A stretch of 64,000 nucleotides of DNA, taken from assembly GCA_010015585.1 (NCBI GenBank), contig ML975158.1. One strand, given 5' to 3'. The stretch comes from Eremomyces bilateralis CBS 781.70 (Eukaryota). Below the pieces are notes generated by a model. The model was not told the DNA's origin and made no database searches. It worked only from the letters and a program-made list of their open reading frames with translations. This document shows positions 1 through 64,000 of the stretch, piece by piece. The first letter of the stretch is position 1. Each line of letters starts with the position of its first letter. The translations under genes were made by a program, and so were the position numbers.

Positions 1-373
1 CTATTCTCTAGGGAGGCTTCCTCGTCACTGCCATCATTAAGAAGATGATAATCAACTCTCTCGGAGCGAAGACGGCGCTTCCCAAGAGACATGGATAAGT
101 CATCCATATTAAGAAAGAAGTTGCAACATATTGATATGCTTTGTATCTCTTAGAGCTCAAATCCTCTAGTTGGAGCATGTTGGGTAAACAAAAGTCGCGA
201 CTGCTGGGCATTCATTCATTGGCTCGGCTTTTGCCGAATAAGTCTTGGCATTATTTACGAATATTCGCGAATAATACGAATAAAACGTCTCGAAATTTAG
301 TCGAATACGAATAATCGTTCCCAGGGAAAAGTCGAATACGAATAGCCAAAATCCTTATTCGTGTCCAGCCCTA
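1..373. mobile_element. Probable terminus (TIR plus subterminal repeats) of a hAT-like DNA transposon extending left of the window
   Basis: Ends ...TTATTCGTGTCCAGCCCTA at 373 (reverse complement TAGGGCTGGACACGAATAA, a hAT-like TAGGG start). There is a dense cluster of CGAATA/TATTCG motifs at ~233-362. The other end is not visible. Confidence 0.55.
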
Positions 374-809
374 CAACTGGCCTCAAGAGACAAATGAATA
401 GGACGAGAAGAGCATAAAAGAGTTATACTATATCAGCCACCGGGGGGATCATCAGTTCATCACACTTTACTAGCACCGAACCCCGTGACGCGTGCATTTA
501 CGGTATCCCACCCCGGTTGGTCTCTCCGTCAGGTTTGTTTTCATGCTAGCTTGCGCCATTTTCGACCACAGCCTCACGCCGAGAACTAATGTAGGATCCG
601 GATATCGGAAACTAACTTTGGAGGGGAGAGATTTGGAAAATGCCTCACAGTCGAGGTGATGGCGACGTCGCCAGGTCGAGAGGGATTCTTCCACTCCTTT
701 TGACTTACTCCAACTATTCATATACTATCAAATTATTGCCATAGTGGTTGTTGTACCGCGCTTCCGCCGATTCAATTCACTTGTTGCACGATTAGTTATA
801 TTCGAGAGG

Positions 810-3386
810 ATGGGCTGGAAAGATTGGACGCCGCCGATTAATTTCGTGACATTACATTGTACCGTGACCATATCAACGTCTGGTCACATCTCGCTAATTG
901 CGTCCGTCGTGAAGATGCGTATATCATTAGCTTCGGTTTTCTAGGCTTGATCATCCTCTATCCCCATGGCAATCTTGATGCTGTCGATGCATATTTCTTT
1001 GGCGTCAGCTCCTCGACAGAGTCAGGTTTGAATACGTACGTTGAGTCGTTGACCCCTAGTTCCGTCCCATGCTCTCGCCAACTGACTGACTGATCGGCCA
1101 GTGTTGATATCAAGGACCTCCCAACATATCAACAGCTCTTCACCTACTTCGTTCCGATGGTTACAAACTTGGGCTTTATCAACATCATTGTAGTTGCTGT
1201 CCGTCTTTACTGGTTTGAGAAGCATATCAAACGCGCTGGTCAGTTCGATAGACTGAACCCTTGGTCCCTGGAAGGGCGAAATTGAATCCCCTTCTAGTAC
1301 TAGTTGGGTTGGTAGGGTGGAGGGGTATTCAATTTCGTTCCCGGAGGCCGCCTGCTTCTTGTGCTGATGACAGCGTAGCTCCATCCTTGCTCCAGGGGAA
1401 ATCTTATCGGAGTAGACAGACTGCGGGCAACGAGGACACTCTTGCTCCGCCTGACGTGCAACAAACCCAGAATATTGCCAAAGACGGCATTACGACCGGC
1501 ACAGATGCACATGCCAGTACTCCTTCGCCTCCACCGCAAGAGAAAGTCGCGGGAAGTGAGAATAGGTACGTCGTCATCCGCAACCACCTGGACTGGTACT
1601 GATACTAGTGCAGTGTAGTGGTAGGTGAGAAGCATGCCACAACCGTGGATGCGACGAAGAATCAGTCCACTGGCCGACATATCATTTTCGATCCTGCAAC
1701 CAATCTGCCCCGGGATGAACAAAAGAGTCTCTATATCCCTCCGCCAAGGGACCGGGACAATGGTCACCCCATCGTGCAGCTTGACGAAGATGTGATGAGC
1801 GATGAAGATCCGGATCTGATCAAACCCGACCACTCCGCATCCGAGCAAAGCGGAACGCTCCGCCGACGACTCCAAGACGGCCCGATCATGGCAACCGCGG
1901 TTTCCATGGAACGGGCCGCTGGTGTGGCGTCATCCATGTTCGTCCTCGGTGCAGCTCCAAGTCATCGCGAGAGAAAACGACGTCCATCAGAGCGCTCGAC
2001 CCCTTCGATGAACGATATGCCGTATCTTTCGTCCCAAGCCACTCTGGGACGGAACTCGCAGTTCCACAATCTAACCGTGCAGGACCGAGAGGCGCTTGGA
2101 GGGATCGAATATCGGAGCTTGAAGCTGCTGCTGAAGATTGTTCTGGGTAAGCGAACCCTTTCTTTAGATGGAACATGGCGCGACACTGACACTTCCATCA
2201 GCATACTTCTTCTGTCTCCACCTGTTCGGAGCCATTTGCCTAGTGGGTTGGGTTCAGAATGCGAGTCGAAAGTATCTGGATTGGTTGCAAGAATGCGGAC
2301 AAAACAAAAATTGGTGGTAGGCTTACCCTGGTTTCGGCATGCACTGTTCGCACTGATGGAATATGCAGGGCATTCTATTCCGCGCAAACAATGGTTGACA
2401 ACCTCGGATTCGCACTCACTCCGGACTCGATGGTGACGTTCCAGGATGCAACCTTTCCGCTTCTGGTCATGACGTTCCTAGCCTTCGCTGGAAATACCTG
2501 TTATCCAGTCCTGCTCCGCCTTCTCATTTGGACGATGTCGAAGATCGCCCCGAAGGATTCCTCTCTTCGAGATCCGCTGAACTTTCTCCTCAATCACCCA
2601 CGCCGCTGCTACACTCTCCTGTTCCCTAGCCGACCGACCTGGATCCTCTTCGGTGTTCTCTTTTCTCTCAACTTCGTGGATGTCCTTCTCATTATCGTCC
2701 TCGACCTCGGCAATCCGGCCGTCAACAACCTTGCTCTTGGGCCGCGGATTCTTGCGGCTCTCTTCCAATCGGCTTCATCGCGTCATACAGGTACAGCGAC
2801 TTTCAACCTGGGAGCAGTGAACCCAGCGGTACAGTTCAGTCTGTTGGTGATGATGTACATCTCCATCTTCCCCATCGCGATCAGCATCCGAGCATCGAAC
2901 ACGTACGAGGAAAAGTCGCTCGGGATCTATCCGCGCCGGATGGACGGAGACGAATCCCGGCCGGGCTCCTATGTTCTGACCCACCTGCAGAACCAGCTCA
3001 CCTTCGACCTATGGTATATTTTTATCGGCGTGTTCTGCATCTGCATCGCGGAGAGCAAGAAGATCATGGACGCGAACAACCCGGCATTCGCCGTCTTCCC
3101 CATCTTCTTCGAAGTCGTGTCCGCCTATGGCAATGTTGGTCTCAGTCTCGGCCACCCGGATGTCCTCACCTCTTTGTGTGGGCAGTTCACGCCGTTCGGC
3201 AAAGTCGTCGTCTGTCTCATGATGATTCGTGGCCGTCATCGTGGTCTACCATATCAGCTCGACCGCGCCATCATGCTTCCGAACGAGCGGACCATAACGG
3301 ACAAGCCTCCTGAATCGCTTTTTCAGGATGAGAAGCCGAAGGAAGTACGAGGCTTGGCGAAGCTCAAACACTCTTTGACTCAATGA
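810..3386 (+). CDS. Trk/Ktr/HKT-family cation (K+) transporter, multi-exon
   Basis: The spliced product has DAYFFGVSSSTESGLNT, LGGIEYRSLKLLLKIV, LFQSASSRHTG, FEVVSAYGNVGLSLG and MMIRGRHRGLP, all Trk motifs. GT-AG introns include 1239-1378 and 1566-1613. Confidence 0.93.
1263..1349 (+). repeat. Long imperfect inverted repeat (hairpin) inside Trk intron 3
   Basis: 5' arm GGTCCCTGGAAGGGCGAAATTGAATCCCCTTC (1263-1294) matches the reverse complement of the 3' arm GGAGGGGTATTCAATTTCGTTCCCGGAGGCC (1319-1349). Confidence 0.85.
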
Positions 3387-3796
3387 GATTTATTGGGTCT
3401 CATTGAGACCCGCTCTCGCTCATTTGGAACGGTTTTGTAGCCGGCCATGAGATCTAAAGTTTTGCATCATCACGGTTCAGTCGCTTGTTTTGTCGGTATG
3501 GATAGCCGCGTCAACTATCATTGGGTTTCTTGACTGCCTGATAATCTGGCGCCTTTAGCCACACAGAGTCCTAAGTTCTTGCCACCCATTCACCAATTAC
3601 TCGTTAGATACGATAAATAGAGCTCGTTCTGAAATTTTGATGGTTATTTAATAGTCACATGTGTAATACGAGGCCGAGCTTATCAGCGATCCTGAAGGTT
3701 CCCAAATGTTCGCCATAGCAAGTTGCCGCACCATTTATTCACACTCAACCCCAGACCCTTCTACGAAATAGAGATAGTTATAATAAAATAAAATAA

Positions 3797-6700
3797 CTAA
3801 TTAACAAATTTTTGACTACAATGCGAGTCGTTCTTAATATTGAAGCTGCACATCCATACCTTTCCGGACCCTGCGCCGATGCCAACAGTCTTTCCTGACA
3901 GGGATGAACATGACGGACGATATTCTGAGGGTAGCAACAAAACGTTCTCAGAATTATATGTGATCCACGCTCCTTCTGAACTTAAACCCCCGACCTCATA
4001 TTGGGGATGTTGAGAGTCGGTTACTATCATGCTTAGGGCGGAAGCGGACGACGCGCTAATAGCGAGAGTACCGATTTCAGTTTGAAGAGAAGAACTAGTG
4101 GCATCGAACGATATGTTATGGGTTGTCATCCTAACCTCGAGTGTCTGGAGGCAGGCGCCGATAGTAGTATCCCAGATCTTGACTGTCCTGTCGTCCGACG
4201 CTGACGCGAGCCGGGCCGAGTCGGGCGAGAAGGCTACCAAGTTGACGTGACTGCTATGACCCTCGAGCGTCTGGAGGCAGGCCCCGCTACTGGTATCCCA
4301 GATCTTGACTGTACGGTCGTACGACGCCGACGCGAGCCGGGCCGAGTCGTGCGAGAAGGCTACCGAGAAGACGTAGCCGCTGTGGCCCTCGAGCGTCTGG
4401 AGACATGCATTCCATTCTGCTGGCATCGATGGTTGTATAGTGATCCATTCCAGCTCTTCATGTCTAAAAAGACCCCTTATCAGGCTGCAGACTGGACTAA
4501 ACAGGAGCGCAGATGCATATGCCTGAAGAGGACTATTCTCTATCGCTAGGTTGTAAGACATGATAAATCGACGCGCATCTTTAACGAGGTTGAGCAATCC
4601 CGATACGTCTGCTCTTGCCTATTTATGTCAGCATATGGTATTCACGACCGCTGGGCTATGGATTACTTGGGATAGAGCCTCGAGTTTTGCCATTGATACT
4701 ACCCCTTCCGATATACTTCTGCAGAGGCTTAGAGCCTCGAGCCAGTAAAGGTAGCTCTGACGCAGAAACTGGTCGACGGATCCACCATCTTGGAGATCGT
4801 CTGTGGCACACGTGCTAGGATCACAGTGAAGAAGGTGATTAACCCAATAGGCACACGAGTATCGTGCTTGGGATAGCGGATCTGGACTGGGTTGTTTGAC
4901 TTGGTCAATAGGAAATCCGGGAGCACTTAGGCCGAAGATATCGCGTCGTAGTGTCTTCGACATGACCTGTAGCGATCGCGAGAAGATGGTGTGATGTATA
5001 TATTCTATCCCAGACGGAAAGATCTCGTTGTATGTCTTTTCGACCAAAAAGTCACTCGCTGACTGATGAACGAAGGAAATGGTGCGTTCTCGGAGCGTTA
5101 GAAAAGAGCCACAAAGCCCTATGATCTCTGATAGAGCTTCGAATGCGCCGGAGGGTATGTCCACGAGAGACTCCAGCTCGCACAGCGTGAGAGGTCGGTA
5201 CACGGCCGAAACCACAGCCAATATACGTTTACAGAGTTCAGCATCCTCCGAATCCTCGATCTGCTCCATCATTCGGCTGTAGAGGGCATCGAGTCCCGGT
5301 GGAAACGCTATCAACTTCTGCTGAGCCTTCCATCCCGAGGTTTTGGAGAGTTCCTGGCAGACCAAGGCCACCCAAAGAAAAGTGCCGTGTGCATTTTGCA
5401 ACAAGTAGCGCTGGACAATGCCCCGTGTATTGCTGCTGTATCTGTTTCGCTCCGCTAGCCGATCCACCTTAAACTGGATGTATGACGTGACGGCAGCGGA
5501 GACGGAGCTCTCATTAAGCTCAAGAGACAGTCTCACCTTCTGAGTCGCTGCATCGAGATCCTGTTCGATATTCGGCCAGTTTCGGCTAGAGATGATCCAT
5601 TTAACACGAGAAGATACAGAAGACATCCGCACGATGAAGTCCAACAATTTTGGCAAGCCTTCTATGCATTCGTCTAGTGCATCGAAAATTAAAAAAGGTG
5701 TTGTCCAAATTTTGGTCTTGAAGAATGTTAATAAAGATTTCGGACAAAGCAACCCAAGCATTAGAGTCTTCAAAGAGCGTTTTACCAGCTTCATCGTACT
5801 TCCTTCGTACATGCAAGATGAGGTATGGTTGTTGGTCGACAAGCAGATAGATCAGACCCCGCATCACGGCCGTGGCGTTGTTGATGCTGGAGTCAGTCGC
5901 CTGGCAGAAGAAGTAGGATAGAAGATCCGAGTCGGCTATAGACTTCTTAAGCTCGTTGATAATACCGCAGAGCAGCATCGTCTTGCCCTTTCCGGGATCG
6001 CCCTTGATCCATAGCAGCCAATTTTGCTGGCTGTAACGCCATTGTTGGAAGTCACGGTTTTCAAGAATCCAGCGGTATGAACCCTCAAGCAAGCCACCCT
6101 TAGACTCTTCGATACGCTTTTTGTCATCGCGGGGATCGGTAAGGCGGAGATCTCGTGTACATTTCTCCAGCTTGTTAATCTCATCCTCGAGGCGTTTGAA
6201 AGCACTCGTCATCCCCTCGCCGTACCGAGGGGGGATGTAGACGCCGAAAATGCCTAGTAATGAGTAGGCTTTGTCTTCATCAAGTTTGGTCTGGCGAGAA
6301 TTTATCCGCGACATTCGCTCATTGACGCTGAACTGAGATAAAGGGTCTCCACGAAGCGATGACTTTGAAACGCCCGTTATCTCGTGGATCTGTTGCTGTA
6401 GCGAGCTTTTGTCTCCAAGTCGCTTGCGTTCTCGGGAGAAGAATTCGACCGAAGCTGGAGCAAGGAGCTCCTGAAGCGTCCAGCCCCGAGTGAACCATCT
6501 GCTTTCCCGGAAATGCAAGTCCCAAGTGTCCTTTGCGCTCCTATCTCTTTTCCTCTTCTTTGGCGGAACATCGGACAGGTACACGTAGCATCGAGTTGTT
6601 TTACGGGTACCAGCGGAACATGGACCCTATTGCGTGTGAGAGTTCGGCGTAGTTCTTCTTATTGATACAACATGTATCAATCCAAAAGTATTGCAAGCCA

Positions 6701-6909
6701 TCCTCTCTAGCCTGTTCTCCACAGAATCGAATCTTCTCATAGCCAGCCTTTTTCTCGCTAGTGCCATTCGTCATATCCTCAAAGGTAACTTCCTCGGTAT
6801 CCAGTCCCCATGTATGAGATAGTATGGCGTAAGAAGGAATTGGATCGTCGCCGACCAAGTCCTTGGTGAGACTAATATCACCAGTCTCGTTACATTGGAG
6901 AAGGCGCAT
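3797..6909 (-). pseudogene. HET-NACHT-WD40 (HNWD/het-e-like) fungal NLR, interrupted by two +1 frameshifts (pseudogene or sequencing error)
   Basis: Has a HET domain (YAILSHTW, YFWIDTCCI, WFTRGWTLQEL), NACHT Walker A GDPGKGKT, Walker B FDALDEC and LQTLEGH WD repeats. Extra bases occur at ~6605-6607 and 5691-5696. Intron at 4619-4666. Confidence 0.85.
4135..4402 (-). repeat. 126-bp high-identity tandem WD40 repeats (2 full units plus a partial)
   Basis: CCTCGAG(C/T)GTCTGGAG recurs at 4135, 4261 and 4387 (period 126). The unit encodes LQTLEGHS..V..VAFS.DSARLASAS.DRTVKIWD. Confidence 0.92.
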
Positions 6910-7538
6910 GGTTGGGTGTGGGGATCTACGCTAGCAAATGGTGGAATCGGGATCGGTAGGGCTCAGATGGGCAGGCATCGGCGAGGGTTCCGTCCCTAGC
7001 GATGGAGATACCAAATGCAGAGCTAAAGCGAGAACAAATATCGCATCATACAGTACCGAAAGATTCATCTCCCTAAAGGCTGGTGTGGGCGGCTCCCTGG
7101 GTGCCTGAAGTCCGGCTGTACAGCCTGACAGCCCAGATCTTGGCGTAGTGAGGCTGGACAGGACTGCTGCAGGTGCAGAGCCCAGCGATTCTTTCTTGCA
7201 CAGAGGGCAGGCCAGTTTAATGAAAAGTCAACGTACGCCGTACATATGATTACTTAAATTTTCTTTCACTACACAGGAAGTCCTTGAAAGTTTGAATGGC
7301 GCAGAATGGAATAATACGTTAATACTATAGTTTTACCCCTAGGAGGGAGGGATTTGGTGACCAGGTCGTGTAGAAACGCGGCCAAAAACGGAATCACCAA
7401 CCACACTCTCGACATCAACCTCATAAGTATGAGGTTCCTAAATTTCCACCTGTATTAAATATCATTCTCATCCTTCATGTATACCACTGTCCTCCGCTGT
7501 AGCACATAGCACCCCAACCTCTCCCAATTGCTCGCTCC

Positions 7539-9297
7539 ATGGCATACCTTCCCACCCCCCACCTCCTCCACCTCCAATCCCACGGCTTCATCCGCGGCCA
7601 CCTCCTCACCTCCCCCACCACCCACCGCCCTCTCTGCACCTACTACGGCGGCGTTCCCTACGCCTTGCCTCCCACTGGCGAGTTCCGCTGGCAGGTCCCG
7701 CGCGCGCTGCCGCCGTGCTATGCGTATGGGACGCGGAATGCGCCGGGGGAGTTTACGGAGGGGTGCGGGGTGTGTCCGCAGGTCGGGGGGGAGGGGGAGC
7801 AGGAGCAGGAGGAGGACTGTTTGGGGTGTAATGTGTGGGTGCCAGTGGGGGAGGCGCCGGTGGGTGGTGAGTGATTGCCTACCTACTGCCTACCGATAAC
7901 GGGGGCATTGGAGATAATAGGGGCTAATGCGTTATTGAAGGATGGCCGGTATTGTTCTATATCCGTATGCGAAATTCTTAAGATGTGTTGCTAGAAGGAA
8001 GCTGAATCAAGTAGATGGAGGCTTTCTCCAATTCGGCGACCCCAATTCAGGAGACGTCGTGCCGCTGATATCGGAGACGGAGGTCAAATGTATCATTGTT
8101 AAGCCCGGCTACCGGCTGAATGTCTTCGGGTTTCTGTCTCTCGAGCATGCGCGTCCGGAAGGGTCGAATAGCATCGCCAGCAATTTCGGGCTGTGGGATC
8201 AGCGGATGGCGCTCATGTGGACGTATAAGAATATCAGTTACTTCGGCGGGGATCCGGCGAACATCACGCTGGCGGGATACTCGGCGGGTAGGACATCTCC
8301 GAAAGACGGGATTTTATAAGTTTTCTAACTAGCATCAGGCGCATACTCCGCGTTCCACCAGCTCGCGTACGACCTCTGGCAACCGCAGCAACTTATCCGC
8401 CGCTGCATCATGTGGTCCAACGGCCCCGGCATCCAGCCCAGACCCCCTTCCGAAGGCCATACGCAATTCAACGAGCTGCTGACCGCCCTCCAGATCCCCA
8501 CCACCCTCGACATAGAAACCCAGATCCAGAAACTGCGCGCCGCCTCGCCATCCGCCTTGCTCACCGCCACCCGCGCCATTCAACGCCACCAGTTCCGCCC
8601 CGTCACCGACGGCCGCTTCGTTCGCCGCGAGCTGTTCGCTGACATCGACCGCGGTGAGTTCGCGGCGCGCATGCAACGCCGCAACATCGCCCTGATGATT
8701 GGTGAGTGCGAGCACGAGCGCCACGTCTACGGGACGTACATCCCCCCGGCGAACTCGTACATTGGGCTCCGCGACCGGCTGGAGGTCGACTTCCCCGGGG
8801 TCGCGGACCGGCTGATGGGGTACTATTTCCCCGCGAAGCGGCTCCCCGCGCAGTGGGGGGATTGGCGGGAGGCGTTCGGGGCGGTGTACGCGGACGTGCA
8901 GGTGTATTGTCTGCAGCGGGGGTTGGTGGCGCGGATTGCGCGGACGGCGCCGGGGTTGGTGTGGCGGTATCGGGTGGAGTGGCGGGCGGGGTGCGTGGAG
9001 TTGCCGGTGGAGTGGGGGGCAACGCATACGACGGATTTGGCGATTTGGTTTTGGGGGGAGGGGCGGTTGACGGGGAGGGAGAAGAGGGTGGTGGAGGAGG
9101 GGTTTGTGAGGGGGTTGGCGGCGTTCGTGACGGGGAAGGAGGGGGGGTGGGGAACGCGGACGGAGAGGGAGGTGAGGCGGCTGCGGGCGGATGGGAGGGT
9201 GGAGATTTGGTTGGACGAGGAGTGGGATCGCGGAGTGGAGCTTTGGGAACTGCTGAGGAGCGGCGACGTGGGAACGACGGCGAGAGCAAATCTATGA
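7539..9297 (+). CDS. Type-B carboxylesterase (alpha/beta hydrolase), multi-exon
   Basis: YGGVPYALPP, EDCL, YRLNVFGFL, NFGLWDQ, FGGDPANITLAGYSAG nucleophile elbow and ATHTTD. Three GT-AG introns. Confidence 0.92.
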
Positions 9298-9585
9298 TTA
9301 GGGTTTGGGTGCTGCCACTGCGAGGAACGTTGCTGGCGAATGCACTATCGAGAGTGCTTGATAATGGAGTGCTGGGTTGACATTAGCTTCGAGCTTCGTC
9401 ACCGACTGAACACGTCCAAAGGGACTTGCTGCTCTCCTGCAGTTGCTCCCAGGCCGCACGTAATGCAAACGCTCCTCGCGGATGGGTATATCGTGATCTC
9501 CACATCTATGCGTCCGAAAGCTCATGAATCCCCCTCCCATCCCAGCCAGGAACTCCATGTAATCGATTCTTCCCATGAGCGCCAC

Positions 9586-10587
9586 TCACTCCTTATGCGC
9601 ACCACTCGCCACCGAGCCCAGCGATGCTCTCGCCTTCTTCTTCCCCCCTCGTTCCGAATCGCCCGCGTCGCGTTTCCGCTTCGACGACTTCCCGCCCTTC
9701 GGCCGATATGGCTCGTCCTCGATGCTCTTCCGCGACCGCTTGGCCGGTGCCTTCTCCTCCAGGACGAACCCGATCTCGTCATCCAGCAGTTCGGGCTTGT
9801 AGGTCGAGGGAAGCGCGTGCGTGAGGCTTCCCCGCTTTCTGCCGATGCCGCGCGTCGATTTCTCGGAGCCGTTTTCGTGCGGTTCTTTGGGGTCTTTGGG
9901 TTCTTTGGAGGGCTTGTCTTGGAGGAATACTTCGGGTTGGTTGCGTCGCAGCCAGTTGATGACGGACATGGGGTTGCGGAGGGCGAGGTCTTTGTCGGTG
10001 AAAGACTTCTTGACGGGGCGACTGGGAGGGGCGTCGGGAGTGGGCGCGTCGGTGGACGGGTCGATTTGGTCGAGGGATGCGAGGAATTCCTCTTCGTGAT
10101 CGATGTCGAGGATGGCGGACGCGTACTCTCCGGGGGATTCCATGCGCGTCCGGATCTCCGATCGACTCAACCCGAATGTCGTGGGATCGGAATCGATGAG
10201 GTTGAGATTGAAGGCTTGTTCGGGGGGGATGAGGTCGCTTTGGTTGACTTCCAGGAGGATCTCTCGGAGTTGGCTTGGACGAGGTCAGCTGTCGATTATC
10301 GATGATATCGCGTCGCATTAGGGGACTCACTCATTCTGTTCTTGCAGACGCTTCGCTAGGCTCAAGGCCTTTTGTTCATCGGTATAGAGCTTGTTGCTGT
10401 CCTCCATCGCGTTCTCGAATCGGATCTTCAGCTTGCGGTATTTCTTCCTATAGAACCGCATTGATATCAGTTATGCAAAGCGACACCGGAGAGATAGATC
10501 CTACCTCCATGATCGTAGTGGTGTCTTCTCCTTGGCTGCGGAATCCAGAGGATGAGCCATCGCGTCGGGGAGATGGAAGGAGGCCAT
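9586..10587 (-). CDS. IEC3: INO80 complex subunit Iec3-like protein
   Basis: Spliced N-terminus ...RSWRKKYRKLKIRFE...LQEQNDQL and motif LALRNPMSVINWLRRNQPEVFLQD. The start could be 10587 or 10560. Confidence 0.8.
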
Positions 10588-11295
10588 CGGAATTAGGAGG
10601 AATCAGGAGGGGGATGAGAGAGGAGAGGAGAACGAAGGAGAGGGGGATGTATATAAGTATCGGTTGATCGGATCAAGATGAAAAGGCGAAGTATTGGATT
10701 AATTGTCTTATTATCGGACTGCTGTATTCACTGCTCTCCATTCATCTGCCGCTCGGACCCATGGCGCGTGTTCGTCATGCAAGCAACAAGTGAGAGACTC
10801 ATGTGAGAGAGAGATTCATAGAGAGGATCCAGAACCGATTTTCCGTTTCCGTCAATCCAATACCTAGACCATCTATCGGCTCTTTCTTCCCTCTACCACT
10901 CAACTTCCTTCACTTGACTTCCGTTCTCATCTTCTATTCCTTAATTAATTTCTTCCATCACCCTCGCTCCTGCTCATCGCCCTTATTCTCTTCCCCGAGT
11001 GACAGCTATTTTTCGAGGTGCGCGTGGTTCTCTCCCTCCACCTCTTACTCCCTAGGTAATTAGGCGTATTACTATCTTATACACTTACGTGTCTTTGCCC
11101 GTTTCGTTCCGTGCCACAGGTGGAGACATGCAACACTAACGGTCTCCAAAGATAAATCCCCTTCTGCCTACCGGAGTTCCTCTCACTGTCGCCTTCTGTT
11201 AGAAGTACCTGGGGAAGTTCACGATCGCGTGCCGTTCCTCCTCCGAATGCGCCTCTAAGATACCGACCGTCCATTCCACCCCGAACAGGCTCGCC

Positions 11296-11948
11296 ATGCC
11301 TAACACGCTCACCGTGAGCAAGAATGGCAGGCGGAGGAGATCCAGCAGTCTCATGTACACCGAGCCTCCGGAGTCGCTGGAGCAGCTCAGCGACCAAGCT
11401 TCCCTCCCCAACCTAAATGCGGAATGGGTCAACGCGAAAGGTCAGTCATGCCGGTGATAGCAAAGTCCTCGTTGCTGATCTGAAATGTCAGGCGCATGGA
11501 TCATCCACCTCGTCCTCATCTGTTCCCTCAAGATCTTCTTCGACATCATCCCCGGAGTCAGTCAAGAAACCTCATGGACCCTCACCAACATCTCCTACAT
11601 GTTCGGCTCGTACATCATGTTCCACTGGGTCCGAGGCGTCCCGTTCGACTTCAATGCAGGAGCATACGACAACCTCAACATGTGGGAGCAGATCGACGAC
11701 GGTGACCAATATACGCCGGCGAAGAAGTTCCTGCTGAGCGTCCCGGTCATCCTCTTCCTGATCAGTACCCATTACACGCATTATGATTTCACATATTTCA
11801 TGATCAACTTCCTTGCGACGCTTGCGGTTGTCCTACCTAAATTACCATGGGTACGTTCGATTCTTCCTAAGGAACGATGGATGCTAATATCACACAGAGC
11901 CATCGGCTACGATTTGGATTGTTCTCGGGTCCTCCTGAAGATAGGTAA
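11296..11948 (+). CDS. ORM1: ORMDL-family sphingolipid regulator
   Basis: RRRRSSS, NLNAEWVNAKG|AWIIH, FHWVRGVPF, MWEQIDDGDQYTPAKKFL, STHYTHYD and PKLP. Two introns. Confidence 0.95.
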
Positions 11949-12612
11949 CGCAATGGAGAGGTGGACATGGAGTTTGGTGTGCTGGCTCATATTGCATTGT
12001 TTGGCGTTTTAAAGATACAGTCCATGGGAACGGTCCAGCCGAAGTGATGGAGAGGGATAGGACGTGTCTGACCTCGAAACTCACCATCACACCCTTGACG
12101 CTCGGTGTACGGACACTGGGTGGGACGTGGACAGATTGGCAATGGTCTGGCTCCTCGCAACCTACATGGGGGGCACATTGGTTGTCCTTTGTTCTTCTTG
12201 GCTCTATTGTAACATGCGAATGGACAATAGTAGCTGAGGGCGAGCCAAATGGACTTGCGCTTTGATAACTGGACACCTGGGTTATTATTGGCGCTCCGAT
12301 GTGGCATTTACATGTAGCTTTCCACCCTAAACAGTGTGAACTCTTTCTTAATGCAATATATAATGTATGGCGGTGGCTATTCTCTGCGGAATATTGGCAG
12401 CAGCACCTCCTCAAACCTCCTTTACGAATATTCAGCCATGCACGTGACAATCCCGTTTCGGCCAATCAGATCTCGCCATTCCTCACCTCCAAACTTTCGA
12501 TATCCAGAGTCGCGAGAGAGGGAATCCTGATATACTGCCCATCAGCCCATTCGACTTCAAGCCCTTCTTTCCAAGCCTATTAAGAAGTTCACGTCATAGC
12601 GATCAATTCAAG

Positions 12613-13404
12613 ATGCCGAAATATAAGTCTCCCCTCCCTTCTCCTCGATCGCTACTAACAACCTGCACTCTTCTGTAGGTGTTCTCCCACGACGGCGACG
12701 CGATATTCTAACCCACGCAGGCGACTACTGCGATGTCTACCTCACCCACGACTCCATGAGCGTCCGCAAAGCCCATAACAGCGGTCGCAACCACCTCCGC
12801 AACGTCGTCGACTACTACAACCGTGCGTCCCTCCCTCCGCCCTTCACCGCCTTGTCGCGATTGCTAACACCTCCGCGCGCAGAAATCGGCCAGGAGCAAG
12901 CCCAAACCGTCATCGACTCCATCACAAACTCCTACGCCGCAGAAGGCCAACAGGCCTCGAATCCCCTCCTCCAAGCCCCCGGCGGCCTCGCCGGTGTCGG
13001 TCCCAGCGCAGGAGGTTTCCCACCACCCTTCTCCTTCCCCGGTATGCTCCCCCCCTCTCTCTATGTTTCCTATCTAACGTCACCCAGGTCACCCAGGTAT
13101 GCCACCCCCTCCCTTCGGAATGCCCCCCGGTCCCGGCGGCTCGCACCCGAACCTCCCGCCGAACCTTCCCTTCCCACCCCCGAACATGCCGCCGGGCGCA
13201 CTACCCTTCCCGCCGCCGTTCCCGCCCAATAGCGCGGGGTCGCCGGGCGCGGGGATGCCGTTCCCGCCGCCGCCGGGCGGGCTGCCGCCGGGGTTCCCGA
13301 TGCCGCCGAATATGGGGATGGGAGGGCCGGGGATGCCGCCGGGGTTTCCGCCGGGGATGATGGGAGGGCAGCAGCAGCAGCAGCAGGGGCCGCCGGGGTC
13401 ATGA
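12613..13404 (+). CDS. YHC1: U1 small nuclear ribonucleoprotein C (Yhc1/SNRPC)
   Basis: Exons 12613-12622, 12669-12674, 12721-12822, 12883-13041 and ~13088-13404 give [38 protein letters not shown] (matrin-type Zn finger) plus a Pro/Gly/Met-rich tail. Confidence 0.95.
12623..12668 (+). other. Non-canonical AT-AC spliceosomal intron with U2-type signals
   Basis: Starts ATAAGT, has a TACTAAC branch site at 12653-12659 and ends TGCAC. Its removal together with the GT-AG intron 12675-12720 restores MPKFFCDYC. Confidence 0.85.
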
Positions 13405-13753
13405 GGTGGATGGGGGATTGGGTAAGGATGAATATCACTTGGGGTGGATGCCGCGAGGCGGGGGAATCGTGCCGTCGAGAGGAGAGGGAAGGATGGGTTG
13501 TCGAGATGGCGACGTGAGCACGATATGTATCAGGTTGTACCAAACAGGGACCCTGCGCGCGGTGATACGACGGGCAGGCGCAGAAGGATGCCACAATGCG
13601 AACCATATGCTGGAGATGCAGTGGAGATGGGCTGAAAGCAAAGGGTCTCAACCCCCTTCATTAACACCAGCAGACCACGAATCTGCAAAGAACCCTAATC
13701 TTACGAACCCCCAAATAATACAACCACTTCCAAGCAAACTGACAGAGAAAACC

Positions 13754-14247
13754 CTACAACCCCCCCTCCCTCAACTTCTCCCTCACCAACACATTCGCCA
13801 CCGGCGGGCTCGGCCCCTGCTGGACCCCCTGCCGCGCGTAATCCTCCATCGTCAAATTCACCCACAGTACCTCCCCCCGCTGCTCCTCCGACACCGCCGC
13901 CTTCACCTGCGCCACCTCCTCGTCGGGGATCCCGCCGCCAAAGATCACCGCCTTGGGGGTACGCAGCGGCTCGTTGGCGGCGGCGCGGGCGGCGTTAGTG
14001 CCGAGGGTGGATGCGGGGGAAGGGGGGGTAAGGGTGAGGATGAGGGGGATTTCGTGGAGGGCGGTAGGGAGGTCTAGGATGATGTGGACGACTGCGGGGG
14101 ATTAGATTTTGGCGGAGTTGATGGTGGGGAAGGGGTAGTTTTGCGGGTGGGTAGGGACATACCGTCGTATTCTGGAAGTAGCAGCTTTTGAATCGCCGTC
14201 GCGATCTCTGCCCTTCGTCCATACGTGACGACGGGGATTGACTCCAT
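13754..14247 (-). CDS. Small hypothetical protein (2 exons)
   Basis: MESIPVVTYGRRAEIATAIQKLLLPEYD|VVHII...KAVIFGGGIPDEEV. A GTATGT...CAG intron joins the ORFs in frame. Confidence 0.7.
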
Positions 14248-14993
14248 CTTCGGTGCTCCGGTCCGGATAAATCGTCGAGTTAGGGGCTGATGATATCGGA
14301 TCGTGAAACTGCGGGCGGAAAGGTAGCCGGTTTGACGGAGGATGTTCATGAAAATCACTAGACGATGATAATTGAATAGTCAACTGTTGGCCAATTCAAG
14401 TAGACAATCAGTAGTAATGTCAATTATATATATACTAATTCGGTGTTAGCGTCCTTAAATACGAGCCTCGCGGTGAGGGGTTTGGGGCCGATTTCTAATT
14501 CGGACCTAGATTCGAACAAGAGCTGATGACGGGTTCTGGATTCTAGAGCTTTGTAAACGAACTGGAGCTCATCCCGGCATTCGAAACCAATACTGAGCTC
14601 TGAGAAGCATGTCTCAGTCTCGGCCTCGGTCTCGGTCTTGCGGACGAAGCGAATTAATTTGGGGAAGGTAAATTCGCCTTTGAAGCTTCGACTGGGAGAC
14701 GACGTCATTCATGGATTTCCATCGCATGTTCAAAAAGGTAGTATATAAATGTACTGTACTAGGGTAGGTACAGGTATTCTTCACTCTAGAGGAGGGTATA
14801 TACAAGCCGTCTCCTCTCATCCCTCCCCCCAACTGAACCACATCCCTGAAGATGGTTAAGCTCATGGATCTTCAAGACATCGAGCGGAAAGCCGCTATGT
14901 ATGTGTAAAAGTCTTCGCTCAAGAGAATCAAAAAGTCGTGCGTATCATAACGTCGTGATGGCCACCCATCTATCTCCATGTTTACATCCCCGC

Positions 14994-17900
14994 TCACCTC
15001 TTCCCCCAACCCCACCCCCACGATCCCGACGCATACCCCGTTCCACTACCACTCCCACTCCCAGCACTCCCCTCCTTCCGCTCCTCCGGCGGCGTAAACG
15101 TTCCCACGCTCACCGCCCCCCTCACATGCCCATCCCTTCCCACCCCCACAGACCCCACGTCCGCCGTCATCGCCTTCCGCAGCGCGTTGAATTTCTGCCG
15201 CATCTCGTCCACCTCCGCCTGCGCCGCCGCCTCCGACGCCTTGCGGTTCGCGAGCTCGCTGACCGCGTAGGATTCGGCGGCGCGCGTATTCTCGAGTTCG
15301 GTTTTGAGGCGGTTGAGCTCGGTGAGGAGGGCTTCGGGGTTGAGGAGGGAGGAGGTGCGGGGGGGACGGGCGTCGTTGGGGGTGGTGGATGTAGGGCTGG
15401 AGGGGACGGGGACGGGGTCAGTAGGGGAGGACGGGGTGGCGAGTGATGCGGTGCTGGATCGACCGAGTTGGAATGGGCGGAGACCGGATTTAGGGCCGGT
15501 GGTGGTTTGGCGCTTCATGGCTGCGGTCTCCTTGATGCTGGAGTTGGAGGCGCGCCGGGCGTCGGAAATCAGGCGCTCGCGGTCCGCTTTGAGTTCTCGG
15601 ACCGTGGCTTGGAGTTTCTCGTTTTGCGCGCTGCTGTTCTTGTATAGGTCGCGGCAGCGGTTGAGGTCATCCTTGAGGCTGGACGCTTCGGTGGTTCGGG
15701 TGGAGAGTTCGGCCATGGCGCCTCGGAACTCGTGTTCCACAGCTTCGATCCGCTCCGTTGCGGTGGCCAATTGAACGGTGAGATCCTGGGAACGAACCAT
15801 TTCGTTGGAGAGGGCATCGCGGGTGCGGGAAAGGCTTGTCGTAAGTTCCTCCTTGGTTTCATGCATGGAGACGCGGTGGGATGACTCGGTTGCCGCAATG
15901 CGTGCTGCGGCAGCCTCGATCAGAGAAAGAAGATGCGGTGTCAACGGAGACGCAAGCTGAGTTGGTGGTGGTGCTAGTCGTTTCGGAGGACTCGGTGCGG
16001 TGGTCAAAGATTGAAGTGACGGGATTGATAGAAGGGATGATATTGCGCTGGATGATTTCGAGCGTGCATGGGAAGGGGCTGCGGACGTCGGAGGGGCAAT
16101 GTCGTTGAAGCCGTCCACAATATCCTTCATCACTCGGCGATCCTCCTCCCGCTCTTCTCGCTCCCGTTGTAGTTCCAACGCAAGGGAAGAATGAGAGACC
16201 TGCATTTCCCCCAGCGCTTTGAGAAGATCCTCAATCTGCGTATGATAGGCTTTGTCTTTCTCGGTAGCGGCCATCTTGCCGGCAGACTCTTTTGATTTCG
16301 TCTGCTTCAAGGTTTCCCCGCTAGACTCTATATCCGAAAGCCGTTCAGATTGTTCAGTGATAGCGGTGCTCGCAAGACTCGTGACGCTGTCAGAATTGGA
16401 AGAGGTCGCCTCGAATGAATTCAAAGTCGAGGCCAAGCTCTGTTTCGAAGGTGTCCTTTGCAAGTAGCTGCTGGGCCGCGATGGCGCGGTCAGCCCGGGA
16501 GAGAGGGAAGAGGATTTATTAGAAGACCATAACCGGCCTAGGAATCGGGTAGCTGATGCCTGAGCTTCGGGGACATATCCTGCTGATGTACTACGCTTCT
16601 GCGCTTCGGTAAACGAGGACTCCAAGGCGGTTAATGACTCTCGAGTCACGGCGCTGGAGAAGCCGACAAAATCCGCAACTAGCTCATCCGCAGATTGAGC
16701 ATTGAGGCCGTATGAATCCCACAGTTGACGGGAAAGGAGGAGGTGCATGACATCTTCAAACTCTGAAGAGCCTAGAATCTTTGCTTCGTTCCGTTGCATG
16801 ATTGCTAGGGCAACCCGCATGATGGTTTCACTAGCACCTTCGGCAAAGATGACGTCGTATATCCGGAAGAGTAACGGAAGCGGGCAGGTGACGGCGAAAA
16901 ATGACAGGAACCATTGTGACAGATACGATCCTTCAACCTGCAGTTTGTGGAGATGTGCAGCGAGCTTCGGAAGATGCTGCTCGAGCAAGCACTGGAACTG
17001 ATAGATCCGCAGATGCAGACCAGAAAGATCGGGAAGAAAGCAAGCACGCAGGTCATAGTCTTCCATGAGCCTAACAGGGATCAGCATGAGGATAGAAGCT
17101 CAAGACAAAGGATACATACCGGACCAAGACACAGAACGCATCTCTCTCTCCCATCTGCATCAACAGAGGGCCAACAAGGAACCCCAAACCTTGACAATAC
17201 CCAATCTTCTCATCATAGAGACTGAAGCACTTCAAGACGCGACCCAGCATTCTCTGGCCTTCGCCATTCGCCTCGCGGAACATCTCCACCCCAGGAAAGC
17301 TTCGCCCGATGTCTTTCCCAATCATGTTCTCATAGGGGCTGGATTCGCCGCATAGACGATCGAAGGCATCCTCCAACACCTTGTCCGCGGCCCCCGCCAT
17401 GCTGACCCATACAACGCCTCGGAGGGGAGCGGGGATACCGCTTCGGACTTTGTTGGCTGTGAGGGTTGGCAGACGCTGTGCGGTGTTCGGGTAATCTTGG
17501 ACTAGGGCGGCCCAGAATTCGAGTTCGGTCATTTGCGGTGTGGGAAGCTGGGAGAGTCGGATGGAGGCCGGCCGATTGTTGAGGACCAACTTTTTGAGTT
17601 GTTGCACCGACGCAGGTCGGGAATTTTTGCGTAACCGATCTTTCGTCCGCACGGTAGCTTTTGGATCATTTGCGAGGGAGTTATTCTCCTGCTCCAATCG
17701 AGCGAGCAGCATAGCGACGTGCTGCAGTACCGTTAGCGATATGGACTCAACTGCTCTCCAACCTGCACGTACATCATCAGAACCTTCATCTTGCGCCTCC
17801 TTCTCTTCCGACTTATCCAGAGCATCCCAGTCCACAGGATTGCTAGACTTGGAGCTGTTCGTGCTACTACGCGAGCGTATTGACACCTCTATTGACTCAA

Positions 17901-18210
17901 CCGACCCATCCAAAGTGTCGACTGGAGAAGGGTGGGCCTCCTCTCCCCCTTCCTCTTTGGAATCCAGCTCTTGTTGTAGATTGTTCATTAGGTCTAGCGA
18001 GCTCGGACGGGACGCTGGGGAGTCGGGAGGTGGGGAAGTGATGGTATCGGGCGACCCAGGAACCGACAAGATGATCGGAGGAGGGTCGTCGAGCGTTTCG
18101 CGGGTCGAACTGGCCTCCGACAGGCTGACGGTCACCATTGAATCGGTCGGTAATGGTTTACTATCCGGTCGGGGTCTCGGAGCGTTGCTATGTGCTTCAT
18201 TTTCCTCCAT
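14994..18210 (-). CDS. GYP5: TBC-domain Rab GTPase-activating protein (Gyp5-like) with coiled-coil C-terminus
   Basis: GIPAPLRGVVW, IGKDIGRSFP, IGYCQGLGF and SQWFLSFFA TBC motifs. Two introns. Confidence 0.88.
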
Positions 18211-19606
18211 CTTGCCCGGTCCCGACGGGGACGTGTTTATATACTATGCTCGCTTATATGGCGCGAGTTAGATGCAAATGAGGGTTCTGCATGCGTGTGT
18301 AGAGACCACTGCCAATGTCAATGATGGACAGCTTCCAGGACAGGATGTATATAAGGAGGGATAATAAAGGAAGGACCAGTATGTCGGATGCCTAGGAAGA
18401 CGTAGAGCACTGATTATGGTAATGACTGATATCGCACAGCGACAAACGCGAGGAGGGAGAACGAGCAGCACGCGGTCCTGACGTCCTAAACATCAACAAG
18501 AGGGGTGGGATGGTTTCAAAAGGATTGTGATCTGCCTAGAGACTGAGGACGCGTATGAAGTTGACGCAGGATGTCTCTCTCTCGGGAAGGCAGCACCCAA
18601 AAGGAGCTTAATGACAGGCAGACAATCGAATTGAGCAAATCAATCGAGTTGCCTTGGGGTAAAAACTTCAAAGAATGGCGAAGGCGAGATCGATTACCGA
18701 TCACCAAAGGATAAGACACGACGAAACCCCCGGTATGGATTGTGAAGACACCAAGACATGAAGAAAGAGGAGAAAGCGCTGAAGATTGCGGTATATCGAA
18801 GATGACCAGGGCGAACGACTGGGGATCCTCGTTTCAATGCCCTAAGGATGGCCCGGTTCAGGAGAAGGTGAAGCTTGGGGGTTTGGAGCGGACGCTATCA
18901 CTCTTTTGGTGTCTCGGATCTCTTTGGGTCTGTTCTGGAGGTAAGACGACCGCCACTCACCCAATCAGCCTGGACCCTCAAATGAAGCGAAGGATCGACG
19001 GGGCATTTCGGTTGCATGTTCATTGGGTCTGATTGGATGATTGGTGAAGAAGAGACTCCTTCAATAATCAATATTATGGACAATTCAATATCGGACAGAC
19101 AACGGAAACGACAGCCGAGAGGGTGAGAATACAAACGCAGTACCGTGATGATGCGATGAACTACCCGGTGACTAATACAAAGATAGTAGCACTTGTGGGA
19201 CCAGTACGGCTGATCTCGTTGCACCGCATGCTTTAATGAGATGCTGATGTTTGAAGGCGATCCATTGTGAGGCTATTTCAACGTCGGCAATGGCGTTTAG
19301 GACTTTGGGATTCTCCCAGAGCCGATTCATGGTTAGGAAACGCCGTCTGCGTTGACCCGGCTTAGATAAATCAGATGAGCCTCAGATCGAGTCATGACTG
19401 AAAGTGATGCATCAATGCAGCATTGGTTCATCCAAATTCTTTGTCTATCATATAAGACTCCAACTCGATCTGAGTCGACTTTGAAATCGGAATCATCCAA
19501 CTCTAAACGAGCAAACATGATATAGCCTGATGTGTTGACCCTTAGACAATGACCCGACGCCTCGCTATGATGCACATATGGCGGTGAATTCCATTACCCC
19601 CCAACC

Positions 19607-21318
19607 TCATTGCCCCGACCCCAAAAGATCCAACATCCCCTTCGTCGCCCATGCCTGCTGCGCCAACTCCACGTTCTTCCGGACCCCCTCGTACAGTGCC
19701 ATCAACATCGCGTCGATCTCCTCGCTCTGCCCCATGTGCTGCGCGTATTCGTCCAGCATGACCAGCGCGATGTCCGTGGTCAGCTTCACGTGTCGGGGGT
19801 CGTTGATCGCTCGGTTCAACCAGCGTAGTATAGGCTGTAACGTCACTTCGTCCCGGTTGGCGAGCGCGCTGCGGAGTGCCGATCGGTGGCGGAGAGCGGT
19901 GAAGAGGGTGAGGGAGTCGGTTTTGGATGGGTTCTAGATCGAAGGTCAGGAACAATACGGGGGTGAATAGGACGTGAACATACCTTGGGTTCTAGCACCA
20001 CGTCAAGCGCCTTTGCGAACTCGCCACTCCGCAGAAATCCCTCCCACTCCGGCAACTTCTTCTGCTTCGACCGCACGTTGCCCTCGATGACCAGATCCGC
20101 ATCCTCGCCCTTATAATCCTTCCCGCGTATCCTCGCCTCCCACCCGCGCGTCCGCGCCTGCTTCTGCTTCTTGCGGTCGTACTCCTCGATCGTACCGGCC
20201 GCCAACGCCTCCATTTCCCGCTTCTTCTCCTTCTCGCGCGCCTTTTCTTTGCCCGCGGTACGCGTGCGGATGGACAGCAGCCCGGACTGGAGCCCGACCG
20301 CCAGATGATGGTCTTCGCCATTGCTGGCCGGCACCACGCCGACAGACAGCACCGGGGCCGGGTATTTGAACCCGGCAACGACATTCCACTGTGTCGACTC
20401 GAACACTTTGACGTGTCCGTCCAATGCACCGCTTAGGATCCGTGTGCCTCGACTCGCTGACCCTAAGCTCACTACCGTTCGTTGATGGTTCTTCAGGAGC
20501 GTGACCGGCTTGGCCGCGACAAGGTCGAGCACTGCAATTTTGCTTCCGGCAGCCGCAACCACTTGCGTCGACCCGGGCAGTGGCATGACTGACTCGACAG
20601 GATCCGACATCTTAAACGCCATAACCGCCCCACGATTCCCTGCGCCTCCTCCTACTCTCTGATCCCACACTCTCACCACCGAGTCATAACCCCCCGTGAC
20701 CCACGTATTCTGACTCTCCGTCCCCGGTGTGCCCCCTTCATCCGCCCTTAACCACTCCGCCGCCCGCACATACTCACCCCCCTGCGTCCCCCACGTCCCC
20801 ACACTACTCTCCTCGCTCAGATCCCAGATCCTCACCGTCCCATCATCGCCGGCGCTCAGCAATGTCGTCGCGCTGCGCGGATGCCATCGCGCCACGCGCA
20901 CCGCCTGCTTGTGTTCCTTCCACGTACGCAGGATCGCGCGCGATGTGGTGTCGAAGACCTGCAGGAGGGCGCTGGAGGTGCCGGCGACGACGAGGCGGGA
21001 GTCGGTCGGGCGGACGTGCGCGCTGTGGAAGGAGGCACCGGGGGCGACGCGCGCGATGGTGCGGGAGGGTTGGTGGGGGGTAGCGAAGAGGTGAATGCGG
21101 GGCGCGGTGGTGACGGCGAAGAGGGGGTTGGCGGTGCGGGAGGCGGAGGGGAGGACGGGGCTCCAGTGGGGGACGGTGATGCTGGTGACGGGGGCGGAGG
21201 AGGCAGAGGGGACGGAGATGGGGTTGCGGAAGGAGGACCAGTAGCGTTGGTCGGGGGTGAGGGGTTCGGGGCCGGCGGGGGCAGTGATGGGTTGGAGGGG
21301 GAGGACTTCGGCGGCCAT
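19607..21318 (-). CDS. UTP15: U3 snoRNP-associated WD40 protein Utp15
   Basis: QRYWSSFR N-terminus, WD40 repeats and the C-terminal UTP15 domain (LRHRSALRSALANRDEVTLQPILRWL). One intron at ~19936-19984. Confidence 0.92.
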
Positions 21319-21587
21319 GGCGAATGGATGGACTGTATCGGAAGTCTTGAATGAAGAAAGGTTGGACTAGTAGCCTGTAGGATGTTAGATTCGCGATATG
21401 TCACAAGTAGAGGGGAGTACTCACTCATTCTGAGTCGAATTTGAACGGGAAACAGTTAGGAAACACCGCAGAAACCCCTTGAAGAGTAACTCTGGCCTTA
21501 ATTCGAGCGACAAGCACAGTTTTGGATTCGTCTCGTCAAACTTAGTCAATTCTAGTGAAACGGAATAGATCTTCGTCTTCAATTTCT

Positions 21588-21643
21588 TGAAAAATTTCGA
21601 GACGTCGAAGATCCCTGTCAGTATTATCCCCTCGGTCACGTGA
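21588..21643. promoter_or_regulatory. RRPE-like motif and E-box in the divergent UTP15/MED1 promoter
   Basis: TGAAAAATTTC at 21588-21598 resembles the RRPE of ribosome-biogenesis genes. GTCACGTGA at 21635-21643 is a Cbf1/bHLH-type site. Confidence 0.5.
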
Positions 21644-21926
21644 TCAGGTGAGAGCTTGACGCGAAACACGTCTCTCAGTTTCACTTCAATATAATTTCTA
21701 CCTGTCACTTGCTATTGACCATTGACACCCGCTTTGGAACAGTGGCGGTTAGAGAACTTAAAACATGCTTAAGTTCACCATCGATCTCAGATCCTCCGCT
21801 GTTTCTCTCCAACCATGAGTCCTTCCGAATCATCAAACCGTCACATCTTTTCCCACTGATGACTTTAAAGAGCATTAACCCACAAATCCACACAATCACG
21901 ACTTAAACTCCAATCAACCACCGACC

Positions 21927-24144
21927 ATGGCGACACCCACCGCCTCCACCACCCAAAAACACCCTCCCAATGCCCCCACCCCCACCCCCATCGCCCATCT
22001 CGGCCCCTTCACCTCCCCCGCCCCCCGCAGCGTCCCCTCCCCAGCAACCCACCGCGTCGCCGGCAAATCCCCCCGCCCCATCACCACCGTACCCACGGTG
22101 GCCCCCCTCCCCGCCAACAACCCCACCGGCAGCTCCAGCCGCATCGGCAGCTCGCCCGCTCCGCACCTGCTGAACTTCGAGTCGCCGGGGCTCGGCAACC
22201 TCGCGGGCATGGACGGCGGCGTGGGCATGGGGATCACGATGAGCGGGATGAGCGGGATGGGGTTGGGGCTGGGCAGCTCGTTCGGGGGACGGGGCGACGA
22301 GGAGGAGCGGCGGCGGCGGCTGGAGGCGATGATTGCGGCGTTGGCGACGCGGCCGGGGCGGGTCGGGGAGGAGTCGTTGGAGAAGTTGGCGCAGACGACG
22401 GGATTCGCGGTGTTGTGGGATCCGCCGAAGAATGAGCCGCCAAGAAGGGGGGGTGGGAGGACATTGACGTTGGCGGGGACGAGCGTCATGGTGGATGTGG
22501 AGTTTGGAGGGGCGCAGGGGCGGAGGGGGGAGACGCAAATGCCGAAGAGGGTGACGGTGGCCTTCCCAGACGTGGAGGAACGGTGGGATATGAAGGCGGA
22601 GGAGACGGCGCGGTTGCTGCAGGACGATCTGACGCCACCGCCGGGACGGGCGGCGATGAATTGGGGATTGGAGCGGTTCGCGGGGAACCTGGAACGGCTG
22701 GCGCGGTTGGACCGGTTGAGTACGTCGAACTCGAATTGCATGGCGGCGGTGGTGGGGGTGTATAAGAGCTTGCGAACCCTTTACGAGCACGAGAAGAAGG
22801 CCGTCTTGGCCCTTCATGACACCGAGGCGGGGAAGGACGATGTGGCCGCGAGTGTCGAAGTCATTTGCAAGAAGAGCGGTCGTCCCCGACTGAACGGCGG
22901 CAAACGCGTCGGCGTATCTCTAGAATACTGGATCAACCGCCGCCATATGGCCGTCGAATCCGCACGGAAGAAAAAGGGGGAAACCACCTCCAACGACGCC
23001 ATGGACGTCGACCACCCTCCTTCCGAACCTGACTTCCCCCCCTCCACCATCCACACCCTCTCCATTGAATGCGAACCCAGCCCCCCCAACGACATCATCC
23101 GCCCCCTCCGCATCAGCGCCACCTGGCTCGCCTCCCCCATCGAACCCCCCCTCGATCACCCTAACCTCTTCCCCACCCCCACCCCCACCGTCAACTGGAC
23201 CGATCCCCCACACACCGACGCCGACGACATGGACCTCTCCACCGCAACCGACAAGCCCCCTGCCGTCCGCTTCGTCGCGAAACTTCATCCTCCCGTTGTC
23301 GTGCCGTGGCACGTCGCGCATCATCTCTATACGGCCGTCGAGGCGCCGTTCCCACCGGAGAATAGCGGTCGATGCGCACTATTCGAGGACCTCGTGGTGC
23401 AGGCGGACGCGGGGGATGCGTCGGGCGAGGGGGACGGGATGGAGGCGGTGACGACGGTGCTGACCCAAGGAGCGAGCAGAGAGACAGAGGTGCGGCACCG
23501 TAACGTGCTGAGTTCGGATCGCAGCGAGTTCGGGTTCGTGGTGGAGAGTCTGCCGTTTTCGCATCCGAAGCAGCTAGTGATGCTCCTCCCGGTACGTGCC
23601 CCCCTATCTTCATAAGTCATCCACTAACGAACGCCAGATCCTCCGCCAACATGCCCTCCTCTCCCACCTCCTCCGTACCGCCTTCCCTAACCCCACCCCT
23701 CAATCCCCACCTACCTCCGCCCCGATCAACGCCCCTCCGTCCTTCCTCTCCTCCCTCCTCACTCCCCCTACCTCACCTTCTCACGCCACCTCCGCCAACC
23801 CATCCCCATCCCCATCTTCATCGACCCCATCGCACAAAGTTGAAATCAACCTCACCCCCACCACCGTCAGCGGAAGCGCGCAGCTATCCATCAAATTCGG
23901 CGTCAGTCCCCGGGTTCCGTCAACGGGAGCAAAAGGAGAAGTGGCGCGGCGGCGCGCTATAATAGGGTTTAGCATTGAGGCGAACGCGGACGTGACGTGT
24001 GTTGGAGTAGGGGTTCCCGGGGGGAATGGGAGGGAGGGGGAGGGGGAGGGGGAGGGGAAGGAGAGGGCGGTGGGAAGGGCGTTGGAGTGGGTGGAGGATG
24101 TGGGGTTGGTGGTGGAGTGGGTGAATGGGCGGTTAGGGGGGTGA
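21927..24144 (+). CDS. MED1: Mediator subunit Med1
   Basis: MATPT start, GRVGEESLEKLA, LERFAGNLERLARLDRLS and LPFSHPKQL..LP|ILRQ, as in fungal Med1. Intron at ~23593-23637. Confidence 0.82.
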
Positions 24145-24763
24145 GAGCGAGATCGGAGATCGGAGACAATTAGGTAACGTGGCAGACGCGAGGTTTTACC
24201 TATTATATGCGACCATAGCATACGAACTCAGCGTATCATTCACATTCATCAATCGCAAGCATCGGCACATATCATGGTCTTTGGAGCACGGTTGCGTGTC
24301 ATTGGCTAGCAGATACAAAAAGAGCCCTCGAACGGCCTTGGTTCTCTCCCGCAAATGGAGAAAAAATAAATGCGACAAATGTTCAACCTGGACGATGTTA
24401 CGTCGAGGTGAAAACATGGCGGAGAAACTCCCGATCCCGATTCCTAGTGTGGACTGGGGCCGGGTGGTGATATATTGTGTGGTGTGTAGGTGTGAACTCC
24501 GAATCCTCCTCCGTCGCGGCAAAGGGGATGGAATAAAACATATGAGATCGTTGGATACCAGGGGGTTGGGTTGGAATGTCGTGATCGCAGAGGTATCGTG
24601 ATCGTTCGCTGTCTCTTCTCGCTTCCTCTCTTCCTCGGGTCATGTACAGTGTGTGTGAAGGTAGGGGGGTAGGGGAAAATAACGTGCGGAGTGTTCTAGT
24701 TGGATATCTTCGCAGTTGGAGCGGCGATGATTCTAAAGGGAAGGGAAAGGGGGAGACGACCAG

Positions 24764-26896
24764 TTACGACTTGGTTGTCTCAACGACGGCGTCCGGTGTT
24801 GATGAGGCCACCGAGACGGCCTTCCCGATGTTGACACCCTCGACGTTGCCGCAGAGCTATCGATCGTTAGCATTGGTGTTCGATAGACGATGAAAAGGTA
24901 CACATACCGTCTGGACGATGATACCCGTGATCTGATACGGGTCGGCATTGGAAGCCGGGCGACGGTCCTCAAAGTATCCCTTGCCCTCCTCGGCGACGGC
25001 GCGGTTGACACGCACCGACGCACCACGGTTGGCCACGCCCCATGAGAACTTGTCGTAGCTGGCCGTCTCGTGCGCACCGGTCATACGGAGCTGATTGTCC
25101 TCGCCGTAGACCTCCATGTGCTCCGCATGTCGGGTGCTGAGCTTCTCCATGGCGGCCTCGATGGCCTTGATGCCACCCTCCTCACGCATCTCCTTGGTGG
25201 AGACGTTGGTATGCAGGCCCGCGCCGTTCCAGTCGCCGGGGACGGGCTTGGGAGCGAAGGTGACCTTGACGCCGAACTCTTCGGCGACGCGGTGGAGGAT
25301 GAATCGAGACATCCACAGTTGATCGCCCTCTATGAAAACGTTAGTCATCGGCGGATTTGGTAAGGGGTCGCGTGACTTCTTGGCATTGCGCGAGTGGCGA
25401 ATTGATCATCGGGACAATCATGAAATAATGGGTTACACTTACGTGAAATGCCGACGCAAGGCCCGATTTGGTACTCCCATTGGCCGGGCATGACCTCAGC
25501 GTTGGTGCCGGAAATCTGAATGCTGGCGTACAAGCAAGCTTTGTAGTGGGCATCGACGATGTCACGACCAAAGACCTTGCCGGCTCCCACCCCGCAGTAA
25601 TACGGGCCCTGAGGCGCCGGGTAGCCGTTCGTAGGCCAGCCCAGCGGCCAGCCGCTGGGGTCCAGAAGAGTGTATTCCTGTTCCAGACCGAACCAGAACT
25701 CGTGACTGGCGTTGGCGTCCATCAAGACGGCGGAATCGTGACGGTAGTTGAATTTGTTGGGGGTGGCGTCGGACATCCATGTCTCACACATGACGAGGAC
25801 ATTGTCACCCAGACGGAAAGGATCGGGGTAGTAGGCGACAGGTCGGAGGTAGACGTCCGAGTTGTCGCCGGGAGCTTGGCCGGTGGATGAACCGTCGAAG
25901 TTCCATTCGGGAAGATCGTCGACACTTGTGATTGGCTTGTTGATGGTCTGTTGGGATTAGGAGAGTTAGCAAGAGTCCGATGATGTTATTCATAGAACAA
26001 TATGCCAATAATATGCGTGTGGTGATAAATGGTGGCGGGGGAGTGAGCAACACGCGAGTCTCAATAGCAAGGAATGTTCCTCATGAATTGCTGTTTGTGT
26101 GCGTCCACAGCGCCAGGCAATCAGGAAGGTGCGGGGCTATCGTCAGTGTGGCGGTTGACATGGTCGGCGGTGAAAGCGAGGATGCCTCATGGCCTTGTGG
26201 CCTTGGGGCTCATCAATCCAGGGTCGGAACCGCGGAATTGCGTGTGTGCGTCCGCGTCTCCGCGATTGTGCGCCGGCGGCTGTTGGTGGCTTGGGGGTGC
26301 ACCAATTTCGGTTTTTCGCCTCTTTCGCTTCCAGATTGGAGGCGGTGCTTCGGCTTGCTGCAGGCCGCCAACGCCATGACCCACGCCTTATCGCACACCT
26401 CCGACTGGTGTCGTTTTTGGCGCTGTTGCAGTCGATAAGAGCGGGCCAAGCATGTAGACTATCAACCCCTCCAAAAATTGCAGAAGCAATGGATCGTGGA
26501 ATCGTCGTATTGCAGCGATGCTGGGGGGGTCCATCGTAAGGGAGCACGCATGCTCGAATTGTGCTAGAGGGAATGGGTTGTGGGAAAGAGGATAGCCGAA
26601 TGAAGTCATGGCAAAAAATGAGTGTAATGAAGTCATCAACGTACCTTGCACTTTGACCGACAACCGCCGGCGCCATCAATCCACACGTACTCAGCGATGA
26701 TGCTGCCTTTCTGGTCCAAATCAAGATATTTCTTGAGCTGTGGGAAAAGTGGCTGTCAGAACTGGTGCTGTGCAATTCCTGTGCGGGACAATATTAAGAC
26801 ATACATTGGCGGTATTGGATGCGGAGTTAGCCTGTCTCGTGGTTAGCACCATTGTCACCCACAGTCGCATGAAGCGCAGGATGTTAGATATACCAT
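24764..26896 (-). CDS. Glutamine synthetase (GSII), 6 exons; the first coding exon is ATG only
   Basis: [59 protein letters not shown] and [11 protein letters not shown]. Intron 3 is 697 nt (25948-26644). Confidence 0.96.
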
Positions 26897-29800
26897 GATC
26901 GCGACTGTTGATGAGAGGATGAGGGTGGTGGGTTGGTAGGAATGTGCGGTATCGGGAGTGAAGTGGCGAGGTTGCGAAAGGAACACGACAACGCTAGAGG
27001 TCGAATTGCAAGAAATGGAAGAGTTAAAAGGAGGTACGGATGGTACGTGAGTGGGAGGATGAGGAAGAGGAAATGGAAGAGATGAGAAATGAGTGGAAAC
27101 GGAGAGGGCGGAGAGTCGAGATAAATAACATTTCGAAAGAATTATTATGGCGCGGTAGGTTACTCGTGGACCGGGATTACCGTGGAGGCGTGGAACTCAT
27201 GGAAGTAGAAGAGTGGACTGTGAACACTGGACAGCCTCCGAGTTACGAGATCGGAGAGTTCAGGGTTGGGGGTGCGCCAGTATGAACAACAGGAACAAGG
27301 ATGCCGATAATGGTCAATCAATGCCTCAATAGACAGGAATCTCGCCCCAATCATGTCGGGCATGCTGCACTCATCCGGGAGAAAAAGAACGCGGCCAGGC
27401 ACCGCCAATTGTTCGCTGCCCCCGTCGTCGATCCACATCCCACTATTTGCCCCCCCTTCCTTTTCCTCCCCCGCTGCGGTTGAGAATTGAAGATTCCATT
27501 TCCTTTTTTAGGACGGCATGTTTGGGACATTGGTACAACATAATGTATTAGTTGTGATTGGAGACCTAGAGTCGTGGATATGAATTATGTAGCCTCATCA
27601 TTGAGCGATTATCTCTCATGGGATAAGTGGTTACTAGGGACGCCTGACGATGACTCCTTTTGTTCCAGGCTCTATTCACTGCCACACAGTATGGCCACCT
27701 CTCTTTGTTTAGTTTGTTAGAACTCGATTCGGTTCTTTGTTCCATGGGAGTCGATTCGGAACCTGGATCTACTAGATGACACCTATTCCCAATATCAAGC
27801 CAATGTTGGGAACGGGTCCCCGGAAACCCCCACAATCCAAGTCGCTCCTACGGATGTCGGAACTGGGTGTCTCAACCGCCTAGGGCTGAATTGTCCCCTT
27901 CATCGATGGGATATTGAGATATCGACCCTTTACTCCTCTAAAAGCATCGGTCACACGAGCTGAAGATCAACCACAAAGAGTCCGATCTTGTCTGACAACC
28001 GCTTCGTTTCGATTGGTGAAAGGAGCAAGACCAGATCGATTGGGGAGAAATGCCTCATGCATGGGGTGATGGGGGAGATATGCAAGCCACACTCAGACCT
28101 CCATCTCAATCCACATCCAGGTGTCAAGCAGATGTCTCCCACAGTGTTAACGGGCCAACTGTTCTGGAATATCCCATGCGAAAATAGACTCCACGCTCTA
28201 GGAGCGTGGAGTCTAGAGCAGACCCTGAATCCTGCGGGATTTACCCCGATGGTAATGTAGCATTCAGGCTGAGCTGCTGCGATATGTATGTACTATGGGA
28301 GAACAACCGAGAGTCCTTATCGAAGACGGTCTAGAAGGCAGTATTGACTCTTTTTAGAAGAGCGAACCAAACTCGATACCTTCAATATTACAATCCATAC
28401 GAGAATAACACCTCAGCCAAGTAAATCGTCAAAGTGAGATCCCCCTCACCGCGACGACGTCCAGAACCACGAATCCCTGCGCATCGCCCATCCCAATTCC
28501 CACCACGCGATTCGAATTGTCAAAATGTATCCCCCCAATCCACCACTCTCAACCCCGCGAAAGCATCCCAATCTCGAAACCAACCATTCTCCAGAGTCCA
28601 GCGCTGGTGTCCCTGCAGGATCCACGGACGTTGGATCAAGCGACATCGCACATCAGGTCAGCACCCTTCGAACGTGGGGTCTTTCATATGTTCGGCTATC
28701 GTGACTTTCGGAAATCAGTCAGACCGCGGTCATTGCAGCGACTGAGAACTGAGCTATTCGGGTAATAATAATAATCACGATGTCCCCTCGGCCTCCTTCT
28801 TTCAACCGACGAAAGTCCAGACGACCAGAATTTGTGCCGGATCACCGGCAGTCGACTGTCCCCGCGGCACCCAACATTTCTGGACCGCCGCGGCCCCTTT
28901 CCCAGCGCCTCGTGCCATCAACAAATCAACAAATCAACAAATCGCCTTATCAACCACCATGTCAAATCTCCCTTTCCAGTTATTAATGGGTGAGCGATTT
29001 CCGATGATAAGGAATTTCCAGAATCCTGACGACCCGAACGCTAATTAGCGGGATTGCGCCTGCATGGTCCCGCCACGCCGATGGTGCCCGCTGGTGCAGG
29101 GGAAAAGGGCAGGGGTGAGGACTGTTGGCGGCGATTTGCGGGCGATGGGAGGATGGGTGCAGGGGGGTGGGGCAGTTCCGGGCGCTTGGGGTGGCGCTAG
29201 GCTGGTTTGGAGGATTGCTTATCGGGAGACGCTGATTGGTGGAGAGATGGTTGTGGTCTGTGGATGATCTCGTGAGCTGTGATTGAAAAGGTGAGATCTG
29301 GAATGGTGGATGTGTCAGCGTGGAGAATACCATGTGGTAAAATGTTCAGTTGGAATGCGCGTCGGTAGATCATCACGGGGTGGAAGCTGACTGTGGGATG
29401 CGTTGGTTCTCAACAGTCAACAGCCAACAGTCAACATTCACAATACCGTAATGTCACAGCTGGTAAGGAATCCAGGGGTTGGAGGCCGTCAGTGCGTCCT
29501 TGTGTTTGAAATCACTCCTCCACACTCCACCCCTGACTCTCCAGCACGACACCACTCAAAGATCACAACGGACCGTCTCCTACTCAGAAGCAAAGGGAAA
29601 GGACTGACCATGATGATTACCTGTAGCAATCTATTCATACGGGCACAAAGCTCGTCCTCATCAGCCGCTGCCATCCATCGGTGCTTTCAGCCCTACAGAC
29701 GCCAATGGACCAACTCAGTCCACGGCTTTCACCAGATATCCTGATCCCCCGCACGTACTATTAGCCTGGTTTCCATACATCTCACAGCATCAGACTCCCT

Positions 29801-30735
29801 CTACTAGCCGGACTATCCTGCCATCGGCATCAAAACCCGGGGAATCTCAAGCAACCGCGAACGATGGGAACCGCCGTCTGCCACCCAGTCGATCCAGTGC
29901 GTCGTCGCCTGTCTGCGGATGCTTCCCGCTCTTGATGATCATCTGGCAGAGCCGCAAGACATGGTCCGGTGCCCGATGGTGGTTCCTGCGCCGTTTACAT
30001 AACGAGGAGGGCAGGGGTGTGTCATCGGCCGTTGCTCGTAAGGGGCCTGCGGGTGGTGCTTGGACCTGGGAGAGTTGTAGGGGGTGGTGGTCTTTGAGTC
30101 CTAGGCTTAGGAACGCTGAGGGAATTTCTGTAGGGCTATGGTCTTCGGTCAATGGTCCTGAAGTTCGGGTCTTAGAATGGAGACGGTACTGCTTCTGCAC
30201 ATATATCATCCAGTTCTTCCCCATGGGGAGACATGCAGGTAACCTTGGCGAAGGACGCATTCATTCTCTCCTTCCTTTTCTTGAATTTCTGCGAGTCTTT
30301 GATTTCTTACATTATGCGAGTCTAGTCTGTTCCCCATCCCTTCGATTTTCCTATCGTGGATATTCCCTTTCAGACTCCCTGTCGCCAGTCCTTTGTTCGC
30401 TGCTCCAAGTACCATTGAATGCCTCACCCTACAATGTCCATTATATGTCCTCGGAACAAAGGCCTCGAGTACAATGTTTCTTTACCCTCCGTCTCTACAA
30501 TGGGGTTGTCCCCCTTCATTGTTCTCCATACAATACACCTCTCCCGCGCCTCGACTCCGCATTCAAATACCCCCTCATTCTCCTTCTATCGTCTTTTCCT
30601 CCTTCAAGCAAGCGAGCACCGGCCCCCAAGTTTCCAGCGTACCGCGTACCAGAAATCCCCCCCTACCAGTCCTCCGCTCGCTCCCGGCCCTCCCCACCCC
30701 ACTCCAGACAGCGCCCTCCCCCGCTCCCCCCCAAA

Positions 30736-31254
30736 ATGTGCGAGTGGACCGACGTCTACCACCGCCGCTGCGGCCACTGGTCCATCCCCACTCTCCTAAA
30801 CCCCTGCCCCGCCTGCCGCCACGTCAACGGCCACCCCGTCAGCTGTCTCTTCCCCATCAAGAACGGCATGGTCACTCACGAAGGGAAATGCCCCGCCTGC
30901 GAAAATAAGCGCACCGGGCTCGCCGTCTTGCACCATGCGCTCAGGAAGATCGTCGTCCGTCGACGCGTTCGGAAGATGGTTCGTGTCGAGTGGTCAGATG
31001 CGTTTCCGGCGGATACCGCGGACACCGCCGCGGACCGCGATGTGGCGGATACGGCGCTGCCGCGCTGCTGGGAATCGAGCGGTTCGCCCCAGAGGGGGCG
31101 GAAGCTTAGCTGCTCGATTAATTGGCGGGTGGTGTCGTTCCCGACCTCGAGACCGGAGCTGCAGACATCGTCGTCGACGCGCGCGGCGGCGATGAGGTTC
31201 GATATGGATGTTCGGAAGCATATGCGAGGAATTCGACGCGAGAAGACCTTGTAG
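30736..31254 (+). CDS. Small Cys/His-rich hypothetical protein
   Basis: AAAATG context. MCEWTDVYHRRCGHW...CPAC...C...CPAC resembles a putative Zn-binding pattern, and C-ending codon bias is present. Confidence 0.55.
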   Translation: MCEWTDVYHRRCGHWSIPTLLNPCPACRHVNGHPVSCLFPIKNGMVTHEGKCPACENKRTGLAVLHHALRKIVVRRRVRKMVRVEWSDAFPADTADTAADRDVADTALPRCWESSGSPQRGRKLSCSINWRVVSFPTSRPELQTSSSTRAAAMRFDMDVRKHMRGIRREKTL

Positions 31255-32370
31255 ATTTCCCTGGATTCCCTTCTCCGACTCACGATTTCCGAGACGTCTC
31301 TAATCTCCTTAGGTTCCCCTCCCGAAATTTCCCCTATGCTATGTATCCCTATCACAGTCGTAGGTCCGATCCAACAGCCAAGACCAAGCGTCAGTATTCA
31401 GAATTGAAAAACGTAGTTAGTTATAGACATGTTGAAGAATCTTTAAACCTAGACCTTCGGATCTACAGTAAGTTGAAGATGATTTTCAACCTATGTTGCG
31501 CCATGGTGATATGAGGCTGAGGGTATTCTGTTTCTACGAGGCGCTGTTCTGCGTGTGCTGTCTGCGATCTGCAGCTCCTTATCAGATCTACCCGCGAAGC
31601 CGCTCGAGGCGGCGAGGGGTGACTAGGTGCATGAAATTCATTTGCGCTTTGCAGTCACAAGCACAGCCATAAGATGGTGCCAGAGGCTTGGGTGGATACA
31701 AGCCTCTTCGTGGCGTGCAACGCGCTGGCTGCCGCTTGTCTTTCCCTTGGCCATCCGTTAATGTCGTCATTGCCGCAGACATTTTATTGATTATTTTATT
31801 GATTATTTTTTGCGTGTCTTTTATTTTACTATCTGTTGCTCAAACACCTCACCTTGTAGTCCATCTAGGACTTCGAACAAGGTACGTATGCAAGCTCCAC
31901 AGGAGAAGGGGATAATGGAAGGCAAAAGTCGCTGATCTTGCTCATCCATCAGGCACTGAAGCTGTGATTTTTTCTGATTGCTAGATCTAGAATATTGTTT
32001 CATTCCGTTTATTTGCATATTCACCGATATGAGTTTTGACGGGCCTGTCTATTGGGCGTTAGAAACTCGGTCGATGATATGTCGCCAAGACAACATTGCT
32101 GTGGCTTATGCAGACTGCAGTATTCCATAGAGGAGACGACACGACCACCTCTCCATGCAGAATCTCAGAACGGAATCGCTCCATGCAACGTTATCAACAA
32201 ATCATAAGATTCATGCCTAACACTGGAAAATCAACCGAGCGGGGTAGACCCAAACTTATAGCCAGCCTATTCTCGTCTCGAACATTCCGACAAGGCTACA
32301 TGTCTAGCGGAACAAAGATTCGCTTCCAGTCGTAACTCTGAGTAATCACTATACAGCAGTATATCGCCTC

Positions 32371-35300
32371 ATGGGGTCCGGCGAGAAAGAAGAATCCAAG
32401 GCGAGCGAAGCTGCGAAGCCTGCGAAGCCTGCGAAGAACAGCAGCAAACCCGATAATGCCTCCAGCGATTCAACGAAGCCTGCCGCTCCGACTCCAGCTA
32501 GACCCGGAAACTCCGAAAAACCTGTCCACAAGGACGACAAAGATCACCAGGCTTTGAGGGATGCTCTCCGAAAAACGAATGAAGTTGACGTGAAGACGAT
32601 TCTGGAGCAGCACCCCGAGTTCGTCAACCGCAAAATTGGCATCGATAAGGGGAACGTGGTTCACTACATCCTCCGAAATGTCAGAAGCCGCGACGGCTCT
32701 CAAGACGAGAAGGCAAGTCTCCGTTGGCTACAAATCGTCAAAGGGCTGTATGACCCTGAGGGGTTGATCAAACCCGACTGGAGTGCGAAGGATAGTCACA
32801 ACAGAACGCCGCTGCACTTAGCCTGCTCACACACGAGACAACATTTAGAAGTCGCGAAATTTCTTCTCGACAACGGAGCCCGGCCGGATGTAGTCGACGA
32901 CACGCCCTCATCGCCGCTGCGCGACGCCATACACCAACACCGCACGGACATGGTGCGGGTCCTCATCCGAGGAGGAGCCAGTCCGGGGTTTGCGGTCAAT
33001 AATAGCATGCCGCTACACACGACTGCATATCGAGGCTATCGCGATATCGTCGACTTCCTTCTTGCCCAGTCCGGCGTACAAATTGACGCAAGGGACGGGA
33101 AAGGTTATACCCCCTTGCACCTTGCTTGCTGGCAAAATTATCCCCTCGTGGCGCAAAAGCTGCTCGAAAATGAAGCAGATCACACCGCTAAAACAACGGG
33201 GAATAAATGGACGCCGTTACACCTGGCAGCGTATCATGGCTCTCTTCAGTGCGTTCAGGAGCTCCTCAAGGCTAATGCGCTGTGGTCTGCGCGGACTAGG
33301 CAGAAAAAGACGGCTGAAGAGCTGGCGCAAGAGCAGGGCCATATCCAGATCGTTGAGCTTCTGAGAAAGCAAGGCGAAATTAATGGGGCCTATGAACTTC
33401 AAGTGTGCACGCCAAATGAGGACCAGGAAAATCTCAGTCGGGATTGTGGTGGGATTGTCTGGCCTTCCATGGAGCACACACAAGTATGGGACATATTGAC
33501 TGTGTGGGATATGCTTTACATAGACGGCCCAAAGCTAAAAACGGGTAGGGAGGGCGTCGAACCCAGGTGGATTCATATTCCATCCAACAATGTAGGTCCA
33601 AAATGTGTCATCATTGTCTAGGCACATGTTAACACTGTTACTTGATAGATTGAATGGATGAAGGTATCACGTGTTGTCATTACATCGCATGGCAAGCACT
33701 GATTGCATATAGGATGTCTTCAGAGTTCTCTACTCGGCTGCTGTCACCGAGCTTGGGAGTATTCATGGAGGCGGCAAAGGTAAAGGCAATGCTACGGACG
33801 ATGCGCAACTATCCAAGGCGCAGAAGGCAAAGCAGTCATTAGAAGCAGTTCTTGAGTTCATTGATGCCGAATTTGGCAAGCAGAGACGGTCTCACTGGGC
33901 GGTAAGATTCAAGTCTATGCCGCAAACGCTCGATAGTTTCACGCCTCGCAACTGCCACAGAAAACCTCTTTTTAACCCCTTTATTCAACCCCTCTTAAGA
34001 TTTCATAAAGATTTCATCGTGATGCTGATTTCGGTTTAGGCATCATACGGTGGAAGAACCAAGAATAAAGACAATCAGATGCTTTCGCTCATGGTATGTG
34101 AATGCGAATCGACTTCCAAACTCCACGCCTTCAAATAGTCGAATCATGAGTGGAAATGAAATGGCACTAATTATCCCACAGTTTCCAGTTCTCGATGTCG
34201 ACATGCGGAAACCTTACTACAAGCCGCCAGACACCAAGGAGACACATCCAGTGAGCGCCCCTGAGGGTCCCTCGAAACACCGAGAGCGTCTGGCCAGAGC
34301 GGAGATGGAGCACCCGAGGAAGCTGGAAGACTTGGCAAAAGCCTACAAGGGCATGGTATCTTCCACCTGGACGCTGGACGGGTACTTCCACGAGTTCATC
34401 CAGGAGGATAGTCTGAACTCCCGGAATGGTGATCAAGTCGTCTCACGGTACATCGCACACCACATAGAAGAAGAAGAAGAAGAAGCCAAGCGGCAGGCGA
34501 CGACTGTGAAAGAAGCAAGTGATACGTCCCTTAAGGTGGACTTGGATTCCCCCAAGACACCGCACGTCCAGTTTCAAGAAGCCAGCGGTGAGGAAACAAC
34601 TCCTTCTCAGCTCGAAAGCCAGCATGACCAGGTGAAATCTAAGGTTTGCAGATTGACCGGCCTCAAGCGCATCTGGTCGGTCCCCCCTCACGATTCGACG
34701 CCAGGTGAGCAGAAGGAAAAGGACGGCGAAACCAGTGACTCTGAGTCTGTGAGAGGAAAAGATGAGTCTCTCGATCATGTCGAGGATGGACACGGAGCCC
34801 ATGGGAAAGGAATTCCACAGCAAATCATCACTGTTCCGCAGCTGTGGCTGTTGCAGGTCGACAGTAAGTGCTCTCTTGGCTATATTTACCTATTCAAATG
34901 CTACTTATGTACGCTCATGAAAAGCTAATGAAGGGTGCAAATACGAAACAGATATTGTATTAACGTCATTTCCCGAGCGATGGGATAACAACATCCTCCC
35001 GGATATCATTCTCGAACGACTTATCGAACTACGTAGGAGAAAAGACGAGAGCGGCCCTGACAAGGCGATGACTACTGACGACATCACCAGTGAAATTGTG
35101 GAGGCCTGTCTGGATTACGAGCCGTCCTTGACGACGTATAGCGGAGCGCGGAGCTATCTTGACGCATTTGGTATCGAAATTGCGCATTTGGTACGTGCCC
35201 ATTCATGACGAGCAACAACGAGGAATAGCTAATCCTGGTTCTGCACAGTCCAACAAAACGACGGAGTGCTACGAAAAGTTCAAGGAATCGCTAGGTGAAG

Positions 35301-36207
35301 CTATCACGGTGTTTCCCGAGGCGATTAAGGGTGAGACAGATCACCTTGTCAAGATTGATGATGTGTTGAGCGAGATCGGAATGCTTAGAAGAGTACACGA
35401 GGATCAAATTTACATCTGCATGCTGATAGAAAGGAGTCGTAATAGCGATAAAAGCCCGAAGAAAATGAGTAAGTTAGACTTCGAGTCAGAAAGTTTTCAG
35501 GGGCTTACATCCGGATACAGGCTTCGGGCTTCATGAGGACGGCGGGGAGTTTGGCTACTATGAAACGAGACGGCGGAGAACTCAATTGACGGCTAAGATA
35601 AACAGACTGGAAGCCGATGCCACGAAAGTCCGACAATCGGTGAGCATCGTGTTCCAGCCAAATATTCGGAGGGCTGAACGCTGACTTACCACAGATCCGA
35701 ACCCTGCTCGACCTGAGGCAACGCCAGGCAACGACTGAGGACGCCATCGAGTCAAGCAAGCATTCGGCAATTCTCTTCGCTCAGTCCAAGGTGTTATTCA
35801 TCTTCACTTTGGCTACAGTGATATTTGTACGTTTACTCTCTCCAGACCCTCACTGATTTGCGCTTTTCTTCTCAGTTGACGCGGCAAAAAAAGGGACCTC
35901 TCCAGTGGGTCACAGGTTTGATGGGGATGAATATCGAAAACTTTTCTCGCGAGACGTGGTCTCGAGGCGATGTTGCTGAGGCTTCTGGTAAGTAAAAGCG
36001 TCACGAGTCAGCTGGCGGTCCAGGGCTAGATGCTAACAGACATATACAGTGGCAGGTGTGTTTGTTACGATCATCGTCAGTGTTGTTGGTGTGATTGTCT
36101 ACGATCTTATTGAGGAGAAGAAGTTGCGGAAGTTTTGGAAAACCTCAGTAATGGGCTGGTGGCTTAAGCAGGCTGAGACATGGAAGATCAAGCGTGTCAA
36201 GCAGTAG
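32371..36207 (+). CDS. Ankyrin-repeat protein with C-terminal CorA-like transmembrane region, multi-exon
   Basis: TPLHLAC/TPLHLAA ankyrin repeats, RWIHIPSNN|IEWMK|D, VPQLWL, LLDLRQRQA and FTLATVIF|GPLQWVTGLMGMN (GMN motif). Confidence 0.85.
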
Positions 36208-36734
36208 CGACGCATGAAGTCATCTCTCGCTTATTATGCTCCAATGATGACTCCTAGCGGTATTTAGGGGATATCATTTTTGTTTTTGTGAGCATTGCAG
36301 CTCAGGGTAAGTTAGAATCAAGGTCATGTTGGCCACGGTAGGACGTACTTGTTCGTCTGGTTGGCTGGTGATTTGGAGGCAAAGAGTCCAGTGGTGGGTG
36401 ATAATCAGGCTTTGGTATGTCTACGGTGGGTCAATCCCTACCCCATTTATCAGTGACCGCTTCTGCTTGGAAAGCATCAGGTATGCTTTCTCTCCAGCTG
36501 GTGGAGACGATATTACAAGGTCATGGCAATGTCACCCTGTAAATTGTAATATTTACACGTCCTTGTAGAAGCTAAGGGATCATCCCCAGCTACCTATGTC
36601 TCAAGTCGTATTGCAATAAAATCTGCCCACTATACCAATGTACCACGTTCCTAAGACAAACGCCATGCCATGCTATGCTTCATGATTACGCTCGACCCAA
36701 AGTAGACAAGAAAAACATTACCAAAACGCCTAAA

Positions 36735-37320
36735 TCACGGCGCGGCGGCATTGCTCCCCTGCGATGGACCCCCGTTATTCGTCGGCGCGGGCGGCGGCGG
36801 CGGCGACATCGTTGTTCTTTGTGGAATATTTTGATTCGGGTTTATCTTCGACGCCCCTGCGGGCGGTTGATATGTCGGCGGCAGATCATTCGAATACACT
36901 GTATCACAAGTCAGCCATTTCTCCCAAAATCCACCTCTCAAGTTAGGGGGTCTCATACCCGGCGGCGGCTCCACATGCCGCCCATCCATCCGATAGCTCC
37001 ACCCATACGGTTGCGCATGATAATACGCGCCCGGGCCCGGATCGAAGCGCGCGCGCTGCGAGCGGGAGAGCAGCCAGCGGTGGTAGCGGAGGGGAGGCAG
37101 GCCTTTGCGGACGCGGTGGCGGGCGTGGAGGTAGCCGCCGACGATCCAGGTGAGGAGGAAGAAGAAGATGGTGCCGACGATGACCCATTTGGCGACGTAG
37201 CCGGCCTGGAGGTGGTTAGTGGCGGGGTGAGGGGGGGAGGAGGGGGTTACGCACGGGGGACCACCAGAAGGAGTCGGAGTAGTAGTGGTCGTGGACGAAG
37301 TCGTCTCGTGGAGCGAGCAT
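36735..37320 (-). CDS. RCR-like (chitin synthesis regulation/Congo red resistance) single-pass membrane protein
   Basis: MLAPRD...FWWSP|AGYVAKWVIVG, a TM segment, HARHRVRKGLPPLRYHRWL and a PY-like PPTYQPP tail. Confidence 0.75.
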
Positions 37321-38828
37321 CTTGGTGATGGATGCGTATGGTTTTCGCTAGTACTGCGATGATGCACACCAGGCAAGCTGGGTCGAGGTACGGTGGATTC
37401 GTCAACCAAACCTCGATCAGAAGATCACCAAGCGAGACTATGGACGAGAATGGGTTCGAGAGAATACTGCAGGAGGGAAATGCCGTGCGATGATCGGAAG
37501 CTTATGTGGATTTGGTGCCGACGTGATGCTCTGCTAATGTCTTGCAGTCACAGGGCTGCGTCGATTTGGATGCAGCACGACATGCAGGCACCCGGATCAG
37601 ATGTGTTTGTCGTGAGGTCGGCAGCGTTTCAGATGGGCTAACTGCCGGTACGGGGATGGACAGTAGTGTTAGTTCCTGGGGTGAGGACTTAATAGTGCCG
37701 TCGTCCTGTCGCAAGGATGAATTAGGGGAGACGGCAGGTGACGAACCGTGCGGATCGGACTTCCAACTTCTTCTCAAAGAATGCAGAAGTGCAGAACAAA
37801 GGCTTCGAATTCTGTGCTCCAGGAGAGTCTGATAAAAAAGACTCAAAGGTCACGTTGTACCATCGTTGCACAATTGAAACCACGCATCCAAGAAGACAGC
37901 CGACAGGATGATGAATTAACCACTTCAGAAAGCACATGGACATCAGCAGCACTATTTCATCTATCCTTCGCGAATTAATTAAATCTCTCTACTTTCCAAT
38001 TCTTGGCCCTCTCTATCCTCAACATACAGCCCAACAAGACTTCGGACCGTACCATCTGGACTCCGGCTACTATGCGCGAATTGGATTTGGTCGAGATTAG
38101 CTCGACCTTGGCTGGCGCATGGCGTGGATGGGTTTCGGCTTAATTGGACGACGATGCCCTATCGATCGACAGGATTCCGAGTCCATATGAGCGGGGTATT
38201 AATACAATTTGTGCATCGATTCTGCATTTTGGGTATCGATCTTTTCAACCCTCCGAGGAGGTCGCCATTCGCCCATATCGACTGGACAAGGTTAGCCCGA
38301 GGATTTGGCCGAATAGAGGCAGAAGTTGGCATGAATCCCATCCGTTGAGATCTAAAGTTGAAAATGTTTAAGTGAGTATGGTTTGAAGTGGTCTTTCATT
38401 TATGTTCTGGTTTGCGGCTGAAGTTTCGTCCCGATTTGGTACTGAAACGGTAAGGACCATCTCCTTATAGTCGTCCTACACAAGCAAATGATCTTCTCAA
38501 GGGGTACGCTTTTGATTATACTCATTGTCGACTTAATTACTATACATGTCCGAAGGGCGAAGCAAACGGCGTATAATACACCAGGCACTATCCGATCTGC
38601 TGCAAGGCTTGCTAGATACGTCCGACCGTTGCCTTTTCCCCAAACTCATCCCTAAACTCATTCCAAACCCATCCTGACCAACGCCAATATTTACCTTCCC
38701 CCCAATCCATTATGTTCTCAGGTACCGTCATCATCCAAGTGAGGGACAGGCCACCAAACCTGTGAGGCCCGCATCCACATTCTAAACATATCCGTCATTA
38801 CACGGTGTTAATCAGCTGGCCTCATGAT

Positions 38829-39443
38829 CTACACCTGGCTCATCGACGGCCCACCTCGACGGGAACTCGGACCTCGGAGATTGGCGGAGCCACGGCCGGA
38901 CATGAAGGAGAAGAAGATGGAGGCCGCCCAGCAGGCGAATCCGAACCACAGGAATGCGGTGGATGCCTGGCCCTCGCGGCAGACCTTCTCGGAGCCGACG
39001 GAGACAGAGTTGTGGTCCAGGTAATGCTAGATGATGTTAGGTCCGGGAGGTAATGCGATCACACGGAAAGAGAATGGTCTCACCCTATCGGAACAGCTGT
39101 GGACCCTCAGATACGACGCGGTGGCCACGCCGCCGCAGAAGAAGAAGATAGTGTTGAGGACGTCCAGGACGATGTTCAGGGCAGGATGCACTGTGAGGTT
39201 TTCTTTGATCGCCGATGGAATGAGGTAGAGGAGCGACAGCATGGCGAAGGCGGCCACGAACATGTCGTAGTTGACAACTGAATGGTTGCCCTTGTGGGCC
39301 AACATGTTACCGATTAGAGACATGATGAGGATCGTCCAGAGGAACTGCGAGCTGTTAGCGTCTTTCACGAGGTGTTGTCCGGATGAAGTATGATTTGCAC
39401 ATCTTACCTGGAGTCCTCGGAGAATGGTTTGAACCAAATTCAT
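38829..39443 (-). CDS. NCE102: MARVEL-domain eisosome protein Nce102-like
   Basis: LRGLQ|FLW, VNYDMF, RVHSCS, CREGQASTAFLWFGF and a PSMSQV* end. Two introns. Confidence 0.88.
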
Positions 39444-40654
39444 GGTGCGTCAGTGGATGGATATGTTTTCCGTGATGGATGCTAGGTTGAGCGGGGTTGA
39501 TGGAAAGTTGGAAAGCTTCAGGTGTCAGTCGTTGTGCACGAAGTGTGAACAACTTGCGAGAGAATTATTTGTTGATGAGATGAAGCAAGACTGCAGATGT
39601 TGATCTCAATAAAAAGCTGTGTGCGGGAGGGATGATGAACGGGCAGAACGGCGCATGGCGGATGTTTGATTCATCGATTGTGTCTTGCTGATGTCTTTTC
39701 CTAGAGACGATGATGACGTTACGGCGTCAGGGCGTCGCGCCAGCAACGCCCCTCCACACGCAATCACGCCCTCATTCGCTCCTTCCTCCCCAGTCCCACC
39801 CCACATCCCTACTGACTCAGCCCGACTCCTCATCACTTCTACGCAACCGCAATTGCTGCAATTGATGCAATGGGTGCTCGTCCCGGTGAGTTCTCGCGTA
39901 GTGTGATCATTTCGAATGTATATCACGGGAACTGCAACGAAAATCACACCAGACGAAAAGTCAGGTATATGAGGGATTATGTGTCGTCCATTCTTCCGAT
40001 CTAAGCGTCATTATTGTCCAGATACCATCGTCGTGTTCGCGTCACTGCATCAGTACCTATCCGTTGGACCGTTCTCAGGAGGGTGACGCTCGTGACATGT
40101 GCGTCCCTATTATGGTGCCTTTGGGCATGAGCTATCTGTCAAAAAGACTCAAAAGGCTGTTTCAGCCTTAAACTGAGGTGAAAGTTGAAGGCCAGTAGCA
40201 GAGAGCAGGAGTGGACAAATGAAACGCATCCTCCACAATTCGCTGCGGTAGCTATGTCTGAGCCTCATCGTTCACGCAGCAACCTTGTAGTCTGGAGTCT
40301 GGATAGCCAACAGGATATCAGCCACGCAGAAGGGACAGGTCGCTCGCTTCTCTTCCTTGCTTCTACTTTTCTTGTACTTATACCTTGTAGAGGGACAGTC
40401 AAATACTCAAATGCCAATGAAGGCTAACCAGGGTGCGGCAGCTATCATGCACTGATAAAGCTCCTTCGGTTGGTCCCGCCAGTAGCCGCAAGGTACGCCG
40501 CATCGGGAATAAGCATATCCCATGGTATACGTCAAATACGAGGCGTCGCAAGCCATTACTAAGCGATGCTGACGCTTGTGAAAATGCATCGCGCAACAGC
40601 TGAGAGATATCTAATAAATGGATATCTTCATTGAGAGATGGGAAAGTGGATGAG

Positions 40655-42040
40655 ATGTCACGATTTGATCAAGAAGAGATGGACGATCCCAACTTTTGGC
40701 TGGTTTCCGGCGATATCCCGTCACGAACAGTATCCCCGGGATCCGGCAGCTCGTTGGACCATGCGAAACCGCGTCGCCGACCGATCCCGCGGAAAGGCCA
40801 TACCAAGTCGCGAAAAGGATGCTACAGTTGCAAGAAACGGAAGATCAAATGCCAAGAGGGCGTCCCGGAATGCTACCATTGCGCGAAAGCCGGACTCGTC
40901 TGCGTCTACCCGGTGACAGAGAAGACATTGGCGTTGGCGGTCCCGCGACCAGGATTGCAGTCGACGCCCACGACCTTCACGATGCAGGACTTGCGGTACT
41001 TTCACCACTTTCTGGTAGGCGCGTACCCGCACCTGCCGGTCAAGGGGGATGATATATGGAAGAATCGGGTCGCGCAGATTTCTCACAGCGTTAGGACATT
41101 CGAGGACATCCTGGATACATTGAACTGATCCTTGGTAGTACGACTTCCTCATGCATTCCATGCTGGCGTTGGCAGCGTCGCATCTCAGCCTGTTCGGCGA
41201 CGAAGACCGTGGCTCGGCCGCGCTCTCCCATCGTGTCGCGGCCATCAACTCGCTCAATGCGTCGCTCTCCCAACCATGCCAGGACGGGGCCGAGAGCGAT
41301 GCGCGGTTCGCGACGATCATGGCGTTGACCTTCCAATCTAGGTATATACCGGATGGCATGAAAGACTTCTTGACAATGATCCGGGGCTGTACGGTAGTGG
41401 CGCAGACGGCGATGCTACCCTTTGAAGAGTCCTCCTTCGGCTCGTTTACTCATGAAGGACATGTCTCCACCATAGCGAGCCTGATTCAAATGGATATTGT
41501 TGTGTCTTTGGACGGTGACGGCTGGAAGAATGCAATAGATTCATTGCGCGACCTTAGACCGCTTGTTCAGACACCTTTTGAGCAGCAATATCTTGCAGCC
41601 TTGGAGAATGCCCTGCAACTAGCGAAGACGGCGCCTATTGACGGTAAGTGTTGTATCTCTCACATTCAACATCCATACCCCCGTTTCTGACATATATAGC
41701 CTACACAACGTTTACCATGTTGTACGTGTCCCCCGCCGACATCTCCCACGAGGAATTCCTTCGGTTCCTGGAACCGCAAAACACCACGGGCCAGCTGCTC
41801 CTTGCGCACTTCTTCGCGCTGGAGATCCTGCTAGGTCCGATCTTATGGTTTGAACTGCAGCACCGGAACGAGATGTTGTCGGTGCTGCGCCAGATCTCCT
41901 TCCATTGGGTCGAGAAGATGTGCGTGGGTCTACCGGAATCGCATCAATCGTTCGCGCGGTGGCCGTTGGAGTATAGTATAATGTGGCGGAGATCGCTAGT
42001 GTCTAACAAGTCGAGTTTTATTGAAGTTGTTGACTCTTAA
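40655..42040 (+). CDS. Zn2Cys6 transcription factor (Upc2-like N-terminus)
   Basis: PRKGHTKSRKGCYSCKKRKIKCQE..PEC..C......C, DLRYFHHF and LMHSMLALAASHL. Two introns; the start codon is uncertain. Confidence 0.9.
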
Positions 42041-42151
42041 TCTCGTTCTATACTCATGCCTCTTGTGTCTATTCCAGTTGGCTTCCCACGATGTCTCTCT
42101 CCCATACAATTTCGTCCCTTTCCAAATGTCGCCTCATTACCATGTCGCCTT

Positions 42152-43144
42152 TCACACTTCAAGCACCCCCCCATCCTGTCTCCGCTCCGAGCTAGCCGAC
42201 GAATCCTGCTCCCTCTTCGCAGCGAGTTCCACATGCTGCATCCCCCCGCGGCGACCCAGGAATCGACTGGGATGATACAGGCAGAAGATAGAAATGGCGA
42301 TGAGCATGGGGATAGCCTCGAAGACCCAGAAGATCCATTCATGCGTGAAGGCGTACCCGTGGATGCCCTGGGCGAACTCGATGACGCGATAAACCGAGCG
42401 GACCTAGCGAGCGAGGTCAGAGCGAGGAAACAGAGCCAAGGTGGTGTACTTACCAAGATCAGCGACGACGAAACATACACCGCCAGAATCACCTTCCGCC
42501 AACCTGCTGGCGTGTCCTCGACCTCCATCCGATTCGCTAACCAATGGAACCGGCTGAAGATGCACATATACACGGTAAACGTTGCCACCTGCAGACTCAG
42601 TCCCCCAATGAGCACGTTCGTGCCCGTCTCCACGGTACTCCCCTCCCAGTCATTCGAGCTCGCGATCCCGGACCCGGACGCCTGGATCAAGCACGAAAGT
42701 ACGTCGAAGGCGACGAAGATCCTTGTCAGCAGGCGTGCGGGGACGCGGAAGATCCGGTGGTGGGTTGGGGGCAGCACGGCGCGGATGAGGCGGCCGATCA
42801 GGAGATAGTTCCCCGCGGCAATGAAGACGGGTGCGATGACGATGAAGGTGGATTGGATGGCGAAGGGGGCCTGGGGGGTGAAGAGGTGGTTAGACTCGTG
42901 TGGGGGTTGGTGGAGGGTAGGGAGAACTCACTACTTCGTATTGGAATTTAGCAGAGTAGCTACGGGCGGCGTAGCCGGCGACTTCCATGGCGGCGCCGAA
43001 GACGACGCAGGTGAAGAACCAGGCGCGGTACTGGATTATGGTTTGGTAGAAGATGATGAGGAAGGGGATGGCATAGACGATGGCTCCGATGATGGATAAG
43101 GGGAAGGAGGGGGAGGAGAGCCAGACGCGCTCTTCTTGGGCCAT
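42152..43144 (-). CDS. RTA1-like (lipid-translocating exporter family) membrane protein
   Basis: MEVAGYAAR, APVFIAAGNY, FVAFDVLSCLIQASG, RSVYRVIEF and HEWIFWVFEAIPM. Two introns. Confidence 0.9.
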
Positions 43145-43963
43145 GGTGGAATTGGTTCGTGGTCAGGGGCAACTGTATGAACAAGATGTGTTGCAGTATG
43201 TTTCACTACACGTTCTCTAGAGGGAGTTGAAGACTTCATTGTGCCAGTTGGAGGATCCATCTCTTATATAGACATTGTTACACTGCTTGAAGCACCTCTC
43301 GTCGGTCTTGAACCATAAACACCGAAAACAACGAATCCGAAAATGCGAAAATGCGAAACGCAATGCTGACGCGTCTTCATTATACATTCAATCTTCATTC
43401 TATCCACTATTCAGGCTCGCATATTCTTAAATAGGGGTCGGTCAGGCTAAGCCCCCAAACCGAAGAATGCGAGGCGGAATTGTCGTGGTATGGAGACGAA
43501 TTCGGCACGGCGATTGGCTAATGGTCGATGTCGGATTGCTCGCATTCGTGCGGTATAGATGATAAAACATGGACGATCCCGTTAGCTCGAGGTTGATTTA
43601 CTTGATTGGTAGAATGCTGAAGATGGCCAGATGGGTCAGCAAGAGACAGCCTCAAGTCCTCCCTAAGTATTATTATGATGCAGACAGACGAGCAGACCGC
43701 AAGTTGCCAGTTGGAGAAAGGGGAGAATCGAGCCTCAAGGTCCAAGCTCGTTGTAGCAAATGGACACTTGGACAGGACAATTGGACATTGGACATTATTG
43801 GACCCTTGCAGTGTTCGGTCCAATGCCGAGTTTGACCTCAACTTTTCTCGACTGCAGTTCATACAATTCATTTTCCATGTATCCCGACACCGAGGCCGCT
43901 CATTTCTCTCTTTAATTACCTCTTTGGTTGGTGAGAAGTTTACTGAGGGGATATTAGCCCACG

Positions 43964-45288
43964 ATGAGGCTCTCAAATTCAATATTGCGGCAGTCAAGAG
44001 TGCTGCCGTCGAAGTTATATGCGCAACGAACCTTTTCGACCAGCCCCCAATGGCTGCAACGTACGAGCACCCAGTTCTAGGAAGAATGATTCCGCTTCAA
44101 TGGCTAACATTTGAGATCTAGGAACTCTCCCGGTCTTCGAAGAGTCATCATCACCGGAACTCCATAACCTCCTCCAACTCGCTCGGGAGAAGATCATCCC
44201 CATCGCGGCCCTGAATATGGACCAAAAGAAATACCTCTTCTCGCCCCGGAACAAAACCACTCTCGAGAGCGATCCGCTATACATTGAATTTGCCAACGAT
44301 GAAGCGGTCCAATTAGGATACACCAACCCTCTCACCGACCTCCCGGGCAAGTTTCGCCTGTTCAACGAAGCGACGGATCTAGCTACGACGAAAGAAGACT
44401 GGCAGAATGTGTCCAGGCTGCTCAAGGGGATCGCACAAGGGGAGCGCCTCCAGGCCAAGCTCCAGGAGCGGTACATCCGACTAGGCATCCAAGCCGGCCA
44501 TCCATCCATCGTCCTAGGCACCGTGGAGGCGGTCGAGGGCTCGAAAGTGTCGTTGAAAGTCGGGGAGAACCTTCTCTACCTGCTCGAAGGGTTGCGGAAG
44601 TACGGGTTCTGGTCGGCGGAGGATCCGGAGGAGGCGTCGGCATGGCTCGTGGGCGCATACACGCGGGTGATCACCATGATGGAACATCGGAAGCATTGTG
44701 GAGCGAAGAATATTGCGAAGGACGATTTGCGGCGGCAACCGTGGGTGTTGGCCCCGTTGGTAGAGATCCTGGGTCTCCGACTCAAAGCAGGATGGGACAG
44801 TGCTGAGAAGAGCGCGTTTGGGTTGTATGCGGCTAGGCTGGTCGATATGTTGGATGTGGAAGCGATTGAGAATGCCAGCAGCTTGCCGGTATGTCACCAC
44901 ACTTATCGTTTGATCACTGCTAACAAGGTCCCTACAGGATATTGATCTCTCCATTCCGAAGAACCGAGCTGTTGCAAAGCGGCTATTACTCCGCTGGGAG
45001 CCCGTCTACTCGGCTTTGGAGCTGATCCAAGAATTTCAACCACAAGGCGTTCAATTAGAATCCGTCCCACTTTCGCGCCTCATCGAGAGCCTCTCCACGA
45101 ATCTCGACAGGACACTTGCCCGTAGCAAGGAGGTTGCCTCGCGAACCGTCGAGCGCGATCCACCTGCGTCATGGTTGAGCCCTGAAGTGGTTCGATGGAC
45201 TCGATATACTACGCTTGGTCGAAATATTAGTGACGCAGAAATGCCGACCACCGCAGCGCGAGACTCGGTTCTCGGTTTCTCCGAATAA
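43964..45288 (+). CDS. Hypothetical protein with probable mitochondrial presequence
   Basis: MRLSNSILRQSRVLPSKLYAQRTFSTS is Arg/Ser-rich with an RTFS motif. Introns join it to ORFs 44217-44945 and 45016-45288. Confidence 0.72.
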
Positions 45289-45691
45289 AGGGAAGGAGTG
45301 GAATCTGCCAAGGAGGCGTCCGGAACGCTCTTGCCGAAACAATTCCAATCCGAATCCATCGGCAGGTGCGAAGCGGACCGGCAGTGCGACCTGTAACACG
45401 ACCCTCCCCCTCTTTCTGCTTGTTTTCACGATTATCCCTTGAACGGTTTCATAAATCACTCGAATCTCACATCCCCCATATTCAACCGGATCGATGTATT
45501 ACATTGACCAATACCCCCACTCTCCCTTGACGAACATTTCTTATCCAACCTAGCTAGCAGGCATTGGCGGCCACGACTCCCAACTGATCGTGCACAATGT
45601 GCAGCTTACACGACTATAACGGAACACGACCGCCGAAGCCGTCGCTGTTCACCTATCTCCTCTCACCTTCCCCTGAAACGAACACTCGACT

Positions 45692-47209
45692 ATGGCAGAC
45701 TTCGGTCCCACGGGGATCGGCTCGACCAACATCGGTCCGTACCCTTTTGCGTTTTCTACTGGCCGGCACACGTCCGAGCCGTTCGCTGGCCAGCTTCGAC
45801 GGCGCCATCGCACGGAGGTTCCACACGATTTTTATACCGGGCGCAGAATCGGGGCGTTCAATGCGCGACGATACCGCACCGAGCCGTGGCACGCCGACAC
45901 CACGCCCCCGAGCAGGCCAGCCATCACCCCCAACTTTCCTGCACATCGCAGCACAAGCACCGTTATCCGAGGCGCACAGCCTGTTCGAAGAAGAATTGGA
46001 ACTCATCATCTGGATGACAGACCTGAGACAAATTTACTTGGTCCAACTCTGTTTCGTGAACGACTTTTCACCGATACCACAGAGGAATCTTACCCGACCC
46101 TTACCAATGGCCTTCGTAATCGACGGTTGTACTACTCCGAACCCTCTCCTCGCGACCGTACTCACCGCAACGGGCCAATAACCACTGGTTTCCGACGTCC
46201 ATACCACTCCGAAGAACTACCATGCCAATGCGCCCCTCTCATTGACCATGATCCAAGCGACACATCTTCGGCCGGAATCCCGATATCCTGCTCGTTCTGC
46301 GGCGCCCCTTTCAGTCCCGTCACCTCGTTGGGGCCACCCGGCTTCTGCAACACTTGCGCATTCCCATCGCCACCGACCCGCCCACCTAAAGGCGCGAAGA
46401 TTGCACGAATGCTTCCGGAACGGTTACGCGCGTGGCAGCAACTCATCCTGATATTCATATGGTGCCTGTTAATGTGCACGATGGAGTGGGTGACCAGAAA
46501 AGACGGGCAGCCCGGAACGCCACCTGTGCTGGTTTCCCTGTCTCCGCGGACCCGGGCGATGGGCTTCACCCTGGTGTCTCTCATGATCCTCAAGAGCTAC
46601 GATATCATCGTCGAGACACCACCGGCTGTCACCCTGCGCCAGTACACGTTGGGAGCGATGGTCATCTCCCGCACGGTTCGGACGCTGCTGATCGGGATAC
46701 AGATCCTGTACGTCGCATTCTTCACGTACATGGTGATCTGGCTGGTGGAGGTCCGACGGGAGAAGGGCACGTTTGCAGAGGTGGTGTCGACGTTCATGCT
46801 GCAGGTGGTCTTGGATTTCGAGCCGCGGCGCGTGGTCGATCTGTACCTGTACGTCATCTTGGGCGTGCTGAACGCGCTCGTCACCAACTCGTTCTTTGCT
46901 CTTGTCATGGCGGTGGTGATGGCGTGGGATGCCACGCCTCGTTGGGTGGGTGGGAGCGTCCTCGTGCTTTTACGGCGACGGGTTGGGTTTCGGATCGTGG
47001 CGATTGCGCATTCCGTGGCGGGGTGGGTGTGGTTCCTTCTCATGTATGTCCTCTTCACCATGTTGATCATTTTGGATGTTCTGAGCCTGGGGGTGGAGTT
47101 TTGGCACCTTCGGTACGATTGGTATCAGCATGTAACACCATGGGGTATTGCGGGTGGGACGGAAATAGACCCGATAATCCCCGCCGCACCAGCGATGGTG
47201 ATGGTTTAA
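45692..47209 (+). CDS. Hypothetical multi-pass membrane protein (505 aa)
   Basis: Long ATG-initiated ORF with an Arg/Pro-rich N-terminus, CSFC...CNTC and about 5 hydrophobic segments in the C-terminal half. Confidence 0.65.
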   Translation: MADFGPTGIGSTNIGPYPFAFSTGRHTSEPFAGQLRRRHRTEVPHDFYTGRRIGAFNARRYRTEPWHADTTPPSRPAITPNFPAHRSTSTVIRGAQPVRRRIGTHHLDDRPETNLLGPTLFRERLFTDTTEESYPTLTNGLRNRRLYYSEPSPRDRTHRNGPITTGFRRPYHSEELPCQCAPLIDHDPSDTSSAGIPISCSFCGAPFSPVTSLGPPGFCNTCAFPSPPTRPPKGAKIARMLPERLRAWQQLILIFIWCLLMCTMEWVTRKDGQPGTPPVLVSLSPRTRAMGFTLVSLMILKSYDIIVETPPAVTLRQYTLGAMVISRTVRTLLIGIQILYVAFFTYMVIWLVEVRREKGTFAEVVSTFMLQVVLDFEPRRVVDLYLYVILGVLNALVTNSFFALVMAVVMAWDATPRWVGGSVLVLLRRRVGFRIVAIAHSVAGWVWFLLMYVLFTMLIILDVLSLGVEFWHLRYDWYQHVTPWGIAGGTEIDPIIPAAPAMVMV

Positions 47210-47250
47210 TCATATGTACAGTATCTGCATTTCGGGTGTGATTGTGCGTG

Positions 47251-48529
47251 CTACATCCAGGAAATGTCGGATCCTTCGTCTTGGCTGTCGGGGATGACCA
47301 TTGCATCATTGAGCTTTGCTTTCGGTGGGGTGTGGGTATCGGTCCGCGGTAGAGGCGAGGACTGCAAGTCCTCAATATCCAGGAACCCATCATCGTTCGC
47401 CTCTGCGGCCAGATTTGACTGCATTTCCTGAATCCCTTCCATGTCGTCCTCACTGTCCTCCTCGACATCCACCAGACCCACCGATTCCGCGCCCACCAAC
47501 GCCGATTCACCCCCTTTCCACTTCTTCCCCCTCCCCCTCCCCCTCACCGCCGTCTCCCCACCCCTCCTCACGCTCAACCCCCTCACCACCTCTTCCCAAT
47601 CCATCCCCTCCCCACACCCCAAACACTCCCCCCACCGCGGCACCACCTCACCCCCCTCCCCCCTCCTCTCCCCTTCCTCCAAAAACCGCCTTCCTAAACA
47701 CCCCACACACGCCACCATCGTGCACTCCCCTCGCGGACACCCCACCGCATCGTGATCTTTCGCGTTGATCTCCCGCGCACACACCGCGCACCGCGTCCCG
47801 GGCGTTGAAATGCGCTGTGTTGTCTTCTCCACCGCTGGCGCTAGCGGCGCGAGGCTGAGATCCCACTTGTCTATCGGCCCGACGAGATGCGTCTTCTCCA
47901 CGACCTCGACGCCGACATCCCATCCGGCACCCGTGGCCCCTCCGCCAGTCGGCACGCGCCTGTCACGCGCGAACACCTCCCAGGCATACTGCTGATGCTT
48001 CCCGAGGCGTTTGCGGGCGATGGAGGCCCATTGGGTGGTGAGGAGGGGGGTCTGGGGCCGGACCACGAGGGGCCAGCGGCGGAAGGCGGGGGCGTGGAGG
48101 AGGAGGCGGAGGTCGTGGAGGTAGGATGGGAGGGAGAAGGAGGTGCGGGGTTTGGGTTTGGGATGTTTGCCGGGGGGAGGGGGGGGAGTGGGGAGGTGAG
48201 GAAGGAGGCGGGTGAGGAGGGGGTGTTGCCAGGCCCATCTGGGGGGTTTAGTTGGGGTGGGGAAAAAGAAGGGGGGGGGAAACTCACTCGAATTGGAGGG
48301 CGGCGTGTTTGGAGGGGAAGCCAGTGACGAGGAGGACCATTTCCCAGGGACGGTTTTTGTCGGACTTGGTCCTTTCGGCGCCGCCTTCGCCGTTGTGTTG
48401 GTCGGTACGGCGTCGGGGATGGGGGGTCGAGCCGACGTATAATAGATTGGACATAGTGGATTGAAGGAGATAGCAGCAGTAGAAGGGGACTATGGGGTTT
48501 TGGACTTTCGAGACATTCATGGCCGGCAT
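47251..48529 (-). CDS. SLX1: Structure-specific endonuclease subunit Slx1 (GIY-YIG plus RING/PHD-like)
   Basis: [27 protein letters not shown] and ALQFE|WAWQH, with a C-terminal Cys cluster. One intron. Confidence 0.92.
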
Positions 48530-49824
48530 GATGGGCTGTTTTGAGGGGTTGTTTACACGAGTTGGGAAGGTTGGCAAACCAACCATACTCTGGATTGATT
48601 CCAGTAATTTCTTATCCAGAAATTCAACCTGGACTTTAAATGCAAGGCCGCTCGTCTGTTCTATTGCAGTTCTCTGGGATATGATGGATGGTTGATGATG
48701 CTATTGTTAATGCTATTCATTGGGATATCGAGGACACCAGCCTATGTAGGGCAGCGACGGGGATGGACGTTATGAAGCGCGTCTGACGACATGAAACTTC
48801 CTTCGTTCCGCAGCAGGGGGTGGGTGTTCCGATCGGTAGTTTCGTATGGAATGTTCATTGGCTTTTGATCGATCATCCACTAGTTAGCCCGGAAGTCTCT
48901 TTATATTGGACAAGTTCGGTCCCGGGGAAGGTGAAGTTTGGAAGGTCGGACAATGCGGGCACAAGGGACACACGGAAAACTGAAGGGGATATCCTGATGT
49001 CTGTACCCCTGGCCATTACCTGCTCTTATGAAACATATACGCTGACAATCAATAATCTTCCCCTGTTCCGGACAATATTAATATCCGATTACAGGTGATG
49101 GATGAAATGAAGCCTGGGTCTCATATCAGCCGTGGTCACGTGGACAGGATGTGCATTTGTTTCAGCACATGACTTTAACCAGGACCTGGCATCTTTGATA
49201 GACAATGATTGGTTGAATTTATGATCAAGGTGCTTACTTAGCCAGTTTTCATGGATCTTATAGCCAATAATACTTAAGTAGTGACCGAAAGAAGCCAAGT
49301 GGTATTCCAGCAACACCACCGCTTTCACCACCACTTTCAGTTCACCACCCGCAGCCCATCCTTTACATCTTCTCCTCCACTCTTTTCCACTCCAATCCAA
49401 CCGAATATATACCCTCGTATTCCCCTCCGTCCCTTTCTCTCCATTGCTCCTATACTGTTCACCTTGTCATGCTTTCCTCCACTTTCATTCACTTCTCTCC
49501 TTCCGCTGCATGTCCTTTCCTCGACGTCGGTTCATTCTTGGTTCGTCCTTGATAGTCCGACCTGCATCAAGTTCCTAGGTACTCCGTACCATACCCTGAC
49601 ATCCATACGGATGATTGACTGAAGCCACCACCCATCATCCCCCATTTTCATCCACTTCACATGGGCCACTCCGTCTCGAGTATTCAGCTTCAGCCCACCT
49701 CTTTCGCTTCTCCACCTATCGTCCATCTCACCCATCTCGATATCGGCTCCTCCGCGCATTCGAGCGCATCGTGGACCCTCGACACTCGACCTCCCCACAC
49801 TCTCGACTTCGTCCATCCGCTTGC

Positions 49825-52800
49825 ATGGTAATCCCACCATCTACCGGCGGCGCGAGCAATGCGTCCGCTTCCCTCGCGCCTGCCGTTTCGTCCTTCCGCG
49901 CCGTCAATGCCCCTCAACCCGCCGTTGCACACGATCCAAATCCTGTCGTCGAAGGATGGCGCACCATGTCACCTGCCAACGGCTTTACCTCCATCCAGGC
50001 TCAAGCTGCCGCCGCTGGAGCGACCCCGAACGGCATATCAACACCGACGGGCTCGGTCCAGGGATCGTCGCAAAAGCAGCACGTGAACGGATCCGCGAAT
50101 GCCCCATCGAGCGCAGGCCAGCGAACCCGCGTGGGGAACCTCATCCCGGTGAATCCTCAAGCACCGCCGAATAGCACGGGCGGAGGGTTTCCGTTGAGTT
50201 CAAGAAAGGCTCTTCCTCTAGATCTGGCTACGGTCGAACGACGATTGCCGCCGCAGGATGGGCTCCCGCCCGGGTCGAATGGGCGCGCAATGCCGGAACC
50301 GATTAAGATGTCGAGGCATTTCGGACTGGATGAGGCACCGACGTATCGGCCCACCGAAGAGGAGTTCGCGAAACCGTTCGATTTCATACGAAGCATCGCC
50401 GAAGAAGGCCGGCGGTATGGCATCGTGAAGATCATTCCACCGGACACATGGAATCCACCATTCACGATCGATACAGAAGTAAGGATCTCGCATGGCTGTC
50501 TCACGTGAAATAACCATACTCACCACTCGCAGAAATTCCATTTCCGGACTCGAAGACAGGAACTCAATGAGGTGGAAGGGAGCAACCGAGAAAATGTCAC
50601 ATATCTCGAAGCACTTGCCAAGTTCCACAAGCAGAACAGCAACACCAACCTCAATCGATTTCCTAGCGTCGATAAGCGTCCCCTCGACTTATATCGCCTC
50701 AAGCGCCTCGTGGAAGAGAAAGGAGGTTTCGACACCGTATGCAAAGGCAAACGATGGGCCGAGATTGGCCGAGACTTGGGATACAGCGGCAAAATCATGT
50801 CGTCTCTGTCGACGAGCTTGAAGAACTCCTACCAAAAATGGCTGCAGCCGTTCGAAGAGTATATCCGACTCAACAAACATACCGTGCGATATCAACAAGA
50901 ACTCGACAATGGCGGACCCTACACTCCGAGTCCTGGACCGAGTCCCGTCAAACAAAGCCCCCCGACAGCCATAACCGGCATGTCTCCCGCTGCACGAGCA
51001 TCACAGGCACTCCATGCGACTCTTCAAAACGGAGCTCCTCCTGCTTTCGAACCACAACCCCAAGAAGTGTCTCACGAAACCCCACCTCGACCATTCCCGT
51101 CCTCGGGATTTACAGCGGTCAACTCCGGGTTCACTGCCGTTAATGCTCCCCAACACTCCCCACCTGCACCTGCGCCCACCCAACAAAGCCTCACCGGCTC
51201 CTTCCCCGCCATCAATTTCCCCAACGGCATCACCAACGGCGGCGACACTGGACGCTCTACCCCAATGACCACCGGCAGTCCAATGGGTAGCGCAAAAGGC
51301 ACTCCGGATCTTCGCGATGCCTACGGTGTCGGCCACATCCCCAACGGCCACCTCAACCCCCTCAAACGGACCGACTCCGAATTAAGCAACGAAGACCCCT
51401 CTGGGCGACGAAGCAAACGAGTGAAGCGGGAAAACGCACCCACCGTGGTCGGCTCGTTCATGTCGCAGCCGAAGCAGCCTATCAAAACGCCTGGCCTCCG
51501 CGACCGGGTCATCACCCCTGGTGAGGCTTGTGAAATATGCGGGAAGATGGATACACCACTGCACGGGTGTGACGGCTGCGATAGCGTGTATCATGAGGGC
51601 TGTCTCGACGAGAAAAACCGCCCAGCTTCGGACGGCGAATGGCATTGTCCGAAGTGTCTGGTCGGAACGGGAGAGTACGGGTTCCAAGACGGATATATCT
51701 ACTCGCTGAAGCAGTTCCAAGAGAAGGCACGCTTGTTCAAAGAGAATCACTTCGCGTCGAAGATGGTGTTCGATCCGATCGCGAACAAGAAGCGAGACGT
51801 CCCGGAAGATGAAGTGGAGCGCGAGTTCTGGAGATTGGCCGAGAGCTTGACGGAGTCGGTCGAAGTCGAGTATGGCGCGGACATCCACTCGGGTATCCAT
51901 GGAAGCGGGTTCCCGACGATCGAAAAATTCCCTGACGAGCGATACTCGCGAGATCCATGGAACCTGAACAACATGCCCTTGGACAAGGAATCGCTTTTCC
52001 GACACATCAAGTCCGACATCTCCGGCATGACTGTGCCGTGGGTGTACGTGGGGATGTGCTTCTCGTGCTTCTGCTGGCACGCCGAAGATCATAATTCCTA
52101 CTCCATCAACTACCAACATTTTGGAGATACTAAAACGTGGTATGGCATACCCGCCGACTCGTTCGAGGCGTTCGAGCGAGCCACCAAGGAGTTGGCACCA
52201 GATTTGACCGAGAAGCAACCAGATCTGCTCTACCAGCTGGTGACGCTATTCACGCCAGACAAGCTGCGTAAGTACGGTGTCAACGTCTACGCAGCCGATC
52301 AACGAGCTGGACAATTCATCGTTACCTTTCCACAGGCCTATCATGCCGGGTTCAATCATGGCTTCAACCTCAACGAAGCGGTAAACTTCGCACCGAGTGA
52401 CTGGGAACCGTACGGCGAGACCGGCGTCCTCCGACTCCGCGACTTCCGACGACCGCCATGCTTCTCCCACGATGAATTACTCGTGACGGCCGCTGCACGC
52501 GACCATAGCATCAAAACGGCACGGTGGCTTGGCCCTGCGCTGGAGCGCATGCTGGAACGGGAGCTCCTCGCGCGGGAGGATTTCAAGACGCGTCACATGG
52601 CGGCGATGAAGGAGCGTTGGGAAGACAGACGATTGGAGCTGGGGCTATACAGCGATCCGCAACCCGGGGTCAATCGGCCTCTGGAACTTCTAGGTGGCCC
52701 ACCTGAAGGTCTGGAATTGCTCGACCATGTCTGCAAGCTTTTTGACAAGGATCATGTCCCGGTCACGACAAGTAGTTGCTCCCTGCTGTTCGCCAAAGAA

Positions 52801-55595
52801 GATCCGACGGTCAGCGAGGAAGACTACGTGTGCTCATACTGCAACTCGTACTCATTCCTGTCAAGGTTCTACTGCGCAACAGCGAAAAAGTCCTTCTGTC
52901 TCATCCACGCTGGAACGGTCGAGTGCTGCGGTGAGACGAACTGGCTATTTACGTCGCGATCCCTGTATGACTCGGAGATCCCGGCACATGGCACGGAGAT
53001 CGGGCATCACATCGCCTTCTTCCGACACCAAGACGACGCGTTGAAAGAGATCGTGCAGAAGGTGGTCGACGTCGCCATCACTCCGAACAACTGGGAGAAG
53101 AAGCTCGAGAAAGTGTGCCACGAGACTGCGACCCCCCAATTACGGACGCTCCGCAGCTTGCTTGCTGAGGGCGAGAAGATCAACGCGCAATGGCCGATTG
53201 GCGAAGAATTGACGCATCTGAAGCGTTTCGTCGAGCGATGCAATGAATGGGTGGACGAGGCCACCGGATACGTTACTCGCAAGCAGCAAAACCGCCGAAA
53301 GAACGAGAAGGTCTGGCGTCGCAGCACGATCGGCAGTCGCAACAAGTACGACGACGACGATCGAGACAAGGAGTACCGGAACGTCGATCACCTGACGACT
53401 CTGCTGTCGCGGGCGGCTGAGCTCGGATTCGATTGTTCCGAGATCGGGCAGCTGCAGGAGCGCAAAGAGCGGATTGAGGAGTTCCAGGACAACGCACGAA
53501 AAGCCCTGGCGGATCCCCGCTCGCAGGACGTCAAGGACCTCGATGACTTGCTGGAAGTTGGACGAAGTTTCGGTTTGGACATCCCCGAAATGGAACGGCT
53601 GGATCGACTGGTGCAGCAGATCAAGTGGTGGAACCGAGCGCAGGACCTGACAAACAATATCGAAAACTTGACGCTCGAAGACCTGGCGGAGTTCTTGAAC
53701 AAAGCCACCGAGGTGGGCATTCCAGAGGCGGACCCGGTGCTTTACTACATCAAGGAGTTGAAGAACCAGGGAGAGTTCTGGGAGAACAAGGCCAAGGAAC
53801 TCATGTCTGTCGAAAACGTGCACTACCAACAACTGGACGCGTTGTCGAAGCAGGCAGCCCAGCTCCCCGTATCCAAGACCACCTTGGCAAAGGTCGATGC
53901 GATCCTGAAGAAACAGCGCGACGCCCAAGACCAGATCCAGAATCTTCTCGATCGCAGCAAGAACCCCGACTTCCGCCAGCGACCCAAGTACACCGAAGTG
54001 CGCGATGCGATGGAAGCGGTCAACCAGCTCAACTCGAAGCCCGCGGGGACGATCGACCTGGAGAAAGAGCAGCGACGCCACGAAGACTGGATGCGGCGCG
54101 GGAAGAAGCTGTTCGGGAAGGCGAACGCGCCGCTGCATATCCTGCTCCAGCACATGAAGTACGTGGATGAACGGAACAAGGCATGCTTCGACCTGAGCGA
54201 TCAGCCACGCATGCCCGTGGAGCCGAGCAGTCGCGAACACACGCCGAACGAGGACCAGCCGCAGAGCCAGAGGGATGTGTTTTGTATTTGCCGGAAGCCG
54301 GAGGCGGGGATGATGGTGGAGTGTGAGCTGTGTCACGAATGGTGAGTCGATATCCACAATCTCAATTTCGTCCTAACGTCCGCAGGTATCACGGTCGCTG
54401 CTTGAAGATCGCTCGCGGAAAACTCCGAGAAGACGACAAATACACCTGTCCTATTTGCGATCACCGCGTCACCATCCCCCGCGATGCGGCGCGACCCAAG
54501 CTCGAAGACTGCGTTGACTGGCAAGTCGAGATTCCGGGCCTCCCTTTCCAACCGGAAGAAGAGGAGTGTCTGGCATCCATCCGTGACACCGCCACCGCCT
54601 TCCGCAACTTCATGCAGTCCTTCATGAACCCGATGCTGAGCAACCCCGACGAGCTGACCACGCAGCGCTTCTATCTCCGCAAGCTCGAAGGCGCCGACAT
54701 CCTCCTCTCCGCAGAGATCAACTTCTTCCGCCAGGAACTGCACAAATGGGCCCCCGTCGCCCCGGACCCGCCCCGCATGATTGCTGCGAGCCTGTCAACC
54801 CGCAAACCGCGACCGACCAAGCAGCAGAAGCTCATGCAGCAGTACGGCGTCTCCACCCCGGATGATCTGCCTGCGCACATCCGCATCCGTGGCTCGGGCC
54901 GCGGACGGAAAGCATCCGATGCGCACAGCGTCACGCGGCCCCAGTCGGCGGGAAGCTCGCACGCTAGTGCCCCGCCGTTCGGAGGCACGCCGATCCCCGG
55001 GGCGGCTGCCGGTGCCGGCCGTGGGCGCGGCGGCCATTACCAGTCCGAGGGTCGGCCTCACTCGAACTCCATGTCCGCCTCCGGAGACCACGCCATGCAA
55101 TCACCCAGCGTGACGTACCACCATCACCACCATCACCGACCGTCACTAGGCCTCGTGGGCCACCCCGACGGCGCGGATGGACCCGCGGGGATGCCGAGCG
55201 ATGGACTCGGGCCCGCGCATGCACACCAACCCCCGCGCGACCAAAGCCCCCCGCTGTTCTTCTCGGCGTCCAGCGAGACGCACCCCCGCGACCCCAGCGT
55301 CGCCATGTCGATGCCCCTGCCGCCGACGACGCTCTCGCACGTCGACGACATCGTGATGAACGACGGGCCGTATTTCTCGGGGCACTACGCGATGGGGGGA
55401 CCGAGCACCGGGGGACGGGGGGTCGGGGCGGAGGAGGCGGTGGATCCAATGATCGATCCCGGGTTGATGGAGGGGCAGGGGCCGGAAGGGGAGGGGGGGA
55501 ACGAGGATAGTTTCGTGAGTGGGGGGAGTGGGGATATGTTTAAGGAGATGATGAATATGGAGGAGGATGGGGATGGGGAGAAAGAGAGGGGGTGA
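49825..55595 (+). CDS. KDM5: JmjN/ARID/PHD/JmjC/C5HC2/PLU-1 H3K4 demethylase (KDM5/Lid2/Rum1-like)
   Basis: APTYRPTEEEF (JmjN), LDLYRLK (ARID), PHD, VEYGADIHS and FCWHAEDH (JmjC), plus a second PHD split by an intron. Confidence 0.95.
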
Positions 55596-57538
55596 GGGTT
55601 GCATCCCCCCGAAACGAAACGAATCGCCCTCGATGTCTTCATCATTTCTTCTCTTTCCCCTTCAGCACTTCCGTGCTTTGCATTGCTGCGGCGTTCTCCC
55701 CTTTCGAGATGATGATCTTTTCTATTCGGTCCCTCCCGCTCGGAGCAAGGACCCGCATCTTCCTTCGATCTGATTACCGATCTGATCACCGAAGATCTGG
55801 CATCATTCATCGTGCATCAACCATCAAGATACATGTATCCGGGTTTCCTACCTATCGGAGCACCCCAGGAGACTCATCACCATCTGCGACTTATCGCGTG
55901 CTGCGACGTGTATCATGGTGCATTCTCGGGTGGCACGCAAAATACTTTCTTCGCCTAATTACAGATTTTCTCGGGACATGGGACGGGGCGTCGACTTCAT
56001 GGGTTCCCTCAGCGTCTATCTGTAGGGATCAGGATGGGAACTGCGATCGGCGCATAATAATGTTCCATGGTTTCAATGCTTCTTTCCCAACAAGCCATGT
56101 TCGTGCTTTATCGCATGTACTTCTAGTTCTGCTTAATGGACGTAGACATGCTACGGTCAATTCTACCGTTTCTACTTGCTGTGCCTGATCCAGCCTTCTG
56201 CAAAGCGTGAACCCGCCTAACCTTTTACCATGTCTATGTTAAATTCGAGTGACACCGATCTGGGTGGATTGGGATTTGAGCGACGGTAAGATCTGAGTGA
56301 TGTGGAATTATGCGATCGGTTCATGGCTCGAATCGGGCCTTAGACGTCTATGGATCACTTTCAGCCGCTGTAATCACGGTTTAATGAATTTTGAACATAA
56401 AATAGCAGTGACGGTAGACGATTCCAGCGGGCGGTAAACACTTCAACGATTTCAAAATGAAATAAGTGGCAATGGACAACCCTAGCAAACCTACTTTGGA
56501 TTGGCTGCGACGGGCAGTTTCGATAATTAGCTGACTTCTTATTCTCTACTGATTCTGACTACTCATCTCTCACGACGTCTCCTAATTGTCACTTTGATGG
56601 TCATATCGCGTCATATAGTTAAAATTGCACTGATCAGGACTATAATTGGGCAGATTTGATCAGCACCTATGAGTATGCTCTTTAATAGTGGCCTTTGAGC
56701 CTGAGGCCTACAAACCGTTCCGAGTGAAATCTACCAACGGTCCCAGTGACAATCCTGGAGTAGAGTAGTATAACCCAGCCAAGCCGAAAACCCTCCAAAA
56801 ACGGTGCTAGAAACATGTTTTTTTGGAGGCAATTTCGGTAGCATACAACGTTACTCCTTAGCATGGTAAAGATAAAAGATGTTGCATACGTAGTACTAGT
56901 AGAGTTCCCAATCAGGCTTAACTCCTTCCTGTCAACAGTGAATGGGCCAAACTCCGTCCCCTGAGCGATTGAGGCCTGAGCCACGCTATGGTAGGATTTG
57001 AGATTTCTGGATTGGTTATTGGTACTCTAGCCCGACAGCCCGGCTCGGGCCGCTCAGAAGTGAGACACCAGACAACGCATAGTCGTCACGGTCGAGAATG
57101 GGTAGCGTTTATAATAATTCTTCATCTTTGCTCAATCATCAATGACCAATGTTAAATTCATATTAAGCTCTCTTGCCTAAAACCTAGGCCCAAAGCTCCC
57201 AATCTAGTTCGTGAGCTCCATTATAGGGGCGGAAAAGAGCTACATCAAGGATAATGACTAATTATAGCGCGCAGGAATTTCCCATATATATAGTAAGGCT
57301 GAGACTTGGCCAAGAAGCCCAAGAAGTTTTCACCCCTAACGGGACGCTCCGGACCAATCCACTGACACTAATAGCTAATTGGTGGCTTTGTGTAACTACT
57401 GTATAGAATTAGAGTTCAGGTTGCGTCTTTTACCTACGAATCCTAATTGAGTTCGAGAAGTTCTGTTGAAAGCAGTGTCGCTCACAGTCCCGCAGTGACT
57501 GATTTCGGTCAGAATTATTCCAAATGAATAACTATCGC

Positions 57539-57590
57539 GAGGGCTATGGTATGATCCTTCAAGAGGGCTATGGTATGATCCTTCAAGAGG
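57539..57590. repeat. Perfect 24-bp tandem duplication
   Basis: GAGGGCTATGGTATGATCCTTCAA twice, followed by GAGG. Confidence 0.95.
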
Positions 57591-57720
57591 CCCTACTCTT
57601 GAAAATTTTGGAGGACGATATACTTACGAGTAAGCGTCGTGGGGCTCAAAAGGCTGAAACATCATGGAAACCTCCTTTTTCCATCCATAGCTTCGTCCTT
57701 GTTTTCCGCTCAATTGGATG

Positions 57721-57796
57721 GGCCAGTACAGACGCTGAGGCTTTCGTTCTTCAGATAGGCCAGTACAGGTGCTGAGGCTTTTGACCCTTTCAGACT
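57721..57796. repeat. Imperfect ~37-bp tandem duplication
   Basis: GGCCAGTACAG..GCTGAGGCTTT...TCAGA at 57721 and 57758. Confidence 0.85.
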
Positions 57797-57977
57797 AGCT
57801 ATCTTGATTCGTCGACAGCCCGGTCTCATCTGGTAACGCAGCCTTGTCCTATTTCCGTTTATGCTATATTACTACCATCACTCAAGCGGTTTGCCTAGAA
57901 GTAATGTCTTTTTTCTATTTTCATTTTCTTGCCGTGTTTTCTAACTTAGCATCTCCTACTTAAACTCTATCTTCATT

Positions 57978-60299
57978 ATGTCCGGCCTAAGGCTGCCCCT
58001 TATAGGGTGGCTAGGGTACCTCCGCATCTTTCTTCGCACTATTGGGCTTCATGTGTTGAATTCTGTCGACCGCTGGTTCCTCCAAAAAGCTGCAGGCGAA
58101 CAGCCCAAAGCAGTCATTTACAAATCACGGTTCATCGCCCTTTTCCGATGCTGTATCCATATTGTGCCAGCGACGCTGTCCATTTTTCTCCTCTCAATAA
58201 CTTTTTGCGGATATTTCATAGGGTGGGATTTAGCAGGAACCCCTGGAAATTCAAGAACATATCTATCGGTTCTCCAAGTGGCAGCAAAGACACAGTAACT
58301 TTTGATTACGGGCTCTATCGCATCTATCGTCCTCCATAAGCTCCGTACGGATCTAGTTCGAGACGGAGTCCCTTTGGCCTCCTTGGCTCCGCACTAAGCT
58401 TCAGTCAACTGAGCTTCTTCTGGACCCAAGATTTTATTGGTGCAGTATCCTCGAAAGCCAACTGCAAAGCAAACCGAGGTCTCATATTTTACCTATTCAT
58501 CACCGGACTACTAGCAACTTCGACTGGCCCGGCATCAGCGATTTTGATGATCGCAAGAAAAGTCGAGATGCCGGCTGGAGGAACATCGTATTATGTCAAA
58601 GGGAGCGCTAGTCAACTTTGGCCCGATACCATTGGGATTGAACATTATGATCCGTTCCCTGAATTGAATTCGGGAGCCGGGAAGTTCCAGTGCATGTCGC
58701 ATCATGCACATTTGAGCTCGTTCTGCCCTAACGGAGGGTATCATTCACTGATGGAGCAATTTTCCTCTATGCTTGGCTCTTATTGTATCCTGGCGTTAGT
58801 CCAGACCGCCTGAATATCCGGGGAAATCGACAGCACACCACGGGGAGCCTCTCATGCTCCCTTCTGGTGTTGGCGTTTTGATTCGGAGCCTTGAGGGGAT
58901 GGTATCCTCATTTACAATGGATGGCAGAATTCGTGGCTCGCACGGCGAACGTGAGACTATTACAGTTGGTACGCACGCACCAACGATTCTTCTGCAACAG
59001 AGACTCAATAAGGACTGGACCGATGCTTTATATAACAAACACCTTCCGGGACCCAGTTACTCTCGACTCAAGTACTACGAAACACAACGAGCGGTCGTAC
59101 TCACTCGAGTGCCTGTTGTCCGATGTGTATGTGTGCTGCAAGACCCGAATGCCACGACTCGCAGGATTTTTATGCCTGTATTGCCAGAATTCAAACGCGC
59201 AACTTCGGAGGACAAATGGGTAAATGAGGTTGTATTGGTCACCATCTCCAGTTTAGCAACTCACACATTCTCCAAAGCGGCCCGAGTCTCCTGGGTCGAC
59301 CAGAATATAACAGGATTTCCTCCAGAACATCGTATGACAACTGGACTCCTCTTTGAGGCCCCTTGGGGAAGCAACCAAAGCCGAAGTGCATTTGGATGCT
59401 CTATCGATGCACGCTGGGCGAACGCAGATACCATTATTGAATATCCGGGCTTCTCCGAGTCTAGGATCACGGCCACGATGCGTGATAAGCCGGACAATGG
59501 GTTCATTAATAGTTTTCTTCCACATCCAGAGCCATCGGCCGGATGGAGTCGCATAAACGTAACCCCGGAGTGGCTAGAAACCGTGAATTTCAAGCTGCCA
59601 TCGAACTCTAGCGGCAAATACGAACCACGATGAACCGCTTTAAAGGCTCTTATCATTGCCCCTGTGGGGGATTGGTTGCAAAATGTGGCGAAGATCCCGT
59701 CAATATCAAATGACACTGCGGCTACCATGGAACATGTCATTGCCACTACGTTTGCCGATGCGTTACCCAGAGTTGGGAGTTTTCGAGGCTATGATACCTC
59801 AGAGACGATTAATGATACGGGAATCTCAAGGTCCCCCTTTAATTATCGACGTGAAGACGGCTTCTACCAGAAACCCCTAAAAGGGAAACGAGCACTCAAA
59901 GCTCCCGTCGTCTCTGGCCCTTATACGACTATGAATATGACTATTACGGTCACTGGCTATGGATTTCAGCTCCAAGCGGCCATAGATTACCTGGAGGTCG
60001 GAATCCTATGTATCTATATAGCGATAGCTTTCTACCACAGGATATACATATTCTGTAAGGGGGAGAATTCGGGTAGTTGGGATACAGTGCCAGAACTGAT
60101 TGCTCTGGCAGAGCAAAGTCGACCGACATCAAAAGGTCTAGCGAACACATGCCCTGGAATTGATTGTCTAAGTACCTTAAGACAAAGAGTCCGAGTTTGA
60201 CCGAGAGGTACAACTGGGGACCACCTGGCGCTACTGTTTGATGCAGACAACCCTCCTGAAAAAGAGGATTCTGTCATTGATGGACAACTCTATGGGTAA
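57978..60299 (+). pseudogene. Disrupted gene for a fungal hypothetical membrane protein
   Basis: Protein-like reading (HIVP, LQVAAK, SFFW, GPASAILMI, SWDTVPELIALA, GQLYG*) is broken by in-frame stops at 58296, 59631 and 60198 and by frameshifts near 58375 and ~58800. It appears intronless. Confidence 0.8.
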
Positions 60300-60310
60300 A
60301 AGTCTAGTAC

Positions 60311-60550
60311 TGTTATAGTCCCAGGCTTGTGGCCTGCACCCTTGGGAACATGTTATAGCTGATGCTACAGAGGAGTACCTGAAAGGATTATCACAGGAAG
60401 TGATCATGTGTATGGATTGGTTAGCACTGGAGGAGATGGATTATATCTCATGTATATATGTACGAGAAGACTTTCTCTCGTCTCTTCTTTTCTTTAGTTT
60501 GGATTAATGGAACTAGGTAATTGCGGACATCACAGTCTGAAACTGTGACA
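60311..60550 (+). mobile_element. Probable LTR remnant of a Ty3/gypsy-type retrotransposon
   Basis: 240-bp segment from TGTTATAG to CTGTGACA. The 5' end equals the inverted 3' end (TGTCACAG) with two CpA>TpA changes. Internal TATATA at 60453. No TSD is seen. Confidence 0.55.
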
Positions 60551-61663
60551 AGATTAGAGTATCTCTCTTACCGGTAGCAACCATATCAGGTATCTTCTCC
60601 TCTTACTTCTCTCTTCTGCTTTAATCTCATATTCTAACCCTTCCTCTCTTCCTCGCTATCGCACAATTAGCTAACTTATTTACTTACCATCTCGCCTAGC
60701 GCTCACCGAGATCTACACCGTTGTATGATCAGGCAAAATCTCACTCATATCATAATAGCGATCACATCAGGAATCTCCTCTCACTTCTCTCCTGCTTAAC
60801 TCTTATATTCCGAACCATAGCCTCTTCATCACCATCACCGAACTTACCCCTTTCGCCTTCCCATATATGGCATTCGCCCCGATCAACACGATCACGTCAT
60901 GGTTCGTACACGAAATCTCACTTAACCATCAGATTTGGAGCGCCGAGTCACCGCTTCTGCACGCATGTAAGGGGAAAGCACCCTCCTTCCTTCACTTCAC
61001 TTCTAACCAACCGTTGCACATCCCCCCTCAATCGCCAAACATCGAGAATTAGCAGGATGACTTGAGTCTCTGTTTGATAAGGAAGACTTCTCCTTCCTAG
61101 TATAGGATCCGAGCGTCGGGGGAATGGAGCGAAGCGAAATGGGGGAGGAATCCCCCTTAATCCTTGAAAGAGGAGGGCGGTAGCTGGATGCCTCAATCAG
61201 AAGGCTAAGACATTGCCTTAGGTAGCAGTGCGGCCACCTCTGATTTGAGATGAAGCCCCTCGACTACAAATTCTCTCCTTCCTCCTAATTGCCACCTCGA
61301 CTGTCACATCGTATGGTTGAAATTCCACTGATCACGACTGAAACGGGCGGATTTGATCCACGAATTGTGTGTGAGTAGATGTAGACTTACCCTGTCCGAC
61401 CCCTCCAAAGGTCCCAAACCTGCCGGGAAACAAAAGTGAAGAGAGATCCGCCTTATGTACAATATGTTGACAACGGTGGAGGTCGAATGCCATAGCCCAA
61501 GCAGAAGGGCTTGTCCCCTTTTATCGCGCAATCCAAGTCGGCGCGTAGCGAAAGAGATTCCATGTTCCCGTTCGACGAACCTCCCGAGTAACGGCATTCG
61601 ACCCGCCCCACCCATGGTGTTCCATCCTCCACGCCCGATCACCACCACATCCCCTACCCCCGA

Positions 61664-62237
61664 TCACTTCTCAAAATCGCTCTTCTGCAAGTTCCGCGTC
61701 ATACTCGGCAACCGCACCACGATCCCATCCACCTCCTTACTCATCAACACCTGACATCCTAGCCGACTCGTCTCCGTCAGCCCGAACGCCAGATCCAGCA
61801 TGTCATTCTCGTCGTCCGATGGCTCCGGCAGTACGTCATAGGCAGCCTCGGAGTCCACGACCACGTGGCAGGTCGAGCACGCGCACGAGCCGCCGCATGC
61901 GCCCTCCATCTCGAGGTCGTTGGCTTGCGCAATGTCGAGGAGATTGTCGCCGTCGGCAACGGTGAAGGTATGGGAGGAGCCGTCTTTGTCGATGAAGGTG
62001 ACGTGGCGTCTGGAGAGGAGGGTTAGTGGATTGGTGGACGGGAAGTTAGGGAAGGGAGAGGTACTCTTCACCGGGTTTCGGGGGTGTGAGGTGGGCGTGG
62101 GAGCGGGTGGAAGAAGTGGTGAATGTTCTTCGGGCGGAACGCCATTGCGTGGAGGGTGTGGTTTGGGACGATGATGGGACTCTCCTGGCTCTTGAAGGCT
62201 GTGTTATCCGTGTTGCGGATTGAATGGTGGAATACAT
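61664..62237 (-). CDS. YAH1: Mitochondrial [2Fe-2S] ferredoxin (adrenodoxin-like)
   Basis: MEGACGGSCACSTCHV, DMLDLAFGLTETSRLGCQ and an Arg/Ser/Thr-rich presequence. One intron. An alternative upstream ATG lies at 62333. Confidence 0.95.
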
Positions 62238-62977
62238 GGAGCGGAAGTGTTGGAAGGCATAGTGTGGTGGATTCGGCGCCGCTCTTCTTAAACGCGTCGC
62301 GGAGATATCGGGGACGATTCTTCGGATTGACATGTTCAATTGTCACAAAACCCGATCGTGCTATAACCGTCCACAGCGGCAATCGTCGAGAAGATCCGAA
62401 TGTGAGTGATGGTCCTGACGGATGTTAATAAATCTTCCTGTCAGTGACGATGTCGGAACTTTTCCAGCGCGGAAAGATTAGCCGCAGAGAGAGAGGGCTT
62501 GGTCATCGTCTAAAGTTGCCGAGATTCCCGTGCATAGCTCCCCTCCCTTGACAGTTGACTCTCTCCATCAAGAGCAACGTCTTACACCATCTATTCCAAC
62601 ATCTCCACTAACTACGGCTCTGTTACCTCAGGTCCTCTTGTCCTGACAAGTGCATGCTTCTAGGCATTCGTCCCCGCCTGAAAGCTCGTCCGTCTCTACT
62701 TGATTTGATCGAGAACGGAAGGTCGCACCGTTCCAATCCCCCTAGTCCGGAGGCTACGAGGAGCTCGACCTTTGGGAGACCCGCTGAGCTTTTCGACGTT
62801 GAATTCGCCATTGCAAGCGACGACCTCGAAGACCCGTTCGTCGAACTGCCGCCGTTGCCGGAGAGCCCTGTGAAGCCGGCCATCTCCCCTGGGATCCTTC
62901 CTGATATTGTTGTGAACGGCTCGGAAGTTGAGAAAGACGTCATTGAAGAGCTGCCTAAACAGAAGGAATCGGTCAAG

Positions 62978-64000
62978 ATGGCACCAGTAGGTCTACACTC
63001 AAGCTTCAGAACCCGGATTATTGATGGCTGATGGGTACTGTAGGCAGCGAATACAGCAGATGAAGAATACGATGGTATGTTGAGATATGTCCTTGGTTGA
63101 GCTCAAGCTAATCCATTGAATAGGCTCCGTTTTCTCCGTCTCAGGGTACGAGAACAACATCGCCCTGATCCACACGTGCTAATGTTTCGTAGTCCTGTCA
63201 TCGTGGCGGAGAACATGATCGGTTGTTCTATGAACGAATTGGTATGCTACTTCCCTCAGATCCTTACACGCTCTTCTGCTGATTCCGTAGGTTCGTGTCG
63301 GCCACGAGAACCTGGTTGGAGAAGTCATTCGTATAGAAGCCGATAAAGCCACGATCCAAGTCTACGAAGAGACAGGTATGGTCGATTGCACATGGACATA
63401 ATCTACGGGTGCTGACAGGCGGTAGCCGGAGTCAAAGTTGGTGATCCTGTCATTGGCTCGGGCAAGCCCTTATCGGTCGAACTCGGACCGGGCCTCATGG
63501 AGACCATCTACGACGGTATCCAACGGCCCCTGAAGCACATTGCGGACGTGTCGAACTCCATCTACATTCCTCGCGGCATCGACATTCCTTCCCTCAACCG
63601 TGAGAAGAAGTGGGAGTTCACCCCCGGCCAGTTCAAAGTCGGTGACCACATCACCGGCGGCGACGTCTTCGGTACGGTCTTCGAAAACTCCTTGCTGAGC
63701 GAGCATAAGATTCTGCTTCCACCGCGCGCTCGTGGTACGATCACACGACTTGCTGGGCCGGGCAGCTATACTGTGGACGAGAAGATCCTGGAGTTGGAAT
63801 TTGACGGCAAGAGGACCGAATACAGCATGATGCATAGGTGGCCCGTTCGAGTTCCTCGACCTTCCAATGAGAAGTTGAGCTCGGATCAGCCCCTCATCGT
63901 CGGACAACGTGTGCTAGACGCCCTGTTCCCGAGTATCCAAGGCGGTACGGTCTGCATTCCCGGTGCCTTTGGATGCGGGAAGACCGTGATTAGCCAGAGT
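62978..64000 (+). CDS. VMA1: V-type ATPase catalytic subunit A, 5' part (runs off the window)
   Basis: MAP|...[36 protein letters not shown] and P-loop [13 protein letters not shown]. Five short introns. An in-frame ATG lies upstream at 62654. Confidence 0.96.

Follow-up and report, generated by a model that had tools for sequence, protein, structure and literature searches.

The window analysed here, a 64,000-nt stretch of contig ML975158.1 of Eremomyces bilateralis CBS 781.70 (assembly GCA_010015585.1), carries at positions 12613–13404 what looks like a single-copy gene for U1 snRNP protein C (U1-C; Yhc1 in yeast). The gene lies on the plus strand and is composed of five exons, with a 594-nt coding sequence that specifies a protein of 197 aa and contains no internal stop codon. 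Exon 1 (12613–12622; ATGCCGAAAT) comprises only ATG CCG AAA T, i.e. Met-Pro-Lys and the first base of Phe4. It is followed by a 46-nt AT-AC intron (12623–12668), apparently of U2 type (type II), in which the terminal dinucleotides occupy positions 12623–12624 (AT) and 12667–12668 (AC). The donor of this intron is ATAAGT (12623–12628), the acceptor is CAC (the intron ends with CTGCAC), and the branch site is TACTAAC (12653–12659), whose branch A (12658) and the final base of the intron are 10 nt apart.

The second exon is a microexon of 6 nt, TCTTCT (12669–12674), which completes Phe4, encodes Phe5 and supplies the first base of Cys6. Intron 2 (12675–12720; 46 nt, GT-AG) has the donor GTAGGT, the branch sequence CTAAC (12708–12712) and the end CGCAG. 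Its opening GTAG (12675–12678) reads together with the microexon as TCTTCTGTAG/G, 10 nt downstream of the AC, and may be assigned only a putative role. Exon 3 (12721–12822) starts with GC GAC TAC TGC (the rest of Cys6) and ends with codons for DYYN. Intron 3 (12823–12882; 60 nt, GT-AG), exon 4 (12883–13041), intron 4 (13042–13087; 46 nt, GT-AG) and exon 5 (13088–13404), encoding a proline-rich tail and terminated by TGA (13402–13404), complete the gene. An earlier note on this DNA, made from the sequence alone, had proposed the splicing pattern of the 5′ part, and its letters and coordinates for exon 1, both introns, the microexon and exon 3 agree exactly with the sequence.

The DNA contigs of sequencing runs X1 and X2 show zero differing letters over positions 12450–13700; these runs are possibly the source of the assembly. 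The contig of run X3 omits 12823–12882 and 13042–13087, and since the DNA runs do not, it was considered RNA-derived. This contig includes exons 3 and 4 and confirms introns 3 (joint 12822>12883) and 4 (joint 13040>13087, cut +1) in the organism of the window. Analysis of RNA structure around the introns revealed no stable fold (z = +0.37), and a search for the flanking open reading frames of the window in related loci gave no matches.

The N-terminus of U1-C and its splicing models

The part of exon 3 between positions 12723 and 12821 matches the Pfam zf-U1 domain (PF06220) with an E value of 2.1e-17 and a score of 63 bits (cut-off 22), but this match begins only at position 7 of the profile and extends to position 38. 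A homologous protein containing MPKFFC (P0138) spans positions 1–38, and models devoid of this motif begin at position 7. The structurally characterized relatives of the product in the PDB are human and yeast U1-C, and the N-terminus of the solved human protein is MPKFYCDYC. Taken together, these data indicate that six residues upstream of exon 3 are missing from the domain and, by alignment to the human protein, that they include the first zinc-binding cysteine. Re-translation of the spliced sequence gave MPKFFC directly before DYC, as the earlier note had claimed, and the complete zinc finger (zf-U1 positions 1–6, MPK[FY][FY]C) was obtained under the model with the AT-AC intron and the microexon only.

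The claim that no GT-AG model leads to this N-terminus was examined by listing every way to connect the ATG to exon 3 through one or two introns that start with GT or GC, end with AG and are no shorter than 30 nt. None of the 13 models obtained in this way yields MPK[FY][FY]C, so the claim holds. Three of them, absent from the earlier note, remain in frame: (i) GC12665-AG12720, which adds 12 unrelated residues, (ii) a model whose product begins with MCDYC and (iii) GT12627-AG12678 combined with GT12681-AG12720, which leaves a 2-nt exon and encodes MPKYKCDYC. When all pairs of borders with any dinucleotides were searched, four models were found to give MPK[FY][FY]CDYC; the combination of AT-AC and GT-AG is the only one among them with known dinucleotides at both introns. 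Gene predictors limited to GT/GC-AG introns have no means of including the first zinc ligand in U1-C. Other pathways were also considered and discarded: stwintron-like or recursive splicing restricted to GT-AG sites never produces MPKFFC, and an intron with the GT inside ATAAGT as its donor and the AG of GTAG as its acceptor would break the reading frame; in other lineages, the bases after this GT do not resemble a donor.

It could be argued that U1-C is nevertheless spliced by canonical sites only, through either the GC12665-AG12720 model with its 12-residue insertion or the 2-nt-exon model giving MPKYKCDYC. Both stay in frame in the window, and comparable models have come out of gene prediction for other species (P0004, P0009 and P0109). 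However, GCACTC, GTCTCC and GTTCTC make poor donors, the conserved Phe-Phe is missing from the products, which would leave zf-U1 positions 1–6 unfilled, and neither the required GC or GT dinucleotides nor the reading frame is conserved in the other loci with an AT-AC intron. Moreover, cDNA-like contigs of a relative carry the AT-AC and microexon junctions instead. Splicing by canonical sites only is therefore regarded as very improbable.

Retention of intron 1 was said in the earlier note to shift the frame to a TAA codon at 12776. This proved correct for transcripts that retain intron 1 with intron 2 spliced out (TAA at 12776–12778; an open reading frame of 39 codons in silico), but not for those retaining both introns, in which translation would end at a TAG codon at 12676–12678 (21 codons).

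Distribution of the AT-AC intron among fungal loci

A scan of metagenomes with an alignment of homologues provided 80 related loci, which together with the window gave a set of 81. In 78 of the 80, exon 3 is preceded by ATGCCNAART (the remaining two end at a contig edge), and each locus was parsed from this sequence to exon 3. An AT-AC intron 1 accompanied by the microexon and intron 2 was identified in 29 of the 81 loci, the window included, and an AT-AC intron 1 without intron 2 in two more. Intron 1 is of the GT-AG type in 27 loci and of the GC-AG type in two. Neither intron is present in 18 loci, one (L059) has intron 2 but not intron 1, and two are cut by a contig end. The first and last bases of intron 1 covary perfectly in the 60 loci that contain it (31 AT-AC, 27 GT-AG, 2 GC-AG), with no case of AT-AG or GT-AC. 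A microexon of the sequence TCTTYT, TTTTCT or TTTTTT was found at the equivalent place in all 43 loci possessing both introns.

Merging of near-identical loci resulted in 44 sequence groups, including 18 AT-AC, 19 GT-AG and 2 GC-AG groups. In an alignment (A2) of 18 diverged AT-AC representatives, intron 1 is invariant at +1A, +2T, +5G and +6T, at three branch-motif positions (CT.A) and at its terminal AC; the bases of the exon and the microexon do not vary either, and the interior of the intron has diverged. Judging from this alignment, the conservation of the AT-AC signals exceeds chance. CTRAY is present in every AT-AC group, the distance between the branch A and the AC is 10–12 nt throughout the 18 groups, and the length of intron 1 ranges from 46 to 57 nt.

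The class labels of the metagenome loci are tree-free and were derived from peptide similarity to named proteins. Labels based on summed tblastn scores were discarded as useless because of the proline-rich tail, and comparison of exon-4 peptides and a protein search were used instead. Three AT-AC loci (L008, L010 and L013) encode an exon-4 peptide identical to that of Cenococcum geophilum, five loci (L032, L048, L049, L055 and L059) are Aureobasidium-like, and the nearest relative of AT-AC locus L071 is the pleosporalean Paraphaeosphaeria. Two further AT-AC loci (L004 and L033) are Eurotiales-like, with an IGQEK...NPAM signature that is also present in Penicillium and Aspergillus. The top named matches of the L004 protein were Penicillium and Aspergillus models, and its C-terminus shows 60% identity to a Penicillium protein over 98 residues. 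Comparison across species, which the earlier note had suggested as a check, thus revealed that the AT-AC intron and the microexon are kept in loci of Dothideomycetes and Eurotiomycetes. Loci whose signatures are leotiomycete-like (SSSNPMLGQNPG) or sordariomycete-like (AHANPMLPQNQPG) have a GT-AG intron 1 or are devoid of intron 2. A single ancestral switch probably lies behind all 18 AT-AC groups, which should therefore be treated as many observations of maintenance and not as 18 independent origins.

These comparative data bear on the possibility that the AT-AC ends of the window result from an assembly or sequencing error or mark a decaying pseudogene. Only the rarity of AT-AC introns speaks in favor of an error. 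Against it, both non-canonical ends recur in 30 further loci, in many contigs and samples, and the two DNA runs, though perhaps the source of the window, agree with it. The gene is also transcribed, with introns 3 and 4 spliced (contig depth about 499), and its open reading frame of 197 aa is intact. An error or pseudogene hardly deserves credence and may be regarded as effectively refuted by the comparison of loci.

The consequences of the AT-AC ends are visible in public gene models. Among the 120 homologues listed, 66 have MPKFFC directly before DYC and four have MPKYFC. In three cases the microexon is skipped (MPKC), four models read into the ATAAG donor (MPKYK...), two begin at DYC, 14 start past the cysteine pair and 27 have other N-termini. 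The MPKYK... models originate from Aureobasidium, Saccharata, Penicillium capsulatum and Aspergillus terreus, and the P. rubens model begins with MPKYN. The N-termini MHSFVG (a Penicillium sp.) and MHSSVG (the onygenalean Polytolypa) correspond to translated ATGCAC/TCTTYT/GTAGG; read-through models from AT-AC lineages encode VG (GTAGG) at the start of intron 2. The N-terminus is truncated or wrong in 32 of the 35 named Eurotiales models examined. Three Eurotiales models (P. coprophilum, A. luchuensis and A. novofumigatus) already encode MPKFFC, and the splice is therefore probably implicit in a few database records. The NCBI protein of the dothideomycete E. bilateralis CBS 781.70, which was the best match, is described as “partial”, has DYC as its first residues and agrees fully with the translation of the window; this model also reads through intron 4. 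The models of Sphaerosporella and Pyronema are likewise “partial” and begin with DYC. Most public U1-C models are wrong because the AT-AC intron 1 is needed for a correct reading.

The loci also share a feature of the second intron. Its donor begins with GTAG in all 16 AT-AC groups that contain intron 2 (GTAGGT, GTAGGC, GTAGGA or GTAGAT) and in none of the nine GT-AG groups with a microexon; for the association with the type of intron 1, Fisher p is about 5e-7 (uncorrected for shared ancestry). The intron-3 donors of the AT-AC lineages, used as a control, comprise 12 different hexamers among 17, only two of which contain GTAG. This strict co-conservation of GTAG 10 nt past the AC is a new observation.

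Transcript evidence and the maintenance of intron 1

Two contigs (L055 and L059) provide information on the splicing of the 5′ part of the gene. They share 97.2% identity across 941 nt, and each encodes a protein with 97% identity to an Aureobasidium protein (106 residues compared for L055 and 117 for L059). Both come from a collection labeled as metagenome contigs, and were called cDNA-like not from this label but because they are devoid of intron 3, which is found in the genomic relatives L048 and L049. In L059 the AT-AC intron has been removed and intron 2 is retained (...ATGCCGAAAT/TCTTCT/GTAGGT...), and in L055 the AT-AC intron is retained (ATAAGT...CTAC) and the microexon is joined to exon 3 (TCTTCT/GCGAT). 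The two contigs show both microexon junctions and removal of the AT-AC intron exactly at the predicted borders in this Aureobasidium-like relative. From the same contigs it is evident that introns 1 and 2 can be removed in either order. For E. bilateralis itself, the single X3 contig yields no sequence over positions 12450–12720, the region of the 12622>12669 junction. This contig begins at position 12721, precisely where exon 3 is predicted to start. A contig start on an exon border fits de Bruijn assembly with more than one upstream context, which may be taken as a weak hint.

In our view, it is quite likely that intron 1 of U1-C is a genuine U2-type AT-AC intron, an old and shared substitution held in place by a two-mutation lock, which needs no regulation to explain it. 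The sequence leaves one productive model, the two ends covary and the intron is spread over two fungal classes. Excision in E. bilateralis would proceed as follows. Pairing with U1 would involve position −2 and positions +2 to +6 of ATAAGT, and U2 would pair with the TACTAAC of intron 1; the second catalytic step would then join exon 1 to the 6-nt microexon, and could do so since an A as the first base and a C as the last base can replace the usual G...G contact. The GT-AG intron after the microexon would be removed as an ordinary intron. The AT-AC ends, common to Dothideomycetes and Eurotiomycetes, would long ago have taken the place of those of an orthologous GT-AG intron, and would have been retained mainly since a mutation at a single end would break an essential gene. 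Such an epistatic lock would need no regulatory role, and conservation of AT...AC is to be expected, because reversion takes two simultaneous changes.

The earlier note had gone further and proposed that the weak AT-AC donor couples the production of U1-C mRNA to the status of the U1 snRNP in a feedback loop. Under this scheme, a purposely weak donor would be used according to the activity of U1-C and the U1 snRNP, productive splicing of the U1-C mRNA would fall when U1-C is scarce and rise when it is abundant (or the opposite), and intron-retaining, stop-bearing transcripts would be degraded. Several observations are in line with such a sensor. U1-C acts at the recognition of the 5′ splice site, retention of intron 1 or of both introns creates early stops (after 39 and 21 codons, respectively), and a transcript that retains intron 1 and is otherwise spliced has been assembled in the relative (L055). 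The RNA contig of E. bilateralis breaks exactly at 12721, where more than one upstream context would be expected (a weak hint), and the AT-AC state is old and kept in two fungal classes. In addition, feedback by unproductive splicing is described for other spliceosome proteins in the available text of PMC5473595 and PMC4379411.

The sequence of the donor, however, does not look like that of a weak site. With +1A left aside, it matches CAG/GTAAGT at 6 of 9 positions, compared to 5, 4 and 6 for the other three donors of the gene. None of the 18 AT-AC representatives deviates at positions −2, +2, +5 or +6, and the GT-AG lineages tolerate donors such as GTAATT, GTAATG, GTACGT and GTAAGC. The invariance of these positions looks like selection or compensation for strong, not weak, pairing with U1. 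The non-canonical U2-type AT-AC intron and the microexon proposed in the earlier note are thus upheld, but its weak donor is not. In yeast, a G-to-A change at +1 impairs mainly the second catalytic step and not the binding of U1, which also counts against a sensor.

Alignment A2 contains no conserved element of intron 1 past the splice signals, with the GTAG of intron 2 as the sole additional conserved feature, there is no stable RNA structure, and an isoform retaining intron 2 instead has also been found (L059). Leotiomycete- and sordariomycete-like loci have a GT-AG intron 1 or no intron 2, and both introns are absent from other loci. The two-mutation lock accounts for the conservation without any function, and literature searches found no support for a sensor loop based on an AT-AC intron of U1-C. 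The U1-C gene shares with the unproductive-splicing loops described in the accessible parts of PMC5473595 (U11-48K/65K) and PMC4379411 (SR proteins) the fact that it encodes a splicing factor and has premature-stop forms. In contrast, the systems described there possess conserved regulatory elements and a demonstrated dependence on protein level, and no such elements were found past the splice signals in U1-C. An autoregulatory sensor is accordingly considered improbable as an explanation of the intron.

One feature lies outside the preferred reading of an old substitution held by a two-mutation lock: a simple frozen accident does not account for the invariant GTAG of intron 2. The pyrimidine microexon followed by GTAG reads TCTTCTGTAG/G, which has the look of a textbook 3′ splice site and lies 10 nt beyond the AC. 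A function of its TAG as an in-frame stop codon was considered and rejected because the frame depends on the length of intron 1 (46–57 nt). The AT-AC intron and intron 2 might instead form a coupled unit, in which GTAG would serve both as the 5′ splice site of intron 2 and, with the microexon, as a surrogate AG-type 3′ splice site on which U2AF-like factors unable to read the AC could assemble early, although we consider this reading rather unlikely. Our best guess is that a nearby AG would be needed for early recognition of the 3′ site where the true end of the intron is AC. In L053, the sole genomic AT-AC locus without intron 2, a TAG is located 3 nt upstream of the AC; this single case fits the need for a nearby AG.

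If the two introns do form a coupled unit, removal of intron 2 first would delete the AG and strand intron 1 in a stop-containing, dead-end RNA (like L055), and removal of intron 1 first would be the productive route (as in L059). Competition for U1 at donors 52 nt apart would then tie the output of U1-C to the activity of the U1 snRNP, which would give the feedback idea a concrete form.

Relation to known splicing systems

The earlier note had assigned intron 1 to the U2 type on the basis of its ATAAGT donor, its TACTAAC branch site and the absence of U12 motifs, and this assignment is borne out by direct comparison of the signals. The donor (ATAAGTCT) does not match the U12-type consensus /ATATCCTT (or GTATCCTT), and the branch site (GCTACTAAC) does not match the U12-type TCCTTAAC. 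The ATATCC donor is absent from all 18 AT-AC groups, the nearest sequence being ATATGT in L004. Like U12-type AT-AC introns, intron 1 has the terminal dinucleotides AT and AC and a short distance (10 nt) between the branch and the 3′ end. Unlike them, it combines the donor ATAAGT, instead of ATATCCTT, with the branch TACTAAC, instead of TCCTTAAC, and resides in a group, Pezizomycotina, which is reported in the available part of PMC2846911 to be devoid of the minor spliceosome. U12 splicing is described there as missing in Ascomycota/Pezizomycotina. From these motifs and this reported absence, we infer that intron 1 is removed by the major spliceosome (U1/U2/U4/U6).

Among natural introns, those with AT-AC ends that the major spliceosome removes are a great rarity. 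According to Table 1 of PMC1557818 (Sheth et al. 2006), they number 24 among about 608,000 U2-type introns of five model species, and the accessible text of PMC5029451 and PMC1557818 ascribes to them a strong /ATAAGT consensus. The fungal examples in the available text of Sheth et al. are hypothesised cases in xylanase genes only, and AT-AC junctions have been reported as a class from RNA-seq of Fusarium and Trichoderma; in the literature, as far as its accessible text goes, fungal U2-type AT-AC introns appear only as junction counts or hypothesised cases. Literature searches, one of which was too broad to be of help, returned no paper on an AT-AC intron in the U1-C gene. Intron 1 of U1-C is a new, well-documented case of a known, very rare class of introns.

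With the U2-type AT-AC introns described in the available text of PMC1557818 (e.g. those of human SCN4A and SCN5A), intron 1 shares the AT...AC ends, the ATAAGT donor, an ordinary U2-type branch site, the lack of U12 motifs and borders conserved over a long time. It differs from the known members of this class in being located in a filamentous ascomycete, in its length of only 46 nt, and in being followed by a 6-nt microexon and a donor that is invariantly GTAG. Its host gene, moreover, encodes a protein of 5′-splice-site recognition.

The closest experimental parallel is provided by engineered yeast introns, in which a G-to-A change of the first base is rescued by a G-to-C change of the last base in the major spliceosome (Parker and Siliciano 1993, as cited in the accessible text of PMC5029451 and PMC1557818). 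The covariation observed in U1-C (31 AT-AC, 0 AT-AG and 0 GT-AC loci) resembles these double mutants, of which it is a natural evolutionary counterpart. Unlike the yeast reporters, intron 1 of U1-C is natural and constitutive, and no fewer than two fungal classes have kept it in an essential gene. Since sister classes carry the orthologous intron with GT-AG ends, the two forms constitute a natural matched pair for the handling of A...C termini, in hosts that are free of the minor spliceosome and amenable to easy genetics.

The C-terminal end of U1-C and its 3′ introns

The public protein that best matches the U1-C of the window (P0001, named for Eremomyces bilateralis CBS 781.70) is labeled as partial and has DYC as its first residues. 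It is translated through intron 4 (13042–13087), which gives it a frame-shifted tail. Since the RNA-derived contig of run X3 joins position 13041 to 13088, with intron 4 spliced out, the real C-terminus of U1-C in the window is the proline/glutamine-rich end, and not the tail of P0001. The acceptor of this intron is paired (CACCCAG/GT CACCCAG/GT; positions 13086–13096), with the two AGs placed 9 nt apart and both in frame. The first of them is the one used in the X3 contig; splicing to the second AG would make U1-C shorter by 3 residues.

Intron 3 (12823–12882; 60 nt) is in frame and free of stop codons, and its retention would therefore add 20 residues to U1-C rather than truncate it. Read-through linkers of this kind are present in several public U1-C models from other species.

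Upstream of the U1-C gene, the window contains an open frame (11479–12012, + strand) whose putative product resembles an ORMDL/Orm1-type membrane protein. Synteny of this frame with U1-C was found in none of the 80 metagenome loci.

N-termini of named Eurotiales models

A survey of U1-C N-termini covered 35 named models from Aspergillus and Penicillium (among the named Eurotiales proteins P0024, P0030 and P0123–P0186). Only three start with MPKFFC, the conserved N-terminus that includes the first zinc-binding cysteine. Fourteen start past the cysteine pair (at MSVRK), one has DYC as its first residues, three read into the AT-AC intron, and other wrong N-termini were found in the remaining 14.

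Presence and termini of intron 1 in other fungi

Introns 1 and 2 are both absent from 18 of the metagenome loci (L056–L058, L060–L070, L075 and L077–L079), where the reading is uninterrupted (ATGCCNAARTTCTTCTGC or ...TACTTCTGY). For at least 10 of these 18, the contig exceeds 15 kb in length, and these loci are thus genomic. The genomic locus L053 (L053:1430–1508, on an 87.8-kb contig) retains the AT-AC intron in its gene and has lost intron 2. A TAG is located 3 nt upstream of the terminal AC of this intron (CCTAGCAC/TCTTCTGC) and, if used as an AG acceptor, would result in MPKSLFC, in frame.

Two sordariomycete-like lineages (5′ ends of loci L034 and L052) carry a GC-AG form of intron 1, with the donors GCAAGC and GCACGT, respectively. 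A single orthologous intron 1 position is therefore occupied by GT-AG, GC-AG or AT-AC termini, depending on the fungus.
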